From assembly GCA_026710545.1 (NCBI GenBank), contig JAPOQU010000095.1:4932-68931 (forward strand): DNA of 64,000 nucleotides, in the 5' to 3' direction. Within the stretch, counting starts at the first letter, position 1. Each line of letters starts with the position of its first letter. The notes under the pieces were generated by a model. The model searched no databases and was not told where the DNA came from. It worked only from the letters and a program-made list of their open reading frames with translations. Shown here piece by piece: positions 1 through 64,000 of the stretch. A program made the position numbers and the translations under genes. The stretch is from Gammaproteobacteria bacterium. GTDB taxonomy: Bacteria > Pseudomonadota > Gammaproteobacteria > Eutrophobiales > Eutrophobiaceae.

Positions 1-307
<307 letters not shown>

Positions 308-312
308 TTATT

Positions 313-522
313 TTATCCGCAGATTACGCAGATTAACGCAGATTAAAATTTTATTCATTGAGTATGGGGGTCCCGATCAGATTTGTCCCTTAAGGAAACG
401 AGCAAGTCGGCGCCAAAATAATGGCGTGTGTTATTTTTGGCCTGTTGCAAATGATTTGAAGAGTGTATGTCTACTTGTCTATTTATCTTTTATCTGCGTT
501 AATCTGCGTAATTTGCGGATAA
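313..522. repeat. 31-bp inverted-repeat pair (313-343 / 492-522) around a 148-bp AT-rich core; each arm is built from three tandem GCAGATTA units
   Basis: 313-343 reads TTATCCGCAGATTACGCAGATTAACGCAGAT. The reverse complement of 492-522 reads TTATCCGCAAATTACGCAGATTAACGCAGAT (30/31 identical). Confidence 0.8.
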
Positions 523-528
523 ATCTTC

Positions 529-1440
529 TCAGCGTTTATGCTGTTCCCCTGCGACTGCTTCGCCTGGTGGCGGCAGCATCTCGTGGCCCCAGATCTTCGG
601 GGAACTGTAAAACTTGGGTTCCCACTCCGCATCATCAATGAGGCGGGCGCCGTGGCCGTACTCGATCCACCATCCGGAAGGGGAATAGATATAAAACGAC
701 ATCATGTGGTCGTTGCTATGCCGTCCCAGCGTCAGGGCCAGCGGCACCTTGTGTTCGTGGACGATATCATAGGCGCGGCCCACGTCATTCAGCGACAGGC
801 TCTCGAACATGAAATGACCCAGGTCGCCGGGCTTCATACCGCCGACCGGGTTCATGAAGGCCAGGCTGTGGTGGCGCGGGTTACAATGCAGGAAGGTCGC
901 CTGTATGCCATCCCAGAAAATATGGTCGCTCAGGCGGAAGCCCAGGTTGTCCTCGTACCACTTTACCGAGGCCGGCCGGTCGGCCGTAGCCAGCACTATG
1001 TGCCCCATACCCAGGTCGCCGGTATTGTAACCTTCCATCCCGCGCTTCGGCGTAAACGGTTTGCAGTCCTGCACGGGGCCGAAAAAGATTTCCAGGCGGA
1101 TATCATCAGGCCCGCTGACCACAAACAGGTCCATCACGGCGCGCTCCTCGCGTAACGCCGCGCTGCCGGCTTCTACCGCTATACCCTTGTCGCTCAGTTC
1201 AGCGGCCAGGTTATCCAGGTCTCCCTGGAATTCGACCTCCCAGCCGATGTATTTCAATTTGTTGCTGTTCGATTTATGCAGCGCCAGCCTGTGGTGATTA
1301 TCGTCCATGCGGTAGTGCCGGAGCGACTTCCCGCTGTCTGCCCGCTGCTCCAGTCCGTACACGGTGTCCAGCAGGCTGTCCCAGGCATCAAAGTCCGTCA
1401 CCTCACAACCGATATAACCTAGACCCTTGATCTTCGACAT
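529..1440 (-). CDS. type I extradiol ring-cleavage dioxygenase (catechol / 2,3-dihydroxybiphenyl 1,2-dioxygenase-like, two VOC domains)
   Basis: 303-aa ORF with a two-domain layout. It carries GLGYIGCEV, GMGHIVL and FLHCNPRHHSLAF blocks typical of BphC/XylE-type enzymes. Confidence 0.85.
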   Translation of the reverse strand: MSKIKGLGYIGCEVTDFDAWDSLLDTVYGLEQRADSGKSLRHYRMDDNHHRLALHKSNSNKLKYIGWEVEFQGDLDNLAAELSDKGIAVEAGSAALREERAVMDLFVVSGPDDIRLEIFFGPVQDCKPFTPKRGMEGYNTGDLGMGHIVLATADRPASVKWYEDNLGFRLSDHIFWDGIQATFLHCNPRHHSLAFMNPVGGMKPGDLGHFMFESLSLNDVGRAYDIVHEHKVPLALTLGRHSNDHMMSFYIYSPSGWWIEYGHGARLIDDAEWEPKFYSSPKIWGHEMLPPPGEAVAGEQHKR

Positions 1441-1479
1441 GCCGTCTCTCCTCCTGTCAGGAAATATGTTCTGTGTATT

Positions 1480-2082
1480 TTACAGATTCTGTTGAATGTT
1501 CTCGATTGCTGCATTTATCGACCGTTCCCGTTCCTGCTCTCCCCATGCCAGTCCCTCCGCATCGAAATAAACGATATCCGTGATACCGATAAACGCAAAG
1601 ATCGTGTCCAGGTACGGGCGCAGGTGGTCCATATCCGTGCCCCTGGACTTGCCGCTGCCGGCGGTGCATACATAGACCTTTTTACCTCCGCACAGGCCTT
1701 CAAGCCGGCCGTTGGCCACCCGGCGGAAGGCCTTTCCGGGCCTGACCACGTAATCGATCCAGGCTTTCAGGCTGGCCGGCACCGTGAAGTTATACATGGG
1801 TGTTCCCAGCACCACGGTGTCGGCCTGCAACAACTCTTCCGTCAAGGCATCGGAATCTGCCAACGCCCCGACCTGCTCCCCGGTCCTGTCCGGAGGCGGG
1901 GTAAAAAAGGCTTCCGCCTCCAGCGCGTTAACGGGCGCAGGCGCCGAAGCGCCCAGGTCCCGCCTGATCACCCGGACCGACGGCTCCGCCTCCAGGAGTT
2001 GCTCAACCACAATCCGGGATAACCTGCGGCTGACCGAATTGACAGTACGAGCACTGCAATCGATATGCAATACCGTACCCAT
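1480..2082 (-). CDS. azoR: FMN-dependent NADH-azoreductase
   Basis: 200-aa ORF. The N-terminus VLHIDCSARTVNSVSRRLS and a MYNFTVPASLKAWID block match the AzoR/flavodoxin-like family. Confidence 0.8.
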   Translation of the reverse strand: MGTVLHIDCSARTVNSVSRRLSRIVVEQLLEAEPSVRVIRRDLGASAPAPVNALEAEAFFTPPPDRTGEQVGALADSDALTEELLQADTVVLGTPMYNFTVPASLKAWIDYVVRPGKAFRRVANGRLEGLCGGKKVYVCTAGSGKSRGTDMDHLRPYLDTIFAFIGITDIVYFDAEGLAWGEQERERSINAAIENIQQNL

Positions 2083-2088
2083 TGATTC

Positions 2089-3378
2089 TTATCTCTTGAA
2101 ATGGCCTTTCGTGTGCTTTTCCTCCTGGATACCGCGGCTATACTCACCGGCGAACACGCGCCACATCAGCAGCTCGATATCGAACCGGGCCGTCTGCTCC
2201 TGGTTCCAGCCGTCTTCGCTGGCATAGAATTCGTGGATGTATTCCCGCGCCTCGGCATCCTGTATGGTAAAGTCATCGACTACAGGGACTTTCCAGCGCA
2301 CCTGCCCCAGGTCGCCTTCGGCCCATTCCCGGGCTTCCTCTTCATTTTCCACGCGCTTCCAGCCGCACTGGAAATAGTAGTGGGAGTTGGCGTCCCGCGG
2401 CACGTAGTATTCGTTGTGAACCACCCCCGGGAAAGGCCATGGATTGACCTTCAGCCCGCAGGGTAGCCACTCGCCAACCTCGGTGGTGAACGCGTGCTGT
2501 CCCAGAATTTCTATTTCCCGGGGGGACTGGCCCTTGGCGATGGGCAGGATGACATCGGTATCCGCCCCGCCGTTCCGTCCGGGTATTTTTGCAGTCATGG
2601 ACATGTTGGTCTCCGCCGCCAGGCGGGTAAATCCTCTCGGGCCGTTTTCCATCAGCTCGTAAATACTGGTCTCCAGCACCGCTTCCTTCTTCGACACCCA
2701 GCCGAAGGTCATGGGTATGCGTGAATTGATGGAGAATTTTGACCAGTTGTGGATGTAATGGTGGCCCGGGTCGTAACCGCCTTCCGAGCCCAGGCGCCAG
2801 TTTGCCTTTACCAGGTACGGGTCCGCCACGCAGATCGCCATGTCTTCGTCAAAAAACCCGGGGGGTACGTCATGCTCCAGGGGCGGCGGCGGATTCATAT
2901 CACCGACGAATGTGAAAATTACGCCTTTTACTTCCCGCACCGGGTAGCTCTTTATCCCCTTGCGCCCGGCCAGGGAGGAGTCGGGGTCGTTCAACAGGCA
3001 GCGAATGCGGCCGTCGTCCAGGTTAAAGGTGAATGCGTGGTGCCAGCAGGTAATGGTATCGTCCGTATAGCACACGGGCCGTTGCGAGAAGCGCGTGCCG
3101 CGGTGGCTGCAGCGGTCTTCAATCGCGTACAGGCGGCCGGCCCGGCGCAGGTAGAGAATATCCTCGCCCAGCAACTTGATCGCCTTGTGCCCGCCATCCC
3201 CGATGTTGCGGCTGGCCTCCGTCGGGTACCAGTGATTGCGAAACCCCAGTTCCGCCTTGAGCCACGCTTGCCAGGGTTTTGCAGCCGTAGCGGGATCCGC
3301 CCCCTCGAACTCAAAATCCGGGACGTAAGCTGCGGTGCGTTTCATCAGGTCCAGCGCGATTTCATTAAACTTACCCAT
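2089..3378 (-). CDS. Rieske [2Fe-2S] non-haem-iron oxygenase, alpha-subunit-like
   Basis: 429-aa ORF with the Rieske motif CSHRGTRF...(17)...CWHHAF. Confidence 0.8.
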   Translation of the reverse strand: MGKFNEIALDLMKRTAAYVPDFEFEGADPATAAKPWQAWLKAELGFRNHWYPTEASRNIGDGGHKAIKLLGEDILYLRRAGRLYAIEDRCSHRGTRFSQRPVCYTDDTITCWHHAFTFNLDDGRIRCLLNDPDSSLAGRKGIKSYPVREVKGVIFTFVGDMNPPPPLEHDVPPGFFDEDMAICVADPYLVKANWRLGSEGGYDPGHHYIHNWSKFSINSRIPMTFGWVSKKEAVLETSIYELMENGPRGFTRLAAETNMSMTAKIPGRNGGADTDVILPIAKGQSPREIEILGQHAFTTEVGEWLPCGLKVNPWPFPGVVHNEYYVPRDANSHYYFQCGWKRVENEEEAREWAEGDLGQVRWKVPVVDDFTIQDAEAREYIHEFYASEDGWNQEQTARFDIELLMWRVFAGEYSRGIQEEKHTKGHFKR

Positions 3379-3479
3379 GCCAAAACCCCCATGTTTGATA
3401 TTCCAGGACAGTGAACATTAAAGTATAAATAATGACTCCTGGAATTTAAATAAAAAGTTTATTTAAATTCAATATGTAT

Positions 3480-3923
3480 TTACCCGCCGCTGATCTCTTC
3501 CGAAAACCGGGAAAAGAAATCATTCGACATCTTCTTCGTCGTTGACGCTATCAACCTGGACCCGACCTGGGCGAGTTTGCCGCCCACGGAAAACTCCGCC
3601 TGGTAGCGCAGCAGCGTATCCTCCCCGTCCCGGGCAAGTTGTACGTCTGCCTTGCCCTTGCCGAAACCGGCAACGCCGCCCTTGCCCTCGCCGGCCAGCG
3701 TGTAGGAATACGGCGCATCGATGTTGGTAAGCGCCAGGACGGTTTTAAACCTTGTTTTGACCGGCCCGTACTTAGCCGTTATCAGGCACTCGTAGCGGTT
3801 TTCCCCTGCCGCTTCGATACTTTCACAACCCGGGATACAGAGTTTCAGTACTCCGGGGTCATTCAAGGCCTGCCATGCTCTTGCCAGTTCACAGGGCAGC
3901 CTGTGTTCGCCTTCGATTATCAT
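3480..3923 (-). CDS. CoxG-family SRPBCC protein (carbon monoxide dehydrogenase subunit G-like)
   Basis: 147-aa ORF. LNDPGVLKLCIPGCES, GPVKTRFK and GGKLAQVGSRLI...FF blocks are characteristic of CoxG. Confidence 0.8.
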   Translation of the reverse strand: MIIEGEHRLPCELARAWQALNDPGVLKLCIPGCESIEAAGENRYECLITAKYGPVKTRFKTVLALTNIDAPYSYTLAGEGKGGVAGFGKGKADVQLARDGEDTLLRYQAEFSVGGKLAQVGSRLIASTTKKMSNDFFSRFSEEISGG

Positions 3924-4051
3924 GTCCAGTCCAATATCGGGATCACAGAAAACAACGGATCAGGTATTATAGGTAACTCTGTGTGTCTTAATCCAGAGGT
4001 TCCCATACTAACCTGAACAGGGACCCTGGTTATAATTATTGAGCATAATAG

Positions 4052-4678
4052 GTGGCAGATATGAGTGATACTCCGGGCAAATTGATCGATACAACCACTA
4101 TCCAGGCGCATCATGGCGGCCATGGACATATAAGGAAAGGACAAACCCTGAGGATTATCGACGTGGAAGGACAGCAGGTGGCAGATTTTGTCGCCGTAAA
4201 ATCCGGCGACCCCAACGAATTCCAGGATTGCGTCTACACCAGCTGGCATCACGGCCGCTACAAATGGCAGGAAGGGGATACTATCCGCAGCAACCTCATG
4301 AACGACATGTGGACAATTGCCGGCGACAGGACCGCCAACCATTACACCGGTGGCGGTTTCTGCTCCAACGCCGCACGCAGGTTGTACCTGGGCTCGGATG
4401 AGAACGGCTGTCGCGACACGATCCAGGAAGAATACCGTAAACTCGGGATTGACCCGAACTACCTGCAATCGGTTGCCTGTTTCAATATCTTCATGACGGT
4501 GATCTACTCCCCGGAGGGGGACTGGCTCATCGACAGGCCTGTTACCAAGGCGGGGGATTATATTGATTTAAGGGCGGAAATGGACCTGACCTGGATGGTG
4601 TCGGTCTGTGCCTGGCCGGAGGTGGTGAACGGCGATAAGCCTACGCCGCTTCGCTTTGAAACCTACGATGCCAACTGA
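4052..4678 (+). CDS. DUF1989 / urea-carboxylase-associated family protein
   Basis: 208-aa ORF. The GQTLRIIDVEGQQVADF block and downstream conserved Cys region resemble DUF1989 from memory. Confidence 0.6.
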   Translation: MADMSDTPGKLIDTTTIQAHHGGHGHIRKGQTLRIIDVEGQQVADFVAVKSGDPNEFQDCVYTSWHHGRYKWQEGDTIRSNLMNDMWTIAGDRTANHYTGGGFCSNAARRLYLGSDENGCRDTIQEEYRKLGIDPNYLQSVACFNIFMTVIYSPEGDWLIDRPVTKAGDYIDLRAEMDLTWMVSVCAWPEVVNGDKPTPLRFETYDAN

Positions 4679-4994
4679 TATGCCTGAAGTAAAAACCATA
4701 AAGCATGACGCGCTGGAGACCAACTCCGTCACGCAGCACTACCTGGAAGACGACACCGCGGTTGCCATCTACAACCTCGAAGGGGAGTACTTTGCCAGCA
4801 GTGACGTGTGTACCCACGGCCAGGCGTTCCTGTCCGACGGTGAAATCAGGGGCGACGAGGTCGTCTGCCCGTACCACGAAGGCTCATTCGAAATCAGGAC
4901 GGGAGAACCCGTCGACCCCCCCTGCGTAATCCCGCTGGACAGGTACGAAACCCGGCTGGGGGAAGACGGGTATATTTATATAACTATCGAATAA
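4656..4994 (+). CDS. Rieske-type ferredoxin component
   Basis: 112-aa ORF with CTHGQAFL...(18)...CPYHEGSF. It overlaps the upstream gene, so an internal Met start (MPTDMPE) is possible. Confidence 0.8.
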   Translation: MKPTMPTDMPEVKTIKHDALETNSVTQHYLEDDTAVAIYNLEGEYFASSDVCTHGQAFLSDGEIRGDEVVCPYHEGSFEIRTGEPVDPPCVIPLDRYETRLGEDGYIYITIE

Positions 4995-4995
4995 C

Positions 4996-5023
4996 CGTCA
5001 TTCCTGCGCAAGCAGGAACGACG
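4996..5023. repeat. REP-like palindrome, 'CGTCATTCC-GC..GC-GGAACGACG' family, copy 1
   Basis: CGTCATTCCTGCGCAAGCAGGAACGACG lies between convergent genes. Related copies are at 8797-8843, 27165-27212 and 59555-59638. Confidence 0.75.
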
Positions 5024-5038
5024 AACGCGGTAACGTAT

Positions 5039-5064
5039 GGGGTCAGTGTATTTGCACTGACCCC
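5039..5064. terminator. GC-rich hairpin GGGGTCAGTG-N6-CACTGACCCC between convergent genes, followed by AATTTT
   Basis: Perfect 10-bp stem read directly from the sequence, with a partial T-run on the plus strand. Confidence 0.5.
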
Positions 5065-5078
5065 AATTTTCTGTTCTC

Positions 5079-5516
5079 TCAGGTGGTTTTGCTCAGCGTG
5101 GCCCGTCCAGGGCCTCTGGAATCTTGCGGTTCGTCGGCGCAGTGGAAATTCAATTCTATGATGACGCCGTCGGGGTCGTTGACGAAAAGCTGCCAGATAC
5201 CGAAGTCCCGGATATTGTTTTCCTTGTAGGTGATACCCGATCCTTCGAATTTATCACGCATCTCATCAAAACCCTGTGCCTTGATTGCCAGGTGGTCGAC
5301 GGCGCCGCTGCCGCGGGAAATTTCGCCGTCCGGGCCCAGGGCTGCGTAGCCGGCCATCAGGTGAAACATGGTCTCCCCCATCTGTAACCAGGCGCCGGGG
5401 AAATCGAAATCCGGCCGGTCCACTTTTTCCATGCCGAGCACTTGCGTGTAGAAATGTTCACTGGCCGTAAGGTCCTTTGTTCTCAACGCCACGTGATGCA
5501 GGTCGGTTAATGGCAT
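5079..5516 (-). CDS. VOC / glyoxalase-bleomycin-resistance-dioxygenase family protein
   Basis: 145-aa ORF. LHHVALRTKDL..SEHFY..VLGM and the HLAI block are typical of the VOC fold. Confidence 0.75.
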   Translation of the reverse strand: MPLTDLHHVALRTKDLTASEHFYTQVLGMEKVDRPDFDFPGAWLQMGETMFHLMAGYAALGPDGEISRGSGAVDHLAIKAQGFDEMRDKFEGSGITYKENNIRDFGIWQLFVNDPDGVIIELNFHCADEPQDSRGPGRATLSKTT

Positions 5517-5541
5517 TTGTCTCCTCCTCCGCAGCAGTTTC

Positions 5542-6891
5542 TCAATCTGTCAGTCCGACTTCCGCCCGCGTCCGGGTACAGGAATCAATAACAGTATAGA
5601 TCGCTTCCTTGATGGAAATTTCCAGATCGGGTACCCGGATGACACCCATGCCGCCCAGACCCTCGGTAAATTCCGGCGGCGTATCGGCTTCGCCCAGCCA
5701 GGCATAGCCTATACGCACCAGGGGGAAACCGGTCCGGTTGATGGTTGCGGCATCTGTCTGTCCCGCCATGTGCGGGGCGCCGGGATACGGTTTGCCGTGC
5801 ACTTCCTGCCAGGCCCGCAGGGCAGACTGCACCACCCAGTGATCCGGGTCGGTCGACCCTGCGTCACAGGTCACGACGGTCTCCCATTCCGCCTCCACCT
5901 CAGGATGTTTGTCCAGGATGGCTTTCATGACCTGGTCGAATTCCCGCTCAACCTGGGCCGCCTTCTGCAGGGGACTGGTGCGCACATCGAGCCAGATTTC
6001 AGTCGCCGCGCCCGGAAACGCGGGTTTATCAGGCCAGCCGCAGCGTAACGCGGAAATCCAGCCTTCAGGTTTTACCTGGTCGCTGGTATGTTTATCCGGG
6101 TACTCTATCAACCATTCCTCCAGGTCCAGGATGACCTTCGCTGCGGGAATGATCGAACTGCGGAAGCCCGGCACCCCGCGGGGAATGCCGGCGTAACCCA
6201 TGGTCCCCCAGACGGTTACCTTGAACCAGACCATGCCCGGGTGTTCATAATAAATATCATCCCAGGGTTTGCAGATCACGCCGAAATCCGCGGTTACGCC
6301 GTGGGACAGCAGGTGGTTCACGCCGTTGCTGATGCCCGTGTGGTTGCGTTCAGGAACAATCCAGGGCATCCCCCCGCCTGCCGTGGCGATGACCACATCA
6401 CCTTTCAACTCCACCTCCGCTTCCACAACACAGGTCAATGCCTCGGTCAACAGGGCGACCATGGATTTCGGGTTGGATGCGCCCAGGCCGATGACCAGGT
6501 CGCCGTCGATATACGGCTCGGGCCGCATGTCGGCCCGGTGCTCCGGGCCGGCGTGGGGCAAATCCTGTTCCGGGTCCCCTTCCAGCAGTGTGTCGACAGG
6601 GGCGTACAGCATCAGCGTGGGACCGTCGCCCGATCCTTTTACCCGGCCGTAACAGTTGCCCGAGATATCCGTAATCGGTTGATAATGCGCCCTGATCCCC
6701 ACGCTGTTCAGGTAATCGGTCATGAATTCACAGGCCTCCCGCTCGGCGCCGGTGGGACTGTGTTTGCCAGTCAGGTCGAAGATCAGTTGCTTCAGGCGCG
6801 CCAGGTCAATTTTATCGCAGGCAGCCTCGTACCACTGCCGTTGTTCCCGGCTCAATGGGACGTCTCTGGTGTTCAAGGTTGTCATTATCAC
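5542..6891 (-). CDS. M20 (ArgE/DapE/CPG2)-like protein; canonical metal ligands appear substituted
   Basis: 449-aa ORF. The layout resembles M20, but the blocks read LMLYAPVDT (for HxDTV), GLGASNPKS (for GxGxxDxKG) and ATAGGGM (for xEExG). Confidence 0.5.
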   Translation of the reverse strand: MIMTTLNTRDVPLSREQRQWYEAACDKIDLARLKQLIFDLTGKHSPTGAEREACEFMTDYLNSVGIRAHYQPITDISGNCYGRVKGSGDGPTLMLYAPVDTLLEGDPEQDLPHAGPEHRADMRPEPYIDGDLVIGLGASNPKSMVALLTEALTCVVEAEVELKGDVVIATAGGGMPWIVPERNHTGISNGVNHLLSHGVTADFGVICKPWDDIYYEHPGMVWFKVTVWGTMGYAGIPRGVPGFRSSIIPAAKVILDLEEWLIEYPDKHTSDQVKPEGWISALRCGWPDKPAFPGAATEIWLDVRTSPLQKAAQVEREFDQVMKAILDKHPEVEAEWETVVTCDAGSTDPDHWVVQSALRAWQEVHGKPYPGAPHMAGQTDAATINRTGFPLVRIGYAWLGEADTPPEFTEGLGGMGVIRVPDLEISIKEAIYTVIDSCTRTRAEVGLTD

Positions 6892-6897
6892 TCTCCC

Positions 6898-8190
6898 TCA
6901 AGGTTGTTCAATATCATACCCGGTTAAATTCTGCAGGTAAGCCGAGTAAGCAAATAACCGTCCATCTTCCTGCCTGTTGCAAACCAGTTGTATGCCGATG
7001 GGCAGCCCGTTAGCGCTTTTTGTCAGCGGCAGATTCATACAGGGGGTCTGCAGAAAAGTCCAGATCCTGTTGAACATGGGGTTGCCGGTATTGTGCAGGC
7101 CCGCCGGCGCTCCACCCGGCGCGCTTGGGGTTATGACAAGGTCTGCCCGGGAAAATATCCCGGACAGGAAGCGTTCACCCCTGGCCAGGGCGTCATTCAG
7201 CCCGGCATCGAATGACTTGTCCACCCGGCGGCCCTCCACAACCAGGTCCCGGGTCTGCGGGCGCACCTGGTCCGGGTGCCGATCCGTAATATGCCCCAGG
7301 GAGCCCGCGGCGCCGCGGGCAAGGTACGCCTGCTGTACTTCCATCATGCCGTTCAGCAGGTCTTCATCCGCTTCAACCACGTCAATGCCCGCCTGCCGTA
7401 GCCGTCCCGCGAAGTCAAGCATACTGTCCTGTACCTCGGCATCGGCGTCATCCCAGGCCGGGGTGCGGACAACGGCAACCGTAGCGGGCCGCGCTGCGCC
7501 CGGCGTCCCGGTTTCCTGTTGCGCCAACACGCCATGCAACAGGGCAAGGTCTAAAGGCGACCGGCTGAACGCGCCCAGGGTATCGAGTTCCGGCGCCAGG
7601 GGATGGATGCCGCCGAGTGAATAAGAGTTATACGTCGGCTTGCAGCCGAAAACACCGTTAAAACTTGCCGGCCGGATGATGGAGCCCGAGGTTTGCGTAC
7701 CCAGGGCAAGCGGCACATGAAAATCCGCCACTGCCGCCGCGGAACCGCTGGAAGACCCGCCCGGCGTGTGGTCCAGGGCATGGGGATTGGCGGTTTTACC
7801 CGGCGCATAAAAAGCAAATTCAGTGGTCACTGTTTTCCCCATGATAATCGCCCCTGCCTGTTTCAGCAGGCGGATGCACTCTGCGTCTTCAGCGGGGTAA
7901 TGTCCCTGAAAAACCTGTGACCCGTAACAGGTCGGCATGTCCGCCGTATCGATAATATCCTTGACGCCGATGGGGATGCCGTGCAACGGCGTTGTTGCGG
8001 GCCGCCCATTACAGGCGCGTGCCCGGGCCAGCGCCTGGTCGGGGTCAAGCCAGGCCCAGGCCTTGACCTGGTCCTCTCTTGCATGAATCCGTTCAAGACA
8101 GGCAGTCACCAGGTCAACCGGGGTAAACACGCCGCCGGCAATGCCCCGGGCGGCTTCAGCAAGATTGAGACGATGTAATTCTGATGTCAT
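6898..8190 (-). CDS. amidase (amidase-signature family)
   Basis: GGSSSGSAAAVA signature. I chose the start at the internal Met (MTSELHRLNLAEA, ATG at 8190) rather than the ORF-track start at 8256. Confidence 0.85.
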   Translation of the reverse strand: MTSELHRLNLAEAARGIAGGVFTPVDLVTACLERIHAREDQVKAWAWLDPDQALARARACNGRPATTPLHGIPIGVKDIIDTADMPTCYGSQVFQGHYPAEDAECIRLLKQAGAIIMGKTVTTEFAFYAPGKTANPHALDHTPGGSSSGSAAAVADFHVPLALGTQTSGSIIRPASFNGVFGCKPTYNSYSLGGIHPLAPELDTLGAFSRSPLDLALLHGVLAQQETGTPGAARPATVAVVRTPAWDDADAEVQDSMLDFAGRLRQAGIDVVEADEDLLNGMMEVQQAYLARGAAGSLGHITDRHPDQVRPQTRDLVVEGRRVDKSFDAGLNDALARGERFLSGIFSRADLVITPSAPGGAPAGLHNTGNPMFNRIWTFLQTPCMNLPLTKSANGLPIGIQLVCNRQEDGRLFAYSAYLQNLTGYDIEQP

Positions 8191-8298
8191 TATTTCAACT
8201 GGAACCGGGGAAATTTCCTGTATGATCCTTGATTGTATTGCCCTATAATCCCGCAATCAGGAAAAATATCCTGAGTCCATAACACAAAGGAGCTTAGC

Positions 8299-8787
8299 AT
8301 GAAACTATTCAAACTTATTCTACCAGCAGCAATGCTATTGATTCTATCAGGTTGCAGCAGCGAGCAGCCAGCCCCGATGCTTGAGGTCAGTAAATCGATG
8401 ACCATCAATGCCGGGCTTGACGATGTCTGGGGATATGCGGGCGATTTCTGTGCCATCAGCGTCTGGCACCCGGCTGTTGAAACCTGCGAAATAAGCGATG
8501 AGGACGGCACCACCTATCGGATTCTCACCCTGGGGGACGGGGCACAGATCAAGGAAAGGCATGATGGCGCTACGGCTACCGGGTATTCCTACACGATCAT
8601 TGAGGGTCCGTTACCGGTCAAGGATTACAGTTCGACGTTTGAGGCCGTGGAAGATGCCGGGAGCACAACCATCAACTGGTCATCGTCGTTCATGTCCGAG
8701 GGCGCAACGGATGACGAGGCCAAAGAAGTCATCAACGGTATTTACGATGGCGGCCTTGCCACTATAGCCGGCAATTTCGAAGAGTAG
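8299..8787 (+). CDS. SRPBCC-fold lipoprotein
   Basis: 162-aa ORF with the lipobox LLILSGC. The remainder resembles polyketide-cyclase/SRPBCC proteins. Confidence 0.6.
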   Translation: MKLFKLILPAAMLLILSGCSSEQPAPMLEVSKSMTINAGLDDVWGYAGDFCAISVWHPAVETCEISDEDGTTYRILTLGDGAQIKERHDGATATGYSYTIIEGPLPVKDYSSTFEAVEDAGSTTINWSSSFMSEGATDDEAKEVINGIYDGGLATIAGNFEE

Positions 8788-8796
8788 TCTCAGCTT

Positions 8797-8843
8797 CCCG
8801 TCATCCCGCAGAGCCTGGGTTCCCGCTTGCGCGGGAATGACGG
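8797..8843. repeat. REP-like palindrome family, copy 2 (opposite orientation)
   Basis: CCGTCATCCCGC...GTTCCCGCTTGCGCGGGAATGACGG lies between convergent genes. Confidence 0.75.
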
Positions 8844-8850
8844 TGGAGTC

Positions 8851-9189
8851 CTATCGGTCGAGATTTTCGCCGTGAGCGGCGACAAACCGGTGAGCGTCGA
8901 AACTGTTCGGGACGGTGTTACTGCAATCGTACAACTCGTTATGGGGCGCGGCTTCGGCAAAGGCCAGCGCCAGGTGATACAGCGGTAAGACCGACTCCGG
9001 CGTAGCGCCGGGCTGATACTGATCGAGGTAAACCAGCACCTCATCCAGTAACGGCAACATGGCCTCATAAAATTCCCGGTATTCTTCCGCTGTAGCGACC
9101 CAGCGTTGCTGTGAGCGTTGCAGTTCCGTAGGAAACGCCCAGACCCCGGCGAAGGGTTCCAGGCTGGAAAATTGTTCAGGTAACATCAA
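8851..9189 (-). CDS. small conserved hypothetical protein, partner of a Rieske oxygenase (paralog of 12055-12396)
   Basis: 112-aa ORF. Its start overlaps the stop of the upstream Rieske gene (ATGA). By eye it is roughly 35-40% identical to the 113-aa ORF at 12055-12396. Confidence 0.6.
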   Translation of the reverse strand: MMLPEQFSSLEPFAGVWAFPTELQRSQQRWVATAEEYREFYEAMLPLLDEVLVYLDQYQPGATPESVLPLYHLALAFAEAAPHNELYDCSNTVPNSFDAHRFVAAHGENLDR

Positions 9190-10421
9190 ATTCCCATGTA
9201 ATCATGCCAGTGTTTATGGGTGTTCCTGATCATCAACTCCTCATCCATCAATACCATGTCTTCCAGTACGCCGGATGCCAGGGCCTGGTAAGTGTCCTCC
9301 ATGGTCGAGGTATCTTCCAGCCAGGCATTGCGGTGTAACGCGTTGATATGCGCGATTGCAATCCGTTCGCTCACGGTTTCAGGCGGCCTGAAAAAGTTCG
9401 TGCCTTCCCACAGGGTGCTGTCTACCGAGATGGGCCAGAACTGGTGGGTAAAATAGGCCATACCCGGATAACCGTTCCCCGCGCCCAGGTGCAGTAAAAA
9501 ATTGGGGAAGAATACGGGGAATTCAAACTGGAAGTCACCCCGTTTGTCCCGGTTGATGTTTTCCGGCAACAACTCGAGGTGAGGTCTGTGGCGTTCCGAA
9601 GTCCTCAGCCGGCCGCCAAGGTTTGCCGTTACCGGGGTCGGTTCCAGACCGGGTACCGGGGGCACATAAATACCGGACGTGCTGTGTGGTCCGAAACACT
9701 TGATCTCCGTATGTTCCAGTTTGGCCAGGCTGGGAAACGTGCCTTTGTGAATGGTGGGGACATGATATGCCTCCGAAAAGGCATACAGGGCTACTTTCCA
9801 GTTGCAGTTCAACACGGCCGAGTAACGGAACCGCAAGGTCGCTTCGTGGTACGGGTATCCGGCGAAGTGGCCCGCCATGCCGTCCAGGTAATCTACCAGG
9901 TTCTGCCGCGGCTGTTCGGCAAGGTTGATAAAGATGAAGCCTTCCCACTCTGCGCAGTGTATCCGCTTCAGTCCCAGGCAGGACTTGTCCAGGTCGGCAA
10001 AACTCTCCTGGCGCGCTACCCCGCGTAATGTGCCATCGGTATTGAAGGTCCAGGCATGAAAGCGGCAGGTGAATGAATGCGTCTCCGCACGGCCCAGTGA
10101 CTGCGCATCCTGTTCAGGAATAAGCTTGTTGCCGCGATGGGTACAGATATTATGAAAGGCATGAATTTCGCCGCTTTTGTCCCGGACGATAATCACGGAG
10201 GTATTCGCCACATCCAGGCGGCGCAGTTTATAGTCGCCGGGTTCGGCCAGTTCTTCAGCCCGGGCGACGTAGAGCCAGGCCTGCCCGAAGATGCGCTCCC
10301 GTTCCTGTTCGAACAACTCCGGGTCAATCATCGGCCTGACATCCACCGGGCCCGTACCCAGTTCAGGATAGCGGGTGGTGAACGGCATTGCCTGCCTTAC
10401 CTGATCGGCGGACGCCGCCAT
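9186..10421 (-). CDS. Rieske non-haem-iron oxygenase alpha subunit
   Basis: CTHRGNKL...CRFHAW Rieske motif. The start is moved to the internal ATG at 10421 (MAASADQV) because the ORF-track start overlaps the upstream formamidase gene. Confidence 0.8.
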   Translation of the reverse strand: MAASADQVRQAMPFTTRYPELGTGPVDVRPMIDPELFEQERERIFGQAWLYVARAEELAEPGDYKLRRLDVANTSVIIVRDKSGEIHAFHNICTHRGNKLIPEQDAQSLGRAETHSFTCRFHAWTFNTDGTLRGVARQESFADLDKSCLGLKRIHCAEWEGFIFINLAEQPRQNLVDYLDGMAGHFAGYPYHEATLRFRYSAVLNCNWKVALYAFSEAYHVPTIHKGTFPSLAKLEHTEIKCFGPHSTSGIYVPPVPGLEPTPVTANLGGRLRTSERHRPHLELLPENINRDKRGDFQFEFPVFFPNFLLHLGAGNGYPGMAYFTHQFWPISVDSTLWEGTNFFRPPETVSERIAIAHINALHRNAWLEDTSTMEDTYQALASGVLEDMVLMDEELMIRNTHKHWHDYMGI

Positions 10422-10426
10422 GCTGT

Positions 10427-11554
10427 TTATTCCGTAAAGATATCCAGGGGCAGGAAGGCTGAGACAACGAAATTTGGCACGTCCACCATTTCCGATATCC
10501 TCAGGTCCACCGCAACGCTGCATATCGCGTACGCCTGCTGCTCGCTGTAACCCCGTTCGCTGACCAGGTATTCGATCATGTTGAGCAAGGCATTGCGCGC
10601 CGCCAGGGTGGTCTCCTCCGATTCCGCCCGTCCGTCTTTGCTGAAGGACTGGCCGGTGGTCGCAAAAAAGCGTTGCGGAACCGCCATCTCCGGCGCAGTG
10701 AAGTAATCATCCCGGTAGAACTGCAAGTCCGTTATATTGCGTTTCGCCGCTTCCCCCTTCAGCAGCTTGAAAGAGCCGTAAAACGTCGCGCTCATCTCCA
10801 CCGCGGTGCCGCAACTTTCATTGTCCCCCTGGGCGAAATGGGAATCGCCCACCGAGAACAGGGCTCCCGGCGTATACACGGGGAAGCGTACCGTGGTGCC
10901 GGCTGTCAACTGTTTGATATCCACGTTACCGCCGGTTTCATGGGGGGCGATGGTGCGTACCGCCTTGGCGGCAATGCCCGGTTCCCGGGGAACAGCATCG
11001 GCCGTGTCGGGTAGCAGGACCATGCCACCGCGGGCCTGCAAGTCGGCTTCCCGCCTGTTGATCTCTTCCAGCAGTTCATGGGACGGCGCCGTGCCCATGA
11101 CACCCATGAAAGGCGCGCCCGGGATTTTCACGCCGGGCAAATCCGCTGAAGTGGCGAAACCATTGGCGATATCCCAGTGGATGATATAGGGTTCCGTGAA
11201 CAGGTCGCGCAGGAAGCCGAAACCCGGCACCTGCACGGTAAAGCCGAACGGTTCCGGCGCCACTTCAAGGACCTTGACTTCCAGGATGTCACCAGGTTCG
11301 GCGCCGTTAACATAAGCGGGACCGGTCAGGGGATGCACCAGGTTCAGGTTGGAGTCGGCTACCTGTGCAGCCGTGGTTGCATGATTGTATTGCCCGTCAA
11401 GGGCATCCCGCGTTTCCATGCCGATGACCTGGCCCGGGTCGACCTCGGCTACCGGTTTGATATCCGGGTGCCAGCGGTTGTGTCCCGTTTCGGGTTCCTC
11501 GCCCAGTTGCCGGGTTCGATCAATGCGGATGTATTCGTCAGCTTTAACAGCCAT
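10427..11554 (-). CDS. acetamidase/formamidase family protein
   Basis: 375-aa ORF. GHNRWHPDI, LTGP..V.GAEPGD and GGNVDIKQL blocks are typical of FmdA/AmdA. Confidence 0.8.
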   Translation of the reverse strand: MAVKADEYIRIDRTRQLGEEPETGHNRWHPDIKPVAEVDPGQVIGMETRDALDGQYNHATTAAQVADSNLNLVHPLTGPAYVNGAEPGDILEVKVLEVAPEPFGFTVQVPGFGFLRDLFTEPYIIHWDIANGFATSADLPGVKIPGAPFMGVMGTAPSHELLEEINRREADLQARGGMVLLPDTADAVPREPGIAAKAVRTIAPHETGGNVDIKQLTAGTTVRFPVYTPGALFSVGDSHFAQGDNESCGTAVEMSATFYGSFKLLKGEAAKRNITDLQFYRDDYFTAPEMAVPQRFFATTGQSFSKDGRAESEETTLAARNALLNMIEYLVSERGYSEQQAYAICSVAVDLRISEMVDVPNFVVSAFLPLDIFTE

Positions 11555-11576
11555 GGGAGAACCTCCTTCAAAAGTA

Positions 11577-12053
11577 TCAGGGTGCTATTTCACTGGGTAC
11601 ATCCTGGTATGGAACGACTTTTTTTACCTCCAGTACCAGGTGTTTTATCTTCCAGCCGTCAGCGGCCCGGATGAAATCACATTCGTAGGTGGCCGCCAGC
11701 CAGTTGCTTTCCTCGTCGCCTTCCTCGCCGCGCATGGTCGTCAGTTCCCACAACCACCAGAAGGCATGGGCCGTGTTGAGATCGTCTGCGATATCGATTA
11801 TGGGGGAAACCGGATAGTGCAACGACCAGACGATCATCTCCTGGCCGATCTTCGATAATTCCTCGGCAATGACGTCCCTGCCGGTAAACTTCCCGAACCC
11901 CTTCGCTTCCCAGATGGCGTCTTCCGCCAGCACCTGGCGCATCTGTTCGGGATTGTTTTGATCATCCCCCGCTTTTGCGTATCTCGCTATGACGCTCCTG
12001 ATGTGTTCGTTCGCCGTCAACCAGGCGACCTGTTTTTCAATATCCGTAGCCAT
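11577..12053 (-). CDS. SnoaL/NTF2-like fold protein
   Basis: Start set at the internal ATG at 12053 (MATDIEKQVAWL). The longer ORF-track version overlaps the upstream gene. Size and pattern fit SnoaL-like proteins. Confidence 0.6.
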   Translation of the reverse strand: MATDIEKQVAWLTANEHIRSVIARYAKAGDDQNNPEQMRQVLAEDAIWEAKGFGKFTGRDVIAEELSKIGQEMIVWSLHYPVSPIIDIADDLNTAHAFWWLWELTTMRGEEGDEESNWLAATYECDFIRAADGWKIKHLVLEVKKVVPYQDVPSEIAP

Positions 12054-12054
12054 G

Positions 12055-12396
12055 TCAATGCCTGTCATTGCCGTGCACGGCAATAAAGCGTTTTTCCTCG
12101 AAACTGTGGGGCACGTTCGGGTCGCCGTCATACAGTTCCACGTTGGGCGCGATTTCGGCGTGCATGAGCGCCAGGTCAAACAGTCTTGCGGACTGTTCCG
12201 GTAACCCCCCCAAAGGATACTTGTCCACGTGGTCAAGGATGCGCTCCAGGTAGGGTACGACGGCGTTGTAGAATGCTTTCAACTCCTCCCTGGTCGACTC
12301 CAGCCGTTTATCCCAGCGGCTGTTCTGGGTGGGCAAGGCCCATGCGCCTGCCCAGGTTTCCAGCTCTTCAAACCCTTGCGGCAACAGTTTCATCAA
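12055..12396 (-). CDS. small conserved hypothetical protein, partner of a Rieske oxygenase (paralog of 8851-9189)
   Basis: 113-aa ORF with an ATGA overlap with the upstream Rieske gene. It shares W(A)G.WA.PT, ...FY.A..P.L, ELYD....VP.SF...RF.A.HG blocks with 8851-9189. Confidence 0.6.
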   Translation of the reverse strand: MMKLLPQGFEELETWAGAWALPTQNSRWDKRLESTREELKAFYNAVVPYLERILDHVDKYPLGGLPEQSARLFDLALMHAEIAPNVELYDGDPNVPHSFEEKRFIAVHGNDRH

Positions 12397-13619
12397 GGGT
12401 TTCCCTGGTTCAGGTATTTCTCCAGAACGTGATAACCGTGCCGGACCAGGATTTCCTCATCATGCAGGTTCATGTGCTTCTTGCTGCCGGAATTCAGCGC
12501 GAAGAAAGTCCCCTCCATGGTTGCCGTATCTTCCAGCCAGGCGTTGCGCTGCACCACCATGGCGTGTTCCAGCGCCCATTTCTCACTGTTGGTAGTCGGT
12601 TCCATGACGTTATACTTGCCTTCCCACAGGCACTGGTCATAGCCGATGGGCCAGAACTGGTGGGTGAACCAGATACCTTCAGATACGTGCAACAGCCAGT
12701 TCGGAAAGAACACGCTCAGTTCGAATGCATAATCGTCGCGCTTCTCATCATTCAGGGTAGGCGGCAGTATCGTTTCCCTGACGTTGTTCACCAGTGAGCC
12801 CCTGGCTTTGGCCTGGGCCAGCGATGCCACAGGCGGTGCATCCTTGGGCGGGTTGAAGCAGACTGCGGTGGTGCGGTGATCACCCAACAGCTTGATCATC
12901 TGCAATCCGGTCGAAAAGGTGCCCGGGAACGAGCCCGCATGGATGGTGTTCACGTGATAGGCTTCGGCAAAGGCATCCAGTCCCACCTTCCAGTTGCAGT
13001 TCAGGTACGTGTAATAGGTAAAATTGTGGGTGATTTCACTGTAGGGAAAACCGGAAAAATGTACGCCCATCTCCCCCAGGTACTCGTGCAGTCCAACTGA
13101 TGGCTTCTCATCCAGGTTGATAAAGATGAACCCTTCCCAGGTATCGCAGTTGATCGGCGTCAGACCGTTTTCCGATTTGCGGAAACAGGGCGGCATGCCG
13201 GTTTCTTCCTGGGCGCCGATAAGCTCGCCCTTATCGTTGTAGGTCCAGGCATGGAAGCGGCAGGAGAAGGCCGCCTTCTGACCGAAGTTGTCCCATTCGC
13301 CTTCCGGCACCACGACCGTGTTCCCTCTGTGGGAGCAGGTGTTATGGAAAGCCCGTATTACTCCGTCTTTGCCCCGTATCAGCAACACCGTGGTACTGGC
13401 AAAATCCAGCCGCTTGAGCTTGTAGCAACCGGGTTCGGGTAATTCATTGTCCCGGCCCACGTGCAGCCAGACCTTTTTGAACACCTTCTCCACCTCCTGG
13501 CGATAGATGTTCTCCGAAATACAGGGTTTGGTCGGAACGGGGTCCTCACCCAGCCAGGGATAAGTCCTGGCCCAGCGGCGCTCCCCAACTACAGCTGCAC
13601 TCATCTCCTCCTCCTCCAC
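12393..13619 (-). CDS. Rieske non-haem-iron oxygenase alpha subunit
   Basis: CSHRGNTV...CRFHAW motif. It is a paralog of 9186-10421. Confidence 0.8.
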   Translation of the reverse strand: MEEEEMSAAVVGERRWARTYPWLGEDPVPTKPCISENIYRQEVEKVFKKVWLHVGRDNELPEPGCYKLKRLDFASTTVLLIRGKDGVIRAFHNTCSHRGNTVVVPEGEWDNFGQKAAFSCRFHAWTYNDKGELIGAQEETGMPPCFRKSENGLTPINCDTWEGFIFINLDEKPSVGLHEYLGEMGVHFSGFPYSEITHNFTYYTYLNCNWKVGLDAFAEAYHVNTIHAGSFPGTFSTGLQMIKLLGDHRTTAVCFNPPKDAPPVASLAQAKARGSLVNNVRETILPPTLNDEKRDDYAFELSVFFPNWLLHVSEGIWFTHQFWPIGYDQCLWEGKYNVMEPTTNSEKWALEHAMVVQRNAWLEDTATMEGTFFALNSGSKKHMNLHDEEILVRHGYHVLEKYLNQGNP

Positions 13620-13698
13620 GCAGGTTCTCGTCAGTATAGTATAATGGATTGCAAGTCGGCTTGGAACCGACTACTAAAAACCAAAAAAAGGAAAACTG

Positions 13699-14784
13699 AT
13701 GACTGCACCCCTGCGCTTCGGCACGTATGTTGAATTTCAATGCCCGCCCGGACGTGATCATGCTGAATTGATCGAAGATGTGCTGGCGCTCGGTATACAC
13801 GCGGACCAAAACGGTTTCCATGTGTTTACCACGCTGGAACACCCTTTTTACGAACAGTTTGCGATAAATCCAAACCCCCTGGCCGTATTCACCCACCTGG
13901 CCGGGCGCACCGAAAACCTGCGTTTTCGCGCCCTGTGTCATACCCTGCCGTTGCACAATCCCATGGTCCTGGCCGGCGAGATTGCCATGGTCGATATATT
14001 GACCCGGGGGCGCATCGAGTGCGGCGTGGGACGCGGCCATCCCTGGTTGTGCGGTCCGGCTGACATACCCATGGAAGAAAGTATGGGGCGCTATATGGAA
14101 AGCCTGGAAATCCTGCAAAAGGCCTGGACCGAAGAGCGCTTTTCCTACAATGGCAAGTATTTCAATGTCAAGGACGTCAGTGTTGTTCCTAAACCCGTGC
14201 AGAAACCACATCCCAAAATCTACCAGGTCGGCACCAGCGCCAAGTGGTTTACCATGGCCGCGCAAAAGGAATGGGGCATCGTCGTAGGCGGTCCTGCTCC
14301 CAGTGCGGCATTCAAAGATGCCGTCAACGTGTACCGGGACGCCTGTACAGCCGCCGGCACCACGCCCAGCGTCGGCTTCATCAAGGCGATCTACCTGCAC
14401 GAGGACGAAGCTACCGCCCACGCGGAAGCCAGGGAGGCCGCGGTAAACTTTGTCCGCTACAATGTCGCGCCACAGTTGACGATCATGCCGACAAATGATG
14501 CCGAGCGGGGACGCTTGATCAGCGCCGGTTACAAGTTCTACACCATGGACTACATGCCCAGTATCGGCAGAATGGAATACGAAGAATTGATCGAAAATGA
14601 CATTGTTTACGTAGGGACACCGGAGTCAGTCGGAGACAAGATGGAAGAATTGTACGAGGACTTCCGGTTTGACGAGGCAATAATCATCAGTCATTACGGC
14701 GGCCTGGAACGGGAACAGGCGCTGCGCACGCAGCAGCTTTTTGCTGATCATTTAATGCCGAGGATGAGGGATAAGGTACGTTAG
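13699..14784 (+). CDS. LLM-class (luciferase-like) flavin-dependent oxidoreductase
   Basis: 361-aa ORF. FGTYVEF, LEHPF and LSGGRIECGVGRGH-type blocks are present. Confidence 0.8.
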   Translation: MTAPLRFGTYVEFQCPPGRDHAELIEDVLALGIHADQNGFHVFTTLEHPFYEQFAINPNPLAVFTHLAGRTENLRFRALCHTLPLHNPMVLAGEIAMVDILTRGRIECGVGRGHPWLCGPADIPMEESMGRYMESLEILQKAWTEERFSYNGKYFNVKDVSVVPKPVQKPHPKIYQVGTSAKWFTMAAQKEWGIVVGGPAPSAAFKDAVNVYRDACTAAGTTPSVGFIKAIYLHEDEATAHAEAREAAVNFVRYNVAPQLTIMPTNDAERGRLISAGYKFYTMDYMPSIGRMEYEELIENDIVYVGTPESVGDKMEELYEDFRFDEAIIISHYGGLEREQALRTQQLFADHLMPRMRDKVR

Positions 14785-14850
14785 ACCTGTATGACGATAC
14801 TATAGTTTCCATGAACTTTATGTGTTGTAGAGAACAGGAAGGATAATGCT

Positions 14851-15390
14851 ATGAGTGAATCTCACAAGATCGATGATTTGTTGAAACGCCTTGAAAGACT
14901 GGAAGCCATGGAGGAGATAAGGCACCTTAAACAGCGGTCCGCGGTAGCTGCCGACCCGCAGATGGATATCGACATGTTCGTCGACCTGTACACTGAGGAT
15001 GGGGTCATGGAATTCACCAACTGGGATACGGTGTTAAAGGGGCGTGACGAGATTCGCGCATTCCTGGAAGTCAACCCGTTCACCTGGATGTTCCACTGCC
15101 TGATTCCCATCAGGATAGAGGTCGCCGACGACTGCCGCACGGCCACGGCGCGCTGGTACCTGTTTGAAGCCGCCACGGTACATAACTCCAGGACAAAGGA
15201 ATACGACCCGGTCTGGGTCGCCGGTTACTATGACGACGAGATGATCAGGATCAACGGTGAGTGGAAGTTAACCCATACCGCGCTGACCCAGCAGATCCTC
15301 TGCAACTACGAGGAAGGCTGGGGAAAGACGCGGGTGAGCATGGATGAGGACTGGCTGAAGCCGGTTGACGAGTTAAAGCAGAACCTGTAG
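14851..15390 (+). CDS. SnoaL/NTF2-like fold protein
   Basis: 179-aa ORF with an N-terminal helix followed by the NTF2-like pattern (ARWYLFEA...). Confidence 0.6.
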   Translation: MSESHKIDDLLKRLERLEAMEEIRHLKQRSAVAADPQMDIDMFVDLYTEDGVMEFTNWDTVLKGRDEIRAFLEVNPFTWMFHCLIPIRIEVADDCRTATARWYLFEAATVHNSRTKEYDPVWVAGYYDDEMIRINGEWKLTHTALTQQILCNYEEGWGKTRVSMDEDWLKPVDELKQNL

Positions 15391-15415
15391 GTATTACGCT
15401 GGTTGCCCCGGCGTA

Positions 15416-16174
15416 TCAGGGGCTCCCGCCCCCGTCCAGCACCAGGCCGACCCCGTTAACATAGGACGCGGCATCGGACGCCAGCCATAACACGGCATCG
15501 GCGATGTCTCCCTGGCTGCAAAGCCGGCCAACGGGGAGTGATTGGGCAAAACTGTTCTTGATCTCTTCATTGTCGCCGGTCATGCGATCCAGGATCGGCG
15601 CATCCACCGCACCGGGACATACGGCGTTGATCCTGATCCCGGCGCCCACGTATTCCATGGCCGACGCCCTGGTCAGACCCATTACCCCGTGGGCCGCGGC
15701 ACAGTACGCGGCGTAGGTGGGAAACCCGATCAGGCCCCAGTTGCCCGCCATGTTGACGATTGATCCGCCACCGGATTCGAGTATGGCCGGTATCTGGCAT
15801 TTCATCCCGCGCCACACGCCGTTCAACTTGGTATTGACCATATCCAGCCAGTCTGCCTCGCTCTCATCGGCGGTCTTGTTTCCCGTACCGGCCAGCCCGG
15901 CATTATTGAACGCTACGTTCAACCCTCCGAACGTGCCGACTGTCCTGTCCACTGCATTCTGCATCGCGCCCAGGTCGGTGACATCCGTCCGTACGTACAG
16001 GCCGTTGCCATCCATCGCCTCGATGGAACGCACCACTTCGTTGCCGCCGTCCGCGTTGCGGCCCCCGATCACCACGTTGGCGCCTTCTCCGGCGAACAGC
16101 AGGGCCGTAGTCCGGCCGATCCCGCTGGTAGCCCCCAGTATCAATACCGTTTTGTCCTGAAACCGTTTAACCAT
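15416..16174 (-). CDS. short-chain dehydrogenase/reductase (SDR)
   Basis: TGATSGIG cofactor motif, NNAG, and the YxxxK region (YAAYCAAAHG variant). Confidence 0.9.
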   Translation of the reverse strand: MVKRFQDKTVLILGATSGIGRTTALLFAGEGANVVIGGRNADGGNEVVRSIEAMDGNGLYVRTDVTDLGAMQNAVDRTVGTFGGLNVAFNNAGLAGTGNKTADESEADWLDMVNTKLNGVWRGMKCQIPAILESGGGSIVNMAGNWGLIGFPTYAAYCAAAHGVMGLTRASAMEYVGAGIRINAVCPGAVDAPILDRMTGDNEEIKNSFAQSLPVGRLCSQGDIADAVLWLASDAASYVNGVGLVLDGGGSP

Positions 16175-16245
16175 CGCAAAAAATCAATTAAGAATTAATT
16201 CTTAATTATACTGTACCTTGAATTCATTTCTTCCGGAAAACGATC

Positions 16246-17235
16246 ATGATAAAACACACTTTCCTGACAATCGCCTGTTGTTGCGTTCTGGTCAGTATCC
16301 ATGCCGCAGACGAGCCCGAAAAAAAATGGTGGCCCTCTGAGTGGGGAGCGGACGACCAGCTGGGCGCGTTGAACCGGTTGACGCCGGCCAAGGTACTGGC
16401 CGCCGCGGGTCTGATTACCGAGGGAAAGATTTATGACATGGGCCGTGTGTTTGAGGAAGACATGCCCCTGTTCGACCTGACTCCGCAACACCGCAAATAC
16501 TCCCTGACCGTCCCGGGCGCCACTTCCTGGGGACCCATGGGAGACAACAGACTGGCCTGGAATGAGGACTATATCGCCGGACATATCACCCAGGACGGGA
16601 CACAATTCGACTCGCTCAGCCACATGGCAACGGTGACGGGCAAACCGGGAGACCTGAACGAGGTGCGCTACTACAATGGTCACAGCCATGCAGAAATAGG
16701 CACCGGGCGCGGGTTCCGTAAACTGGGCGTGGAACATGTCGTACCGATCTTTACCCGCGGCATATTGATTGACATCGCCGGGTTAAAACAGCGCATGCTG
16801 GAATGCACGGAAGAAGTCACGCTTGGCGACCTGCATGCAGCGCTGAACAGACAGGGAATGGATGAAAACGCCATCCAGCCCGGTGACGCGTTATTCTATT
16901 ACACCGGCTGGGGAACCCTGTGGAAGACCGACAATAAAAAATTCAACAGTTGCGTACCGGGCCTGACGGACAAGGCCGGCGACTGGGTGGTGGACAAAAA
17001 AGTCATCCTGGTCGGCACGGATAATTGGGCGGTCGAGGCCATACCCGGACCGGACCCGACCCAATTTGCCCCGAACCACCAGAAATTCCTGGTGGAAAAC
17101 GGTATCTATATCATGGAAAACATAGACTTCAGCGCCTTGTTGCAGGACCAGGTGTATGAATTCGCCTTTGTCTTCGGCGCCATACCGTTCAAGGGCGCGA
17201 CCGGTTCTCCGGCCCGGCCGTTTGCGATTAAATAA
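16246..17235 (+). CDS. cyclase-family (kynurenine-formamidase-like) hydrolase with signal peptide
   Basis: 329-aa ORF with a hydrophobic N-terminus ending VSIHAAD and a DGTQFDSLSH motif. Confidence 0.7.
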   Translation: MIKHTFLTIACCCVLVSIHAADEPEKKWWPSEWGADDQLGALNRLTPAKVLAAAGLITEGKIYDMGRVFEEDMPLFDLTPQHRKYSLTVPGATSWGPMGDNRLAWNEDYIAGHITQDGTQFDSLSHMATVTGKPGDLNEVRYYNGHSHAEIGTGRGFRKLGVEHVVPIFTRGILIDIAGLKQRMLECTEEVTLGDLHAALNRQGMDENAIQPGDALFYYTGWGTLWKTDNKKFNSCVPGLTDKAGDWVVDKKVILVGTDNWAVEAIPGPDPTQFAPNHQKFLVENGIYIMENIDFSALLQDQVYEFAFVFGAIPFKGATGSPARPFAIK

Positions 17236-17265
17236 TTTTTCTGCTGCCGGGGTTCACCCTCATTC

Positions 17266-17850
17266 ATGCAGTTCAGCCTGGAAAATTCGCGGCCCCTGGC
17301 GCTGGTCCTGGACCTGCAGGAACTATTTACCAGCGCCGACGGTCCCCTGAAAAATGTTGCAGCGGCTTCATTAATCGAGAACGTAAACGGCCTGGTAAAA
17401 ACCCTGAGAGACAAGCGCCTGCCCATTGTTTATTCCAGCTATGTCCTGGCCGATGACCTTTCGGACGCAGGACTGCTGAAGGATAATCCTCTCGTCAAAC
17501 AGGGGTATTTCTGCGCGGGTTCCAGGTGGATGGAATGGGACAGTCGCCTGCACACCCGGGACTCGGATATTTTTATCAGCCGTAACCGTCCCAGCGCATT
17601 CCGGGGAGACGGTCTTCCTGACATACTGAAATCCCTGGATATCGATGTTTTGCTGCTATGTGGTTTAAGTGTGAATAATGCCGTCAGCAGTACCGCAAGA
17701 GATGCCTTTGCCCGGGACATTCCGACAGTGGTCATCAACGACTGCACCGGCGCGGCGCCCTGGGAACACCATTTGGACATCTACTTCGAGATCCTGGATG
17801 ACTGGAGCGCCCGGGTGATGACATCGGAAGAACTGTTACGGATGATTTAA
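17266..17850 (+). CDS. isochorismatase-family cysteine hydrolase
   Basis: 194-aa ORF with LLLCGLSVNNAVSSTARDA (the nucleophile-Cys region is variant). Confidence 0.65.
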   Translation: MQFSLENSRPLALVLDLQELFTSADGPLKNVAAASLIENVNGLVKTLRDKRLPIVYSSYVLADDLSDAGLLKDNPLVKQGYFCAGSRWMEWDSRLHTRDSDIFISRNRPSAFRGDGLPDILKSLDIDVLLLCGLSVNNAVSSTARDAFARDIPTVVINDCTGAAPWEHHLDIYFEILDDWSARVMTSEELLRMI

Positions 17851-17860
17851 CGCGCCACGG

Positions 17861-18733
17861 CTATCGGATTGTGACGGATACGCTGAATTCCTCGTCACCG
17901 TAGCCGGAGTACTGCGCGGTGTAACGCCGGCCCGGCTCTGCTTTCACCGGTCCGCCGATGGCGCCCAGGCTGATTATCTGCCCGGGCTTCAGTGATTCAT
18001 TTCTCAGGGCCAGTTCCTGCAGTAAAAACAGGACTGAATTTAACGGGTGTCCCAAAATCTGGTTTCCCTGCCCCTGGCGTAATATCGCTCCCGTATCCGT
18101 CTCCAGGTGAAATGTCATGGCGGGGAGATGTCCGACCAGGTCCTGCGCATTAACTATTGTGACGGGGGTGCCGGTGACGCCCCACCTGGATCCTACGTTG
18201 GCGGCCAGTAACAGCGCTGCCGCGTTGGCGCCGTCAAGCCTGAACAACGCGTCGGGTAATTCAATGAACGGCATGATTGCATCAATATGCCGGGCTACGT
18301 CTTCAATTGAAACGGCCTGGTTAATTCCAGCCGAGTTTACCCGCGCCAGCAGGTCCAGTTCCACCAGCAGCGACGTGGCGGAATCCAGCGCGATAACAGC
18401 CCCGTCCGGCAGTAACATTTCCTTGAACAGGACGCCGACCAGCGGTTGGGGTATGCCGAACATCTCCTGTGCTTTCCTGTCGGTGAGTCCCACTTTGTAA
18501 CCGGCATGCTGATATCTGCCGGCCATCAGGCCGACCAGGTCTGCCTGGACAGACCGGGCGTCATCCAGGTTGTCGATGAGTTGCTCGTAGCACCGGTCAA
18601 GCAGTCCCCGGTTATCGTAGACCTGCATATAATGTTCGGGAAAATCATCCGGCGTACACTCCTGGCTTGCCGCGGGCGGAGTGTACGGAGTCAGCAACAG
18701 TGTAAGCAGGCTATATTTGACCGCGTAATTCAT
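17861..18733 (-). CDS. 2-keto-4-pentenoate hydratase / FAH-superfamily-like protein with signal-like N-terminus
   Basis: 290-aa ORF. YKVGLTDRKAQEMFGIPQP..G.LF and E.ELLARV blocks resemble MhpD-type hydratases. Confidence 0.5.
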   Translation of the reverse strand: MNYAVKYSLLTLLLTPYTPPAASQECTPDDFPEHYMQVYDNRGLLDRCYEQLIDNLDDARSVQADLVGLMAGRYQHAGYKVGLTDRKAQEMFGIPQPLVGVLFKEMLLPDGAVIALDSATSLLVELDLLARVNSAGINQAVSIEDVARHIDAIMPFIELPDALFRLDGANAAALLLAANVGSRWGVTGTPVTIVNAQDLVGHLPAMTFHLETDTGAILRQGQGNQILGHPLNSVLFLLQELALRNESLKPGQIISLGAIGGPVKAEPGRRYTAQYSGYGDEEFSVSVTIR

Positions 18734-18758
18734 GGCGTCAATCGATACGTATAGATAA

Positions 18759-19979
18759 TCAATGTTGTTTCCAGTTACCGGTCAGCTCAAGAAACTGATC
18801 TACTTCCTCTGCATTGTTATAAAGCGCGATACCGACCCGAAGGTGGGACTGGTTATCGCTGATGTTTATTTTAACCCCGCCTGCCTTGAGATCATGCCGA
18901 ACCTCTTTGGCGTCTCGCCCGTGTTGAAACGTGACAATAGACGCTGCATTGCCGGCAGGTGTGTCGATGTCAAATCCCTGTGATGCCAGGCCTGCGCGCA
19001 GCCGATGGGCCAGGCCGACCGTATGGCGCTCAATATTAGCGACACCTATCCCAAGAATATATTCCAGCGCCGCATTGAGGTGATAGACAGCGCCGAATGA
19101 CATGGTGGCATACTGATATTTACGTCCATCCGTGTGGAGTCTGTATTGATGGTCACCCAGTGCCTCTGCCGCCTGGAAACCACCGGAACGGTCCGTGCTC
19201 ACCAGGTCCAAAAGTTCTTTGCGTACATAAAACGGCGCCACACCATAACCGGCCAGCAACCACTTGTAACTGCCGCTGGTAAGGAAATCGACGTCAACGG
19301 CTTTCACATCCAGGGCCAGCATGCCTATGCCCTGTATGGCGTCGGCATACAGGTAGCCGCCCTGTTCATGGACAAGATCTGCCAAGGCCTGCAGGTCCTG
19401 GCGATAACCGTTGAAATGGGACACCCAGGACACGGAGATTAATCGCGTGCGCTCGTCCACATGTGGCGCAAACGACTCCGGCGGCGTTGCTCCGTTTATA
19501 TTCCGCACGATCCGTACCTCGATCCCCAGTTTTTCCTTCAAGTGCTGATAGAGGACATAGGTGGACTGGTAATGAAGATCATCAATGACCACATTGTCGC
19601 CTGCCTGCATGTTCAACGCCCGTGAGACGATGTTTTCACCGTCACTGGTCGCATAGAGCAATCCAACCTCTTCCCGCTCCGCGCCTATCAATCCGGCAAA
19701 GCGTTCACGCACAACTTCTGATTCATGCATCATTTCCGGCACATTTGGCGGGTTGTGACCTATTGAACCAAGGAAGGCCTGCGCCGCCCCGACCGCCTGC
19801 CTGGGTGAAAGCGCCGTGTAGGCTGAATCGAAAAATATGGTTTTCTGTACGCCGGGGAAATCAGCACGGACACCAAGAGGGTCCTGTGACGAAGAAGCAG
19901 GTTTTGCGCTTGTGGCGCCGGCCAGCAACGCGGAGGCAGCCGACGCTGCGCCCATAAATGCACGGCGAGTAAACAGCAT
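18759..19979 (-). CDS. class V aminotransferase-fold PLP enzyme with twin-arginine (Tat) signal
   Basis: 406-aa ORF. The N-terminus is MLFTRRAFMGAASAASALLAGATSA, and the SGSYKWL block contains the presumed PLP lysine. Confidence 0.75.
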   Translation of the reverse strand: MLFTRRAFMGAASAASALLAGATSAKPASSSQDPLGVRADFPGVQKTIFFDSAYTALSPRQAVGAAQAFLGSIGHNPPNVPEMMHESEVVRERFAGLIGAEREEVGLLYATSDGENIVSRALNMQAGDNVVIDDLHYQSTYVLYQHLKEKLGIEVRIVRNINGATPPESFAPHVDERTRLISVSWVSHFNGYRQDLQALADLVHEQGGYLYADAIQGIGMLALDVKAVDVDFLTSGSYKWLLAGYGVAPFYVRKELLDLVSTDRSGGFQAAEALGDHQYRLHTDGRKYQYATMSFGAVYHLNAALEYILGIGVANIERHTVGLAHRLRAGLASQGFDIDTPAGNAASIVTFQHGRDAKEVRHDLKAGGVKINISDNQSHLRVGIALYNNAEEVDQFLELTGNWKQH

Positions 19980-20050
19980 TGTAATATCTCCGAAATACCC
20001 CTGATAATATAATGTAATAGAAAACAGCCAGGATATCAGGAATTATAAGA

Positions 20051-21427
20051 ATGAAAATCAGGTCAATCACGTTATTTGCAGCTCCCCTGGCATCTATTCT
20101 GCTGTACTTCCTGCTGCGCCATTTTGATATTGAATACGTCATCGCCGTAACCGCGGCAATAACCCTGCTGACCGCAACCTGGTGGGTCACCGAGACCATT
20201 CCGATACCGGCGACCTCGCTGATCCCGTTCTTTGCATTCCCGCTGGCCAACGTCCTGACCCACAGGGAAGCGGCGGCGGGCCTGGGCAGCCCGGTGATCC
20301 TGTTGCTGATGGGCGGTTTCATGCTGGCGAAATCCCTGGAAAAGTCCGGTGTCCACCGGCGTTTTGCCCTGGCGCTCCTGCATACGGTAGGCGGCAGCGG
20401 TAAACGCATCGTGTTTGCCTTCATGTTGACAGCAGCGATGTTGTCCATGTGGATCAGCAACACGGCCACGACCCTGATATTGATTCCTATCGCGCTGGCG
20501 GTACTGAAACAGGTGGAGGACAAGGCACTGTCGATTGCGCTGGTTCTCGGACTGGCCCACTCGGCATCATTGGGGGGTGTGGCAACCCTGATAGGCACGC
20601 CGCCCAATATCATTTTCGCGGGCATCTATACAGAATTTACCGGCCTTGAATACACGTTCCTGGACTGGATGAAGATAGGCCTGCCGGTCGTCTTGTGCGG
20701 CCTGCCCCTGATGGCGTTGTGGCTGACCCGCAACGTCACGTGGAAAGAGACCCTGAGTTTGCCGGCAGCCGACCCGTGGCAGGCGAACGAGGTGCGCGTG
20801 CTTATCGTATTCGGAATCACCGTACTGTTATGGATAACACGCAGCGAACCGTTCGGAGGCTGGTCAGGCCTGTTGGGGACGCCGGGAGCAGGCGACGCTA
20901 CCGTTGCGCTGGCTGCCGTGGTTACCATGTTTCTGTTGCCCTCCGGCAAGGGCGACCGGTTGCTCGACTGGAAGACAGCTTCAGATATCCCCTGGGGCAT
21001 GTTGTTGCTTTTCGCCAGCGGCATCACCCTCGCCAAGGCATTTTCATCCAGCGGCCTTGCCGAGCTGATCGCTCAAAACCTCGCAGTCCTGGCCAGGTTT
21101 CCCCTGCCCGTACTGCTTCTGTGCATCTGCCTGGGCGTGACCTTCCTGACCGAGATTACTTCAAATACGGCGACAACCACGTTGCTGATGCCAATTTTCG
21201 CGGCAACGGCAATGGCCGTGGGCGTCAGCCCGGAATTGATGATGATCCCGGCCGCGATGTCGGCAACCTGCGCCTTCATGCTGCCGGTGGCTACCGTCCC
21301 CAATGCTATCGTGTTCGGCACCGGCTACGTCACCATCCGGGAAATGGTGAAGGGGGGATTCGTGCTGAACCTGATACTGGCGGTCGTGATAACCCTGGTG
21401 TGTTACCTGGCCCTGGGCCAGGGGTGA
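20051..21427 (+). CDS. DASS/SLC13-family anion:sodium symporter
   Basis: 458-aa polytopic ORF with two SNTATT hairpin motifs (WISNTATT, EITSNTATT). Confidence 0.8.
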   Translation: MKIRSITLFAAPLASILLYFLLRHFDIEYVIAVTAAITLLTATWWVTETIPIPATSLIPFFAFPLANVLTHREAAAGLGSPVILLLMGGFMLAKSLEKSGVHRRFALALLHTVGGSGKRIVFAFMLTAAMLSMWISNTATTLILIPIALAVLKQVEDKALSIALVLGLAHSASLGGVATLIGTPPNIIFAGIYTEFTGLEYTFLDWMKIGLPVVLCGLPLMALWLTRNVTWKETLSLPAADPWQANEVRVLIVFGITVLLWITRSEPFGGWSGLLGTPGAGDATVALAAVVTMFLLPSGKGDRLLDWKTASDIPWGMLLLFASGITLAKAFSSSGLAELIAQNLAVLARFPLPVLLLCICLGVTFLTEITSNTATTTLLMPIFAATAMAVGVSPELMMIPAAMSATCAFMLPVATVPNAIVFGTGYVTIREMVKGGFVLNLILAVVITLVCYLALGQG

Positions 21428-21467
21428 TTCATGTAAATGGACAGGGAAGGCAGGGCAGGGTGAGTTT

Positions 21468-21492
21468 GGGGACAGAATTGAATTCTGTCCCC
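21468..21492. repeat. GGGGACAGAATTGAATTCTGTCCCC palindrome (GGGGAC family)
   Basis: Perfect palindrome between convergent genes. The same or near-same sequence occurs at 22062, 30347, 55737, 62576 and 62643. Confidence 0.85.
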
Positions 21493-21504
21493 GGCGGCGA
21501 ACCC

Positions 21505-22050
21505 TCACTTCCACAACATGCGTTTGAGCGTGTCGTCCCTGTTGCCGAAATGATGTTTCAACGCCGCGCCGGCATGCCCCGCAACCAGGAACAGGGTGGC
21601 GTATGCCAGGTAGTAGTGGATGTCTATGGCAAGCTCCCTGAGTTCCTCATCCACGTCCACCACAGGGGGTATGTCAAACCAGTCGAAAAACTGGATGGGT
21701 TTTCCCGCGGAAGTGGAAATCAGGTAACCGGTGATAGGTATCAGCAGCATCATGCCCCACAGAATATAGTGCATGATCCTGGCCCCGTTCCTTTCCCAGG
21801 TCTGTAAATCAGCCAGTGGACCCGGTGCAGGGGTATACCTCTGCCAGCCCAGTTTGAACAGCGCCAGGGCCAGCGCCAGGATACCCAGGGATTTATGGTA
21901 ATGCAGCGAATCGTTATACCACTTGTCATAGTAGGTCAGATCCACCATGTACCAGCCCAGCCAGATCAGGCCGAGAATGAGAATCGCGATCAGCCAGTGC
22001 AGCAACTTGCTGAACAGGCCAAACCCGGACAAGGTGTTTTTGATCAACAT
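21505..22050 (-). CDS. cytochrome b561 family protein
   Basis: Start set at the internal ATG at 22050 (MLIKNTLSGFGLFSKLLHW). Four TM helices with conserved His residues. Paired with yceI as in many genomes. Confidence 0.75.
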   Translation of the reverse strand: MLIKNTLSGFGLFSKLLHWLIAILILGLIWLGWYMVDLTYYDKWYNDSLHYHKSLGILALALALFKLGWQRYTPAPGPLADLQTWERNGARIMHYILWGMMLLIPITGYLISTSAGKPIQFFDWFDIPPVVDVDEELRELAIDIHYYLAYATLFLVAGHAGAALKHHFGNRDDTLKRMLWK

Positions 22051-22061
22051 CCAAAAGTGCC

Positions 22062-22086
22062 GGGGACAGATTTGAAATCTGTCCCC
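22062..22086. repeat. GGGGACAGATTTGAAATCTGTCCCC palindrome (GGGGAC family)
   Basis: Lies in the 55-bp gap between yceI and the b561 gene. Confidence 0.85.
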
Positions 22087-22105
22087 AATCCGGTTCTCGT
22101 CGCTG

Positions 22106-22687
22106 CTATTTCCTGACGCCTTCGATATACAGGTCCAGTTCCATCTCGTCCGACCTGGGGCCGAGGTCATACATCATGCCGAAGTCCGAACGGCGTAATG
22201 TCACATTGCCCTCAAAACCGGCGCGATAGCCGCCCCAGGGATCATCCCCTTCGCCGATAAATTCGATATCTATAGTGATGGGCTTGCTGACGCCGTGCAG
22301 GGTCAGTATACCATCCAGCTTGCCGCCGGCGGCGTCACCGTTGTACTTCGTGCTCTTGAAGGTCGCTTCCGGGTATTTTTCCACGTCCAGGAAATCCGCT
22401 TCCCGGAGGTGCTTATCCCGTTCCGCATGGTTTGAATCGAGACTGGCCGTTTGAATTGTCACGTTTATCGACGAGGCTTCAGGGTTGTCCTTATCCCAAG
22501 TGAAGGATCCGCCGAAGTCGTTAAAGCGGCCGGTCAAAACACTGTAGCCAAGGTGGATTATCCGGAACTGGATTGCCGCGTGCATACCTTCAATGTCAAT
22601 TTCGTATTCAGCCGCAACGGCACCTCTGCTAAGCGCTAAGAAGGTGGAAGAAAGCAGTACAATATACAGAATACGTTTTAATCTCAT
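22106..22687 (-). CDS. yceI: YceI-family periplasmic protein
   Basis: 193-aa ORF with a signal peptide plus GRFNDFGGSF, SLDSNHAERDKHLR and DFLDVEKYPEATF blocks. Confidence 0.85.
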   Translation of the reverse strand: MRLKRILYIVLLSSTFLALSRGAVAAEYEIDIEGMHAAIQFRIIHLGYSVLTGRFNDFGGSFTWDKDNPEASSINVTIQTASLDSNHAERDKHLREADFLDVEKYPEATFKSTKYNGDAAGGKLDGILTLHGVSKPITIDIEFIGEGDDPWGGYRAGFEGNVTLRRSDFGMMYDLGPRSDEMELDLYIEGVRK

Positions 22688-22765
22688 AACATGTCTCCTT
22701 AAAGTCCTGGTCTGAAACGGGACTGTTGATTATAAAACAGCCTCAATAAAAATAAAGGAGGCCAT

Positions 22766-24337
22766 TCAGGCAAGCAGCCCGCCCCAGTGGTCGGCTACAT
22801 GCCTGGCAGAGCGCAGCGCGACTGCGTGGGCGGTGAAGGTGGAGTTGACACTGGAACTGGTAGGGAAGACGCTGGGTCCGCCGATGATGACGTTAGGCAC
22901 ATCGTGCAGTTGCGCATACTCGTTGGTCACCGAGGTATTCCTGTCCCTGCCCATGATGGTGCCGCCCATGATGTGCTGTCCGCCCGGAGGACTGTGCCAG
23001 GCTTCGATCGCGCCGGCCGCCTTGAAGATCTCCACGCCCAGGTCAGCCGTTTCCCGCCAGAGGTTGCGGGCATAATCATCCAGGTTGAAGGTGGACCGCG
23101 CCAGGCGCATTCCGAACCTGTCCTTGCTGTCGGTAAGCTCGATACGGTTGTCCCCGTGGGGCAGGCATTCGCAGACCCCGACCATGGCGCCGAAGTGGCG
23201 GCTGCCCCGTTTGACGAAATCGTGCAGATCGTTCCCGAACAGCTCTGCCCGGCTCATGGCAATACCCAGCAGGTCATTCGGTTTGGTGCCCAGGCCGATC
23301 TCCCATTGCCGGCTGCCGAATATCTCCTTGCCTTTATCCTTGTCGAAACCATCCTGGCTGAATAACTGGCCGCCGGACACGCCCTGGTAACAATGTGTCT
23401 CCTCCCTGAACATGCCGAAGATATTGACGGCAGGGTGGGACATCAGGTAACGGCCCAGCGTGTCGCTTGAGTTACCCAGGCCCCCGGGATGGTTACCGGT
23501 CGCCGAGTTCAGCAAGATACGGCAGTTCTCAACGGTGAACGCGGCGACGACCACCGCGTCCGCCAACTGTTCATGGCGTTCCCCGGTTTTGTCATAGTAT
23601 TCAACGCCCGTGGCTTTGTTCCCGTTCCGGTCCGTCAACACCCGGGTAACGTAGCTGTCAGGCTGTAATACGGCGCCTGCCGCGGTCGCCCTGGGCAGGT
23701 ATTCGACCAGGGGGTTGGCCAGGGCGCCGGTGGGACACCCCGCATCGCACCAACTGTCATAAATACAGGCCGGTCTTCCCTTGTAATCCTGTGACAGGAT
23801 GGCCACCGGGATAGGCGACGTACGCAGGTCCAGCGCCTCGAAGCCGCGCGCCAGGACCTCGCCATGCACGAATACGGGCAGGGGCGGCAACGGGTAAGGC
23901 GCTCCCGGCGGCCGCCAGATTTCCTTTTCCGCATCGCCGGACATGCCAACGTCTGCCTGGACCTGGTCGTACCAGGGACGGAGTTGATCGTATTCCAGGG
24001 GCCAGTCCAGTCCCTTGCCAAAGCGCGAGTACTCCTGCAGGTCTTCCGGGTGGTATCTCGGCCAGACGCCGTAGTGATGCATTGCCGCGCCGCCGTAGCC
24101 GTTGCCGGCATTGAAGTTATACCAGATGCTGTCCTTGCCCGCTTCAAATACGTGGGGCGCGCCCCACTTCAGGCGCCTGGCCCAGATCTGCGAACTGTAT
24201 AAATCGGTCAGTTTGCGGTCAGTGCCTTTTTCCAGCACCAGGACGCTCTTGCCGGCCTCGGCAAATACGGCCGCATAAACACTGCCGGCCGCGCCGCTGC
24301 CGACGATTACCACATCCACTTTCTCGGGATTTTTCAC
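22766..24337 (-). CDS. GMC-family FAD oxidoreductase (large subunit of a gluconate-2-dehydrogenase-like complex)
   Basis: VDVVIVGSGAAGS Rossmann motif. I chose the GTG start at 24337, 1 nt downstream of the upstream gene's stop codon. Confidence 0.85.
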   Translation of the reverse strand: MKNPEKVDVVIVGSGAAGSVYAAVFAEAGKSVLVLEKGTDRKLTDLYSSQIWARRLKWGAPHVFEAGKDSIWYNFNAGNGYGGAAMHHYGVWPRYHPEDLQEYSRFGKGLDWPLEYDQLRPWYDQVQADVGMSGDAEKEIWRPPGAPYPLPPLPVFVHGEVLARGFEALDLRTSPIPVAILSQDYKGRPACIYDSWCDAGCPTGALANPLVEYLPRATAAGAVLQPDSYVTRVLTDRNGNKATGVEYYDKTGERHEQLADAVVVAAFTVENCRILLNSATGNHPGGLGNSSDTLGRYLMSHPAVNIFGMFREETHCYQGVSGGQLFSQDGFDKDKGKEIFGSRQWEIGLGTKPNDLLGIAMSRAELFGNDLHDFVKRGSRHFGAMVGVCECLPHGDNRIELTDSKDRFGMRLARSTFNLDDYARNLWRETADLGVEIFKAAGAIEAWHSPPGGQHIMGGTIMGRDRNTSVTNEYAQLHDVPNVIIGGPSVFPTSSSVNSTFTAHAVALRSARHVADHWGGLLA

Positions 24338-24338
24338 G

Positions 24339-24893
24339 TCACCACGCCCGCGGCGGTTCGATATGCGCCAGGTAGGGAATGCCCAGGTCGGCAAAGCCTT
24401 CCATGGTGCCGTACACCACGTCCACCGCGTCATTGCGCAGGGCGTGATATACCAGCGGCGGCGGCGGGCCGTTCCAGCCGGGCACGTTCCCGTCCCGCAA
24501 CGATTCGATCAGCGCTGCCGCGCCGGACGGGTCCAGGTCGGTGATGCTCTTTCCATAAACCGTTTCACATGCACGGCTTATTTCCGCCAGCGCCGGCCGG
24601 TAAAAATCGACATAGGGCGGCTGGACGTTAAACCACTTGATGAACAACAGGCTGTCGTCCGGGTCAAGCGGCAACTGGTGGTCGACGAAATGCGCTACGC
24701 CGTTCTCCCCGGCGCCGGGCAACAGGTGATCGCAGATCGCTTCCAGGGTTTCGACTTCCGCCCGGTCCAGGACTGAAAACGGCATCTCCCTTGCATAAGC
24801 CTCACGCGGGGTGAGCAGCAGCGTCCTGCCTGCCACGGTGAAGGTAACAGCAAGTCCTGACTGCCTGATGAAGTTTCTGCGGCTGAGTGACAT
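24339..24893 (-). CDS. gluconate 2-dehydrogenase subunit-3-family small subunit with Tat signal
   Basis: 184-aa ORF with MSLSRRNFIRQSGLAV, located immediately upstream of the GMC subunit. Confidence 0.7.
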   Translation of the reverse strand: MSLSRRNFIRQSGLAVTFTVAGRTLLLTPREAYAREMPFSVLDRAEVETLEAICDHLLPGAGENGVAHFVDHQLPLDPDDSLLFIKWFNVQPPYVDFYRPALAEISRACETVYGKSITDLDPSGAAALIESLRDGNVPGWNGPPPPLVYHALRNDAVDVVYGTMEGFADLGIPYLAHIEPPRAW

Positions 24894-24906
24894 GGCCGTT
24901 AATATA

Positions 24907-25311
24907 TCAGATAAGGCGCGTTGCGAACGTATCGATCCTCAGTTCCGTATGGCGCGCCAGAATATCAAAATCAACGTCGTTATGAAGAACGGGTACACCT
25001 GTGCGGATAGCCACAGCGCTTATCAAACAATCGAGCAACTTGCGAACTGTGTTTCCTTTCCGGCGGCATTGGCGATAAAGCGCGGCGGCACTGTCATAGT
25101 CTGCCGGTATCGTTGAAAGCACAACAGCTCGCGCCAGAAACCGTTGCAAGCTGCGCAAGTGTTGTTCATCTCGCGCCCCGGCAAGCACCTCCATCCACAC
25201 TGCATCGCATATTGCAACCTCGCCTTCCAGTAGCGCTTCAACACGATTACAGGTTACAGAACCTGTATCCCGAAGAAATTCGATCCACGCGGACGTGTCG
25301 ATCAGTATCAC
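24907..25311 (-). CDS. vapC: VapC-type PIN-domain toxin
   Basis: 134-aa ORF with MILIDTSAWIEF... and conserved acidic residues of the PIN fold. It overlaps the upstream antitoxin by 4 nt. Confidence 0.85.
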   Translation of the reverse strand: MILIDTSAWIEFLRDTGSVTCNRVEALLEGEVAICDAVWMEVLAGARDEQHLRSLQRFLARAVVLSTIPADYDSAAALYRQCRRKGNTVRKLLDCLISAVAIRTGVPVLHNDVDFDILARHTELRIDTFATRLI

Positions 25312-25511
25312 GTCAGACGGCTGGCTCGCATCTCGTCAAGATCCCCTTCCCAACCTGACCCGCGCATGCGCCGCGCTTCTTCGATGTTCAGGGGTTCAGC
25401 CGCAAGGGTACGCAACGCAAAGTTGACTGCCTCACGTTTCGTCGCCAGCCGGTAACGGCGCATTATCTCCGCGCAGGCTTCATCATCGATATTTATGTTA
25501 GTGCGTGACAT
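25308..25511 (-). CDS. vapB: VapB-type antitoxin
   Basis: Start at the internal ATG at 25511: MSRTNINIDDEACAEIMRRYRLATKREAVNFALRTL, 67 aa. Confidence 0.75.
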   Translation of the reverse strand: MSRTNINIDDEACAEIMRRYRLATKREAVNFALRTLAAEPLNIEEARRMRGSGWEGDLDEMRASRLT

Positions 25512-25572
25512 ACACCTAGTGTACACCAATGCACGATGACAGTCAATGAAGTATCTACCGTTTCGCAGGGAA

Positions 25573-27105
25573 TTACCGCCCAAAAAGTTCCAGCAGGTTC
25601 TGTACGAAGAAGAAACCGTAGAACAGGGCGGTGCAGGCAACCAGCCCGCGCGCCCACAAGGGACTCCTGACGGCCCGGGGCAGGGCCATGTGGTTGAGCA
25701 GCAGGATATGCACGGCGCTGACGACCAGGATAAACCCCGCGACGTTGGAGGAAATCAGCACCAGCGCCCTGGGCTGGGCCAGGTTGATGGCGATGCAGCC
25801 CCACAGCACGAAGGCACCCAGCAGGCAATAATACAGGCGCCTGATGTCGTTGCCGGCCATGCCCCTGACGCGCCCGCTCATACTCCAGATGAGATCGGTA
25901 TTGATACGCGCCATCATGTCGATGGTTACCAACTGGCTGCCGAACAGTATCCAGAAGCCGTTTACCAGGGTAACAAAACCCAGTAACTCGCCGCCCTCAC
26001 GGGCCAGGTATTCGGCCTGGAACGCGCCGATGGACAGGCCGCTCAATTGCGTCCCCGCGGGAACGACGTGGGCCGCCAGGATGCAGTTCAGGAACATGCC
26101 GACAAAACAACCCGCGGCCCAGACCAGTATCTGGTCACAGCGTACGTACTGCCACCACACCCGCCAGCGCGCCATGTTGGTCCCGTGCGCGGGAAAGACA
26201 CTGCCGACAGGTGAAACCACCACTTTCCTGCCGCCGACCAGGGTCGGGATATACCCCACCTCGCGCCCCATGCCTATCCCCTTGTCCCGCATGTAATTGC
26301 TCACGGTGAGGTTGGCCATGCCTCCCGCCCCGGCGAATGCGGCAAAACCACCGACCAATATCCAGCTTACATTATCCGGGATCAACAGGAATTCGAACCC
26401 GGGCGTCAAACCGAAAAAGCCCAGGACACCCGCCCACCAGGTCTCCGCAGGCACGATTAACAGGCATACGGACAACAGGAAACCGAACACGAATATCACC
26501 ATGAACCAGTTGACTATTTCCAGGGTGCGCTCGACCTTGTTGCCGAATGCGACTATGGCGGCACAGACAAGCAGGTTGATTATGCCCAACCAGCGCATGA
26601 TGGATTCATCACCCGGCCCCGGCATATGGCCGGTAAAGCCGGCGAATAACGGCGCCGCGGACGCCGCGGCCCAGGCCGGCCAGCCGGCATGAAAGAGGGA
26701 AAACAGGATATATATCCCGCCCCAGAACAGCGGATGGGGAGCAAGCCGCAAAAAACCGTTGATTACGGGTTCCCCCGTATAGACCGTGTAGCGGATAAAT
26801 TCGAGGTTCAGGGCAAGCTGTAAAATAATGGCGACGGTCACCACCCAGAGCATGGTGAAACCGTATTGCGTCACGACCAGGGGCCCCAGTACCCACTCCC
26901 CAAGACCGATGGACATGGACAGGACGATGGCGCCCGGGCCGATGATCCTGAGCGCGTTGCGGAAATTGAAATCCGGTGGTACAGGCAGGTCGGTTACGTT
27001 CCACGCCGGCCCGGTGCCGGGAGATGGCGGTAATTGGGAAGGGTCCGAAGCGCGTGAATCCGGAGCAGCCCTGTTATTGTTGGTTCGATCCTCGATCATG
27101 GACAT
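25573..27105 (-). CDS. NRAMP-family-like membrane transporter
   Basis: Polytopic ORF. IIGPGAIVLSMSIGLGEW in the first TM region resembles Nramp-related transporters. Start set at ATG 27105 (MSMIEDR). Confidence 0.55.
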   Translation of the reverse strand: MSMIEDRTNNNRAAPDSRASDPSQLPPSPGTGPAWNVTDLPVPPDFNFRNALRIIGPGAIVLSMSIGLGEWVLGPLVVTQYGFTMLWVVTVAIILQLALNLEFIRYTVYTGEPVINGFLRLAPHPLFWGGIYILFSLFHAGWPAWAAASAAPLFAGFTGHMPGPGDESIMRWLGIINLLVCAAIVAFGNKVERTLEIVNWFMVIFVFGFLLSVCLLIVPAETWWAGVLGFFGLTPGFEFLLIPDNVSWILVGGFAAFAGAGGMANLTVSNYMRDKGIGMGREVGYIPTLVGGRKVVVSPVGSVFPAHGTNMARWRVWWQYVRCDQILVWAAGCFVGMFLNCILAAHVVPAGTQLSGLSIGAFQAEYLAREGGELLGFVTLVNGFWILFGSQLVTIDMMARINTDLIWSMSGRVRGMAGNDIRRLYYCLLGAFVLWGCIAINLAQPRALVLISSNVAGFILVVSAVHILLLNHMALPRAVRSPLWARGLVACTALFYGFFFVQNLLELFGR

Positions 27106-27164
27106 TGTCCTGCTGCTGTATCGGGGATAATGATACACTATCCGTCCCTTCCCGGGCGCACCCC

Positions 27165-27212
27165 CCGTCAGTCCTGCGCTTGGCCGTAATCCCTGCGCAA
27201 GCGGGAACGACG
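27165..27212. repeat. REP-like palindrome family, copy 3
   Basis: CCGTCAGTCCTGCGCTTGG + CCGTAATCCCTGCGCAAGCGGGAACGACG. One frame translates as ...VIPAQAGT..., a common spurious-ORF signature of this repeat type. Confidence 0.7.
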
Positions 27213-27340
27213 TTGGCGTGGTAACTTTATGTAGTAAAATTTCTGCAAACATAGTACAATATATGCCGTTGTCGGACCTTTCTATGAGGCAGATGAGCTA
27301 TAGAAAATCCAGGGGCCGGGTACAGGACCCGTCTCTTGGT

Positions 27341-29188
27341 ATGTTTGAAATTGAGAATGTCATTATCCGTTTTGCCGGAGATTCCGGCGACGGCATCCAG
27401 ACGACGGGCGCCCTGTTCAGCCATGACTCGGCGATTGTCGGCCATGACATCAGCACCTTACCGGATTTCCCCGCCGAGATCCGCGCGCCTGCCGGCACCC
27501 TGGCGGGCGTAAGTAATTTTCAGCTTAATTTTTCCTCTTACGACATCCATACACCGGGGGACAAACCCGATGTCCTGGTGGCGCTCAACCCTGCAGCCCT
27601 GAAAATCAACCTGAAAGAGGTCAGGCACGGCGGCGTCCTGATATTGAATCACGATGCATTCGACGAGCAGGGCCTGAAAAAAGCCGGTTATACGAGCGAC
27701 CCCAGGAAAGATGAATCCCTGTCAGGCTACCAGGTATACGACCTGCCTATTACCTCGCTGACGGTCGCTGCCGTCAAATCATCCTGGTTGACGCGCAAAC
27801 AGGCGGCCCTGAGCAAGAACATGTTCACCCTGGGCATCATCGCATGGATGTATGACCGTTCCATCGAGGATATTATCGAACGCGTCGATCGGCTGTTCGC
27901 GAAGAAGAAACCGGAACTCGCCGAAGCCAACAAGCTGGCCCTGCAGGCAGGATACAACTATGCCGATACGGTCGAAGTGTTTACCGCGCGTTTCCGGGTA
28001 AGCAAAGCCGTGCTGCCGCCCGGGAACTACCGGCGTATCAGCGGCAATGAAGCGACCGCCCTGGGCTTCCTTGCGGCATCGGAGATGTCCGGCCGTTCAC
28101 TGTTCTACGCTTCCTATCCGATCACCCCTGCCAGTGACATCCTGCACGAGTTATCCAAATTGCGGCACTTCGGTGTAAAGACCTTCCAGGCCGAAGATGA
28201 AATCGCCGCCATCGGCATGGCAATCGGCGCCGCCTACGGCGGCGCGCTGGGCCTGACCGGCACCAGCGGGCCCGGCGTTGCCCTCAAGTCCGAGGCAATC
28301 GGCCTGGCCGTGATGACGGAACTGCCGGTTGTCATCGCCAACATACAACGGGCGGGGCCATCCACGGGGATGCCCACCAAGACCGAACAGGCGGACCTGC
28401 TGCAGGCCTTGCACGGACGCAACGGTGAATGTCCCGTGCCGGTTATCGCACCGACAACGCCGAGCGAATCCTTCAACCTGGCTATCGAGGCATTCCGCAT
28501 CGCCGTCAAGTACATGACGCCCGTATTCTTCCTGTCCGACGGTTACCTGGCGAACGGTTCCGAACCCTGGCGCATCCCGGAACCCGACGAGTTGCCCGAA
28601 TTCGAAGAGAATTACTGCACGGTCCCGGAGACCTTCGCGCCTTATGCGCGGGACGAGCAAACCCTGGCCCGGGCCTGGGTGGTGCCGGGCACCCCGGGAC
28701 TGGAACACCGCATCGGCGGCCTGGAAAAAGAGGACATCACCGGCCACGTCAGCTACGACTCCGAAAACCACGAGCGCATGGTGCAACTGCGCGCGGCGAA
28801 AATACAGGCCATCGCCGACGACATCCCGGACCTGGTCGTACACGGACCGCAAACAGGGGACCTGCTGGTCCTGGGCTGGGGCAGTACCAGGGGCGCCTGC
28901 CGCCACGCCGTCGAATACGCACAGGCAAACGGCTTGTCCGTAGCCGGGGCGCACGTGCGTTACCTCAACCCGTTCCCGAAAAACATGGGCGAAGTGCTGA
29001 ACAACTTCAAATACGTGCTGGTGCCGGAACTGAATCTCGGACAACTGCGCATGGTATTGCGCGCGGAATTTCTCGTTGACGCTATCGGGCTTAACAAGGT
29101 CCAGGGTCAACCGCTGAGCACGATGGAAATCGAGGAAAAGATATACGAGATCCTCGGCGCGACGCTTCCCAGCGCGGCACACGGCTGA
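27341..29188 (+). CDS. korA: 2-oxoacid:ferredoxin oxidoreductase, alpha subunit
   Basis: Start at ATG 27341 (MFEIENVIIRFAGDSGDGIQTTG). Length and blocks are typical of KorA. Confidence 0.85.
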   Translation: MFEIENVIIRFAGDSGDGIQTTGALFSHDSAIVGHDISTLPDFPAEIRAPAGTLAGVSNFQLNFSSYDIHTPGDKPDVLVALNPAALKINLKEVRHGGVLILNHDAFDEQGLKKAGYTSDPRKDESLSGYQVYDLPITSLTVAAVKSSWLTRKQAALSKNMFTLGIIAWMYDRSIEDIIERVDRLFAKKKPELAEANKLALQAGYNYADTVEVFTARFRVSKAVLPPGNYRRISGNEATALGFLAASEMSGRSLFYASYPITPASDILHELSKLRHFGVKTFQAEDEIAAIGMAIGAAYGGALGLTGTSGPGVALKSEAIGLAVMTELPVVIANIQRAGPSTGMPTKTEQADLLQALHGRNGECPVPVIAPTTPSESFNLAIEAFRIAVKYMTPVFFLSDGYLANGSEPWRIPEPDELPEFEENYCTVPETFAPYARDEQTLARAWVVPGTPGLEHRIGGLEKEDITGHVSYDSENHERMVQLRAAKIQAIADDIPDLVVHGPQTGDLLVLGWGSTRGACRHAVEYAQANGLSVAGAHVRYLNPFPKNMGEVLNNFKYVLVPELNLGQLRMVLRAEFLVDAIGLNKVQGQPLSTMEIEEKIYEILGATLPSAAHG

Positions 29189-29217
29189 CTTATCACGACA
29201 ATATGATGAGCATATAA

Positions 29218-30300
29218 ATGGCAAGGGTAATCGACATACAGGCTGACCCCGATTTCAATACTGCGCCGGCCTACGAGCGCAAGGATTTCACTTCGGACCA
29301 GACCATACGCTGGTGCCCCGGTTGCGGCGATTATTCGATACTGGCGCAGATGCAGCGAACCATGCCGGAAATCTGCCGGGAAATGAACCTGCCCAGGGAG
29401 AACGTGGTATTCATATCCGGTATCGGCTGTTCCAGCCGTTTCCCCTATTACATGAATAACTATGGCTTCCATACCATACACGGCCGCGCCCCGACCATTG
29501 CCAGCGGTTTGAGGATCACCCGCCCGGACCTGCAGGTGTGGGTCATCACCGGCGACGGCGACGGCCTGAGTATCGGCGGCAACCACCTGATGCACTGCCT
29601 GCGCAGGAATATCGACGTTAAAATAGTCCTCTTCAACAACCGGATTTACGGGCTGACCAAGGGGCAATACTCACCGACATCGGAAATGGGTAAAAAGACC
29701 AAGTCCAGCCCCTTCGGCACCGTCGAAAAACCCATCAATCCCCTGTCGATAGCTATCGCCTCGAAGGCGGGTTTCGTGGCACGCGCCATCGACACGGACA
29801 GCGGCCATCTCAGAAAAATGCTGTTACGCATGGCCAGGCACAGGGGCTCGGCTTTCATGGAAATACTGCAGAACTGCAACGTATTCAATGACGGCGCCTT
29901 CAAAGACTTCACCCACAAGGACGTAAAAAGCGACCGCACGGTTTACCTGCAGCACGGCGAACCCATCATTTTCGGAAAGAATAACGACAAGGCTATTTCA
30001 TTACGCGGCGGTGCAAGCGGGTCGCTGGAACCGGAAGTCATCAACGTCGATGAAAGTGACCGGTCGGAAATCCTCATTCACGACGAGGCCGCTTCCGGAA
30101 CGGCCGGCTCGGCGCTTGCGTATCTGCTGGCGCAACTGGAAACCCCCGACTTTCCGGTACCCCTGGGCGTGTTCCGCTCCATAGATAAGCCCCTGTACGG
30201 CGAGTTGCTGGATGATCAAATCGTACAGGCAAAAAATCAACTGGGCAGGGGTGATTTTTTCAAACACCTCAACAGCGGCGATACCTGGAGGGTGAACTGA
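29218..30300 (+). CDS. korB: 2-oxoacid:ferredoxin oxidoreductase, beta (TPP-binding) subunit
   Basis: WCPGCGDYSIL and GDGD.LSIGGNH TPP motif. Confidence 0.85.
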   Translation: MARVIDIQADPDFNTAPAYERKDFTSDQTIRWCPGCGDYSILAQMQRTMPEICREMNLPRENVVFISGIGCSSRFPYYMNNYGFHTIHGRAPTIASGLRITRPDLQVWVITGDGDGLSIGGNHLMHCLRRNIDVKIVLFNNRIYGLTKGQYSPTSEMGKKTKSSPFGTVEKPINPLSIAIASKAGFVARAIDTDSGHLRKMLLRMARHRGSAFMEILQNCNVFNDGAFKDFTHKDVKSDRTVYLQHGEPIIFGKNNDKAISLRGGASGSLEPEVINVDESDRSEILIHDEAASGTAGSALAYLLAQLETPDFPVPLGVFRSIDKPLYGELLDDQIVQAKNQLGRGDFFKHLNSGDTWRVN

Positions 30301-30310
30301 AACCGGGAAT

Positions 30311-30404
30311 ATTCGGGGTCAGAGTAAAAATATCTTCAGACCTATCGGGGACGGACTTAAGTCCGTCCCCATTCTCTCTGCGTATTTTTACTCTGACCCC
30401 GAAT
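30311..30404. repeat. nested palindrome: outer 22-bp arms (30311-30332 / 30383-30404) enclosing the GGGGACGGACTTAAGTCCGTCCCC hairpin (30347-30370)
   Basis: The arms ATTCGGGGTCAGAGTAAAAATA and TATTTTTACTCTGACCCCGAAT are reverse complements. The right arm overlaps the last codons of the gene at 30388-31515. Confidence 0.85.
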
Positions 30405-31515
30405 ATCCGACACCCATCTCCTGCAACACCTGCCTGACCGCCGCTACCGCCGCCCGCATCCGGTCGGCACCGAAGTGGCCGATGCAGCCGATCCTGAAAC
30501 TGTCCGTACCTGTTAACTTGCCGGGATAGATGACATAACCCCGGTCATTCAAGCGTTGATAAAAGTCCGGGAAGCTGAACTTGTCATTGCCCGGCAGCAA
30601 AAACGTCACGATGATCGGCGCCTGTAATTCATCCGGCAGCAAGGTGGCAAAGCCAAGCTCGCGCATGCCTTCTACCAGTACCCGGCAGTTTTCTTCATAG
30701 CGCCTGCGGCGCCCCGCCACACCGCCTTCTTCCTCGAGTTCCAGCAAGGCCTGGTCCAGCGCCAGCAGGCAATGAACGGGTGGGGTAAAACGCCACTGGC
30801 CGCTTTCGTCCAGGGAGCGCCATTGCCGGTAGAGATCAAGACTGGCCGAGTGCGCATTACCTTCGGTGGCGGGAAATGATTCCCTGGCTGCAATGACAAA
30901 CCCCATCCCCGGTACGCTCTCCAGGCACTTGTTGGCGGATGCGGCGAGGGCGGCAAACGGGATTTCGGCGGCGCTCAGCGGTAACGCGCCGAACGCGCTC
31001 ATGGCGTCGATCAATAGACTGCGGCGGTGAGTTTCGACCACCTGCGCGATATCCGCAACGGGATTCGCTATACCCGACGTGGTCTCACAGTAAACCACTG
31101 CGACGTGGGTAATCTCTTCATCCACTGCCAGGGCGCGGTCCAGGACTGCCACGTCTACAGGCCGGTCTTCCCTGGTCTCCAGCACGCTGACCCGTCTCCC
31201 CAGGTAACTGCAGATCTCGCTGATCCGGTGACCGTAGGCGCCGTTGACCAGGTTCAGCAGTTTCCCTTCCCCGGGGACCTGGTTGGCTATCATGGCCTCC
31301 ACCGCAAACGAACCGCTGCCCTGGAGCGGGATGCACAAATGCGAGTGCCCGGCGTCACACAGTGCCAGCAGTTCGTTACAGATGCGCCGGTTCAGTTCAA
31401 TAAACCGCTTATCCCGCGAACCGTAGTCGTGCAGCATGGCCTGCTTGACGGTTGCGGAGGTGGTCAGCGGTCCGGGCGTCAGCAACAGCGGGTCAGTCTT
31501 GGGAGGCGGTTCCAC
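30388..31515 (-). CDS. phnW: 2-aminoethylphosphonate:pyruvate aminotransferase-like class V aminotransferase
   Basis: LLTPGPLTTS, PLQGSGSFAVEA, NGAYG and NKCLESVPGMGF blocks closely recall PhnW. A serine-pyruvate-type aminotransferase is not excluded. Confidence 0.65.
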   Translation of the reverse strand: MEPPPKTDPLLLTPGPLTTSATVKQAMLHDYGSRDKRFIELNRRICNELLALCDAGHSHLCIPLQGSGSFAVEAMIANQVPGEGKLLNLVNGAYGHRISEICSYLGRRVSVLETREDRPVDVAVLDRALAVDEEITHVAVVYCETTSGIANPVADIAQVVETHRRSLLIDAMSAFGALPLSAAEIPFAALAASANKCLESVPGMGFVIAARESFPATEGNAHSASLDLYRQWRSLDESGQWRFTPPVHCLLALDQALLELEEEGGVAGRRRRYEENCRVLVEGMRELGFATLLPDELQAPIIVTFLLPGNDKFSFPDFYQRLNDRGYVIYPGKLTGTDSFRIGCIGHFGADRMRAAVAAVRQVLQEMGVGYSGSE

Positions 31516-31618
31516 TCTTTTTGATCTCTTGTATCAATCTGCGAACTTATTACGTGATACGCTGGACTCAATGCCCGGTTCGTGAATAATAAGAACCTCT
31601 TGGACAGGAGATTGTAAC

Positions 31619-32395
31619 ATGACCAACAGCGTTTTATACGAGACCGAAGGGGCCATTGCCACGATTACGCTCAACCGGCCCGCGGCATTGAATTCATTTG
31701 ACAGGGAGATGCGGGCCGACCTGGCTGCCGCCACCGCACAGGCCCGTGGCGATGCGGGGATACGCGCCGTCATACTCACCGGCGCCGGACGCGCCTTCAG
31801 CGCCGGGGCGGATTTGAAAGCCGGGTTCAAAACCGGCGCAGAAGTTGAGCGGATAGTAAATGAAGAATACGGACCCAGCCTGATCGACATTACGGAAATG
31901 GAAAAACCCGTCATCAGCGCCATAAACGGTTTTGCGGCCGGCATCGGCCTGTCCTACGCCTTGGCGTGCGATTTATCGGTGATGGGAGAAAATGCCTTCC
32001 TGCTCTGTCCGTTCAGCGCCATCGGCCTGATCCCGGACGGCGGTTCAACCTGGTTGCTGACCCATGCTGCAGGGTACAAAAACGCTTATGAAATGGCCGT
32101 CGAGAACGAGCGCATGCCTGCCGCGCGTTGCAAGGAACTGGGACTGGTCAACAAGGTAACGGCAGACGACGGACTGATGGAAACAGCCCGGGAGTGGGCC
32201 GGCAGGCTGGCCGGCAAAGCGCCGCTGGCGCTGGCGCGCACCAAGAAAATGATGCGCCGGACCTCGACGCTCGGCTATGCAGAGGCCATCAGCGCCGAAG
32301 CCGCCCTGCAGCGCCTGTGTTTCGACAGCGCCGACTGTAAGGAGGGAGTCACGGCGTTCCTGGAAAAAAGGGAACCCCGGTTCACGGGAAGCTGA
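31619..32395 (+). CDS. enoyl-CoA hydratase/isomerase (crotonase) family
   Basis: 258-aa ORF with ITLNRPAALNSF, TGAGRAFSAGADL and the ING.A.G.G block. Confidence 0.85.
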   Translation: MTNSVLYETEGAIATITLNRPAALNSFDREMRADLAAATAQARGDAGIRAVILTGAGRAFSAGADLKAGFKTGAEVERIVNEEYGPSLIDITEMEKPVISAINGFAAGIGLSYALACDLSVMGENAFLLCPFSAIGLIPDGGSTWLLTHAAGYKNAYEMAVENERMPAARCKELGLVNKVTADDGLMETAREWAGRLAGKAPLALARTKKMMRRTSTLGYAEAISAEAALQRLCFDSADCKEGVTAFLEKREPRFTGS

Positions 32396-32402
32396 ACGCA
32401 CA

Positions 32403-33473
32403 GTGACCGGGCCAACCCATTCCACTCCTGTCCAGGTACAACCGGTACGCTGGCAGGATGGCGAACTATACCTGCTGGACCAGACCCGCCTGCCCGGTGA
32501 GATCATGGAAGAACGGCAGGCTTCCGTCGGCCAGCTCTGCGCTTCGATCAAGCAACTCAAGGTGCGCGGCGCCCCGGCCATCGGTATCGCCGGGGCCTAC
32601 GGCCTGGTCGTGGCGCTGCGCGACAAGCTGCACCTGGACCGGGATGCATTCATCGCTGAAATGCACAAGCAGGCCGCCGGGCTGGAGGCTGCCCGCCCTA
32701 CCGGGGTGAACCTGCGCTGGGCCTTGCGCCGGCAGGTGTCACACGTCCTGGAAATGACCGGCGCCGGCCCGGAAGAGATGCACGCGGAACTGCTCGCTGA
32801 GGCAATCCGCATCCATGATGAAGACCGCCGGCTGTGCCGGGAAATCGGCGAGGCAGGCAAACCGCTGATCAGGCAAGACATGGGCATACTTACCCATTGC
32901 AATGCCGGGCTGCTGGCCACATCCGAACTGGGAACGGCGACCGCGCCCATGTACCTGGCCCACCGGGACGGCATCGGGTTCAGCGTGTTCGTGGACGAGA
33001 CCCGGCCCCTTCTGCAGGGCGCGCGCCTGACGTCGTGGGAACTGCTGCAGGCAGGCATCGACGTGACCCTGATCTGCGACAACATGGCCGCCACCATGAT
33101 GGCGCAGGGCAGGGTCGACCTGGTCATCACCGGCTCGGACCGGGTTGCCGCGAACGGCGATGCCGCCAACAAGATCGGCACCCTGGGTCTTGCCGTCCTG
33201 GCGCGCCATTTCAACATCCCGTTCTACGTCGCCATCCCCTATTCGACCATTGACCTGGACGCGGCCAGCGGCGCGGATATCCCCATCGAGGAACGGGCGC
33301 CGGACGAGGTTACCCACTGGGGCGGACACCGTACCGCGCCGGCAAACGTGAAGGCCGGCAACCCCGCTTTCGACGTTACTCCCAACGACCTGATTACGGG
33401 CATCATTACCGAGCGGGGCATCCTCAGCAGTCCGTATGATCAATCGATTCGAACTCACTATCCCGGAACATGA
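32403..33473 (+). CDS. mtnA: S-methyl-5-thioribose-1-phosphate isomerase
   Basis: LLDQTRLP, VRGAPAIG and GSDRVAANGDAANKIGT blocks. A GTG start at 32403 is chosen just after the crotonase stop. Confidence 0.8.
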   Translation: MTGPTHSTPVQVQPVRWQDGELYLLDQTRLPGEIMEERQASVGQLCASIKQLKVRGAPAIGIAGAYGLVVALRDKLHLDRDAFIAEMHKQAAGLEAARPTGVNLRWALRRQVSHVLEMTGAGPEEMHAELLAEAIRIHDEDRRLCREIGEAGKPLIRQDMGILTHCNAGLLATSELGTATAPMYLAHRDGIGFSVFVDETRPLLQGARLTSWELLQAGIDVTLICDNMAATMMAQGRVDLVITGSDRVAANGDAANKIGTLGLAVLARHFNIPFYVAIPYSTIDLDAASGADIPIEERAPDEVTHWGGHRTAPANVKAGNPAFDVTPNDLITGIITERGILSSPYDQSIRTHYPGT

Positions 33474-34501
33474 AACACCACTTCGCCAGCGATAACACCG
33501 CCGGGATAGTTCCCGAGGCCTGGGACGCCCTGGCCGCTGCCAACCGGGGCTTTGCCGCCGCCTACGGCGAGGATGAATGGACTGCCAGGGCCTCGGATTG
33601 TATTCGCGAACTGTTCGAAACCGACTGTGACGTGTATTTCGTCTTCACCGGCACTGCGGCCAATTCCCTGGCGCTGGCCGGGATTTGCCGCCCGCAGCAC
33701 AAGGTCATCTGCCACCGCTTATCCCATATTGCAACCGCCGAGTGCGGCGGTCCGGCTTTTTTCACCGGGGGCGCCGGGCTGGAACTCCTGGACGGCGCGG
33801 ATGGGAAAATCCGGCCCGCTGATATCGAACGGGTCTCGCAGCAACCTTACGATTTTCACCGCCAGCTTCACAAGGCGGTGTCCATCACGCAATCGACGGA
33901 AGCCGGCACTGTTTACACGGTTGATGAAATCAAAGCCATTGGCGAGGTGGCAAAAGACAACCAACTGCACTTCCACATGGACGGAGCCAGGTTTGCCAAC
34001 GCTGTTGCCGCCCTGGGTGCAAGCCCCGGGGAGGTAACCTGGCAGGCGGGGGTGGACGTGCTTTCCTTCGGCGCCACGAAACTGGCGCTGCCGGTGGGGG
34101 AAACCATTGTCTTCTTCGACAAATCCCTGTCTGATGATTTCGGGCACCGCTGCAAACAGGCCGGTCACGTGGCATCAAAGATGCGCTTCCTCTGCGCCCC
34201 CTGGGTCGGCCTGCTGGAAAACGGGGCCTGGTTGAATCATGCCCGGCATGCAAACGAGTGCGCGGCATTGCTGGCTGCAGGGCTGGAACGGTTTGCCGGG
34301 GCTGAACTGCTGGCGCCGGTGGAAAGCAATGCCGTGTTCGTCAGCTTGCCGGCAGCCGTGCACCGCTCGATGCGGGAAAAAGGCTGGAATTATCACCTCG
34401 TCACCGGTGACACGGGCGCACGTTTGATGTGCTCCTGGGATACGACTGAGGAGCATATCAATCAGTTCCTCACCGACCTGGAGAGCGCTTTATCGGATTA
34501 A
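33470..34501 (+). CDS. ltaE: low-specificity L-threonine aldolase / beta-eliminating lyase family
   Basis: FASDNTAG, TGTAANSLA and HMDGARFANA blocks. Confidence 0.8.
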   Translation: MKHHFASDNTAGIVPEAWDALAAANRGFAAAYGEDEWTARASDCIRELFETDCDVYFVFTGTAANSLALAGICRPQHKVICHRLSHIATAECGGPAFFTGGAGLELLDGADGKIRPADIERVSQQPYDFHRQLHKAVSITQSTEAGTVYTVDEIKAIGEVAKDNQLHFHMDGARFANAVAALGASPGEVTWQAGVDVLSFGATKLALPVGETIVFFDKSLSDDFGHRCKQAGHVASKMRFLCAPWVGLLENGAWLNHARHANECAALLAAGLERFAGAELLAPVESNAVFVSLPAAVHRSMREKGWNYHLVTGDTGARLMCSWDTTEEHINQFLTDLESALSD

Positions 34502-34530
34502 CACCGGCCCGTAACGGCCTGGTCAGCCGG

Positions 34531-35520
34531 CTATTCGATTGCCAGGACAAGCCGGCCGTGGGCGCTGCGATCCCTTACCTGGATCAATGCTGAACGGTAA
34601 TCTTTCAACGGAACCTGTGTGACGGGAGCCGGTTTAATTTTTCCTGCTTCATACAGCGAGAATATGTCAGTAAAGCATTGCCGCATGATGTCCGGGGTCT
34701 GCTTGCGGTAATCGCTTACCTGCAACCCGCTCACCTCGATGTTCTTCAGGAGCAGGTAATTGGCCTTGATGACGGGTATACGGCCGGCGGCAAAACCGAT
34801 GACCACCATCCTGCCGCGCCAGGCGAGTGCGCGCAGCGCCGCGTCGAATATATCGCCGCCCAGGGGATCCAGGATGACATCGGCGCCCTTCCCCCCATTG
34901 GCCTCGTAGACCTGCCGGCGTAATGCTTCACGCAGATCGGGGACGCTGAGGTCGATCACCGCTTCTGCCCCGGCGTCCAGTACGAATTCGGCTTTTTCCG
35001 GCCTGGCAATGCCTGCCAGCGTGCGTACGCCCATGGCATGTGCAAGCTGCAACGCCGCATAACCCACTCCGCCGGATGCGCCAAGTATGAGCGCAACCTC
35101 TCCTTCACGGACACGCACCCGGTCCCGCAGGGCCACCCAGGCCGTATCATAGACCAATGCCATCGCCGCGGCAGCGGCGTAAGGCATGCTGTCGGGAAGA
35201 CCATAGCACTGGTCAGCCGCGACCGTTACCTGTTCCGCGTAGCCGCCCTCCTCGGCCATGGCCAGCACCCGGTCCCCGACCTTGAAACGGTCCACGCCGT
35301 CACCCACCGCTTCCACCACCCCGGCAGGGGCTTTCCCGGGCACGAAAGGGCACTCCGGGCGAAACTGGTATGTCCCCGCTATCACCAGCAGGTCCACGTA
35401 ATTGACCGCAACGGCCTTGTTACGGACGAGCACCTCACCGGGCTCCGGTATCGGTCCCGGCATATGACCGAGGCCGGTCGCTTCAATATCTCCAAACTCA
35501 TTTACAATGACGGCTTGCAT
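34531..35520 (-). CDS. NADPH:quinone oxidoreductase (MDR, zeta-crystallin-like)
   Basis: Start at the internal ATG at 35520 (MQAVIVNEFGD). Also has GASGGVG.AA.QLA. Confidence 0.8.
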   Translation of the reverse strand: MQAVIVNEFGDIEATGLGHMPGPIPEPGEVLVRNKAVAVNYVDLLVIAGTYQFRPECPFVPGKAPAGVVEAVGDGVDRFKVGDRVLAMAEEGGYAEQVTVAADQCYGLPDSMPYAAAAAMALVYDTAWVALRDRVRVREGEVALILGASGGVGYAALQLAHAMGVRTLAGIARPEKAEFVLDAGAEAVIDLSVPDLREALRRQVYEANGGKGADVILDPLGGDIFDAALRALAWRGRMVVIGFAAGRIPVIKANYLLLKNIEVSGLQVSDYRKQTPDIMRQCFTDIFSLYEAGKIKPAPVTQVPLKDYRSALIQVRDRSAHGRLVLAIE

Positions 35521-35527
35521 AATAACC

Positions 35528-37192
35528 TCATCTTCCGACCGCCCGGGGACTGATCCTGCCCGCACTGATCAAGGCGAGTAAATCACGTTTGATCACCTTG
35601 CCGCCGGGGGTCATCGGCATATCGTCTATCTCGGCCAGGTATTCGGGCATATCGTATTTCGACAACCCTTCAGCCTCGAGGTGTTCCAGGACTTCCCGGG
35701 GTTCGGGACCGGTAGCGTCGGCGAGCTTGATTACCAGGCAGACTTTTTCGCCCAGTCGCTCGTCAGGGAACGCTATGGCGGCGGCCATGTCCACGTGCGG
35801 ATGGCGCGCGGCAAGCTGCTCAATACGGGCCGGGTAAATATTATGACCTCCGCGTATGATAAGGTCCTTGATACGGCCCTTGATGTACAGGTAGCCGTCC
35901 TCGTCCAAGCTGCCTGTATCGCCGGTCATGAACCAGCCGTCCGAATTAAGTGAGCTCGCGGTTGCCTGTTCGTCCTCGTAATACCCCAGCATCAGGCTGG
36001 CGCCCTTGCCGCCGATCTGGCCTGCCTCCCCTGCTCCCATTTCCATATCCTTGTCATCGAGGGACCAGATCTTTATCCGGTAGCCGGGACAGGCTCGCCC
36101 CGCGGTCCCGGTAATCCGCTCCGGGGTATCGCCGGGCAAGGTATAGTTGTGGGAATGCGCCTCCGTCATGCCGTACCCGGTCTGCGGGGTGATGCCGTAC
36201 TCCATTAACTCCGTTGCGACACTCCCGGGGACTTGTGCGCCTGAAATACGGAATCCCGTGATGCTATCAGGCGCCCTGTCGCCGGATTGTTTCATTTCTT
36301 TCAGCAGGTCAACGGCATGGGCCGGCACACCGTAGATGAAAGTCGCACCTGTACTGCGCAGGTCTTCAACGAGTGAATCCCCGGGATCAAGCCGGCTCAA
36401 CACGATCTCCCCCCCGGCATAGAGACCGGTAACCATGGCGCCGAAGCCCAGGTTATGGCTCAGCGGGCTCAATGTATAAATCACCGAAGCACTGTCAAAA
36501 TGCCAGTCCGCGGCAATAGCGCGGGCATTGGCCAGCAAGGTATTGTCACTGTGCATCACTCCCTTGGGTTCTGCTGTCGTGCCGGACGTCAGCGCCAGGT
36601 AAACAAGGGTATCGGGGTCCGGATCCGCCGGTATTACGGTAACATCTGCGCGGGTGCGCGACTCCGGAAAATCACTGAACAGGGGATCCCCGGCATTTTC
36701 CGGCGTGAGTGGTGGCAGGGCATAGTGTTCGGGAGTAATTCCCCGGCGCGCCAGTGCTGCTTCGACATCGTATTCATCTGCACCCGCACCGTAACCTTTC
36801 TCGCTGATCAGCGCAGCGGCATGAAACCGTTCCAGCAACTCCATGACCTCCGCAACCGTGTGGTTGCGGTGTAACGATGGGCAGCAGACATAGCGGTTTC
36901 TTGAGCAGGCCAGCATAGTCACCACGGTCTCCAGGCGGTTCGGCAGCCAGACCGCCACCTGTTGGCCCGGTTCAAGTCCGTTATCCGACAAATCCAGCGC
37001 CAGGCGTTGCGCCGCTGATACCAACTGACGGTAGGTTAACCGGCGGTACCGATCGCGTACGGCAAAACGGTCCGGCGCGAGTTCTGCATGAGCCTCAACG
37101 ATCTGGTAAATTGTCTTATCCTGCCAGAAACCCGAGTTACGGTATTGCCGCCGCTGTTCCGCGTTGTGTATTGTTATTTTCCGGTTATTCAT
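35528..37192 (-). CDS. AMP-dependent acyl-CoA synthetase/ligase
   Basis: LTSGTTAEPKGV (AMP-binding motif), GYGMTE, TGD and RIKDLIIRGG blocks. Confidence 0.85.
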   Translation of the reverse strand: MNNRKITIHNAEQRRQYRNSGFWQDKTIYQIVEAHAELAPDRFAVRDRYRRLTYRQLVSAAQRLALDLSDNGLEPGQQVAVWLPNRLETVVTMLACSRNRYVCCPSLHRNHTVAEVMELLERFHAAALISEKGYGAGADEYDVEAALARRGITPEHYALPPLTPENAGDPLFSDFPESRTRADVTVIPADPDPDTLVYLALTSGTTAEPKGVMHSDNTLLANARAIAADWHFDSASVIYTLSPLSHNLGFGAMVTGLYAGGEIVLSRLDPGDSLVEDLRSTGATFIYGVPAHAVDLLKEMKQSGDRAPDSITGFRISGAQVPGSVATELMEYGITPQTGYGMTEAHSHNYTLPGDTPERITGTAGRACPGYRIKIWSLDDKDMEMGAGEAGQIGGKGASLMLGYYEDEQATASSLNSDGWFMTGDTGSLDEDGYLYIKGRIKDLIIRGGHNIYPARIEQLAARHPHVDMAAAIAFPDERLGEKVCLVIKLADATGPEPREVLEHLEAEGLSKYDMPEYLAEIDDMPMTPGGKVIKRDLLALISAGRISPRAVGR

Positions 37193-37238
37193 TTTTAAGA
37201 TATTATTCCATGGTCAATACTATAACGTATCAAGCGGC

Positions 37239-38132
37239 TTGGAACTCATAACCCACAACAGGTACGGTTATTCTCCCATTACTGAGCGACACGATTACGA
37301 CTGGCCGGAAGGCAAGCGGCTGGCCGTCTATTTCGCCCTGAATATAGAGCATTTCAGTTTCGGTGAGGGACTGGGGCATACTCCGACCCAACCGGGCACC
37401 CCGCCGGACGTACGCAATTATGCCTGGCGGGATTACGGTCTGCGGGTCGGAATCTGGCGTATATTCGACCTGTTGGACGAATTCGGGCTGCCGGCCTGCC
37501 ACTTGATGAATACGGCGGTATACGACTACGCACCACAGATCCCTGCCCGCATACGTGAACGCAAGGATGAGTTCATCGGCCACGGCCGTACCAATTCCGA
37601 AGAACAGGCGGCCTGTCCGGAGTATGAAGAACGCCTGCTGATCGGGGAAACCACGGAAACGTTTCGCCGGCGCGAGGGGCAGGCGCCCGGCGGCTGGATG
37701 GGACCCTGGATTTCCGAGAGTATGCATACGCCTGATCTGCTGAAGGAGGCCGGTTATCGTTACCTGCTTGACTGGTGCGCGGACGACCAGCCCTTCTGGA
37801 TGACCACCCGGTCGGGTCCGATACTATCGATCCCCTACCATATCGAAATCAACGATTCCCCCGCGCAACTGACGCGCCGCCATACAGCAGACGACTTTAC
37901 CCGCATGGTCACCGCGCACTTCGACGAACAACTGCGCCAGAGCAGTAATCAACCGCTGGTATTCAGCCTGGCCCTGCACACTTTCGTCTCAGGCCAGCCG
38001 TACCGGCTCGCGGGTCTGCGCGATATCCTGTTGCATATCGTCAACCACCCCGACGCCGACCAAGTCTGGTTTACCCGCCCCGGCGCTATTTACGACCACG
38101 TCGTTTCCTTGAAAGAAGGGGTCGTGCCGTAA
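37239..38132 (+). CDS. polysaccharide-deacetylase-fold hydrolase (PuuE/allantoinase-like)
   Basis: WPEGKRLAVYFALNIEHF... pattern. The start is uncertain: the ORF-track GTG at 37164 overlaps the divergent gene, so TTG at 37239 is used. Confidence 0.6.
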   Translation: MELITHNRYGYSPITERHDYDWPEGKRLAVYFALNIEHFSFGEGLGHTPTQPGTPPDVRNYAWRDYGLRVGIWRIFDLLDEFGLPACHLMNTAVYDYAPQIPARIRERKDEFIGHGRTNSEEQAACPEYEERLLIGETTETFRRREGQAPGGWMGPWISESMHTPDLLKEAGYRYLLDWCADDQPFWMTTRSGPILSIPYHIEINDSPAQLTRRHTADDFTRMVTAHFDEQLRQSSNQPLVFSLALHTFVSGQPYRLAGLRDILLHIVNHPDADQVWFTRPGAIYDHVVSLKEGVVP

Positions 38133-38173
38133 AGAAGGCAAATCGCTGCCAACGCGAGGCTGGAGACAGGGAG

Positions 38174-38269
38174 TAATCAGTTTTCATATTAAAGGAAAAA
38201 AATAATCTTTTTTCATGAAAAGTATGTCAAAAAAATCCTTTTTCAGGCCCAGTTATCGTTTTTCATGAA
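38174..38269. repeat. four direct copies of an ~16-bp motif (A/T)ATC-N-TTTTTCA(T/G)G at the left edge of the accessory island
   Basis: TAATCAGTTTTCATATT (38174), TAATCTTTTTTCATGAA (38203), AAATCCTTTTTCAGGCC (38233), TTATCGTTTTTCATGAA (38253). Confidence 0.7.
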
Positions 38270-38275
38270 CGACGT

Positions 38276-38752
38276 TTGCCTGAGAAGGCGAAGCCGGTGG
38301 GTTATGTCGCGCCATTCTCATCCGCCATCCTTGATGAGATCGACCGCTACCGCACTGTTCTGGAAAGTTATTCCGAGCGACTTTTACCGTTAATCAGGTG
38401 GCAGTCAACGTCCTCCGGCAACGTGGAGGTACTGAATGATACGGCAGATTTCTATCGTTATTTCGATGCAACTCCTCACGCAGAATTCCTGTATGAATGC
38501 GTCAAACGGACAATAGAGGAAGACCTGCCCCAGGAAGCCGATTACCTGATACGCTTCGACGCCGCACAGGCAGCTGTGATGAACCGGGTCGAGATGCCGG
38601 ACCGACTGGCGCAGAATTTAATTTTGTTTGTTCGCCAAAACGGGGGAACGCTGGCGAAAAAACGCCGGGAGAAGGAGTTCAAAGCCCTGACGGATGATGA
38701 GGTTACGGAACTCGAGATGATCATCAACGATGCCTTTGATGGGCTGGACTGA
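38276..38752 (+). pseudogene. probable 5'-truncated Fic-family gene (C-terminal domain only)
   Basis: 158-aa ORF with a TTG start and no Fic HxFx(D/E)GNGRxxR motif. The tail (FVRQNGGTLAKKRREKEFKALTDDEV) resembles, from memory, the C-terminal region of long Fic proteins. Confidence 0.35.
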
Positions 38753-38817
38753 CGGGCATTCGGCAAGGGATTCGAACCGGAATCCGCAATAGCTGATGGA
38801 CGGACGCAACATCAATA

Positions 38818-39042
38818 TTATCCAGGATAACAGGTCGTAATCTTCCCACCTCGAAAACAACAGATGGTGCCTTTCACTTTGATTTTACACTCGCTCTTGC
38901 CTACGAAGTCAATTGCTAGTTGTAACCTGGGCGTATTCAAAGTTTCCTCAAAGTCCCGGCGGTATCCTTCGACGTCAATTCCTATAATCCGTTCCAGGTA
39001 CCGCAATAAGGCATGGTCAGTGATTTTTGTCGTCTGTTTCAT
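38818..39042 (-). CDS. small phage-associated-type hypothetical protein
   Basis: 74-aa ORF. It overlaps the upstream XRE gene by 4 nt. The N-terminal ITDHALLRYLERIIGIDVE resembles small prophage proteins. Confidence 0.5.
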   Translation of the reverse strand: MKQTTKITDHALLRYLERIIGIDVEGYRRDFEETLNTPRLQLAIDFVGKSECKIKVKGTICCFRGGKITTCYPG

Positions 39043-39986
39043 TGCACATCACCCTTAAGAAATTTCGCAAATAAGTTCTTTAGCCGCTCGTGTTCTTCCA
39101 TAGCCTTGCGCGTCTTGTCGCTCAGTTTGCTTTCAAGCCATTCGATACGCCTATCCCTGGCCTGTTCTGCCATGAGTTCCTTGGGGATATCAGACAGGCG
39201 CACATCGCCATGCTCCAAGGCCCATCGGGCATACTTGGAACTGCTCGTGATTTCATTTAGCTCCTTTCGGCAAATCTGGTAGGGTTCAGTTCCCCAAGGA
39301 TCATCCGAAACACCATATCCGAAATCGACAACGCCGGAGATTCCGAGCTCTTCCGAAAATTTGCATAAATAATCCGCGAACGGTGTAACCTCGTATAGAT
39401 CTTCTCCAGCAAAGTCCAAAGTAGTATCGTCCCTGTTTCTTAACGTATCGCCCCGCAGGTCCGCAGCATCAATGGATTCTTCTTCAGCACATAAACCCAA
39501 CTCGATGTTTGTTTGTTGGTGCGTAAAGTAAAGGTGCTTCCGTTCCTTGCTAACTGCTCTTAGACGTTCCATTGCCTCCTCTACCCCGTCAAGGCACTGC
39601 CGACGCCAAGCTAGGCTGCCTTCGGCCAGCAGTACGAAGAGCAACGGTGCCAGATTTATGAGATCTTTGTGACTTGGACCGTAACGATGCTTAACCAAGT
39701 CGTATGCGAGCTGCACCTGAGAGCTGATTCTGGAACTCAGCTGGACATCCGGCAACAGTAGCTGTTGTTCGGGATCAAGAGGTTTGTTGCCAGTAAGCAC
39801 CATTTGCTCAACTTTCAGTGCATGAGCAAGTCGCTTCACTGTATTTTGACGTACATTGTCGCTGCTTTTTGAGTTTTCAATACGTATAATCTGTCTTTTT
39901 GAAACTTTTGATTCGTTGGCAAGTTTGTCCTGAGTCCAACCTTTCCGCTCACGCAACGTTTTCAGACGTTCTGGACTGATATTCAT
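39039..39986 (-). CDS. XRE-family HTH protein with a ~240-aa uncharacterised C-terminal domain
   Basis: LKTLRERKGWTQDKLANESKVSKRQIIRIE is a classic Cro/C1 HTH. I do not recognise the rest. Confidence 0.75.
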   Translation of the reverse strand: MNISPERLKTLRERKGWTQDKLANESKVSKRQIIRIENSKSSDNVRQNTVKRLAHALKVEQMVLTGNKPLDPEQQLLLPDVQLSSRISSQVQLAYDLVKHRYGPSHKDLINLAPLLFVLLAEGSLAWRRQCLDGVEEAMERLRAVSKERKHLYFTHQQTNIELGLCAEEESIDAADLRGDTLRNRDDTTLDFAGEDLYEVTPFADYLCKFSEELGISGVVDFGYGVSDDPWGTEPYQICRKELNEITSSSKYARWALEHGDVRLSDIPKELMAEQARDRRIEWLESKLSDKTRKAMEEHERLKNLFAKFLKGDVQ

Positions 39987-40028
39987 AAAATTTTCCTCAA
40001 TCAGCGGTTGAAAGATAAAAAAATGTTA

Positions 40029-40130
40029 CTGACGTTTATAATTATAAGTCATTTTATAAGTTTAAATATAGTGACGTTTATGTGTCAAAATGACTTTTAT
40101 AAGATAGTAATAAGTGACTTTTTGTGTCAC
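40029..40130. promoter_or_regulatory. array of TGAC-N7/8-GTCA palindromes and TTTTATAAG direct repeats upstream of the XRE gene (likely operators)
   Basis: CTGACGTTTATA (40029), GTGACGTTTATGTGTCA (40071), GTGACTTTTTGTGTCAC (40114); TCATTTTATAAG (40049) and GACTTTTATAAG (40092). Confidence 0.55.
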
Positions 40131-40172
40131 CAAGGAAAAATAGGTGCTTATAACTAAAGATCACAACCAGAC

Positions 40173-40209
40173 TCCTGATATACGAGTCCTGATATCAAGA
40201 TTCCTGATT
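40173..40209. repeat. three phased TCCTGAT(A/T) direct repeats (14-15 bp period)
   Basis: TCCTGATA at 40173 and 40187, and TCCTGATTA at 40202. Confidence 0.6.
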
Positions 40210-40210
40210 A

Positions 40211-40242
40211 TGTGCTCACTTGCGCTATCGTAAGTGAGCACA
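40211..40242. other. perfect 11-bp-stem hairpin TGTGCTCACTT-N10-AAGTGAGCACA
   Basis: Read directly from the divergent intergenic region. A T-run follows about 20 nt downstream. Confidence 0.6.
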
Positions 40243-40493
40243 CTTTAAAGACTCCATCTATATTTTTTTCAAAAAATAAATCCCGTCCATTCAATTTGTA
40301 CAGCACGGAGTTGGGACAATTGAGATCATTCGGTTTCATGTGCAGGTATTTGACCCAGATTTTTTGACAGGTTACTGTCCAGTGCAAAAGACTTATAGAA
40401 TTGAGGTACAAGACGACATTGCATACTCTGCCTTACATCGATGGTTCTAGCCAAACAGGTCTGTTAGAAGAGTTTCTGGCGCCTCGTCGTTGT

Positions 40494-41105
40494 ATGCGTG
40501 AACCTATAAATGAGATATTCCATGCAGCGGAACTTCTGGACCGCGCAGTAGACGCACATCTCCGTCAAGATCGGAAAACTGCCGAACAACTTTTCCGTGA
40601 GGCGGATATGCCCAAAATTCGAGCTTGGACTGAATCACTATGGGGTGGCAAGCGGGAAAATCCGGAACAATGGCGTTACCATCGCTGGAGAGAAATTCAA
40701 GGTATAGGTAAACCTGAACCAAAAGTCTATGACCGGATGCCAACAAAAAAGCAACGGCTTGAAATCATTGCTCGTGATGGTTATAACTGCCGCTTTTGTG
40801 GAATCCCGGTAATTCCTTTCGAAATCCGTAAAGCAATAACGACAGCATATCCAGATTCTGCATATTGGCGCAGCCAAAAGAACCTCGACCAACATGCGGC
40901 ATTCCAATGCCTGTGGCTCCAGTTTGACCATATCCTGCCGCATTGCTGGGGAGGAAAATCCGTGCCGGATAACATCGTAATTACTTGCGCTCCCTGTAAC
41001 TACGGACGCGGGAATTGGCGCCTGGAAGAAGTTGGTTTGATTGATCCGCGCGAGCGTCCTGTTTACAGAACATCCTGGGATGGGTTAATCCGTTTCACTA
41101 TGTAA
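40494..41105 (+). CDS. HNH endonuclease-domain protein
   Basis: RDGYNCRFCG...FDHILPHCWGG...N.V..C..CNYGRG (HNH/ββα-Me). The ATG at 40494 is preferred to the ORF-track TTG at 40401, which sits right after a TTGACA hexamer (40364-40369). Confidence 0.75.
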   Translation: MREPINEIFHAAELLDRAVDAHLRQDRKTAEQLFREADMPKIRAWTESLWGGKRENPEQWRYHRWREIQGIGKPEPKVYDRMPTKKQRLEIIARDGYNCRFCGIPVIPFEIRKAITTAYPDSAYWRSQKNLDQHAAFQCLWLQFDHILPHCWGGKSVPDNIVITCAPCNYGRGNWRLEEVGLIDPRERPVYRTSWDGLIRFTM

Positions 41106-41209
41106 TAAAGATTTCAAACAAGGATGTTTTAACCCGATGCTGTATCAATGGCTGGCGATAACGTTACGATTTGAGTGACTGACAACGACACCGAGCAGGA
41201 CGTAATGAG

Positions 41210-41869
41210 ATGACGATTGCCGTTATTCTGTGCGCAGCAAGAAAACACAATGATGCGGGTTATTTTCGTAACAGAAACGGCCAGCCAGCCCGGTTTGTAG
41301 CACAGCCTGATTTAGCCCCACTCAGCAAAATATATACTTATGCGAGGCCCGATGATGTTGCGGATGTCAGAGGTACCTGGCGCGAGTTGCTTTCTGACTA
41401 CAACAAAAAAAATCGGGATGCCAATCAGTTGGGTCTTTTGAAAGCCTGGCAACTTTATAGACATAAAACCTATGGACAATTGGTTCGACAACTTGGTGAA
41501 GAAAACGTATATGTCTTGTCTGCAGGGTGGGGTTTGCTCCCGGCAAGCTATCTGACACCCTTGTATGACATCACGTTGTCCTCACTTGCCGAGGATTATC
41601 AACGCAGGAATAAAGGGGATTTATACAAAGATTTGCCATTGGTCACGGACCACGGCAATGAGCCGATGGTGTTCTTCGGCAGCAAATTTTACATTCCCCT
41701 CTTCTGCAAATTGACAGCCCGGCACTGTGGACGCCGCATTGTGTTTTATAACTCGGCTTATGAGCCCTCTGCTCCGGGTTGTGAGCTTGTAAAATTCAAC
41801 ACAAAAGCCAGAACAGTCTGGTACTACGAGTGCGCCCAGGCTTTTATTGATGGTCGCATTTCTCTTTAA
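41210..41869 (+). CDS. DUF6884-like hypothetical protein
   Basis: 219-aa ORF. IAVILCAARKH... and VYVLSAGWGLLPASYLTPLYDITL recall the DUF6884 pattern (ILSAkyGLl...PYD.tL). This assignment is from memory only. Confidence 0.4.
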   Translation: MTIAVILCAARKHNDAGYFRNRNGQPARFVAQPDLAPLSKIYTYARPDDVADVRGTWRELLSDYNKKNRDANQLGLLKAWQLYRHKTYGQLVRQLGEENVYVLSAGWGLLPASYLTPLYDITLSSLAEDYQRRNKGDLYKDLPLVTDHGNEPMVFFGSKFYIPLFCKLTARHCGRRIVFYNSAYEPSAPGCELVKFNTKARTVWYYECAQAFIDGRISL

Positions 41870-41897
41870 TTACAACATCACAAGGAAACCAACTTTC

Positions 41898-42389
41898 ATG
41901 CTCACAGACATTGGAGAATTCATTGTTGGCGCTTACCTTCAACTTGTCGAAGAATGTGATTTCATTGATTACAATGTCCGCCCTCCCGGTGGAGGTTTGA
42001 AGGGACTCAGTGAATTGGATGTAGTTGGCCTTAATTTACATTCAAGTACAGCTTATTTGTGCGAGGTTACAACCCATATTCGAGGCCTACTATATAAAAA
42101 TAATCAAGAAACGGTGAATCGAATCAAGAAGAAGCACGAACGTCAAAAGGAATATGCCAGTATCCACTTAACAAATTTCAAAAAACATAAGTTTATGTTT
42201 TGGTCTCCCGTTGTTCCTGTTGGTTATATTACTGAGCATTTCGATCAAATGGAAAGTCTTGAAGTAATCATCAACGGTGAGTATAAGCGACGCATTGAAG
42301 AATTAAGGGTGCTAGCAAAAAATACAACCCATGATGTTAATAACCCATTTTTTAGAACGCTTCAAATAATGGAACACATGAGAGAGTAA
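41898..42389 (+). CDS. hypothetical protein, possible PD-(D/E)xK (restriction-endonuclease-like) fold
   Basis: Start at the internal ATG (MLTDIGEFIVGAYL). SELDVVGLN...(8)...AYLCEVTTH resembles the D...ExK core, but the Lys is not in the canonical place. Confidence 0.35.
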   Translation: MLTDIGEFIVGAYLQLVEECDFIDYNVRPPGGGLKGLSELDVVGLNLHSSTAYLCEVTTHIRGLLYKNNQETVNRIKKKHERQKEYASIHLTNFKKHKFMFWSPVVPVGYITEHFDQMESLEVIINGEYKRRIEELRVLAKNTTHDVNNPFFRTLQIMEHMRE

Positions 42390-42633
42390 TGCAAGAAATC
42401 ACTGCATAGGCAATATATAGTTTGATCCTACTGCATATTTCACGGTAAACCTGCCGCCCATTTCATTAGCAAGCCACCCATTTCACGTGAAAGCTGAGTT
42501 GGCCGTTACCTGTTGAGATGGATGACGGGGCACTGGTACGGATTCTGGTTCAACGTGAACGGCTATTCTGGGGTCGTGAACACCGATTCCGGTTTCATCC
42601 GAAAAGTGTTCACGGATGATCGAGATACTACTT

Positions 42634-43311
42634 TTACTTACTGATCTTCAGCTTTTCAAACTCTGAAGGAACAACCTCAAAATATTCCTTATCGAAATTT
42701 ATAAATGAGTCGTCATAACATTCAGGCACATAGAATCGAATAAATTCCTCATTTTCCACTAGGGCTTTCATAATCGGCAATGTACACCCTCCTGACAAGC
42801 TCCTTTCGTTTGAAAGCAATTCAGTTTGTATTAAATCTAAGAAGGTATCTGCCTTATGCTTCCTAAACGAGACCCATCGCTTTGTTACTAATTTTATTAT
42901 TGGACCTGTAGTATCAAAATCCCATATCTTCTTATATTGTGCTTCTGAAAATATATATCCACTTATTTGCACCCATCTCACCCAATCTTCATAAATCTCG
43001 GGATAGAGATAACTGCCCGCCCATTTTTGAACCATCAAGACATAGTATTTTTCATTGTTAACATTTACTGTTTTGAACTGCATCTCAATGAAATTTTGAG
43101 TGTGCCGTGACGGTCTATATTCTCGTTTGTCACTTGAAATTACATTGTCATGATCGATCCATTCGCCCAAGGTTGAATTGTATGACCAACCTGTTGCTTG
43201 ATTTAGAACTTCTGACTGATTTTCAAATTTTATTTCAGGTCTGTTCACTCTGGCCTGAGAATAACCATTAGTTGAGATCATCAAAATAAGAGACAAAATA
43301 ACAAACTTCAC
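42634..43311 (-). CDS. secreted hypothetical protein, very AT-rich
   Basis: 225-aa ORF with the signal peptide MKFVILSLILMISTNGYSQA. I recognise no domain. Confidence 0.6.
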   Translation of the reverse strand: MKFVILSLILMISTNGYSQARVNRPEIKFENQSEVLNQATGWSYNSTLGEWIDHDNVISSDKREYRPSRHTQNFIEMQFKTVNVNNEKYYVLMVQKWAGSYLYPEIYEDWVRWVQISGYIFSEAQYKKIWDFDTTGPIIKLVTKRWVSFRKHKADTFLDLIQTELLSNERSLSGGCTLPIMKALVENEEFIRFYVPECYDDSFINFDKEYFEVVPSEFEKLKISK

Positions 43312-43656
43312 GTGTCTTCTCCTAATGTTGCAAATAACCTGATCCTATTCTCTAAAACTACCTGATTCCACCAAAATATCAGTCAGATTCGTATACAGGA
43401 CTTGAACAAAAGAATGAAGTGGTTGTCGCTGAGTTTTTGCAAATGTACGATAATGAAGCACCATAAACTCAGGATGTGAATTTGATGAGCTGCTCACTAT
43501 CAAGTTCGTCATTTGAGAAACTCTGGCAGACTGAAACCCACTGCTTTGATGAATATGATAAAGCAATCGTGGAATACGAAGAAATTCGCAGGACCTACAG
43601 ACGGGAATACGTCCAAGCCATCAACCTGTTGACTAACCATATCGAAAGAGACTGCA

Positions 43657-44037
43657 ATGCGAGGTAACACCCTACGATTAATACCTGTTTTGTTATGTCT
43701 GGCGCTAGCGGTAAGCTGTGATTCCAAGCCGCCGAGAAATCCCTACCGGAGTGAAATCGACTCCTTTTTGCTGAAACCCTGTTACAAACAAAAAATCGAG
43801 ATTGTGGCCAATTCATCCGATGCCTACATTTACGACAGAGATAAACGGAAGATGATGGAATATGTTATGGAAGCTTCAGCAGAAAGTAACGAGGAAATTT
43901 ATGCAAGCTGGTATCGAGCATTGGATGGACATGACCTTTTGACCCGCCTCGGTCTGTTAGAGATGGGCCTGGAAGTCTGCCTACAATCACGGCTGGGAGT
44001 TGACATCGATTTTTCCGCTGACCTATCCGATTACTAA
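43657..44037 (+). CDS. hypothetical lipoprotein
   Basis: 126-aa ORF with the lipobox LALAVSC. Confidence 0.5.
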   Translation: MRGNTLRLIPVLLCLALAVSCDSKPPRNPYRSEIDSFLLKPCYKQKIEIVANSSDAYIYDRDKRKMMEYVMEASAESNEEIYASWYRALDGHDLLTRLGLLEMGLEVCLQSRLGVDIDFSADLSDY

Positions 44038-44239
44038 TCCGTTTATGGCACCAGTTGAACACATGGCGGGGCTATGCAGCGTTGTGGTTGGGCACGAATA
44101 AGCGTTTTCATAACTATATGAGCTATGCCGAAGCGTGACACCACTGAATACATGCGGGATTACCTACTCCAGTGCAAGGCCATAGCGCAACCTGTTCCAC
44201 CGTATCCTGTTGAACACGAGGATCTCGTCAATTTCGCCA

Positions 44240-44264
44240 CCTGGGGCCGAACCTGTATAGCCAT
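44240..44264 (+). repeat. 25-bp repeat B, copy 1 (CCTGGGGCCGAACCTGTATAGCCAT)
   Basis: 23/25 identical to 47589-47613. Confidence 0.75.
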
Positions 44265-44440
44265 AATAAGTTTTTGATTTTACTGGATTATATCGCTATG
44301 AATGAGCTTTTTCAGCGTTAGAAGACGCTTTTTTGTGATGAAAACACACACAATAAGAAATAGTGGGTGTCAGCGTGGTAGAGCAGACGGGTTCAAACAC
44401 AGATCCAATGCGCTGCACTTAAAATGATGTTATTGCCGTC

Positions 44441-44528
44441 AAAAAACGCTGTTTAAGCCTTAAATCAGGCATCTAATCATCCTTTTATTCTTCATAATCA
44501 ATAGCTTACTTTGGTCCGACCCTGGAGT
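44441..44528 (+). repeat. ~87-bp direct repeat A, copy 1
   Basis: AAAAAACGCTGTTTAAGCCTTAAATCAGGCATCTAATCATCCTTTTATTCTTCATAATCAATAGCTTACTTTGGTCCGACCCTGGAGT is about 90% identical to 47083-47169. Confidence 0.85.
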
Positions 44529-44632
44529 CGGTTACGTGAATACTGGGAGGCCTATGGGCCTGATCAGAGAGACGAAATAGGCATGCGACAGTACTCACTA
44601 TAGGCTACTATTGAAAAATGACATAAGACTGA

Positions 44633-44920
44633 TTAAGTTGCTTTACTGACAGATACCGATACACGCAGACCTGCCGCGTCCAGCATGTTTACAAGCCGGT
44701 CAATTGTAAACCTTTCATATCGTCCTCTGATTACGTCATTCAGGATCGGCTGTGTCGTGTTCAGCCGTTTCGCGGCTTCTGCCTGGGTCAGGCCGGTATC
44801 TTTTACCCATTTTCTTATAGCGATCATCAGTTCCGAGCGCAATTTCAGGTTCTCTGCATCGGGCAGGTTCAAATCAGCAAAAATATTGCCGTCCGAAGGC
44901 GTTGTATGTTTACTCTTCAT
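44633..44920 (-). CDS. higA: XRE-family HTH antitoxin (HigA-like)
   Basis: 95-aa ORF. NLKLRSELMIAIRKWVKDTGLTQAEAAKRLNTTQPILNDVIRG is typical of the antitoxins partnered with Gp49/HigB toxins. Confidence 0.75.
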   Translation of the reverse strand: MKSKHTTPSDGNIFADLNLPDAENLKLRSELMIAIRKWVKDTGLTQAEAAKRLNTTQPILNDVIRGRYERFTIDRLVNMLDAAGLRVSVSVSKAT

Positions 44921-45069
44921 CGTTCACTCCGCATACGTTGCACATCACGTAAAGGCGCAAGACCATGCTGGACACTATCAAGTTGAAAACCTGCATCCCG
45001 ACGGGCAAGTACTGGAAAAGCACAAAGGGATTCGTAACTATCGCCCATCCATTCGATCCGTTTTTCCAT
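44917..45069 (-). pseudogene. truncated HigB/Gp49-like (DUF891) toxin: only about 40 N-terminal residues conserved
   Basis: MEKRIEWMGDSYESLCAFPVLARRDAGFQLDSVQHGLAP matches the toxin N-terminus. The frame then diverges and ends after about 50 aa, against about 110 aa expected. Confidence 0.55.
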
Positions 45070-45121
45070 GATCTGATTATACCAAACTTGATATAATATG
45101 CAACTCCAAGTAAGACATTTT

Positions 45122-45643
45122 TCAGCTTGTACCTGAAAATGAATCCTTTGACAAACGCTCCTCATCGTCAACCAGTACGACCTTTCCTGGCAATTGATTG
45201 CCCCAGCGCCAGAGCACAAGGTTGAGATCGTTCGTTCCGGCTCCCGGCGCGAAGCTCTGAACGCGCATTCCCACGTAACCGGCCGTAATCAGCCAATCAG
45301 CGAGTCTCTGGGAGGCCGGGATAATGCCCGCCAACATTTCCCGTTCCCAGTTCGGGCAACGTAACTCTTCCTCCACTAACCCCCGAGCCTCCAATTGCGA
45401 AGAGTCCAGCGCATCGAAAACAGGTTCGGCATCAACCTCGTAAGCGCATAATGTGATCGGTTGCAGTGGCCGCCCTATCGGGCTGGCCTCTCTCATGGCC
45501 GTAAGCGGTGACAGGGACGTATAAAGCGCGGGGACTCCGGCCCGGTTAAAGCGTCCTCCATAACGGCGCGCCCCTTCTCCCGAAGGCGGTGACCAGTTCC
45601 AGCGCGGGTTATGCGCGCGGTAAACCAGTCCGCGGAAACGCAT
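45122..45643 (-). CDS. RES-domain toxin
   Basis: 173-aa ORF with VYRAH.PRW...GGRFN..G.PALYTS and a downstream E/S. Paired with an Xre/ParS-type antitoxin. Confidence 0.85.
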   Translation of the reverse strand: MRFRGLVYRAHNPRWNWSPPSGEGARRYGGRFNRAGVPALYTSLSPLTAMREASPIGRPLQPITLCAYEVDAEPVFDALDSSQLEARGLVEEELRCPNWEREMLAGIIPASQRLADWLITAGYVGMRVQSFAPGAGTNDLNLVLWRWGNQLPGKVVLVDDEERLSKDSFSGTS

Positions 45644-45658
45644 CAGCAGGACGGCAGA

Positions 45659-46021
45659 TCAGGCGTAGCCGCCGGCCATGACCCGGTCGAGATGGGCATG
45701 CACATCATCCGCCTTGCCTTCCCGCACCAGTTGGTCGGGGGTCACACCACCGAAGCCCGGTAACGGTTCTGCGCGAAACCAGGCATACGCCGCAAGGTCG
45801 GAACCAGTATGGCTTGAGACCCGGTGGAGAATTTCCAGCATTTGCCGCAAACGCGTCTGTGTCTTTGTTGCCCGGATGCGGGAAGCGCGGGAAAACGCAT
45901 CCTGGCCCAGCCCCAATGTATTGGCAATCTCGGTCTTGGTGGTACGCAATGCAGTTGCGACGAGCGCAGGCGAGAACACCTGATTTTCAACGAACTCCTG
46001 GAATTCCATTATATACCTCAA
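45659..46021 (-). CDS. Xre/MbcA/ParS-like antitoxin (DUF2384 toxin-binding domain)
   Basis: AYAWFRAEPLPGFGGVTPDQLVREGKADDVHAHLDRV is the DUF2384 hallmark. The start may be the Met at 46009. Confidence 0.8.
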   Translation of the reverse strand: MRYIMEFQEFVENQVFSPALVATALRTTKTEIANTLGLGQDAFSRASRIRATKTQTRLRQMLEILHRVSSHTGSDLAAYAWFRAEPLPGFGGVTPDQLVREGKADDVHAHLDRVMAGGYA

Positions 46022-46151
46022 GTTTTATAACGTTAAATAACGTAATTATACTTGATAAAATCACAGCGTCAAAGATTTACCGGGAGGATTTGAGTACAAA
46101 GCCTAACAACCCAGGATTCGCCAACCAAGCAAATGTTCAGGATAAAGTCTG

Positions 46152-46577
46152 CTAAGAGATTGATTTAGGGCCTTGGCGGAACAAGGTCTGTCCGGCTTCC
46201 AGCAGGTCATCCAGGTGATTTTCAACCACGTCCACAACCTTTGTGAGATCAATTTTCTTGTACCTGTGCACCATGATGTTGCGCATACCCATGCCCGCTT
46301 GCAGTCTGATTTTCATTTCAGCAGTGATCAATCCGTCTTCCTCCAGCAGGTCAAAGGTTTCAGCGCTGTTCTTGGGCCAGCCGAGTTGCTTCACCCGCAC
46401 CAGGTGGTTGGCCATATCCAACAGGTTTTGAAAGGCAAGCTGCAGGTTCATGATAACGAGCTGTCGTTTAACCCGGTCCTGTTCAAAGGACATGTCGGAA
46501 GGGCGCCTCCAGTCTTCCCGTATCCTTTCAATGCATTCCTTCAGGTCTGCCAGTTTATCAGACAATACCTCGCTCAT
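46152..46577 (-). CDS. hepT: HepT-like (DUF86) RNase toxin
   Basis: The RNIMVHRY (RxxxxHxY) motif is present in this 141-aa ORF. Confidence 0.85.
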   Translation of the reverse strand: MSEVLSDKLADLKECIERIREDWRRPSDMSFEQDRVKRQLVIMNLQLAFQNLLDMANHLVRVKQLGWPKNSAETFDLLEEDGLITAEMKIRLQAGMGMRNIMVHRYKKIDLTKVVDVVENHLDDLLEAGQTLFRQGPKSIS

Positions 46578-46990
46578 GGTTGCGCCGCCCTGCTGCCGGC
46601 CATCATGTCCTGGTACAATGGCTCACGTTGTATATTCAAATCCTGGTGCATGGACAGGACAAGCGCTTCGAATTCCACCCGCGCATCATCATCCTGGCAG
46701 AACACGACCTCTCCGGTGCGAATGATCTCTGCCTGGATGCCTGTGGTTGCCGTTTGGAGATTGACGAGATCCACATAATCAGTGCGCGAGACATAAGCAA
46801 TTTCACCGTTAAGGGTCACCCAGTTCATGAAGTCGACGCCAACGGCAATGTCATGGGGCAGCAGCACGGCGATGTCCAGGTCGCTGTCGGCGCGCTGGTA
46901 GGGCGTCCCCCAGCTGCCGTAAAGGTAAATCGCCAGGGTATCCGGGTACGCGGCCAGAATAGCATCCACAATGCCGTCATAGTTGTTCAT
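46574..46990 (-). CDS. mntA: MNT nucleotidyltransferase antitoxin
   Basis: YLYGSWG...SDLDIAVL (GSx10-DxD). 4-nt overlap with hepT. Confidence 0.85.
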   Translation of the reverse strand: MNNYDGIVDAILAAYPDTLAIYLYGSWGTPYQRADSDLDIAVLLPHDIAVGVDFMNWVTLNGEIAYVSRTDYVDLVNLQTATTGIQAEIIRTGEVVFCQDDDARVEFEALVLSMHQDLNIQREPLYQDMMAGSRAAQP

Positions 46991-47082
46991 ATCAACTTCT
47001 GACTATACCACAAAATCTCCCGCACCCGGCAGGTCGGCCGGCCCCACCGGACCTGGCTGGGCCGGGCTCGTACAGCCACATT

Positions 47083-47169
47083 AAAAAACGCTGTTTAAGC
47101 CTTAAACCAGGCATCTAATCATACTTTTATCCTGCGTAATCAAAGGTTACTTTGGTCCGACCCTGGAGT
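47083..47169 (+). repeat. ~87-bp direct repeat A, copy 2
   Basis: See 44441-44528. Confidence 0.85.
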
Positions 47170-47224
47170 TGCTTTGAAAATATGAATACCAGGCCGCTCT
47201 CTCAGCATTCGATAGATTTGACCT

Positions 47225-47437
47225 CTATTCCTTCTCTTTACGATGGGCTTTGATAGCGCTGATAATATCTTTTGTCGTCATATCCTGAAATAATACTTCT
47301 CGCTCTGTAGTGTAATCGCCATACCCGGACCTGAACTGGTTCAGGAAACGAATGGTATCAACTATGCCTACTTCCCGAATCAGTGCATCAGTTACTTGCT
47401 GATTCAATTTGGAGAGTGGTTGAATATGTGCGCTCAT
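47225..47437 (-). CDS. small antitoxin-like hypothetical protein
   Basis: 70 aa from the internal ATG at 47437 (MSAHIQPLSKLNQQVTDALIREVGIVDTIRFLNQF...). Sits next to a PIN-like remnant. Confidence 0.4.
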   Translation of the reverse strand: MSAHIQPLSKLNQQVTDALIREVGIVDTIRFLNQFRSGYGDYTTEREVLFQDMTTKDIISAIKAHRKEKE

Positions 47438-47618
47438 TGTAAAATCTCCACTCGGTCCGCCGCGCATCATTCGGAATTCGCCTGACCTCGTAATCAAGCG
47501 CCTCTGAACTCAGCAACGAAACATCACCGGTTTGAACACATGCTGAAATTGCCAACACTGCCTCTGCCTCAAGTCTTATTGCGAAAAACCTGGGGTCGGA
47601 CCTGTATAGCCATCGCAC
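47388..47618 (-). pseudogene. possible C-terminal remnant of a PIN-domain gene
   Basis: The 76-aa ORF lacks an N-terminal PIN core. LEAEAVLAISACVQTGDVSLLSSEALDYEVRRIPN resembles the C-terminal half of one PIN subfamily (from memory). Confidence 0.3.
47589..47613 (+). repeat. 25-bp repeat B, copy 2 (CCTGGGGTCGGACCTGTATAGCCAT)
   Basis: See 44240-44264. Its GGGTCGGACC core is the reverse complement of GGTCCGACCC inside repeat A. Confidence 0.75.
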
Positions 47619-47672
47619 AGAAATACTAGCCAGGCTGGATACGTTACCACTTTAATACCCGGGATAGCGAAA

Positions 47673-47706
47673 GGTTGACTTATGGTTGCGGTTGACTTAT
47701 GGTTGC
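47673..47706 (+). promoter_or_regulatory. exact 17-bp tandem duplication (GGTTGACTTATGGTTGC x2) forming a sigma70-like promoter
   Basis: TTGACT (47675-47680), a 17-nt spacer, then TATGGT (47698-47703). AGGAGG at 47715-47720 and a GTG at 47728 follow. Confidence 0.55.
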
Positions 47707-47727
47707 ACAAAAACAGGAGGCCGAAAC

Positions 47728-48177
47728 GTGAGTGCAGCCACGACGATTGGTAAACTCGACCCGGAAGTTGCGGCCGAGCAGATATTCACAGCGCACAAAC
47801 ACGAGGGTGCATGGCTTGATGCCTTCACCGAAAGTCTTGATCGGCGACGCTCCCGCGAATCTTTCGCGCGCACGATCGAGGTCTGGAACCTGAGTCAGGC
47901 CGAGGCAGCCCGCTTCTTTGGCGTGAGCCGCCAGGCAGTCGGTAAGTGGCTGCGGCATGGTGTGCCCCCGGAACGCGCGGGAGCGGTTTCGGACCTGGCC
48001 GCTGCCACCGACCTGCTCGTGTTGCATCTCAAGCGCGACAGGATACCAGCGGTGGTGCGGAGACCAATCCAGGTCCTCAATGGAATTACCCTGATAGATT
48101 TGCTGGCACAGGGCGATACCAGGACTTTGCTGGCGACTTGCCGGGACATGTTCCGGTTCGAACGGGTTCACGCCTGA
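47728..48177 (+). CDS. Xre/MbcA/ParS-like antitoxin (HTH + DUF2384)
   Basis: GTG start after AGGAGG. Has WNLSQAEAARFFGVSRQAVGKWL (HTH) and a C-terminal toxin-binding-like region. Its stop overlaps the toxin ATG (TGATG). Confidence 0.8.
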   Translation: MSAATTIGKLDPEVAAEQIFTAHKHEGAWLDAFTESLDRRRSRESFARTIEVWNLSQAEAARFFGVSRQAVGKWLRHGVPPERAGAVSDLAAATDLLVLHLKRDRIPAVVRRPIQVLNGITLIDLLAQGDTRTLLATCRDMFRFERVHA

Positions 48178-48728
48178 TGGCCGAACTGCTGCGAGAAATG
48201 ATTCCGGATGCTCATGTCTGGTGGCGTATCACCAGTCCGGCATGGGCCGACCCGCTCGACTCCGGCTTCGCACAACAGCAAGGCGGGCGCTGGAACCCGC
48301 CAGGCAGCTTTCCTGTACTTTATCTTAACGAAGATAGAATGACGGCGCGTCTGAACCTGCGCGCCTTTATCGACAAATGGCCCTATGAACCGGAAGATCT
48401 TCGCGACGACACAGGGCCGATTCTGGTAGGTTGCGCCTTGCCGCGCCGCCAGGTCGTATCTGACGCACATTCCCGGGCCGGTGTTCGCGCCGCCGGATTG
48501 CCGGACACTTATCCTCTCGAAAAAGATGGTACGCCGGTTCCGCATGCTCGTTGCCAACTCATCGGCGCACGGGCTAAAGCAACGTGCTTGCGCGGCGTTC
48601 GCGCCCGGTCAGCGCAATCCCGCGCGGGCGCAGGTCGCGAACTGGCCTGGTTCCCCGCCTCCGCTCGTAGCGTGGCCCGACGGGTACAGACTCTGGCGTT
48701 TGTAAGATGGTTTTCAGGGTCAACGTAG
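48177..48728 (+). CDS. RES-domain toxin (second, divergent copy)
   Basis: 183 aa from ATG 48177. WWRITSPAWADPL...GGRWNPPGSFPVLYL and the downstream E/S match the RES domain. Confidence 0.8.
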   Translation: MAELLREMIPDAHVWWRITSPAWADPLDSGFAQQQGGRWNPPGSFPVLYLNEDRMTARLNLRAFIDKWPYEPEDLRDDTGPILVGCALPRRQVVSDAHSRAGVRAAGLPDTYPLEKDGTPVPHARCQLIGARAKATCLRGVRARSAQSRAGAGRELAWFPASARSVARRVQTLAFVRWFSGST

Positions 48729-48944
48729 AACGAGGTCAGAGTCGGTCCGTCCCTGCCGCACCGGAACTTTCTTTTCCTTGCAATGTTTGACGCCATGTTG
48801 CCATTCCCCGCCTTTGATCAGATCATGAACAGGCGCGCCCGCGTGGCAATCAATTCGGTCTCAGGCAAATTCCTGTAAAATACAGTCAATGGATGCTCTA
48901 TTAACTTACGCTGCCGCTTCAGCCAAGTCTCCCGCACAAAAACG

Positions 48945-50438
48945 ATGACCTCAATACCCGACTGTGATGTGCTGGTAGTCGGCGCCGGCAATGCCGCGTT
49001 CGCCGCGGCTCTTGCGGCCCGGGAGCATGGCGCAAAAGTCATCATGCTTGAGTGTTCGCCGGAAGCTGAGGCGGGAGGCAACAGCCGCTTCACCGCCGGA
49101 GCGATACGGGTGGTCTATGATGGTGTGGAAGACCTCAAGTCCTTTATGCCGGACCTCAGTGAGGAAGAACTGGCGAACACGGATTTCGGCAGTTATACCG
49201 AAGATCAGTTCTTTGATGACATGGGCCGGGTGACCGATTACCGCACCGACCCCGACCTGTGTGAGTTACTGGTGCGCAACAGCCGCTCGACCCTGTTATG
49301 GATGCGCGCCAAGGGCATCCGCTTCACGCCGATTTACGGCCGCCAGGCCTTCAAGGTCAACGGGAAATTCAAGTTCTGGGGCGGCCTCACGGTGGAAGCC
49401 TGGGGCGGCGGGCCCGGCCTGATCGAGGCCTGGACAACGGCCGCGAACAGCGCAGGCATCGAAATACGCTACGACACACGAGCCCTGGAACTGCTGCACG
49501 AAGACGGGACAGTGCTTGGCGCACGTGTGCGCAACGGCGGGAAAACAACGACGATTATTGCCCGAAGCACAGTCCTCGCCAGCGGCGGGTTCGAGGCCAA
49601 CGGCGAATGGCGCAGCCGTTATCTCGGCCCAGGCTGGGACCTGGCGAAAGTCAGGGGCAGCCGCTACAACGTCGGCGACGGTATCCGCATGGCGCTGGAT
49701 ATCGGCGCCTCCGCCGCCGGCAACTGGTCGGGTTGCCACGCGGTGGGCTGGGACCGGAATGCGCCGGAATTCGGTGATCTTGCCGTAGGTGATGCCTTCC
49801 AGAAGCACAGCTATCCTTTCGGCATCATGATCAATGCCCGCGGTGAGCGCTTCGTCGATGAAGGCGCTGATTTCCGCAACTATACCTATGCAAAATACGG
49901 TCGCGTTATCCTGGAGCAACCCGGCAACTTTGCCTACCAGGTATTTGACGCTAAAGTCCTGCGCCTGTTGCGGGATGAATACCGCATCAAACAGGTTACC
50001 AAAGCTGTCTCTGACACTCTGGAAGGCCTGTTGCAACAACTCGACGGGGTGGACGCGGGGCGCGCCCTGACCCACATCAGGGCTTATAACGCTGCAGTAC
50101 AAACCGGGACCCCGTTTAATCCCAACGTCAAGGACGGCCGCGGCACCAACGGACTTACTGTCCTGAAAAGCAACTGGGCCAATACCATCGATACCCCGCC
50201 GTTCCATGCTTACGGCGTCACCTGCGGCGTGACCTTCACCTTCGGCGGCCTGCGCATCGATACCGGCGCCAGGGTGCTGAACACGGATTATCGACCCATA
50301 CCCGGACTGTATGCGGCCGGTGAACTGGTCGGTGGTCTGTTTTATTTCAATTATCCCGGCGGTACCGGGCTGATGTCCGGGTCGGTATTCGGTAAAATTG
50401 CCGGAGAACACGCAGCCCGTGAATCACAGGAAACCTGA
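48945..50438 (+). CDS. FAD-dependent oxidoreductase, TcuA / fumarate-reductase-flavoprotein family
   Basis: DVLVVGAGNAAFAAALAARE.GAKV..LE......GGNSRFT and C-terminal AAGE..GG blocks. Confidence 0.75.
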   Translation: MTSIPDCDVLVVGAGNAAFAAALAAREHGAKVIMLECSPEAEAGGNSRFTAGAIRVVYDGVEDLKSFMPDLSEEELANTDFGSYTEDQFFDDMGRVTDYRTDPDLCELLVRNSRSTLLWMRAKGIRFTPIYGRQAFKVNGKFKFWGGLTVEAWGGGPGLIEAWTTAANSAGIEIRYDTRALELLHEDGTVLGARVRNGGKTTTIIARSTVLASGGFEANGEWRSRYLGPGWDLAKVRGSRYNVGDGIRMALDIGASAAGNWSGCHAVGWDRNAPEFGDLAVGDAFQKHSYPFGIMINARGERFVDEGADFRNYTYAKYGRVILEQPGNFAYQVFDAKVLRLLRDEYRIKQVTKAVSDTLEGLLQQLDGVDAGRALTHIRAYNAAVQTGTPFNPNVKDGRGTNGLTVLKSNWANTIDTPPFHAYGVTCGVTFTFGGLRIDTGARVLNTDYRPIPGLYAAGELVGGLFYFNYPGGTGLMSGSVFGKIAGEHAARESQET

Positions 50439-50485
50439 GGGAGTCCCGGATTCAGGGTTGTGCCAAACAGCAACTGGAGAACCGT

Positions 50486-51112
50486 ATGAGTAAGCAGACG
50501 GAACAAACTGTATATGAACGCCAGGGGTTCGGACAGGGGCTGGAGTTAACGCCGCCGGCCGGCCTGTTGATAGTTGATTTCATTAACGGCTTTGCCGATC
50601 CTGATGTATTCGGCGGAGGAAATATCCGGCCTGCCGTTGAGAAAACCCGGAAGTTGTTGTCCCTGGCCCGGGAACGTGGCTGGCTGGTAAGTTACACCCG
50701 CGTGGTTTATTCGGAAGACGGTTCCGATGCAAACGTATTCACCGACAAGGTTCCCGGATGCCTGGAATTTACCGAAACCAGCGCCCTGAGTCAGGTAGTG
50801 CCGGACTTGCCGCCTGCACCCGGCGACCTGGTTATACGCAAGCAGTTCCCGTCTGCGTTCTTCGGTACCCACCTGGCGTCTTCGCTGGCAATGCACGGTG
50901 TCAAGACCTTGTTCATCAGCGGCGCCACCACCAGCGGTTGCGTGCGCGCCTCGGCGGTTGATGCCATGTGCCATGGTTTCAAACCCGTGATCGTGGAAGA
51001 CTGCGTGGGAGACCGTTCTATTGCACAACACGAAGCCAACCTGTTTGACATGAAAATGAAGTACACCCAAAACATGCAGTTGGACGAAGTTGAAGCGCTG
51101 ACCTCCCTTTAA
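50486..51112 (+). CDS. isochorismatase-family amidohydrolase (N-carbamoylsarcosine amidase / maleamate amidohydrolase-like)
   Basis: LLIVDFINGF and ISGATTSGCVRASAVDA (nucleophilic Cys) blocks. Confidence 0.75.
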   Translation: MSKQTEQTVYERQGFGQGLELTPPAGLLIVDFINGFADPDVFGGGNIRPAVEKTRKLLSLARERGWLVSYTRVVYSEDGSDANVFTDKVPGCLEFTETSALSQVVPDLPPAPGDLVIRKQFPSAFFGTHLASSLAMHGVKTLFISGATTSGCVRASAVDAMCHGFKPVIVEDCVGDRSIAQHEANLFDMKMKYTQNMQLDEVEALTSL

Positions 51113-51120
51113 GGATTCAG

Positions 51121-53529
51121 GTGACTCCGAACAACAGTGTCCTGGGCGCGTCAGTATCCCGGCTTGAGGACCACGGTTTACTGACGGGACAGTCCCGCTT
51201 CATTGACGACCTGCAACTGCCCGGGACCCTGTCCGCTGCCTTTGTTCGCAGTCCTTACGGCCATGCGCTGATCAATGGGGTTAATACGGAAGCGGCCTGC
51301 CAGGTGCCGGGAGTTGTCGCTGTTTATACCTTGACTGACCTGCAACCCTGGCTTACCGATACCAGGATGGCGACAGGACTGCCAAGCAACAGTTTTCGGC
51401 TCGATGTCAATCCCCGGGTACTGGCCGCAGATGAGGTGGTTTACGTCGGTGAACCCATCGCGGTGGTGATTGCCGCATCCCGTTATGCCGCCGAAGACGC
51501 GGCAGACCTGGTGGAAGTTGACTGCGAACCCCTGGAGGTGGTAGCCGACTGCCGTGCTGCCCTGCTTGCGGATAGCCCCGGCGCCCACAGAAAACTCTCT
51601 CACAACCTGGTAGCCGCTTTCGATTTCGATTACGGTCACGTCGAAGACGCGTTTCGGCAGGCGGATGTAATCATCAATGAATCCTTCCGGCTGCACCGGG
51701 GCGGAGCGCATTCCATCGAAGGCCGCGGCGCTGTTGCCAGTCACGATCCCGTTACCGGCAAACTGACCCTGTGGACCTCCACGCAACGCCCGCACGGGGT
51801 AAAACGGGTAATCTGCGACCTGCTGGGATGCAATGACGATTCCGTACGCGTGGTCGCTCCCCAAATCGGCGGCGGCTTCGGACCGAAGCTGGTGTGCTAC
51901 CCTGAAGAGGTGGTGGTCGCAGTATGCGGGAAGTTGCTGCAACAGCCGGTGAAATGGACACAGGACCGTTACGAATATTTCCTCAGCACCACCCAGGAAC
52001 GGGATCAGTACTGGGACGTCGAAATCGCCGTCGATAACGACGCCATGATCAAAGGCGTGCGCGGCGCGCTGTTGCACGACCATGGCGCGTACACGGCGCG
52101 CGGCCTTAACGTACCTTACGCCTCGGGCGTAGCCCTGCCCCTGGCCTACAATATCCCGGCCTACCACCTGGACGTCTACGCGGTGCTGACCAACAAGGTC
52201 CCGGTCACGCCGGTGCGGGGCGCCGGTCAGCCCCAGGGGGTGTTCGTGATGGAGCGGTTGCTGGACCGCGTGGCCGCAGGGTTATCCCTGGACCGCGCCG
52301 AGGTGCGCCGCCGAAACCTCGTGCGCAAGGAACAGATGCCGTGCCGTAAATCCCTCAAGCTGCGAGGTGGTACCGAAGTCATCCTGGACAGCGGAGACTA
52401 CCCGGCAACCCAGGAACTCGCACTGGAACACGCCGGCTGGGCTGCGTTCGGGGAACGGCAACAAGCGGCCCTGGAACAGGGCCGGCACATCGGCATCGGC
52501 CTGGCCAATTTTGTCGAGGGAACCGGCCGCGGGCCTTACGAAACGGTCACGGTGCGCATCAACCCGTCAGGAAATATTCTCGTGGCGACGGGCGCAACGG
52601 CCATGGGGCAAAGCACGCAAACCATGCTGGCGCAGATCGTTGCCGGACAGCTCGGCGGCGACCTGTCGCTGGTATCCGTCAACTGCGGCGACACGGACGC
52701 CACGCCCCTGGGTTTCGGCGGTTTCAACAGCCGCCAGACGGTCGTGGCGGGCGCTTCGGCCCATGCCGCCGCCAGGGCCGTGAGAGACAAGGTATTCAGG
52801 CTGGCAAGCCGCCGCCTCGAAGCGGCGGAACGGGATCTTGAAATCAACGGCCACAATGTATTCGTCAAGGATATGCCGGACCGGAAACTGACGTTTGCGC
52901 AACTGGCGCGCGCCGCATCCGGCCTGCCGGGTTTCAAACTGCCCGTGGCCGAATCGGGTCCGGGACTGGAAGCCACGGAGAGCGTGGTCATCGACGACAT
53001 GGTCTACTCAAACGGGTCGGCCGTTGCGGAGGTGGAAGTCGACATCGATACCGGCCAGGTGGACATCCACCGTTTCCTGATCGTCCACGATTGCGGCCGC
53101 ATGATCAATCCCGCGCTGGTGGAAGGACAGGTTGCCGGAGGCATTGCCCACGGCATCGGTAATGCGCTGTTCGAATGGATGGGTTTTGACGATAACGCAC
53201 AACCTGTCACCACCACGTTTGCAGACTACCTGCTGGTCTCCGCGGATAAGATGCCTGCGCTGGAATTGTTTCACCGCGAGTCAGCTTCACCGTTCAACGA
53301 ACTGGGCGTCAAGGGTGTGGGTGAATCCGGTTGTCTCCCTACACCCGCAGCCATCGTTGCCGCTATCGAGGATGCACTGAAGCCTTTTGACGTAAAGCTG
53401 AACCAGGCGCCGCTCACGCCGGCTGTACTGTGGGGGCTGATCCGCCCGGCACCTGGCATTTCGGCGCCGGAACACTGGCGCTCGCCGGGGATAGACACTG
53501 CTGCGTACAGAAAGGGGGTGCTGCTGTAA
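51121..53529 (+). CDS. xanthine-dehydrogenase/CODH-family molybdopterin-binding large subunit (set 1)
   Basis: 802-aa ORF with the RLED..LLTG...FIDD N-terminus. The active-site region reads PVRGAGQPQG, so it is not the form-I CoxL AYxCSFR motif. Confidence 0.85.
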   Translation: MTPNNSVLGASVSRLEDHGLLTGQSRFIDDLQLPGTLSAAFVRSPYGHALINGVNTEAACQVPGVVAVYTLTDLQPWLTDTRMATGLPSNSFRLDVNPRVLAADEVVYVGEPIAVVIAASRYAAEDAADLVEVDCEPLEVVADCRAALLADSPGAHRKLSHNLVAAFDFDYGHVEDAFRQADVIINESFRLHRGGAHSIEGRGAVASHDPVTGKLTLWTSTQRPHGVKRVICDLLGCNDDSVRVVAPQIGGGFGPKLVCYPEEVVVAVCGKLLQQPVKWTQDRYEYFLSTTQERDQYWDVEIAVDNDAMIKGVRGALLHDHGAYTARGLNVPYASGVALPLAYNIPAYHLDVYAVLTNKVPVTPVRGAGQPQGVFVMERLLDRVAAGLSLDRAEVRRRNLVRKEQMPCRKSLKLRGGTEVILDSGDYPATQELALEHAGWAAFGERQQAALEQGRHIGIGLANFVEGTGRGPYETVTVRINPSGNILVATGATAMGQSTQTMLAQIVAGQLGGDLSLVSVNCGDTDATPLGFGGFNSRQTVVAGASAHAAARAVRDKVFRLASRRLEAAERDLEINGHNVFVKDMPDRKLTFAQLARAASGLPGFKLPVAESGPGLEATESVVIDDMVYSNGSAVAEVEVDIDTGQVDIHRFLIVHDCGRMINPALVEGQVAGGIAHGIGNALFEWMGFDDNAQPVTTTFADYLLVSADKMPALELFHRESASPFNELGVKGVGESGCLPTPAAIVAAIEDALKPFDVKLNQAPLTPAVLWGLIRPAPGISAPEHWRSPGIDTAAYRKGVLL

Positions 53530-53532
53530 ATC

Positions 53533-54405
53533 ATGAAGGCCGCACCGTTCACCTACCACCGCCCCGGCAAGCTGGAAGAAGCGCTGGATATTCTCTCCCG
53601 GGTGGCCGGACAGGACGGCCGCATCATCGCCGGCGGCCAGAGCCTGGTGCCTATGATGGCATTACGCCTCGCCCAACCGGCGCACCTGGTTGACATTAAC
53701 GAGATAGCCTCGCTGCGGGGTACGGGTGTGGAACGGCAAACCCTGGTGATCCGCGCCCTGGCGCGGCATGCCGACTTTCATCAGCCCGCGCTGACCGGCC
53801 CGCTGGGGCCGCTGCTGGCGACAGTTGCGCAAAACATCGCGCATTACCCGATACGGCAACGGGGCACCTTCTGCGGCAGTCTTGCCCACGCCGACCCCGC
53901 TTCGGAATGGTGCCTTGCCGCGGTCACCCTGGGCGGCACCGTGATAGCCCGGCGTCGTGGCGGCGCCAGGGAAATTCCTGCCGGGGAGTTCATTCAAGGC
54001 CCCCTGACAACCACGCTTGAGCCGGACGAAATGATCAGCGCGGTACACCTGCCTGTCCCCGACCAAACCGGACGTTTCGGTTTCTACGAGTTCAATCGCA
54101 GGGCCGGGGATTTTGCCCCCGCGATGTCCCTGGTTACGTTCACCGTGCAGGACGAAACGGTGACGCAGGTACGCCTGGGAGTGGGCGGCGCCGAGGAGAC
54201 GCCGCGCCGGCTGTCGCAGGTGGAGGAAGCGCTGAACAACAAGCCGCTCACGGACGCACAGATCCGCATGGCCTCGGAACTCGCGGCAAGCTTGATAACG
54301 CCCCTTGAAGATGCGCTGATCCCGCAAGATTACCGGCGACAGATCGTAAAGACCGCGGTAAGACGCGCACTGGAAGCAGCGCAGGGTTCCCGTCATGGAC
54401 AGTAA
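53533..54405 (+). CDS. FAD-binding medium subunit (CoxM/XdhB-like, set 1)
   Basis: 290-aa ORF with F.Y.RP..LEEAL and IAGGQSL.P.M blocks. Confidence 0.85.
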   Translation: MKAAPFTYHRPGKLEEALDILSRVAGQDGRIIAGGQSLVPMMALRLAQPAHLVDINEIASLRGTGVERQTLVIRALARHADFHQPALTGPLGPLLATVAQNIAHYPIRQRGTFCGSLAHADPASEWCLAAVTLGGTVIARRRGGAREIPAGEFIQGPLTTTLEPDEMISAVHLPVPDQTGRFGFYEFNRRAGDFAPAMSLVTFTVQDETVTQVRLGVGGAEETPRRLSQVEEALNNKPLTDAQIRMASELAASLITPLEDALIPQDYRRQIVKTAVRRALEAAQGSRHGQ

Positions 54406-54868
54406 AATCGCGCTCCGTCTGGACATCAATTCCCGGGACTACCACGTGAACGTGGAAGCGCGGCAGACGCTGGCGGATGTCATCCGCGAGGAATGCGGGC
54501 TCACCGGTACCCGCGTCGGTTGCGAGCACGGGGTGTGCGGCAGTTGCACCATCGTTGTCGACGGCGCGCCGGTGCGCGCCTGCCTGATGTTCGCGCCGCA
54601 GGCCGAGGGAAAGAAAATCCGCACCATCGAAGGTATGGCTGAAGGCGATGACCTGCACCCGATCCAGCGCGCGTTCAGCGATAACCACGCCTTGCAATGC
54701 GGTTTCTGTACACCCGGGTTCATCATGCTGATCGCGGCGTGGCTGGAACAAAATCCTGCCCCGGCGGACGGGGAGATCACCGGCATGCTCTCGGCCAACC
54801 TGTGCCGGTGCACGGGATACCGGAATATTTTCAGGGCCGTGAAACAAATTGTGGCAGAATTGGGATGA
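54395..54868 (+). CDS. [2Fe-2S] small subunit (CoxS-like, set 1)
   Basis: GCEHGVCGSCTI and CGFCTPG...NLCRCTGY motifs. Confidence 0.9.
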   Translation: MDSKIALRLDINSRDYHVNVEARQTLADVIREECGLTGTRVGCEHGVCGSCTIVVDGAPVRACLMFAPQAEGKKIRTIEGMAEGDDLHPIQRAFSDNHALQCGFCTPGFIMLIAAWLEQNPAPADGEITGMLSANLCRCTGYRNIFRAVKQIVAELG

Positions 54869-54893
54869 TAATAACCTGGAGATACATACAACA

Positions 54894-55727
54894 ATGACTG
54901 ATATAACAGAGGCATCCACCAGTATGTTCGTGACCGTGCAGGGAGTGAACATCCACTACAACGACGTCGGTGAAGGCGAGCCGATTTTGTGCCTGCATGG
55001 CGGCGGTCCCGGGGCTACTGCCTGGAGCAACTTCAAGCAGAACATCCCGGTCATTACCGGCGCCAGGCGCCGCATGGTCATGATGGATATGCCGGGCTAC
55101 GGTAAATCCGGATTTCCCGACGGCTCCACCGAGGACTTTTTCGATTTCATGGGCAAGATGATTGACGGTTTCCTGTCGGCGCTGGGTATAGAGGGCGCCG
55201 TGGACATCATCGGCAACTCTCTGGGCGGACAGGCCGCCCTGGGTCTGGAACTGCAATACCCGGACAGGATCAAACACCTGGTGCTTATCGGCAGCCAGCC
55301 CACTTCTGCAGGCATCGTCATCCAGCCGCAGCCCCAGGAAGCGCTGAAAAACATCATCACGTACTATGGCGGGGAAGGACCGACCCTGGAGAAGATGCGG
55401 CGCCTGGTGGAAAGCCTGTTGTACGATTCATCCTGGGTCACCGATGAAACCCTGCAGGAACGTTTCGAGGCAAGCAAGGACCCGGGGCAGATGCGCCTGC
55501 TGGGACTGCCGCACCGCGACCTTTATGCGGAACTGGACCGGATCGCCTGTCCCACGTTACTGGTCTGGGGCCAGGAAGACAAAGGCGGCGCACTTGAAGT
55601 GGGCCTGCAGTTGCTCAAGAAGTTACAGAACGCACGTATGCACATCTTCCAGCGCTGCGGCCACTGGGCCCAGGTGGAGCACCAGGCAGAATTCGAGCGG
55701 ATCGTACTGAACTTTTTTGATTCCTGA
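54894..55727 (+). CDS. alpha/beta hydrolase (meta-cleavage-product hydrolase-like)
   Basis: Start at ATG 54894 after GGAGA. Has the GNSLGG nucleophile elbow and a C-terminal GHW.Q.E block. Confidence 0.85.
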   Translation: MTDITEASTSMFVTVQGVNIHYNDVGEGEPILCLHGGGPGATAWSNFKQNIPVITGARRRMVMMDMPGYGKSGFPDGSTEDFFDFMGKMIDGFLSALGIEGAVDIIGNSLGGQAALGLELQYPDRIKHLVLIGSQPTSAGIVIQPQPQEALKNIITYYGGEGPTLEKMRRLVESLLYDSSWVTDETLQERFEASKDPGQMRLLGLPHRDLYAELDRIACPTLLVWGQEDKGGALEVGLQLLKKLQNARMHIFQRCGHWAQVEHQAEFERIVLNFFDS

Positions 55728-55736
55728 CCACTACAT

Positions 55737-55761
55737 GGGGACGGAATTAAATTCCGTCCCC
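55737..55761. repeat. GGGGACGGAATTAAATTCCGTCCCC palindrome (GGGGAC family)
   Basis: Read directly, immediately downstream of the hydrolase stop. Confidence 0.85.
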
Positions 55762-55781
55762 AGTCTGGTGAGATATACGGT

Positions 55782-55990
55782 CTAGTAGGTGTAACGCAGG
55801 CTTACTCCATAACGGCGCGGCTTCTCAAAGGACTGCTCGTCCGAGCCATCGACAATCGCCAGGTCGAACGCGCTGTTCTGGGCTCGGCTGTCGGTGAAGT
55901 TCCTGACAAAACCGGTCACCTGCCAATGGTTATCGGGGCTGTACCAGGTGATGCTGGTATTTCCAATCCAGTTGGAGGGCAGCCTGTGGC
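55782..55990 (-). pseudogene. C-terminal fragment of a TonB-dependent receptor
   Basis: My minus-strand translation ends ...NTSITWYSPDNHWQVTGFVRNFTDSRAQNSAFDLAIVDGSDEQSFEKPRRYGVSLRYTY*. These are typical last beta-strands. No plug or upstream barrel is present, and the upper boundary is approximate. Confidence 0.6.
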
Positions 55991-56148
55991 TGTCGAAACA
56001 GTATCTCGTTTGTGACCTTTCCCGCAGCCGTCTTGTAGGTCAGTTCAAGCGCCTCGGAACCGAACCAGCGAACGTTGACTACGGTGACGGTCTCATTGGA
56101 AAGAATGCCTTCGACCGTGCTGTTGGCCTGGAGGTCTTCGAGTTTCAT
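55930..56148 (-). pseudogene. orphan N-terminal gene fragment running into the TBDR fragment in another frame
   Basis: 72-aa ORF: MKLEDLQANSTVEGILSNETVTVVNVRWFGSEALELTYKTAAGKVTNEILFR... The pattern recalls, from memory, the small N-terminal beta domain of some large defence-island helicases. This is unverified. Confidence 0.3.
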
Positions 56149-56285
56149 GTCGTTTTTACTGTTGCCATTATCATCGTCACGAGTGCATTCTAGTCTTTAA
56201 TGGAGTAGCATGAAACCTGACGCAGTGAGCGGCATGACGCTGTAAACAGTGTTGAACAATCAAACCACGATTTCGGGACGGAAAT

Positions 56286-57920
56286 ATGAGTGATTACATG
56301 AACGAAGGGTCGCTCGAACTTGAAGTGACTGATTTCGGGCCGATCATTCAGGCTAATATCGAGTTGCGTCCTTTCACGGTCTTCGTTGGTCCGAGCAACA
56401 CCGGGAAATCCTGGATGGCTGTCCTGAGTTACGCGTTGCACCGGTATTTCAGTGAAGCGAAGAGACTGGAACCTCTTCGCCCTGATCAGATCTGGCGAGC
56501 CCTGTATACCGGCGGTACGAATGGACCAGACCAGGGGCGCCGTGAGGCTCGAATATCCAGAAAACACGAAGACGTTCTATCCAGCGCGCCGGTTGATGCT
56601 CTTCTTACCTGGGCAAAGCAGGAGCTCAGTGATGGGACCCGAATGCACGATTTGTTTGGAAACAGTCAAACACCACCTGACCAGAAGTCTTTTGTTATTC
56701 CTGAGCAGATTACAGAACCGGTTCAATGGATATTCAACACACAAGGTGGCCCTCTTGGTCACGAAATTCGCAGGTGCTTTGGCGTCGACGGTATTGACAG
56801 ACTGGTTCGAAAATCAAGTAGAACCGGGGCGCAGGTTGCTATTCGCCGTCATTTCTCAGACGATACACAACCTCTTGAGCATAGGCTGACGATCAGGTCA
56901 CAAAAAACGATCTTTGAAACAATGGTGCCTGAGGGTATTGGATTTCCAGGAGATCGTTACTTTGAACTTAAGGAACAATTCAGTGAACTTATTAGTCACC
57001 TTTCTGATATAACACATGGCCCAGATATTGATATAAATGATCCGGAAATCCGAAGCTCTTGCTGGCCCTTGATCAGTACTATAGCCGACTTCATCAAGCC
57101 TTATCTCTTCGGCCCATTAAATCTTCGCGCTTTCTATCTCCCCGCCGACCGAACCGGAGTGATGCATGCGCATAGAGTGGTCGTCAGCGCGCTGATCGAA
57201 GGAGCAACGATGGCTGGTGTGCGCCCAGCTGCGCGCGCGCCCATGCTGTCGGGCGTGCTGGCGGATTTTCTTGAACAACTGATTGAAATCGACCGACCTC
57301 CATACCGGCATGAGGAATCCTGGAACTGTCATGCCGCACAGATCGAAAAAGCGATTTTAGAGGGCTCGGTGCGTGTAGACTGGGCGGCTACAACAGGCTA
57401 CCCTCGCTTCACTTATCAGCCGACAGGATGGAAAGACGAACTGCCGCTATTAAATGCCTCCTCCATGGTGTCGGAACTGGCGCCGGTGGTGTTATACCTG
57501 CGCCACAGGATCAGACCCGGTAATCTGCTGATAGTTGAGGAACCGGAGTCTCACCTCCACCCGGGTATGCAGGTCGAATTCATACGCCAGCTTGCGGCGT
57601 TGGTTAAATCGGGCGTCAGGGTACTTATTACCACACACAGTGAATGGGTGCTTGAGGAACTCGCGAACATAGTGCGGCGTTCCCGACTTCCTTCTGGCGA
57701 GCGGGATAAGCTGGAACACGGAGATTGTGCGCTACGCCCCGACCAGGTGGGGGCATGGTTATTCAAGAAGAAGAACCGCCCAAAGGGTTCCGTAGTGGAG
57801 GAAGTGAAACTGGATGATGAAACAGGCCTCTATCCAACCGATTACGACGAAGTAAGCGAATCGCTGTATAACGAGAGCGTAAACATATTTAATCGAATCC
57901 AGGATATTGAACACGGATGA
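56286..57920 (+). CDS. ABC/SMC-like AAA ATPase (AAA_15/AAA_21-type, as in OLD/Septu/PARIS-class defence ATPases)
   Basis: 544-aa ORF. It has Walker A GPSNTGKS near the N-terminus, a long helical insert, YLPADRTG, Walker B LLIVEEPESHLHP, and the H-loop ITTHS. Confidence 0.8.
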   Translation: MSDYMNEGSLELEVTDFGPIIQANIELRPFTVFVGPSNTGKSWMAVLSYALHRYFSEAKRLEPLRPDQIWRALYTGGTNGPDQGRREARISRKHEDVLSSAPVDALLTWAKQELSDGTRMHDLFGNSQTPPDQKSFVIPEQITEPVQWIFNTQGGPLGHEIRRCFGVDGIDRLVRKSSRTGAQVAIRRHFSDDTQPLEHRLTIRSQKTIFETMVPEGIGFPGDRYFELKEQFSELISHLSDITHGPDIDINDPEIRSSCWPLISTIADFIKPYLFGPLNLRAFYLPADRTGVMHAHRVVVSALIEGATMAGVRPAARAPMLSGVLADFLEQLIEIDRPPYRHEESWNCHAAQIEKAILEGSVRVDWAATTGYPRFTYQPTGWKDELPLLNASSMVSELAPVVLYLRHRIRPGNLLIVEEPESHLHPGMQVEFIRQLAALVKSGVRVLITTHSEWVLEELANIVRRSRLPSGERDKLEHGDCALRPDQVGAWLFKKKNRPKGSVVEEVKLDDETGLYPTDYDEVSESLYNESVNIFNRIQDIEHG

Positions 57921-58387
57921 AGGGACGTGTAAGGGGATTGTCTCGTACAGTTCCTGATTGCTGCAGCGCTGACCGCTGCGATAGAGATGGTTGCAAGATG
58001 AGCTTGGTTGGCGCGCCGCCAAAGCGCGTCGTGATTGATATGGATTGCCGGAATCATCAAGTTCAGGATGATCAAAATCGATGTGATTACCTGTTTATCG
58101 GCGAAGAAAATAACACCAGGTGGGTAGCGCCCATCGAGTTGAAGAGCGGTAGGGTGAAGAGCGTTACTGCCGTCAGGAAGCAGCTCGAAGGTGGCGCGAA
58201 AGCTGCGGACGACTGGCTCAAAAAAAGCATTCCGTTTCAATTTATTCCGGTTTTAGTACATGGCAAGACTATCCAAAAAAATGACCTCAGGAGGCTTCGT
58301 TCTGAAATAATCCAGTTGCGCGGCAAGAGGAGAAGAATCGCCCTTTTAAAGTGTGGCGACCAACTGGCAAAAGCGTTCCGACCATGA
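57917..58387 (+). CDS. small Cys-rich protein with a PD-(D/E)xK-like core
   Basis: 156-aa ORF with an ATGA overlap with the ATPase. The N-terminus has CCSADRCDRDGC, followed by RCDYLFIGEENNTRWVAPIELKSG (a D...ExK arrangement like Hjc/NucS-type nucleases). Confidence 0.45.
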   Translation: MKGRVRGLSRTVPDCCSADRCDRDGCKMSLVGAPPKRVVIDMDCRNHQVQDDQNRCDYLFIGEENNTRWVAPIELKSGRVKSVTAVRKQLEGGAKAADDWLKKSIPFQFIPVLVHGKTIQKNDLRRLRSEIIQLRGKRRRIALLKCGDQLAKAFRP

Positions 58388-58473
58388 CACAGACAGCCTT
58401 AAAGAAACCTGAACTGCTGTCCGACGCGTAATAATTTACCTCGCTGTAACCATGATTGCACTCTGATCCAAAA

Positions 58474-58628
58474 CAGGTGGCTTAACAGTGATTGTGATAG
58501 CACGCAATCTAGAACACCCATAAATTTATGTTGTCCTGATTCTCTATTTTATGGGTGTCCCAAATTAAGAAATCGATCGAGTCTGACCCCATTGATTCGA
58601 ACAAGTGGCTTAGCGGCGATTATGATAG
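58474..58628. repeat. 27-bp imperfect direct repeats (58474-58500 / 58602-58628) flanking an 11-bp-stem hairpin (58514-58558)
   Basis: CAGGTGGCTTAACAGTGATTGTGATAG versus CAAGTGGCTTAGCGGCGATTATGATAG. The hairpin is ACACCCATAAA-N23-TTTATGGGTGT. Confidence 0.65.
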
Positions 58629-58672
58629 GATATTTATAGTCAGCCTAACAACGCTCAGTAACAGGACAACCC

Positions 58673-59515
58673 ATGAAATACGTCGAACCCACCAGCCTGT
58701 CCGAAGCGCTTGAGATTCTTGCGGGCGACGACGAGGCCCGTTGTCTCGCCGGCGGCGCCACCCTGGTGGCCATGCTGAATGCGGACCTGGTTGAGCCTTC
58801 GACGCTTATCGGACTGCGCCGTATCGATGAACTTGCCGGTATTACGGCAACTGGTGATCAATTACGTATCGGCGCCATGACGACCCACGCGCAGATTGCC
58901 GTGGATGGCAGGCTGACGGGCAACGCGGCCGTCGTCAGGGATGCCGCAAGGCAGATAGCCCATCCGGCAATCCGTAACATGGGCACCATCGGCGGGGCGA
59001 TCTGCCACGCCGATCCAAATGCCGACTTTCCCGGCGCCCTGGTCGCAGCCAATGCCGTGCTGGTAGCGGCCGGTCAGTCGGGGACAAGACAGATCCCGGC
59101 TGATGAATTTTTCCTGGACTACCTGGAAACTTCCCTGGAAGAGGACGAGATCCTCAGCGCAGTGATGCTACCCGTTGAGCCTTCCGGCGCCGGGGCCAGA
59201 CACCTTAAATTCAGCCGTACCCACGGCGATTACGCCACTGTTTCCATCTCCCTGGTGCTGGTCTTGGATGCAGGCGCATGCAGTTACGCCAGGGTGGCGG
59301 TCGGTTCGGTGGGTCCGACACCCTTGCACCTGACCGAAGTAGATGAAATTCTGACGGGTTCGGACCTGGCCGGGGAGACAATCAGGCAGGCAGGCCGGAA
59401 ACTGATGGAGGCCGCCGACCCTGTCGATGACGTGCGCGGCAGTGCAGAGTACCGGCGCATGATCATCCCGGGACTGTTGCAGCGGGCCGTGGACGAACTG
59501 CGGGAAGTTGGGTGA
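58673..59515 (+). CDS. FAD-binding medium subunit (CoxM-like, set 2)
   Basis: 280-aa ORF with Y..P.SL.EAL and LAGG.TLV blocks. Confidence 0.85.
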   Translation: MKYVEPTSLSEALEILAGDDEARCLAGGATLVAMLNADLVEPSTLIGLRRIDELAGITATGDQLRIGAMTTHAQIAVDGRLTGNAAVVRDAARQIAHPAIRNMGTIGGAICHADPNADFPGALVAANAVLVAAGQSGTRQIPADEFFLDYLETSLEEDEILSAVMLPVEPSGAGARHLKFSRTHGDYATVSISLVLVLDAGACSYARVAVGSVGPTPLHLTEVDEILTGSDLAGETIRQAGRKLMEAADPVDDVRGSAEYRRMIIPGLLQRAVDELREVG

Positions 59516-59554
59516 GCGAAATATTGAATTCGAAGTCGTCGTACTGCCGTAAAA

Positions 59555-59638
59555 CGTCATTCTGGCGGAAGCCAGAATCCAGCGAATCCACGCGGCTGCA
59601 TGTCATTCCACTGGATTCTGGCTTCCGCCAGAATGACG
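59555..59638. repeat. 84-bp composite palindrome of the REP-like family (copy 4)
   Basis: CGTCATTCTGGCGGAAGCCAGAATCC...GGATTCTGGCTTCCGCCAGAATGACG. Each arm itself contains a TTCTGGC-GGAA-GCCAGAA hairpin. Confidence 0.85.
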
Positions 59639-59688
59639 ACTTAAACCTGGATGACGACTTAACCCTGAATGACGGCTTAAACCTGAAT
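59632..59688 (+). repeat. 18-bp tandem repeat x3 (AATGACGACTTAAACCTG-like)
   Basis: Units lie at 59632, 59650 and 59668. The first unit overlaps the end of the palindrome. Confidence 0.85.
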
Positions 59689-59694
59689 TATGGT

Positions 59695-62097
59695 GTGAGC
59701 CGGCGGAAATTTTTGAAACAGACCGGAGGGCTGACCTTTTGCTTCGCCTTTGCCGGTTTTTTCGGTAACGGCGGCACATATGCTGCCGAGTCGAACCCTA
59801 CTCCGGGGCCGGCGATGGCCGAGTTCAACGCCTACGTACGCATTTCTCCCGACGGGACGGTGACCATTATCAATCCCGCTGCGGAAATGGGGCAGGGCGT
59901 CATGACTGCCCTGCCCGTCATCGTCGCGGAGGAACTGGACGTGGAATGGGATGACGTGCGCATTGAATCCTCCCCGCCCATCGGCGAGGTCTATGGCGAT
60001 CCCCTGTTCTTCAACAGGATTTTTACCACCTCCAGCAGAACAGTCGCCAATTACTATGAGCGCCTGCGCAGGTTCGGCCGTGACGCGCGACAGGTGTTGC
60101 TGGAAAACGCCGCGGGGAAATGGGGCGTACCCGTAGCGGAATTGAGGACCGCGCCCAGCCTGGTCATACACGACAAATCCGGACGCAGTATCAGTTACGG
60201 CGAGATCGCCGCGTTCGCGCATATCTCCGCTGACAGCGCCGCCCCGGGAGAGACCCCTGGCGAGATTGGCGCATCCGCGGGAACCCTTGACAACCAACCG
60301 ATTCAGTTCAAGGCCAGGGAAAATTATCGGCTGGTGGGCAGGAACGTCCCCCGCCGGGACCTGCCCGGGAAAGTTACCGGAACGGCGCAATACAGCATGG
60401 ACGCCCGGCCTGCGGGTATGGTTTACGCTGCGGTATCCAGGGCGCCCGTTGAAGGCGCTGCCTTGCGCGCCGTCAATGAACGCGACGCGCGCAGTATCAG
60501 CGGCATTATTGACGTGATCAAACGGTCTGAATCCGTAGCGGTCGTCGCCACCAGCTATCCGGCTGCCCTGAAAGCACGCGACAGGCTTGAAATCTCCTGG
60601 CATGAAGTGGAAGGCATGAGCCACTTCAACAGCGACGAATCGATGCAGGAACACCGAGCGGCGGCGCGGGACCTGTCACGGAACGGTTTTCCCTGGGACG
60701 TACAGGGTGACATTACCTCGCTGGAGCGGGGACAGAATGCCCTCGAACCGGGTACTCTACGAGACACGCAGGGTGACGTTGCCGCACCGGGTCGGGGACA
60801 GGTTGCCCTTGAGCCGAGGGTTTCACGGGATGCGCAGGATGATATGTCTACACCGGCGGACGAAGCAACACGGGTCTGTTCGGCAGAATACTGGACGGAT
60901 TACGTCTACCACGCGCAGATGGAACCGCTGAACGCGGTGGTGTCGGTCACCGACGCCGGAAAGAAAGCCGAGGTCTGGGCAGGGACCCAGGCGCCGGCAA
61001 ATACAGTCGACGCGGTTGCCAAAATCCTGGATATCCCCGGGAACGACGTCAAACTCAACCGCTCCCTGCTGGGCGGAGGGTTTGGCCGGCGCACTGTGCC
61101 CTCTATGGATTTCGTAGTCGATGCGGCCTGGCTGTCGAAGCTGCTACGGCGACCGGTGAAAGTGGTCTGGACCCGGGAGGATGACCTCCGCAGCGGGCAC
61201 CTCAAGCCCATGACGGCCCATTTCCTGCGCGCCGCGGTCGACGACCAGGGTAAAATCTGCGCGTGGCAGCATCGGGTGGCCAGTGATGAGGCCATCAAAC
61301 TGCTGGACCGGCCCAGTTACGAGGCATTCGGCAAAGTCCCCATCACGTCCATGCTGGGTTCTTCACATCACGGCATGGATCGTTCCATCGGCGACGCCTA
61401 CGACCTGCCCCAACGCCTGGTCGAGCATATTCCCATGGACACGGGTGTACGCCTCTATCCCGTGCGCGGCGTGGGCGCGACACCCAACAACCTGGCCATC
61501 GAATCCTTTCTGGATGAAATAGCCGCGCAGCGAAACATCGATCCCGTTGACCTTCGCCTGCGGCTCCTGCATAAGTCGGCACGCGGCAGGCGCATTATCG
61601 AGACCGTTGCCGGGATGGCCGATTGGACACGTGCGCGGCCGGGTCGTGCGCTTGGCATTGCCTATACCCACTACGTGGATACCGTCGCCGCGGCGATAGC
61701 CGAGATTTCCTGTGATCACACGAGTGAAAAAATCATCGTCCACAACGTCTGGATTGCAGCCGATGTCGGCCTGGCCATCCAGCCCGACAACGTCAGGGCG
61801 CAACTGGAGGGCGCTATGATCCACGGCCTGGGTTATGCCCTGTCGGAACGCGTCACCATCAGAAACGGTTTGATACAACAACGTAATTTCCATGATTACT
61901 CCGTTATGCGGATGGCGGACGCGCCGGTTATCCATGTAGAACTGCTGCACAGCGACAGTGCGCCCACCGGCGTGGGTGAAACCGGCTCAATCCTGGCGCC
62001 GGCAACCGTGGCCAATGCCTTTGCCGTACTGACCGGCAAGCGCCTGCGCCATATACCGTTTACTCCGGACAGGATCCGGCAAGTATTGCGTACCTGA
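59695..62097 (+). CDS. molybdopterin-binding oxidoreductase, IorB / aldehyde-oxidase beta-subunit-like, with Tat signal (set 2)
   Basis: A GTG at 59695 gives VSRRKFLKQTGGLTFCFAFAG (twin-arginine signal). The ORF-track start at 59512 would translate the repeat elements. Confidence 0.8.
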   Translation: MSRRKFLKQTGGLTFCFAFAGFFGNGGTYAAESNPTPGPAMAEFNAYVRISPDGTVTIINPAAEMGQGVMTALPVIVAEELDVEWDDVRIESSPPIGEVYGDPLFFNRIFTTSSRTVANYYERLRRFGRDARQVLLENAAGKWGVPVAELRTAPSLVIHDKSGRSISYGEIAAFAHISADSAAPGETPGEIGASAGTLDNQPIQFKARENYRLVGRNVPRRDLPGKVTGTAQYSMDARPAGMVYAAVSRAPVEGAALRAVNERDARSISGIIDVIKRSESVAVVATSYPAALKARDRLEISWHEVEGMSHFNSDESMQEHRAAARDLSRNGFPWDVQGDITSLERGQNALEPGTLRDTQGDVAAPGRGQVALEPRVSRDAQDDMSTPADEATRVCSAEYWTDYVYHAQMEPLNAVVSVTDAGKKAEVWAGTQAPANTVDAVAKILDIPGNDVKLNRSLLGGGFGRRTVPSMDFVVDAAWLSKLLRRPVKVVWTREDDLRSGHLKPMTAHFLRAAVDDQGKICAWQHRVASDEAIKLLDRPSYEAFGKVPITSMLGSSHHGMDRSIGDAYDLPQRLVEHIPMDTGVRLYPVRGVGATPNNLAIESFLDEIAAQRNIDPVDLRLRLLHKSARGRRIIETVAGMADWTRARPGRALGIAYTHYVDTVAAAIAEISCDHTSEKIIVHNVWIAADVGLAIQPDNVRAQLEGAMIHGLGYALSERVTIRNGLIQQRNFHDYSVMRMADAPVIHVELLHSDSAPTGVGETGSILAPATVANAFAVLTGKRLRHIPFTPDRIRQVLRT

Positions 62098-62106
62098 GAG
62101 GAAATT

Positions 62107-62589
62107 ATGACTGATAAGCAAGCCGTGACATTATCCATAAATGGCGACTGCCATGATGTACTCGCAGACCCGCGCCGGACCCTGCTGCAGGTGCTGCGCG
62201 AACAACTCTCCCTGACCGGGACAAAATGCGGCTGTAACAACGGTGTATGCGGCAGTTGTACGGTATTGATTGACGACCTGCCCATGCGCGCCTGCCTGAC
62301 GCTGGCAGTAGCGGCAACGGACCGGGAGATCACCACCATCGAAGGACTGGAAACTGGCGGCGAACTGCATCCCGTACAACAGGCTTTTATAGAATACCAG
62401 GGTATGCAATGCGGATTTTGTACACCCGGTATGGTGATCGCCGCAAAAGCGTTGCTCGACAGAAACCCGGACCCGACTCTGGATGAAATCCGCGACGAAC
62501 TGAGCGGCAACCTGTGCCGTTGTACCGGTTATGTGAAAATAGCCGATGCGGTATTATCATTGGTCGATGCTGACCGGGGACAGAATTGA
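62107..62589 (+). CDS. [2Fe-2S] small subunit (CoxS-like, set 2)
   Basis: GCNNGVCGSCTV and CGFCTPG...NLCRCTGY motifs. The last codons and the stop lie inside the GGGGAC palindrome. Confidence 0.9.
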   Translation: MTDKQAVTLSINGDCHDVLADPRRTLLQVLREQLSLTGTKCGCNNGVCGSCTVLIDDLPMRACLTLAVAATDREITTIEGLETGGELHPVQQAFIEYQGMQCGFCTPGMVIAAKALLDRNPDPTLDEIRDELSGNLCRCTGYVKIADAVLSLVDADRGQN

Positions 62590-62600
62590 ATTCTGTCCCC
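62576..62600. repeat. GGGGACAGAATTGAATTCTGTCCCC palindrome (GGGGAC family)
   Basis: Identical to the copy at 21468-21492. Confidence 0.85.
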
Positions 62601-62642
62601 TTCGGCAGCGGCGCAGGGCGGGGGCGAAATTCAACCTGGTAC

Positions 62643-62667
62643 GGGGACGGAATTGAATTCCGTCCCC
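62643..62667. repeat. GGGGACGGAATTGAATTCCGTCCCC palindrome (GGGGAC family)
   Basis: Second copy, 42 bp after the previous one. Confidence 0.85.
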
Positions 62668-62689
62668 TTGTAACAGAAGGAGAGCAGGC

Positions 62690-64000
62690 ATGAGTGCAAA
62701 CATGGCGGACAATATGCAGGTTAACCCGATTATCGGGGCCTCCGTCCCGCGCATTGAAGGACCGGAAAAGGCGTCCGGGAGGGCCATTTACACGGACGAC
62801 ATTACGCGTCCCGGCATGTTGCACGCGGCCTTGCTCGGCAGCCATTACGCCCACGCCAGGATCCTGTCTGTCGACACTTCCGCAGCCAGGGCGTTGCCCG
62901 GCGTCAAGGCGGTACTGGTGGGAACGGACCTGCCGCACAACTACATCGGCATGTTCATCAAGGACCAGCTTCCCCTGGCGCGGGACAAGGTCCGCTACAG
63001 CGGCGAACCGGTTGCGGCCGTGGCGGCAATCGATGTGCAAACGGCGCGGCGGGCACTGCGGCTTATCGAGATTGAATACGAAGAACTCGAACCCGTGACG
63101 GATATTGAAGAGGCATTGAAACCGGGCGCGACGGTCATCCATGAACAACGCGACGAATACCCCACCATGTATGAACTGCCCCGGGAGCCGAACGCAATCT
63201 GTTTCACCGAGTTCATGGAAGGCGACCCCAGTTCGGCCTGGGACCAATGCGACGTCATCGTGGAAGACGAATACCAGGTACCGGCCCAGTACCACATGTA
63301 TATGGAACCCAGTTCTACCGTGGCGGAAATGGACGGCAACGGCAAGGTCACAGTCTGGACGTCAACGCAAGGCGTCGCCCGCTCCCAGATGTACACCGCC
63401 CTGGCGATGGGGTTGCCCATGTCGAAGGTGCGGGTCATTGCCCCGCGCATCGGCGGGGGCTTCGGCGGCAAGTGTGAGTTTACCAACCAGCCCATTACCG
63501 CGCTGCTGGCGCAGGCGACGGGCCGCCCGGTCAAGCTGACGTTTTCCCGGGAAGACGACATGACCATGATGAAACGCCGTCACGGCGGCAGGATTTACAT
63601 GAAAACCGGCGCTACGAAGGACGGCACCCTGGTGGCCCGTGATTGCCGCATCGTCCTCGACGGCGGCGCCTATGCCGATGAGAGCCCGGAAGTCTCCCCG
63701 GTGGCGGCTTTTTTCAGCCAGGGACCGTACCGGATCCCGAACATGCGGGTGGAAGCCTGGTCGGTATACACCAACCTGTCCCGCGCCAGCGCGTTCCGCG
63801 GGTTCGGCAACCCCCAGGCTACGTTTGCCAGTGAATCCCAGCTGGATGACCTGGCGGAGCAACTGGGGATGGACCCTGTGGAACTGCGCCTTGCCAACGC
63901 GCTGGAGCAGGACGATAAATTTTTCTGCGGCAAGACCATCGAGAAGGCCACCATGAAGGCCTGCCTGGAAAAGGTGCGGGACGCCTCAGACTGGGCCGGC
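62690..64000 (+). CDS. xanthine-dehydrogenase-family molybdopterin-binding large subunit (set 3), 3'-truncated by the window end
   Basis: Not in the ORF track because it is open-ended. ATG at 62690 follows AAGGAGAG. My translation reads MSANMADNMQVNPIIGASVPRIEGPEKASGRAIYTDD...RIGGGFGGK...FRGFGNPQATFA. Confidence 0.85.
   Translation, partial: MSANMADNMQVNPIIGASVPRIEGPEKASGRAIYTDDITRPGMLHAALLGSHYAHARILSVDTSAARALPGVKAVLVGTDLPHNYIGMFIKDQLPLARDKVRYSGEPVAAVAAIDVQTARRALRLIEIEYEELEPVTDIEEALKPGATVIHEQRDEYPTMYELPREPNAICFTEFMEGDPSSAWDQCDVIVEDEYQVPAQYHMYMEPSSTVAEMDGNGKVTVWTSTQGVARSQMYTALAMGLPMSKVRVIAPRIGGGFGGKCEFTNQPITALLAQATGRPVKLTFSREDDMTMMKRRHGGRIYMKTGATKDGTLVARDCRIVLDGGAYADESPEVSPVAAFFSQGPYRIPNMRVEAWSVYTNLSRASAFRGFGNPQATFASESQLDDLAEQLGMDPVELRLANALEQDDKFFCGKTIEKATMKACLEKVRDASDWAG

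Follow-up and report, generated by a model that had tools for sequence, protein, structure and literature searches.

Three same-strand genes of a Gammaproteobacteria bacterium contig, lying in a 64,000-nucleotide stretch (the window), were predicted to encode two nucleases and an enzyme-like protein; do they constitute a single defence system under a divergent XRE regulator, as the original prediction proposed? Our analysis indicates that the locus is probably a composite of a two-gene cassette, encoding an HNH nuclease and a DUF6884-like protein, an independent third gene (P3) and a separate XRE unit. Of the undescribed defence system that had been envisaged, the three-gene unit did not hold, whereas a two-gene HNH-DUF6884 block was recovered that parallels the PDC-M57 pairing of PADLOC.

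The ORF list of the window contains the three plus-strand frames as originally delimited (Table 1), inside an AT-rich island that had also been described, with GC content down to 0.38-0.47 over ~38-47 kb of the window. Pairwise dN/dS ratios of 0.11-0.25 across the three genes are indicative of purifying selection and, together with the large families to which the proteins belong (~980 clusters at 90% identity for HNH, 47 for the DUF6884-like protein and >1,100 for P3), exclude the idea of chance ORFs. The genes are separated by 104 nt (HNH to DUF6884-like) and 28 nt (DUF6884-like to P3), with no terminator predicted between them, and the promoter and terminator scan gave about as many matches as shuffled sequence does. 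The leader upstream of the HNH gene may contain the cassette's own promoter; a sigma-70 consensus was not found on its plus strand. All three proteins are rare in annotated plasmid records, where they are named "hypothetical protein" or "HNH endonuclease".

Table 1 Coordinates of the features at the HNH-DUF6884-P3 locus (window numbering; L numbers designate related loci).
Feature	Position	Strand	Description
XRE/HTH_3 gene	39039-39986	-	315 aa, divergent; HTH_3 E = 4.6e-9
HNH leader	40344-40418	+	DNA homology to L176 (88%) begins at 40344
HNH nuclease gene	40419-41105	+	228 aa, TTG start
Spacer HNH/DUF6884-like	41106-41209	+	Carries ribosome-binding site of DUF6884-like gene
DUF6884-like gene	41210-41869	+	219 aa
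P3 gene	41898-42389	+	163 aa
IS21-associated fragment	42493-42554		62 nt, downstream of P3

The HNH ORF was listed as 40401-41105; the TTG at 40419 is the likelier start, since the L005 orthologue has its ATG at the aligned position and the gene as called in the identical contig L001 begins there too. The predicted HNH domain was confirmed in the C-terminal Cys4 core of the protein, which follows a family-specific helical N-terminal half. PHROG HNH families were matched with E-values down to 5.5e-11, Pfam HNH_5 was matched with 26.3 bits (E = 6.9e-6), just missing the cut-off of 27.5 bits, and precomputed Pfam HNH or HNH_5 matches exist for many family members. Residues C124, C127, C190, C193, D170-H171, N185 and N194 were invariant in 42 sequences, and the HNH (beta-beta-alpha-Me) signature is present with its catalytic His and Asn and Cys4 zinc site. 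The dN/dS of the gene was 0.13-0.21. Its ~980 full-length relatives are found on mobilisable elements and plasmids, mostly without a DUF6884 gene.

Assignment of the 219-aa protein to the DUF6884 family (PF21818), also part of the original prediction, was supported by a Pfam match of 23.9 bits (E = 5.1e-5), below the 30-bit gathering cut-off, and by precomputed matches in 15 of the 47 relatives listed. CxxxK and LSAxxG are the defining motifs of DUF6884 (PMC11701544), and the segments C8-A-A-R-K12 and L103-S-A-G-W-G108 were invariant or nearly so in 27 sequences. The strings ILCAARKH, LSAGWGLLP, ELDVVG and CEVTTH quoted earlier for this protein and for P3 were all found, and their cores (CxxxK, LSAGWG, ExD and CEV..H) coincide with alignment columns that vary little or not at all. 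The best PDB match of the AlphaFold model (pLDDT 93.4) was Escherichia coli YaaA (5caj; probability 0.92, E = 1.1e-3, with a low TM-score of 0.38), and some of the leading viral matches carry the names YaaA or DUF6884 (probability 0.95-1.0); a PDB profile search with the family alignment returned nothing significant. The protein is predicted to have the YaaA/DpdC "cantaloupe" alpha/beta fold, with modest TM-scores; a distant relationship between DUF6884 and YaaA has been reported (PMC11701544). This is a superfamily of DNA-binding proteins, in which a base is thought to be flipped into a pocket lined by CxxxK and LSAxxG; an AlphaFold3 model of Bacillus subtilis YfjM, a DUF6884 protein in which both motifs are likewise conserved, places a flipped base beside them (PMC11701544). 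The context in which YaaA and YfjM have been discussed is stress or repair, not partnership with a nuclease. Among PADLOC profiles, the window protein matched PDC-M57A weakly and partially (E = 5.3e-6, 24.8 bits, model positions 23-106 of 138) and DpdC with E = 2.5e-5, and similarly weak matches were obtained for 23 (PDC-M57A; best E = 3.1e-6) and 26 (DpdC; best E = 1.9e-6) of 27 members of the 219-aa subfamily.

The HNH and DUF6884-like genes are, as judged from DNA alignments, inherited as one block. Window DNA is matched at 87-90% identity over 40420-41872 in L005, 40415-42038 in L006 and 40344-41872 in L176, with the spacer between the two genes inside the unbroken alignments and with flanks that are otherwise unrelated, and the dS values of the HNH and DUF6884 genes were similar in each relative (0.24 and 0.30; 0.23 and 0.31; 0.58 and 0.47). 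The pairing was nevertheless seen in only four independent contexts, the window, L005, L006 and L176, all close relatives with 83-91% amino-acid identity; in the tblastn and HMM census of DUF6884-like loci (80 genome loci, the best of 364, picked for intact DUF6884 genes) the window's HNH was found in 2 of 80, the closest relatives L005 and L006. Partners are exchanged even inside the clade of 84-91% identity. L177 and L178 match the window over 41182/41183-41872 only, from 27-28 nt before the ATG of the DUF6884-like gene, and the upstream partner differs in both: in L178 it is a DUF6946 protein bearing a D...EGK motif, in L177 ParA and a 137-aa protein. In Roseomonas plasmids an overlapping upstream gene encodes a 319-aa protein with a D...ELK motif and a convergent HNH_2 gene is present. 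The DUF6884-like gene stands alone in L071, L079 and L173.

More distant relatives have another, nearly constant partner. HMM searches detected a small protein, here called M57B, next to the DUF6884-like gene at 75 of the 78 more distant genome loci that belong to the best 80 of 364. Its gene almost invariably lies immediately upstream in the same orientation, in many cases with stop and start codons that overlap, and 59 of 60 such upstream proteins matched PADLOC PDC-M57B (best E = 5.5e-91). PDC-M57 is listed by PADLOC as a two-gene "phage defence candidate" (cassette FAM_03160>>FAM_00294; Payne et al., bioRxiv 10.1101/2024.01.29.577857), nominated because it is found embedded in BREX, DISARM or type I restriction-modification systems; that source classes PDC systems as untested candidates (10.1101/2024.01.29.577857), and PDC-M57 is not known to have anti-phage activity. 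M57B is the usual occupant of the slot that HNH fills in the window. An HMM built from 60 homologues detected no M57B in the 64 kb, and the window HNH protein did not match PDC-M57B. Like PDC-M57, the window locus is a small two-gene cassette around a DUF6884-domain protein of a subfamily that pairs with PDC-M57B elsewhere, but it differs in having an unrelated HNH nuclease in the partner slot, a 219-aa protein against a 138-position model, and a 104-nt gap instead of a gene overlap. Profiles of PADLOC, a tool named in the original prediction, gave weak PDC-M57A and DpdC matches and a PDC-S24 fragment in the island, with PDC-M57B missing beside them, and PADLOC rules would probably not call the locus.

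M57B itself had no Pfam match and nothing significant in a PDB profile search. GIY-YIG-like motifs are visible by eye (GVYFF...RIVRVGTH...LWxRLxQH...ERN), but comparison with a single UvrC N-terminus by hhalign was insignificant (probability 0.15%), and for these reasons we infer, and do not observe, that the partner slot is generally one for a nuclease. The 145 proteins flanking M57B-DUF6884 pairs were mostly housekeeping or metabolic in Pfam searches, which did not reveal defence-island enrichment around the pairs. M57B was fragmented, or the DUF6884-like gene alone, in L011, L028 and L039, and M57B was split in L007, L024, L034, L040 and L042; on a Deinococcus plasmid M57B is paired with a different, 141-aa DUF6884 protein.

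Because the M57B slot is filled by HNH in the window and by other proteins in sister lineages, where two of the occupants carry sequence motifs resembling PD-(D/E)xK, the cassette (40419-41869) is best read as an "interchangeable nuclease + DUF6884" module residing in a toxin-antitoxin and defence island, and the window copy as an HNH variant of the PDC-M57 candidate. Type IV (modification-dependent) enzymes combine a base-flipping reader with a swappable nuclease, as in the SRA-HNH, MspJI and PvuRts1I families. The cassette would follow the same logic of one reader with nucleases of different folds, its observed partners being HNH, proteins with PD-(D/E)xK-like motifs and M57B; it departs from these enzymes in that reader and nuclease are separate genes and the reader fold is unrelated to SRA, and modified DNA is a putative target. 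We tentatively suggest, as a possibility that falls short of an even chance, that the DUF6884-like protein reads a base and the partner nuclease cuts. In this mechanism the DUF6884-like protein would scan DNA, flip out an unusual base or lesion, such as a modified base of the phage type, and then mark or convert it, and the linked nuclease, HNH being the proposed effector here, would cut that DNA, a division of labour resembling that of type IV restriction. The broader proposition, that the DUF6884 family supplies the base-reading or base-converting subunit of widespread two-gene restriction-like modules whose nuclease is exchangeable among M57B, HNH and PD-(D/E)xK types, is doubtful.

DUF6884/YaaA proteins are common, and DpdC alone has a known reaction. 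The tie of this subfamily to M57B at 75 of 78 more distant loci (among the best 80 of 364), with partners that vary between lineages, yields a concrete and testable hypothesis for the family, namely action on DNA together with a nuclease. If correct, the window copy would be the first of the DUF6884 two-gene modules to be recognised with an HNH-type nuclease, the definition of PDC-M57 would be widened to any nuclease, whatever its fold, combined with a DUF6884 protein, and study of the window copy could uncover a new biochemical activity of the cantaloupe fold on DNA, for example recognition or excision of modified bases. The cassette can be easily cloned and tested because it spans only 1.5 kb.

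Alternatively, the pair could operate as a restriction-modification or addiction module, in which the DUF6884-like protein alters host DNA or neutralises the nuclease and the nuclease attacks unprotected DNA. The superfamily relative DpdC, a DUF328/YaaA-family protein (PMC12839542), is a true base-modifying enzyme that converts dPreQ0 to dADG within double-stranded DNA (PMC10164549) inside a defence system, the Dpd 7-deazaguanine restriction-modification system; lone DUF6884-like genes with fragmented M57B resemble orphan methyltransferases that outlive their nucleases, and the pairs are scattered over unrelated chromosomal contexts as expected of selfish two-gene modules. Yet the match to DpdC spans ~80 residues of a protein of ~300 aa and nothing at the locus points to a preQ0 substrate. 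Neither a donor-cofactor domain nor a precursor pathway is linked to the pair, and a Dpd system was rejected, since DpdA (TGT-like) and DpdB were not found by Pfam or PADLOC in the eight genes scanned around the locus. Because near-identical DUF6884 genes adjoin unrelated nucleases, a nuclease reading a single mark is hard to reconcile with the data; the M57B fragments may be assembly errors, in loci chosen for intact DUF6884, and the HNH family is widespread without a DUF6884-type partner. We therefore regard a restriction-modification role as unlikely.

HNH and the DUF6884-like protein might also be independent single-gene mobile cargo, brought together in one lineage and devoid of joint function, which we rate as quite improbable. 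HNH belongs to a large family whose members mostly occur singly on mobilisable elements, the DUF6884-like gene recombines alone (L177, L178) and occurs alone (L173, L071, L079), and the 104-nt gap could accommodate a separate promoter. The block structure in four contexts with matching dS, the position of HNH in the exact upstream same-strand slot that M57B takes at almost every one of the 75 loci linked to it, and the filling of that slot elsewhere by proteins with PD-(D/E)xK-like motifs argue for a cassette instead. Because the DUF6884-like gene stands and recombines alone, its functional link to the upstream gene is unproven. The small number of HNH-DUF6884 contexts, the 104-nt gap and the prevalence of HNH relatives without DUF6884 are observations against the cassette.

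P3, a solitary gene, belongs to a large, unnamed PD-(D/E)xK-fold family; it adjoins the cassette but is not conserved as its partner. A longer TTG ORF from 41847 has no homologue support, the homologues having 163 aa. P3 matched nothing in Pfam, NCBIfam, PADLOC or PHROG, and its family comprises 530 representative clusters at 50% identity. The predicted PD-(D/E)xK-like character stood in part. The AlphaFold model (pLDDT 75.6) has an alpha-beta-beta-beta-alpha-beta core (H5-16, E22-27, E40-46, E51-57, H69-90, E96-102), the best Foldseek match was the R2 restriction-like endonuclease (probability 0.97), AF1548, Can2/Cdn1 and Hjc were also matched, and the leading matches were mostly proteins of the PD-(D/E)xK or restriction-endonuclease fold; a PDB profile search with the P3 alignment retrieved nothing significant. 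E7, E39, D41 and E56 are conserved, but the D...(D/E)xK triad is incomplete: the catalytic Lys position is T58, and 67 relatives mostly have A or T there (K in 2 of the 23 sequences displayed), with a nearly invariant H60 two residues further on. The core is shared with UPF0102 (YraN), NERD and the R2 restriction-like endonuclease, and 8 and 5 of the 67 distant relatives weakly matched UPF0102 and NERD, respectively; window P3 itself has no significant sequence match to them, most members differ from them by the Thr or Ala in place of Lys and the conserved His, and an additional C-terminal helical region is present. P3 might represent a new solitary PD-(D/E)xK-fold family of bacteria and archaea with a non-canonical active site.

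These features bear on the initial proposal that HNH, DUF6884-like and P3 are co-transcribed as a single defence system under the divergent XRE gene. It could draw on the shared strand, the short gaps of 104 and 28 nt without a predicted terminator, a three-gene order already present in the ancestor shared with L006, and the location in a toxin-antitoxin and defence island. Against it, HNH, DUF6884 or M57B were found at 0 of 85 other P3 loci, whose neighbours form a mixed set including UvrC, PEPCK and isocitrate dehydrogenase. L005 and L176 hold the HNH-DUF6884 pair without P3, their homology ending at 41872. In L006, the only one of the 80 loci (best 80 of 364) with a P3 remnant, P3 is truncated after 47 codons beside a transposase gene while the pair is intact, and L088 and L089 share with the window the P3 gene alone (41884-42389). 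The original prediction had itself taken failure to co-occur elsewhere as decisive; among 80 DUF6884-like and 85 P3 loci the three families do not co-occur beyond the closest relatives, and by that measure the three-gene system is refuted. The predicted XRE regulator exists as a divergent HTH_3/XRE gene, 433 nt from the HNH start, but it shares no conservation with the three genes: XRE was not matched in L005 or L006, the homology of L173 and L176-L178 to the window stops short of it, and its plasmid homologues adjoin recombinase, integrase or helicase genes. Missing from every related locus, it was rejected as cassette regulator and belongs to a separate neighbouring unit. A single three-gene system is therefore very improbable; the analysis corrects that reading, and P3 is flagged as a large family missed by all four profile libraries scanned. 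P3 was also considered as an integron cassette or homing-type element with conserved ends; no family-wide shared flank element was found, flank similarity being limited to sub-lineages (82 upstream and 69 downstream flanks compared).

A prophage-derived homing or packaging remnant, the alternative given in the original prediction, is hardly credible. In its favour, phages often encode HNH proteins, PHROG HNH families are matched by the window HNH, and orf74 (38818-39042), which overlaps the XRE 3' end, matches phrog_8252. Against it, three scans of 2.9 million viral contigs yielded no P3 relative, one DUF6884-like relative and three full-length HNH relatives (36-38% identity), XRE had no match in a phage-genome search, and no structural or replication genes were found nearby and no tRNA gene within the window.

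The toxin-antitoxin modules predicted beside the locus were found, the island families being HTH_37, RES/Xre, HepT/MntA and a second RES protein. The fragment downstream of P3 matches, at 81%, sequence adjoining the IS21-family istA of L088, L089 and L177 and is, on this similarity, a putative mark of past insertion-sequence activity at the P3-side junction. Among the related loci, a ZorA-like gene adjoins L176, and SNIPE/T5orf172 and toxin-antitoxin genes adjoin L178.

The ORF list confirmed the original prediction of three same-strand ORFs, together with their coordinates, encoding an HNH protein, a DUF6884-like protein and a third protein (P3), within an AT-rich island that was likewise recovered as a GC trough (0.38-0.47 against about 0.58) at roughly 38-47 kb. 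The TTG at 40419 of the HNH gene aligns both with the gene call in L001, an identical metagenome contig, and with the ATG of the orthologue in L005, which with L006 is one of the two closest relatives. Gaps of 104 nt and 28 nt separate the HNH from the DUF6884-like gene and the latter from P3, respectively, genes 2 and 3 are preceded by plausible ribosome-binding sites, and all three are under purifying selection (pairwise dN/dS 0.11-0.25). No terminator was predicted between the three genes, although the scan was poorly informative since promoter and terminator counts were no higher than in shuffled sequence.

Features of the window and of related loci (window coordinates unless a locus is named)
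Feature	Position	Strand	Remarks
C-terminal third of PDC-S24	38276-38752	+	158-aa ORF; E = 1.9e-52, model positions 340-490 of 497
XRE protein (315 aa) and orf74 (74 aa)	38818-39986	-	orf74 matches phrog_8252, E = 1.7e-9
XRE-proximal intergenic region	39987-40343		
GTGACnTTT-type repeats	40027-40129		four
TCCTGAT repeats	40169-40208		three, spacing 14-15 nt
Hairpin	40211-40242		14 bp
HNH gene	40419-41105	+	228 aa, TTG start most likely
DUF6884-like gene	41210-41869	+	219 aa
P3 gene	41898-42389	+	163 aa; homologues nearly all 163 aa
62-nt stretch	42493-42554		81% identical to sequence beside IS21-family istA genes of L088, L089 and L177
ORF with hydrophobic N-terminus	42634-43311	-	225 aa
ORF with hydrophobic N-terminus	43657-44037	+	126 aa
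Toxin-antitoxin cluster	44633-48728		HTH_37 antitoxin-like gene; RES toxin and Xre/MbcA-type antitoxin; HepT-like RNase and MntA-type nucleotidyltransferase; second RES-domain protein
D...E-x-K motif protein, L176	5933-7015	-	
D...E-x-K motif protein, L178	5933-6982	-	
D...E-x-K motif protein, L006	6083-7042	-	
D...E-x-K motif protein, L174	2913-3872	+	
M57B pair, Deinococcus plasmid L220	2960-4070		141-aa DUF6884 protein, then M57B
M57B and HNH, Haloarcula plasmid L219	3435-5065		convergent, overlapping

The proposal that these genes form one three-gene system was refuted by the criterion set out with it, as the families do not co-occur elsewhere. Among the best 80 of 364 DUF6884-like loci from a genome scan, the window-type HNH gene was found only in L005 and L006 (83-91% amino-acid identity), and all that was present of P3 was a stump of 47 codons, in L006, with a transposase gene just downstream. 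Conversely, none of 85 P3 loci from genomes and metagenomes carried HNH, DUF6884 or M57B, the PADLOC component usually encoded beside the DUF6884-like gene. DNA homology to the window covers 40420-41872 in L005, 40344-41872 in the further related locus L176 and 40415-42038 in L006, and in the P3-containing loci L088 and L089 is confined to 41884-42389; because homologous intergenic DNA should remain detectable at a dS of about 0.23-0.3, we infer from these alignments that the edges are recombination break-points. None of the related loci has a counterpart of the XRE gene, and its full-length homologues on alphaproteobacterial plasmids adjoin recombinase, integrase or helicase genes, one of them with a small downstream gene resembling orf74; on these grounds its supposed role as regulator was rejected. 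XRE and orf74, overlapping by 4 nt, look like a two-gene unit of their own. The unit is thus the pair of HNH and DUF6884-like genes, of which only four independent contexts were found, with XRE and P3 as bystanders. The repeats and hairpin near XRE all lie outside the part common to relatives of the cassette. A prophage remnant, the alternative initially offered, is not supported either, as 2.9 million scanned viral contigs yielded no relative of P3, one of the DUF6884-like protein and only three full-length relatives of HNH (36-38% identity), and the 64-kb window contains no tRNA gene.

The likeness to DUF6884 was upheld by a Pfam DUF6884 match under the gathering cut-off (E = 5.1e-5), by the model and by the CxxxK and LSAxxG motifs, the two by which the Pfam curators define the family (PMC11701544) and which are invariant or nearly invariant among 27 relatives. 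PADLOC matches were to PDC-M57A (5.3e-6) and DpdC (2.5e-5). The AlphaFold model (pLDDT 93.4) had E. coli YaaA as top PDB match (prob 0.92), and among its best viral structure matches are phage proteins that bear the names YaaA and DUF6884 (prob 0.95-1.0). The HNH assignment was sustained by Pfam HNH_5 (E = 6.9e-6; 26.3 bits against a cut-off of 27.5 bits) and by PHROG HNH families (E-values to 5.5e-11), and the Cys4 site, D170-H171, N185 and N194 are invariant in a 42-sequence alignment. The N-terminal region described as unrecognised is a conserved, family-specific helical domain; like the HNH core, it is common to about 980 clusters of full-length relatives and is therefore no novelty of the window copy. 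Most members of this HNH family stand alone, on mobilisable elements and plasmids, and the HNH of the window was probably recruited into the slot upstream of the DUF6884-like gene.

Across the 84-91% clade to which the DUF6884-like protein of the window belongs, that slot has different occupants: HNH in four cases (the window, L005, L006 and L176), in L178 a DUF6946 protein of 227 aa that bears a D...EGK motif, and in L177 ParA with a 137-aa protein. L173, a 71% relative, has no same-strand upstream gene, and on Roseomonas plasmids the upstream gene overlaps and encodes a protein of 319 aa with a D...ELK motif, accompanied by a convergent HNH_2 gene. Proteins with a D...E-x-K motif, typical of PD-(D/E)xK nucleases, recur beside the DUF6884-like gene or its HNH partner in several otherwise unrelated contexts. 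At more distant loci, there is usually an ORF of about 235 aa on the same strand whose end lies only a few bases from the start of the DUF6884-like gene. All belong to a single conserved family, with 59 of 60 matching PADLOC PDC-M57B (best E-value 5.5e-91) and none giving a significant Pfam nuclease match; motifs GVYFF...RIVRVGTH...LWxRLxQH...ERN look GIY-YIG-like in our own reading. In an HMM census, M57B adjoined the DUF6884-like gene at 75 of 78 genome loci and on one viral contig. PDC-M57 is one of 145 "phage defence candidates", a cassette (FAM_03160>>FAM_00294) nominated because cassettes of this kind sit inside BREX, DISARM or type I restriction-modification systems (10.1101/2024.01.29.577857). 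Judged by sequence, the window pair is a variant of this already catalogued two-gene candidate, differing from it by having HNH in the place of M57B. On a Deinococcus plasmid M57B follows a different, 141-aa DUF6884 protein, so that the link between M57B and DUF6884 predates this subfamily; that order is probably the arrangement modelled by PADLOC. The HNH gene convergent with M57B on a Haloarcula plasmid lies beside an ArdC-like gene. M57B was fragmented or frameshifted in several loci (fragments in L011, L028 and L039; split ORFs in L007, L024, L034, L040 and L042), each with an intact DUF6884-like gene, which could reflect earlier decay of the nuclease-like partner, assembly errors or the choice of loci by DUF6884 score.

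Within a restriction-modification system, DpdC, a DUF328/YaaA-family protein (PMC12839542), acts on DNA itself by converting a base in it (PMC10164549). YfjM, a DUF6884 protein that was recovered through its interaction with abasic and ribonucleotide lesions, has been modelled in AlphaFold3 with a flipped base adjoining the motifs (PMC11701544). The cassette is a conserved block of two genes, in which a nuclease is linked to a protein that has the fold of a DNA-binding superfamily and conserved Cys and Lys; the DUF6884-like protein may read or convert an unusual base, upon which the neighbouring nuclease would cut the DNA. A reader so paired would resemble type IV restriction enzymes, in which one reader is combined with various nucleases. 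This model is favoured because the DUF6884-like protein is without a donor-cofactor domain and because nearly identical DUF6884 genes adjoin unrelated nucleases. A serious rival is a restriction-modification-like or addiction module, which would fit the solitary DUF6884 genes and the fragmented M57B genes; however, the fragments are perhaps assembly errors, and an intact DUF6884 gene was a condition for selecting the loci. The main value lies in a testable hypothesis, in which DUF6884 proteins have exchangeable nucleases as partners, and in the recognition of P3 as a large unnamed family. A defence role, as originally suggested, is plausible given the toxin-antitoxin island and the defence-type neighbours of L176 and L178, but the 75 M57B pairs are mostly flanked by housekeeping genes.

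The toxin-antitoxin modules expected nearby were indeed present, with four toxin or antitoxin families in the island (HTH_37, RES/Xre, HepT/MntA and a second RES). The island also has a fragment of the PADLOC candidate PDC-S24, which was apparently cut off at the left boundary of the AT-rich region. The 225-aa and 126-aa ORFs matched nothing in the profile libraries (E <= 0.01) and are conserved only in identical metagenome contigs. Downstream of P3, the 62-nt stretch suggests the remnant of an insertion-sequence end.

P3 itself is flagged as a large unnamed family, with 530 representative clusters at 50% identity in an exhaustive profile search and more than 1,100 at 90%. It matched no profile in Pfam, NCBIfam, PADLOC or PHROGs, and weak matches of diverse members (n = 67) were to the PD-(D/E)xK families UPF0102, NERD and DUF234. 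The proposed PD-(D/E)xK-like fold was borne out by a predicted alpha-beta-beta-beta-alpha-beta core (pLDDT 75.6) and by Foldseek, whose leading matches were mostly of restriction-endonuclease fold, namely the R2 restriction-like endonuclease (prob 0.97), AF1548, Can2/Cdn1, Hjc, BstEII, McrC and FokI. Residues E7, E39, D41, E56 and H60 are conserved. Most members have T or A instead of the canonical Lys, with a conserved His nearby, and catalytic activity is uncertain for this reason. The family is spread over many bacterial phyla and haloarchaeal plasmids, and many members share 70-94% identity with the copy in the window. The gene was always solitary (loci L085-L172), its direct neighbours being a mixture of UvrC, reverse transcriptases, MmeI, integrases, PEPCK, isocitrate dehydrogenase and DUF6308, the last lying just 3' of P3 in one sub-lineage (6 of 49 neighbours).

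Follow-up and report, generated by a model that had tools for sequence, protein, structure and literature searches.

A divergent sub-family of WonAB-like ATPase-nuclease pairs as a predicted defence module in a gammaproteobacterial genome

Here, two overlapping genes in a 64,000-nucleotide stretch of a gammaproteobacterial contig (the window; GenBank assembly GCA_026710545.1, contig JAPOQU010000095.1) are identified as what is probably a two-gene anti-phage or anti-mobile-element module, within the superfamily of WonAB, PD-T4-4, PDC-M47 and PDC-M29. The pair is a divergent new sub-family of a module type that has already been described, and not a new type of system. The first gene (56286-57920, plus strand, 544 aa from an ATG start) encodes an OLD/SMC-type ABC ATPase, predicted to be the sensor or regulator, and the second (57917-58387, plus strand, 156 aa, also from ATG) encodes a WonB-like mini PD-(D/E)xK nuclease, the predicted effector. 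WonAB is a Vibrio cholerae system carried by the WASA-1 prophage and labelled PDC-M29 in PADLOC (Adams et al., Nat Microbiol 2025, PMC12137116), and PD-T4-4 is an experimentally validated E. coli system (Vassallo et al. 2022, PMC9519451).

A previous sequence-only reading of the window had described a 544-aa ATPase whose stop overlaps the start of a 156-aa protein, and both reading frames are as described; the 4 nt that they share (ATGA, 57917-57920, plus strand, read directly from the sequence) imply translational coupling. The arrangement is a constant of the family. The ATPase gene lies directly upstream of the small gene in all 80 genome loci, drawn from many phyla, so that the co-occurrence check proposed with that reading came out in its favour, and the overlap is 4 nt in 55 of the 71 loci that could be assessed and at least 1 nt in 66 of them. 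The two proteins also co-diverge (Spearman rho 0.72).

All of the ATPase motifs quoted in the earlier reading are present (GPSNTGKS at residues 35-42, YLPADRTG at 284-291, LLIVEEPESHLHP at 414-426 and ITTHS at 448-452), and most residues of the four stretches are invariant in an alignment of 43 homologues. The key residues are the Walker A lysine K41, the PADR arginine R289, the signature serines S392-S393, the Walker B glutamates E418/E419 and the H-loop histidine H451, of which K41, R289, E418/E419 and H451 are invariant across the 43 homologues. A long span does separate Walker A from the signature and Walker B, but it measures ~350-370 aa and not the ~330 aa first proposed; Insert 1 exceeds that of WonA by ~100 aa, and residues ~470-544 form a C-terminal extension. 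Pfam searches matched AAA_15 (7.7e-17) and AAA_21 (5.9e-12), as had been anticipated, but did not detect the DUF3696-type C-terminus suggested alongside them. The AF2 model (pLDDT 77, pTM 0.81) is closest to the folds of PtuA/Septu, SMC heads, OLD and RecN, with PtuA the closest solved fold and UvrA-type heads also returned, and a sequence search of the PDB gave OLD and UvrA only, at E ~1e-4, the OLD nuclease being closest.

The small protein carries a cysteine cluster, C15-C16-x4-C21-x4-C26, followed by CDYLFI (residues 56-61) and IELKSG (residues 73-78), which is the layout originally described except that the last two motifs are separated by 11 residues and not 12. Its predicted catalytic core consists of D57, E74-x-K76 and Q89, with D41/D43 upstream, and C56 adjoins the predicted catalytic aspartate D57. 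Across 188 full-length members conservation is 90% or higher at each of C16, C26, D41, D43, C56, D57, E74, K76, G78, Q89, P111 and C146 (C16 94% and C26 99%, with C21 at 82%), and on this alignment the conservation of the motifs is judged to be far beyond chance. The conserved C16, C21, C26 and C146 probably make up a putative zinc site that stabilises the protein. Public gene callers began the gene at Met28, which gives a 129-aa product (P0001) without the first 27 codons (57917-57997, plus strand) and hence without C15, C16, C21 and C26. These upstream codons share 93% identity with those of a syntenic relative, locus L083, at a dN/dS of 0.26, and residue 1 is where the alignment starts for most homologues.

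No Pfam or NCBIfam family matched the small protein, and a sequence search of the PDB returned nothing for it. In its AF2 model (pLDDT 89.8, pTM 0.88) strands and helices follow the canonical order, with D57 opening one strand, E74 and K76 closing the next and Q89 forming part of the helix after it. The AlphaFold and Foldseek check proposed earlier returned restriction-endonuclease folds as the top matches, but these were weak (E 0.01-0.1) and none in the PDB or BFVD reached E<=1e-3. The grounds for the fold assignment are thus the agreement among the weak matches as to fold, the layout of the motifs and WonB homology. On the conserved core, the model and that homology, the proposal of a PD-(D/E)xK-type protein beside an ABC/OLD-type ATPase holds, with fold matches that are weak. 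The SMC, RecN and UvrA-type heads among the ATPase fold matches, together with NucS and Mus81 among the weak matches of the small protein, would also suit a housekeeping DNA-repair or recombination pair, in which a RecF/RecN/SbcC-like ATPase works with a structure-specific nuclease, and PD-(D/E)xK nucleases are frequent in DNA repair. Such a role is nevertheless highly improbable: the pair is patchily distributed over at least 12 phyla with identities that do not track taxonomy, its GC3 is foreign to the host, its neighbourhoods are variable hotspots rich in defence genes, several copies are pseudogenised and the closest sequence families are all defence systems.

A link to known defence systems runs through the predicted nuclease, which, by profile comparison, is a remote WonB homologue with the same invariant catalytic set. 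Alignment of the family profile with published WonB (sequences from the supplementary tables of PMC12137116) by hhalign gave 95.3-95.6% probability at E 1-2e-8, V. cholerae WonB is recovered by the family HMM at 2.7e-5 and ranks above 2000 decoys, and 13 of 16 WonB/PD-T4-4_B sequences outscore all 2000 shuffled decoys. WonB residues D40, C52, D53, E69, L70, K71, G72 and Q81 correspond to D41/43, C56, D57, E74, L75, K76, G78 and Q89 here, so that the nuclease invariants (an upstream D, C-D, E-L-K-x-G and Q) are identical and the essential WonB K71 is K76, while WonA K34, R182, E300 and H333 are matched by K41, R289, E419 and H451 in the ATPase. Both systems are two-gene operons that combine an OLD-type ABC ATPase with a PD-(D/E)xK variant of ~140-156 aa, and N-terminal cysteine pairs are also found in many WonB homologues.

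The differences from WonAB are nonetheless considerable. The small protein is only ~20% identical to WonB, in an alignment confined to the catalytic core; Walker A and PADR are 248 residues apart, compared with 148 in WonA; and the conserved four-cysteine set that includes C146 belongs to the sub-family described here. The PDC-M29B model detects 9 of 11 WonB sequences but no member of this sub-family, and PDC-M29A reaches the ATPase at only 1.5e-8, over residues 416-464 in its C-terminal part. Alignment of the ATPase to WonA and PD-T4-4_A is restricted to the Walker A end and the stretch from the signature to the C-terminal part; the ~250-aa middle is unrelated, so the cue that is sensed may differ. 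A search of IMG/VR with the published wonA and wonB qPCR primers gave no match, and no relative of the pair was found on viral contigs, unlike the prophage-borne WonAB.

Architecture and predicted logic are also shared with the broader 'OLD-ABC ATPase + novel REase' class, which, as cited in PMC12137116, was predicted by Krishnan et al. 2020 (NAR), encompasses WonAB and is present in 0.96% of complete genomes. As in that class, an OLD-type ABC ATPase stands in an operon with a small protein of restriction-endonuclease fold, the fold matches of the partner being weak. None of the motifs IELKSG, PIELK and CDYLF[VI]G occurs within the available part of Supplementary Tables 4 and 5 of PMC12137116.

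Defence by WonAB requires both genes, the ATPase motifs (Walker A, the PAxR arginine, the Walker B glutamate and the H-loop histidine) and K71 of WonB, and it halts translation whilst genomic DNA is not degraded, RNA as the target being itself only inferred (PMC12137116). By analogy with that system (PMC12137116), the ATPase described here would dimerise around two ATP sites, with its C-terminal extensions holding the nuclease. A change that a phage cue brings about in the ATPase cycle would license the nuclease, which would then stop translation, probably by cutting tRNA or rRNA and not DNA, with the infection being aborted as a result.

An ATPase that merely neutralises the nuclease would instead make the pair a toxin-antitoxin addiction module, of the AbiEii/AAA_21-style type IV kind, that stabilises its island and does not sense phage, and the AAA_21 family is indeed annotated as 'putative AbiEii toxin, Type IV TA system'. 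Instability and Lon degradation are common among antitoxin-controlled partners, and the pair at one related locus (L089) has toxin-antitoxin genes as neighbours. When over-produced, WonB by itself is highly toxic, and it is an unstable protein that Lon degrades; in WonAB, however, the nuclease is toxic only with the ATPase present and catalytically active, which is the opposite of neutralisation, and sequestration was ruled out by the authors (PMC12137116). Given in addition that the ATP-hydrolysis residues are all invariant in the ATPase family, that the ATPase comes first in the gene order with 4-nt coupling and that it is more than three times the size of typical antitoxins, an addiction module is quite unlikely.

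The defence-module reading is also favoured by the PADLOC models, in which the best match of the ATPase is PD-T4-4_A (PDLC04033; 2.4e-34, 117 bits). This match is made up of two separate stretches, the best of them at residues 374-536, whereas a genuine PD-T4-4_A protein (L081) matches the same model end to end at 3e-123. Identity between the ATPase and its PD-T4-4 counterpart is 28% across the signature/Walker B/H-loop region plus the C-terminal extension, and the B protein has the same sCD...(D/E)LKS...Q(I/L)E core as the small protein; PD-T4-4_B is, however, ~200 aa long compared with 156 aa here, and the middle parts of the ATPases are unrelated. The PD-T4-4_B models did not match the window protein at E<=1 or any of 41 family members at E<=0.01, although genuine PD-T4-4_B proteins score 1e-43 (L081) and 1e-12 on them. 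The reference PD-T4-4 pairs were taken from a tblastn search of the ATPase against plasmids, which gave four matches only, all distant. A mobile element carries PD-T4-4 in one of its defence hotspots (PMC9519451); the PD-T4-4 proteins form a complex, and no DNA substrate was cut in vitro.

PDC-M47 is the only one of these families with models that reach both proteins. The ATPase matches PDC-M47A (PDLC04664) at 5.4e-27 (92.8 bits), again in two stretches, and the small protein matches PDC-M47B (PDLC04668) weakly, at 4.4e-4, with residues 50-93 on profile positions 70-112 of 186. PDC-M47B is matched by 30 of 41 small-protein family members (best E 1.5e-5), and no other PADLOC family is. The PDC-M47B profiles nevertheless have 174-202 positions compared with 156 aa here, and the match covers about a quarter of the profile; judging by the profile scores, PADLOC would probably not call the pair as a PDC-M47 system. 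PDC-M47 is a PADLOC phage defence candidate that emerged from guilt-by-embedding, as a cassette inside larger defence systems (Payne et al., bioRxiv 10.1101/2024.01.29.577857); the pair likewise lies inside an Hma system in one relative (L085).

The suggestion that the pairing was unrecognised is therefore not supported, given PD-T4-4_A and PDC-M47A on the ATPase, PDC-M47B in 30 of 41 family members and an hhalign probability of 95% to WonB. Profile matches that place the pair in a named system had been set beforehand as evidence against novelty, and they are largely what was found, except that the PD-T4-4_B and PDC-M29B models miss it. What novelty is left appears, on these profile searches, to lie in the sub-family, which escapes the PD-T4-4_B and PDC-M29B (WonB) models and barely touches PDC-M47B. 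Septu (PtuAB), PARIS (AriAB), Gabija/OLD and HEC-01/02/03 are similar in that a nuclease is under the control of an ABC ATPase sensor whose inserts have been remodelled, and tRNA cleavage is now reported for several of them. Their effectors, however, are HNH, TOPRIM, NERD or PIN proteins and not a WonB-like mini restriction-endonuclease fold, and sequence similarity to the ATPase is limited to the Walker B/H-loop segment. No HNH or TOPRIM match to the small protein was found in Pfam, NCBIfam or PADLOC, and membership of Septu, PARIS or Gabija was rejected because the effector is of a different class.

The AT-richer character first attributed to the segment is borne out by a GC content of 0.46-0.53 over ~55750-58750, compared with 0.60-0.66 on both sides, and the GC3 of the pair is 0.52-0.53 compared with 0.69-0.74 for its neighbours. 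This foreign GC3 (0.52 versus ~0.72) points to horizontal acquisition and, going by composition, the segment that carries the pair looks horizontally acquired. Both flanks hold CoxL/M/S-type molybdenum hydroxylase subunits, plus an alpha/beta hydrolase. Molybdenum hydroxylase clusters thus do lie on both sides, but relatives keep only the junction with the right-hand cox cluster, so that an insertion that splits two clusters is more than the arrangement shows. The acquired segment has as its right edge a non-coding, AT-rich spacer between the pair and the right-hand coxM (58388-58672, GC 0.425), which can be aligned to L083 and contains no ORF with homologues.

To the left lies a 72-codon stub of HmaA (55933-56148, minus strand), the SNF2/DEAD/NOV_C helicase of the Hma defence system. 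The syntenic L083 has an intact helicase of 1192 aa, and with its N-terminus the stub shares 45 of 60 residues; the stub also matches the PADLOC HmaA model at 1.6e-12, and nothing of the rest of the helicase is left elsewhere in the window. The stub is a relic of the Hma system that hosts the pair in relatives, and it confirms one of the gene-fragment scars previously claimed for the locus. A 62-codon frame on the minus strand (55785-55970) was considered as the C-terminus of a TonB receptor and rejected, as it matches neither the TonB receptor of the syntenic relatives nor Pfam.

The stub and the ATPase start are separated by a 137-nt divergent spacer (56149-56285), a candidate shared promoter/operator that is conserved in L083. 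It is ~91% identical to that relative, compared with ~78% for the coding part of the pair, and its core (56184-56216, TGCATTCTAGTCTTTAATGGAGTAGCATGAAAC) does not vary among the window, L083, L089 and L090, the last of which is more distant. A search for a consensus sigma-70 promoter at the pair found none, and promoter and terminator scans gave results at chance, in a host that is non-enteric and for which such a scan is uninformative; a promoter/operator role is therefore something that we only infer.

With the adjoining HmaA cut to 72 codons, no promoter or terminator above chance, and truncated or frameshifted ATPases at seven related loci (L018, L062, L046, L050, L052, L061 and L090), the copy in the window might be taken for a decaying remnant that has lost its expression or function. 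This is very unlikely, however. Neither ORF is truncated and none of the residues invariant in the family has been lost, no part of the locus is better conserved than the upstream spacer, and the sigma-70 scan is uninformative for a non-enteric host. The dN/dS values against L083, 0.20 for the ATPase gene and 0.27 for the small gene, show both to be under purifying selection.

Beyond the window, relatives of the pair sit in dense defence islands and variable hotspots which, together with the signs of horizontal acquisition, agrees with the defence-islet context proposed at the outset. In L085 the pair lies between HmaA and HmaB (both E=0), with Ppl and PDC-M38 alongside, and Hma genes adjoin it in L083, L084, L086 and L090, where placement between hma genes is partly reproduced. 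Within 6 kb of the pair, ~20-23 of the 80 loci have HmaB-like DNA and ~12-16 have HmaA-like DNA, most such loci being the closest relatives of the window. These associations, along with the unusual conservation of the divergent spacer shared with HmaA, would fit a non-autonomous Hma accessory, for example a back-up triggered by anti-Hma factors, of which the pair in the window would be a functionless leftover. In ~57 of 80 loci, however, both genes are intact with no Hma gene within 6 kb, and the pair adjoins McrBC in L087 and HigBA, MazE and NYN in L089, in each case without Hma. In the window itself Hma has decayed to the stub whilst the pair is intact and shows the purifying selection described above. 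Moreover, Hma-embedded cassettes, including pairs of an ABC ATPase and a nuclease, function alone (Payne et al., bioRxiv 10.1101/2024.01.29.577857), and both WonAB and PD-T4-4 are self-sufficient (PMC12137116; PMC9519451). Dependence on Hma is accordingly unlikely, and an autonomous defence module remains the preferred explanation.

Within that explanation, it is a tentative suggestion that the four-cysteine (zinc) module, the ~100-aa larger Insert 1, which would presumably sense a different phage cue, and the habit of forming Hma-embedded cassettes together mark a distinct sub-type of WonAB/PD-T4-4 that deserves its own name. The sub-family appears to be enriched in sponge microbiomes, and the pair appears to have spread horizontally among at least 12 phyla that share marine-sponge microbiomes, suggesting cross-phylum exchange of the module within these communities.

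No new principle is established by these data, since a prediction of 2020, validated in 2022 and 2025, had already set out the logic of an ATPase sensor with a small restriction-fold nuclease. They do indicate that the superfamily of WonB-like mini-nucleases is far larger than current tools report: the profile of the small-protein sub-family matches ~1,500 clusters at 50% identity, and the sub-family is missed by the PD-T4-4 and WonAB models. One catalytic signature links PD-T4-4, PDC-M47 and WonAB/PDC-M29, and the locus is a natural case in which an Hma system has decayed whilst the cassette once embedded in it persists. With a profile for the sub-family added, PADLOC or DefenseFinder would annotate uncultured marine bacteria better. 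Furthermore, if the nuclease cuts a specific tRNA or rRNA, the pair would provide an independent and easily purified example of what is emerging as a rule, namely killing by OLD-type ABC ATPase systems via cleavage of RNA and not of DNA.

The two open reading frames lie on the forward strand at 56286-57920 (the 544-aa ATPase) and 57917-58387 (the 156-aa small protein), and an ORF listing of the window bears out the ATGA overlap that the sequence-only reading had placed between them. An ATPase homologue is found immediately upstream of the small gene, on the same strand, at all 80 genome loci of the small-protein sub-family (hereafter the window family), which span at least a dozen phyla; the 4-nt overlap recurs in 55 of the 71 assessable loci, and the identities of both proteins to the window pair co-vary (Spearman rho 0.72). 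In public gene calls the small gene begins at Met28 and yields a 129-aa product (P0001). The 156-aa reading is nevertheless the correct one, because codons 1-27 are 93% conserved and encode conserved cysteines.

The cysteine cluster and nuclease-like core proposed for the small protein are both present, with minor corrections to their spacing: C15-C16-x4-C21-x4-C26, CDYLFI at 56-61 and IELKSG at 73-78. A word-indexed search returned 70 relatives, none of them annotated, and Pfam and NCBIfam gave no match to the protein. Exhaustive profile searching extended the window family to ~1,500 representative clusters at E<=1e-3 (952 at E<=1e-10), whose length is almost without exception ~155 aa, with the alignment starting at residue 1. 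Among 188 full-length members, conservation is 90% or more at each of C16, C26, D41, D43, C56, D57, E74, K76, G78, Q89, G93, P111 and C146, and 82% at C21; C16, C21, C26 and C146 probably form a structural zinc site. The predicted structure (pLDDT 89.8, pTM 0.88) places D57 at the start of one strand, E74-x-K76 at the end of the next and Q89 in the helix after, which in the model is the canonical PD-(D/E)xK order. Foldseek matches are mostly restriction-endonuclease folds (Bse634I, N.BspD6I, FokI, NucS, SgrAI, Can2/Card1, AddB and bunyaviral endonucleases), with none at E<=1e-3 and TM scores of ~0.35-0.38, and a viral structure library gave the same picture. The small protein is thus modelled as a divergent, miniature version of the restriction-endonuclease fold.

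All the motifs quoted for the ATPase were found, namely GPSNTGKS (35-42), YLPADRTG (284-291), LLIVEEPESHLHP (414-426) and ITTHS (448-452), and their residues are nearly all invariant among 43 aligned homologues; a domain search matched AAA_15 and AAA_21 in Pfam but did not find the DUF3696-type C-terminus that had been suggested. The nearest folds to the ATPase model (pLDDT 77, pTM 0.81) are PtuA of Septu and retron systems, then SMC heads, OLD and RecN, while the nearest solved protein by sequence is an OLD nuclease, identifying an ABC ATPase of the OLD/SMC type. A role of the pair in repair is considered less likely than one in defence, RecN and NucS being among the structural neighbours of the two proteins and defence families heading the PADLOC ranking for the ATPase: PD-T4-4_A (2.4e-34), PDC-M47A (5.4e-27), NsnB and AriA.

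PD-T4-4 (PMC9519451) is a system of an ATPase and a PD-(D/E)xK nuclease. WonAB of Vibrio cholerae, which is related to it, combines an OLD-type ABC ATPase with a 16-kDa PD-(D/E)xK variant, and the WonAB paper also relates its system to an 'OLD-ABC ATPase + novel REase' operon predicted in 2020 by Krishnan et al. (PMC12137116). Using the WonB sequences printed in that paper's supplementary table, WonB matched the window family in profile-profile comparison (95.3% probability, E=2.3e-8; 95.6% and E=1.2e-8 with the 188-sequence profile), and 13 of 16 WonB/PD-T4-4_B sequences outscored all 2,000 shuffled decoys against the 188-sequence profile. C52, D53, E69, L70, K71, G72 and Q81 are invariant and D40 near-invariant across 11 aligned WonB sequences, the same invariant set as in the window family; K71, which is experimentally essential in V. 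cholerae (PMC12137116), supplies the lysine of an IELK motif that has RCDWIL before it and IKQL after it. PADLOC labels WonB as PDC-M29B. A genuine PD-T4-4 pair carried by an E. coli plasmid reaches 3e-123 and 1e-43 with the PD-T4-4 models, and its B protein also matches PDC-M47B. On these profile matches, shared invariants and cross-matches, PD-T4-4, PDC-M47, PDC-M29/WonAB and the window family make up one superfamily. Within it, the window family is a separate branch, because the PD-T4-4_B and PDC-M29B models failed to detect it and PDC-M47B barely touches it, being the sole PADLOC match of the window protein (4.4e-4) and the only PADLOC family matched by window-family members (30 of 41). 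Alignment of the ATPases is limited to the Walker A end and the part between signature motif and C-terminus, Walker A and the PADR arginine stand ~100 aa further apart in the window ATPase than in WonA, and no window-family motif occurs in the searched part of the WonAB authors' hit tables for RefSeq complete genomes. The novelty claimed for the pair therefore holds for a divergent, uncharacterised sub-family but not for the kind of system, which is already known and experimentally validated.

Defence by WonAB needs both ATPase activity and the nuclease lysine, WonB is toxic only alongside an active ATPase and is kept scarce by Lon, and activation halts translation while genomic DNA is not degraded (PMC12137116); PD-T4-4 forms a complex, but all 11 DNA substrates offered to it in vitro were left uncut. 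By analogy, the window pair would require both activities, with toxicity tied to the active ATPase, and its activation would stop translation and spare genomic DNA, the nuclease being kept scarce by Lon. In the most likely model, an ATPase dimer would act as the sensor and license a nuclease bound to it, which would then cut RNA of the translation apparatus and so abort infection; cleavage of RNA is favoured because WonAB stops translation without loss of genomic DNA and PD-T4-4 cuts no DNA substrate. A toxin-antitoxin module, in which the ATPase would restrain the small protein, is less likely: one relative (L089) does adjoin HigBA/MazE/NYN, but WonB is toxic only alongside an active ATPase. 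In L018, L046, L050, L052, L061, L062 and L090 the small nuclease gene is kept beside a truncated or frameshifted ATPase, which fits the WonAB finding that the nuclease does no harm unless the ATPase is active.

The window pair lies, as proposed, in a low-GC segment (~55750-58750; GC 0.46-0.53 vs 0.60-0.66 on the flanks) with CoxL/M/S-type molybdenum-hydroxylase subunits encoded on both sides and an alpha/beta hydrolase on the left, and the contrast is sharper in GC3 (0.52-0.53 for the pair vs 0.69-0.74 for its neighbours). The right-hand cox junction is conserved in the window lineage (L083, L089) and the left side is variable. At 55933-56148, on the reverse strand, a 72-codon stub (PADLOC HmaA, 1.6e-12) shares 45 of 60 residues with the N-terminal end of a 1192-aa SNF2/DEAD/NOV_C helicase that is intact in syntenic L083; the remainder of Hma, the helicase-methylase-ATPase system, is absent from the window and intact in L083 and L085. 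Despite this decay alongside, the pair is less likely to be a dead relic: its catalytic and ATPase residues are intact, and comparison with L083 gives dN/dS values of 0.20 (ATPase) and 0.27 (small gene), with 0.12 for neighbouring coxM. No part of the locus is better conserved than the 137-nt spacer between the divergent HmaA stub and ATPase (56149-56285), which exceeds coding sequence; its 33-nt core (56184-56216, TGCATTCTAGTCTTTAATGGAGTAGCATGAAAC) does not vary among four loci, one of them the distant L090. The spacer, a candidate promoter or operator, showed no sigma-70 consensus, though that consensus may not be the host's.

Other features were observed around the locus. A perfect 13-nt inverted repeat with a 1-nt loop (55736-55762, TGGGGACGGAATT / AATTCCGTCCCCA) immediately 3' of the hydrolase stop codon is likely a terminator hairpin or repeat-element end where the low-GC segment begins on the left, with a partial direct copy at 56264-56286. 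A 62-codon open frame on the reverse strand (55785-55970), ending in PRRYGVSLRYTY before its stop, resembles by eye the C-terminus of an outer-membrane beta-barrel; origin from a TonB receptor was rejected, as it matches neither the syntenic relatives' TonB receptor nor any Pfam model. The AT-rich stretch upstream of coxM on the right contains a 19-nt inverted repeat (58506-58566, 84% complementary, 23-nt spacer), a possible regulatory site of the cox cluster there. The CoxL-like ORF at 59512-62097 on the forward strand (861 aa; 740 aa in L083) has an odd N-terminal extension of low-complexity D/L/N repeats, then a twin-arginine-like SRRKFLKQ motif near residue 65; translation probably begins further downstream, and the enzyme may be a Tat substrate destined for export.

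Defence genes also surround the relatives. L085 reads Ppl, HmaA (E=0), ATPase, small protein, a 131-aa ORF, HmaB (E=0) and PDC-M38A/B, the same 'embedded in Hma' arrangement from which Payne et al. predicted defence systems, among which cassettes of an ABC ATPase and a nuclease were the most frequent embedded family (bioRxiv 10.1101/2024.01.29.577857). The pair adjoins McrBC in L087 and a decaying Hma in L090, where the ATPase is frameshifted. Such arrangements could make the pair an accessory of Hma, but this is less likely, as HmaB-like DNA lies within 6 kb in only ~20-23 of the 80 genome loci and HmaA-like DNA in ~12-16; the association is recurrent, not obligatory. Similarly, a third ORF of 122-131 aa in one clade (L084, 10474-10842; L085, 10474-10869; L086, 5195-5590), which has a 4-nt overlap with the stop of the small gene and matches no family, is an occasional accessory and not a core component, because it is present in just two of the 80 loci. 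The L084-L087 islands carry AAA_15/21 + DUF3226 (PDC-M38) and AAA_15/21 + DUF4276 pairs side by side, as well as Ppl, McrBC, Fic, SLFN/AlbA_2 and patatin, and look like a hotspot that gathers paralogous ATPase-effector modules. Together, coupling, homology and defence context support well the original interpretation of the pair as a defence module.

No relative of the window family was detected in 2.9 million viral contigs. All 80 genome loci come from metagenome-assembled genomes, of taxa including Latescibacterota, Binatia, Poribacteria, Entotheonella, Gemmatimonadota, Acidobacteriota and Rhodothermales, the first four being among the phyla typical of marine-sponge symbionts, and nine of the 12 metagenome loci come from the published Mediterranean sponge metagenomes LXNI, LXNJ and MKWU. 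This spread over many phyla, together with the sponge origin of most metagenome loci, suggests that the pair is exchanged horizontally within sponge microbiomes.
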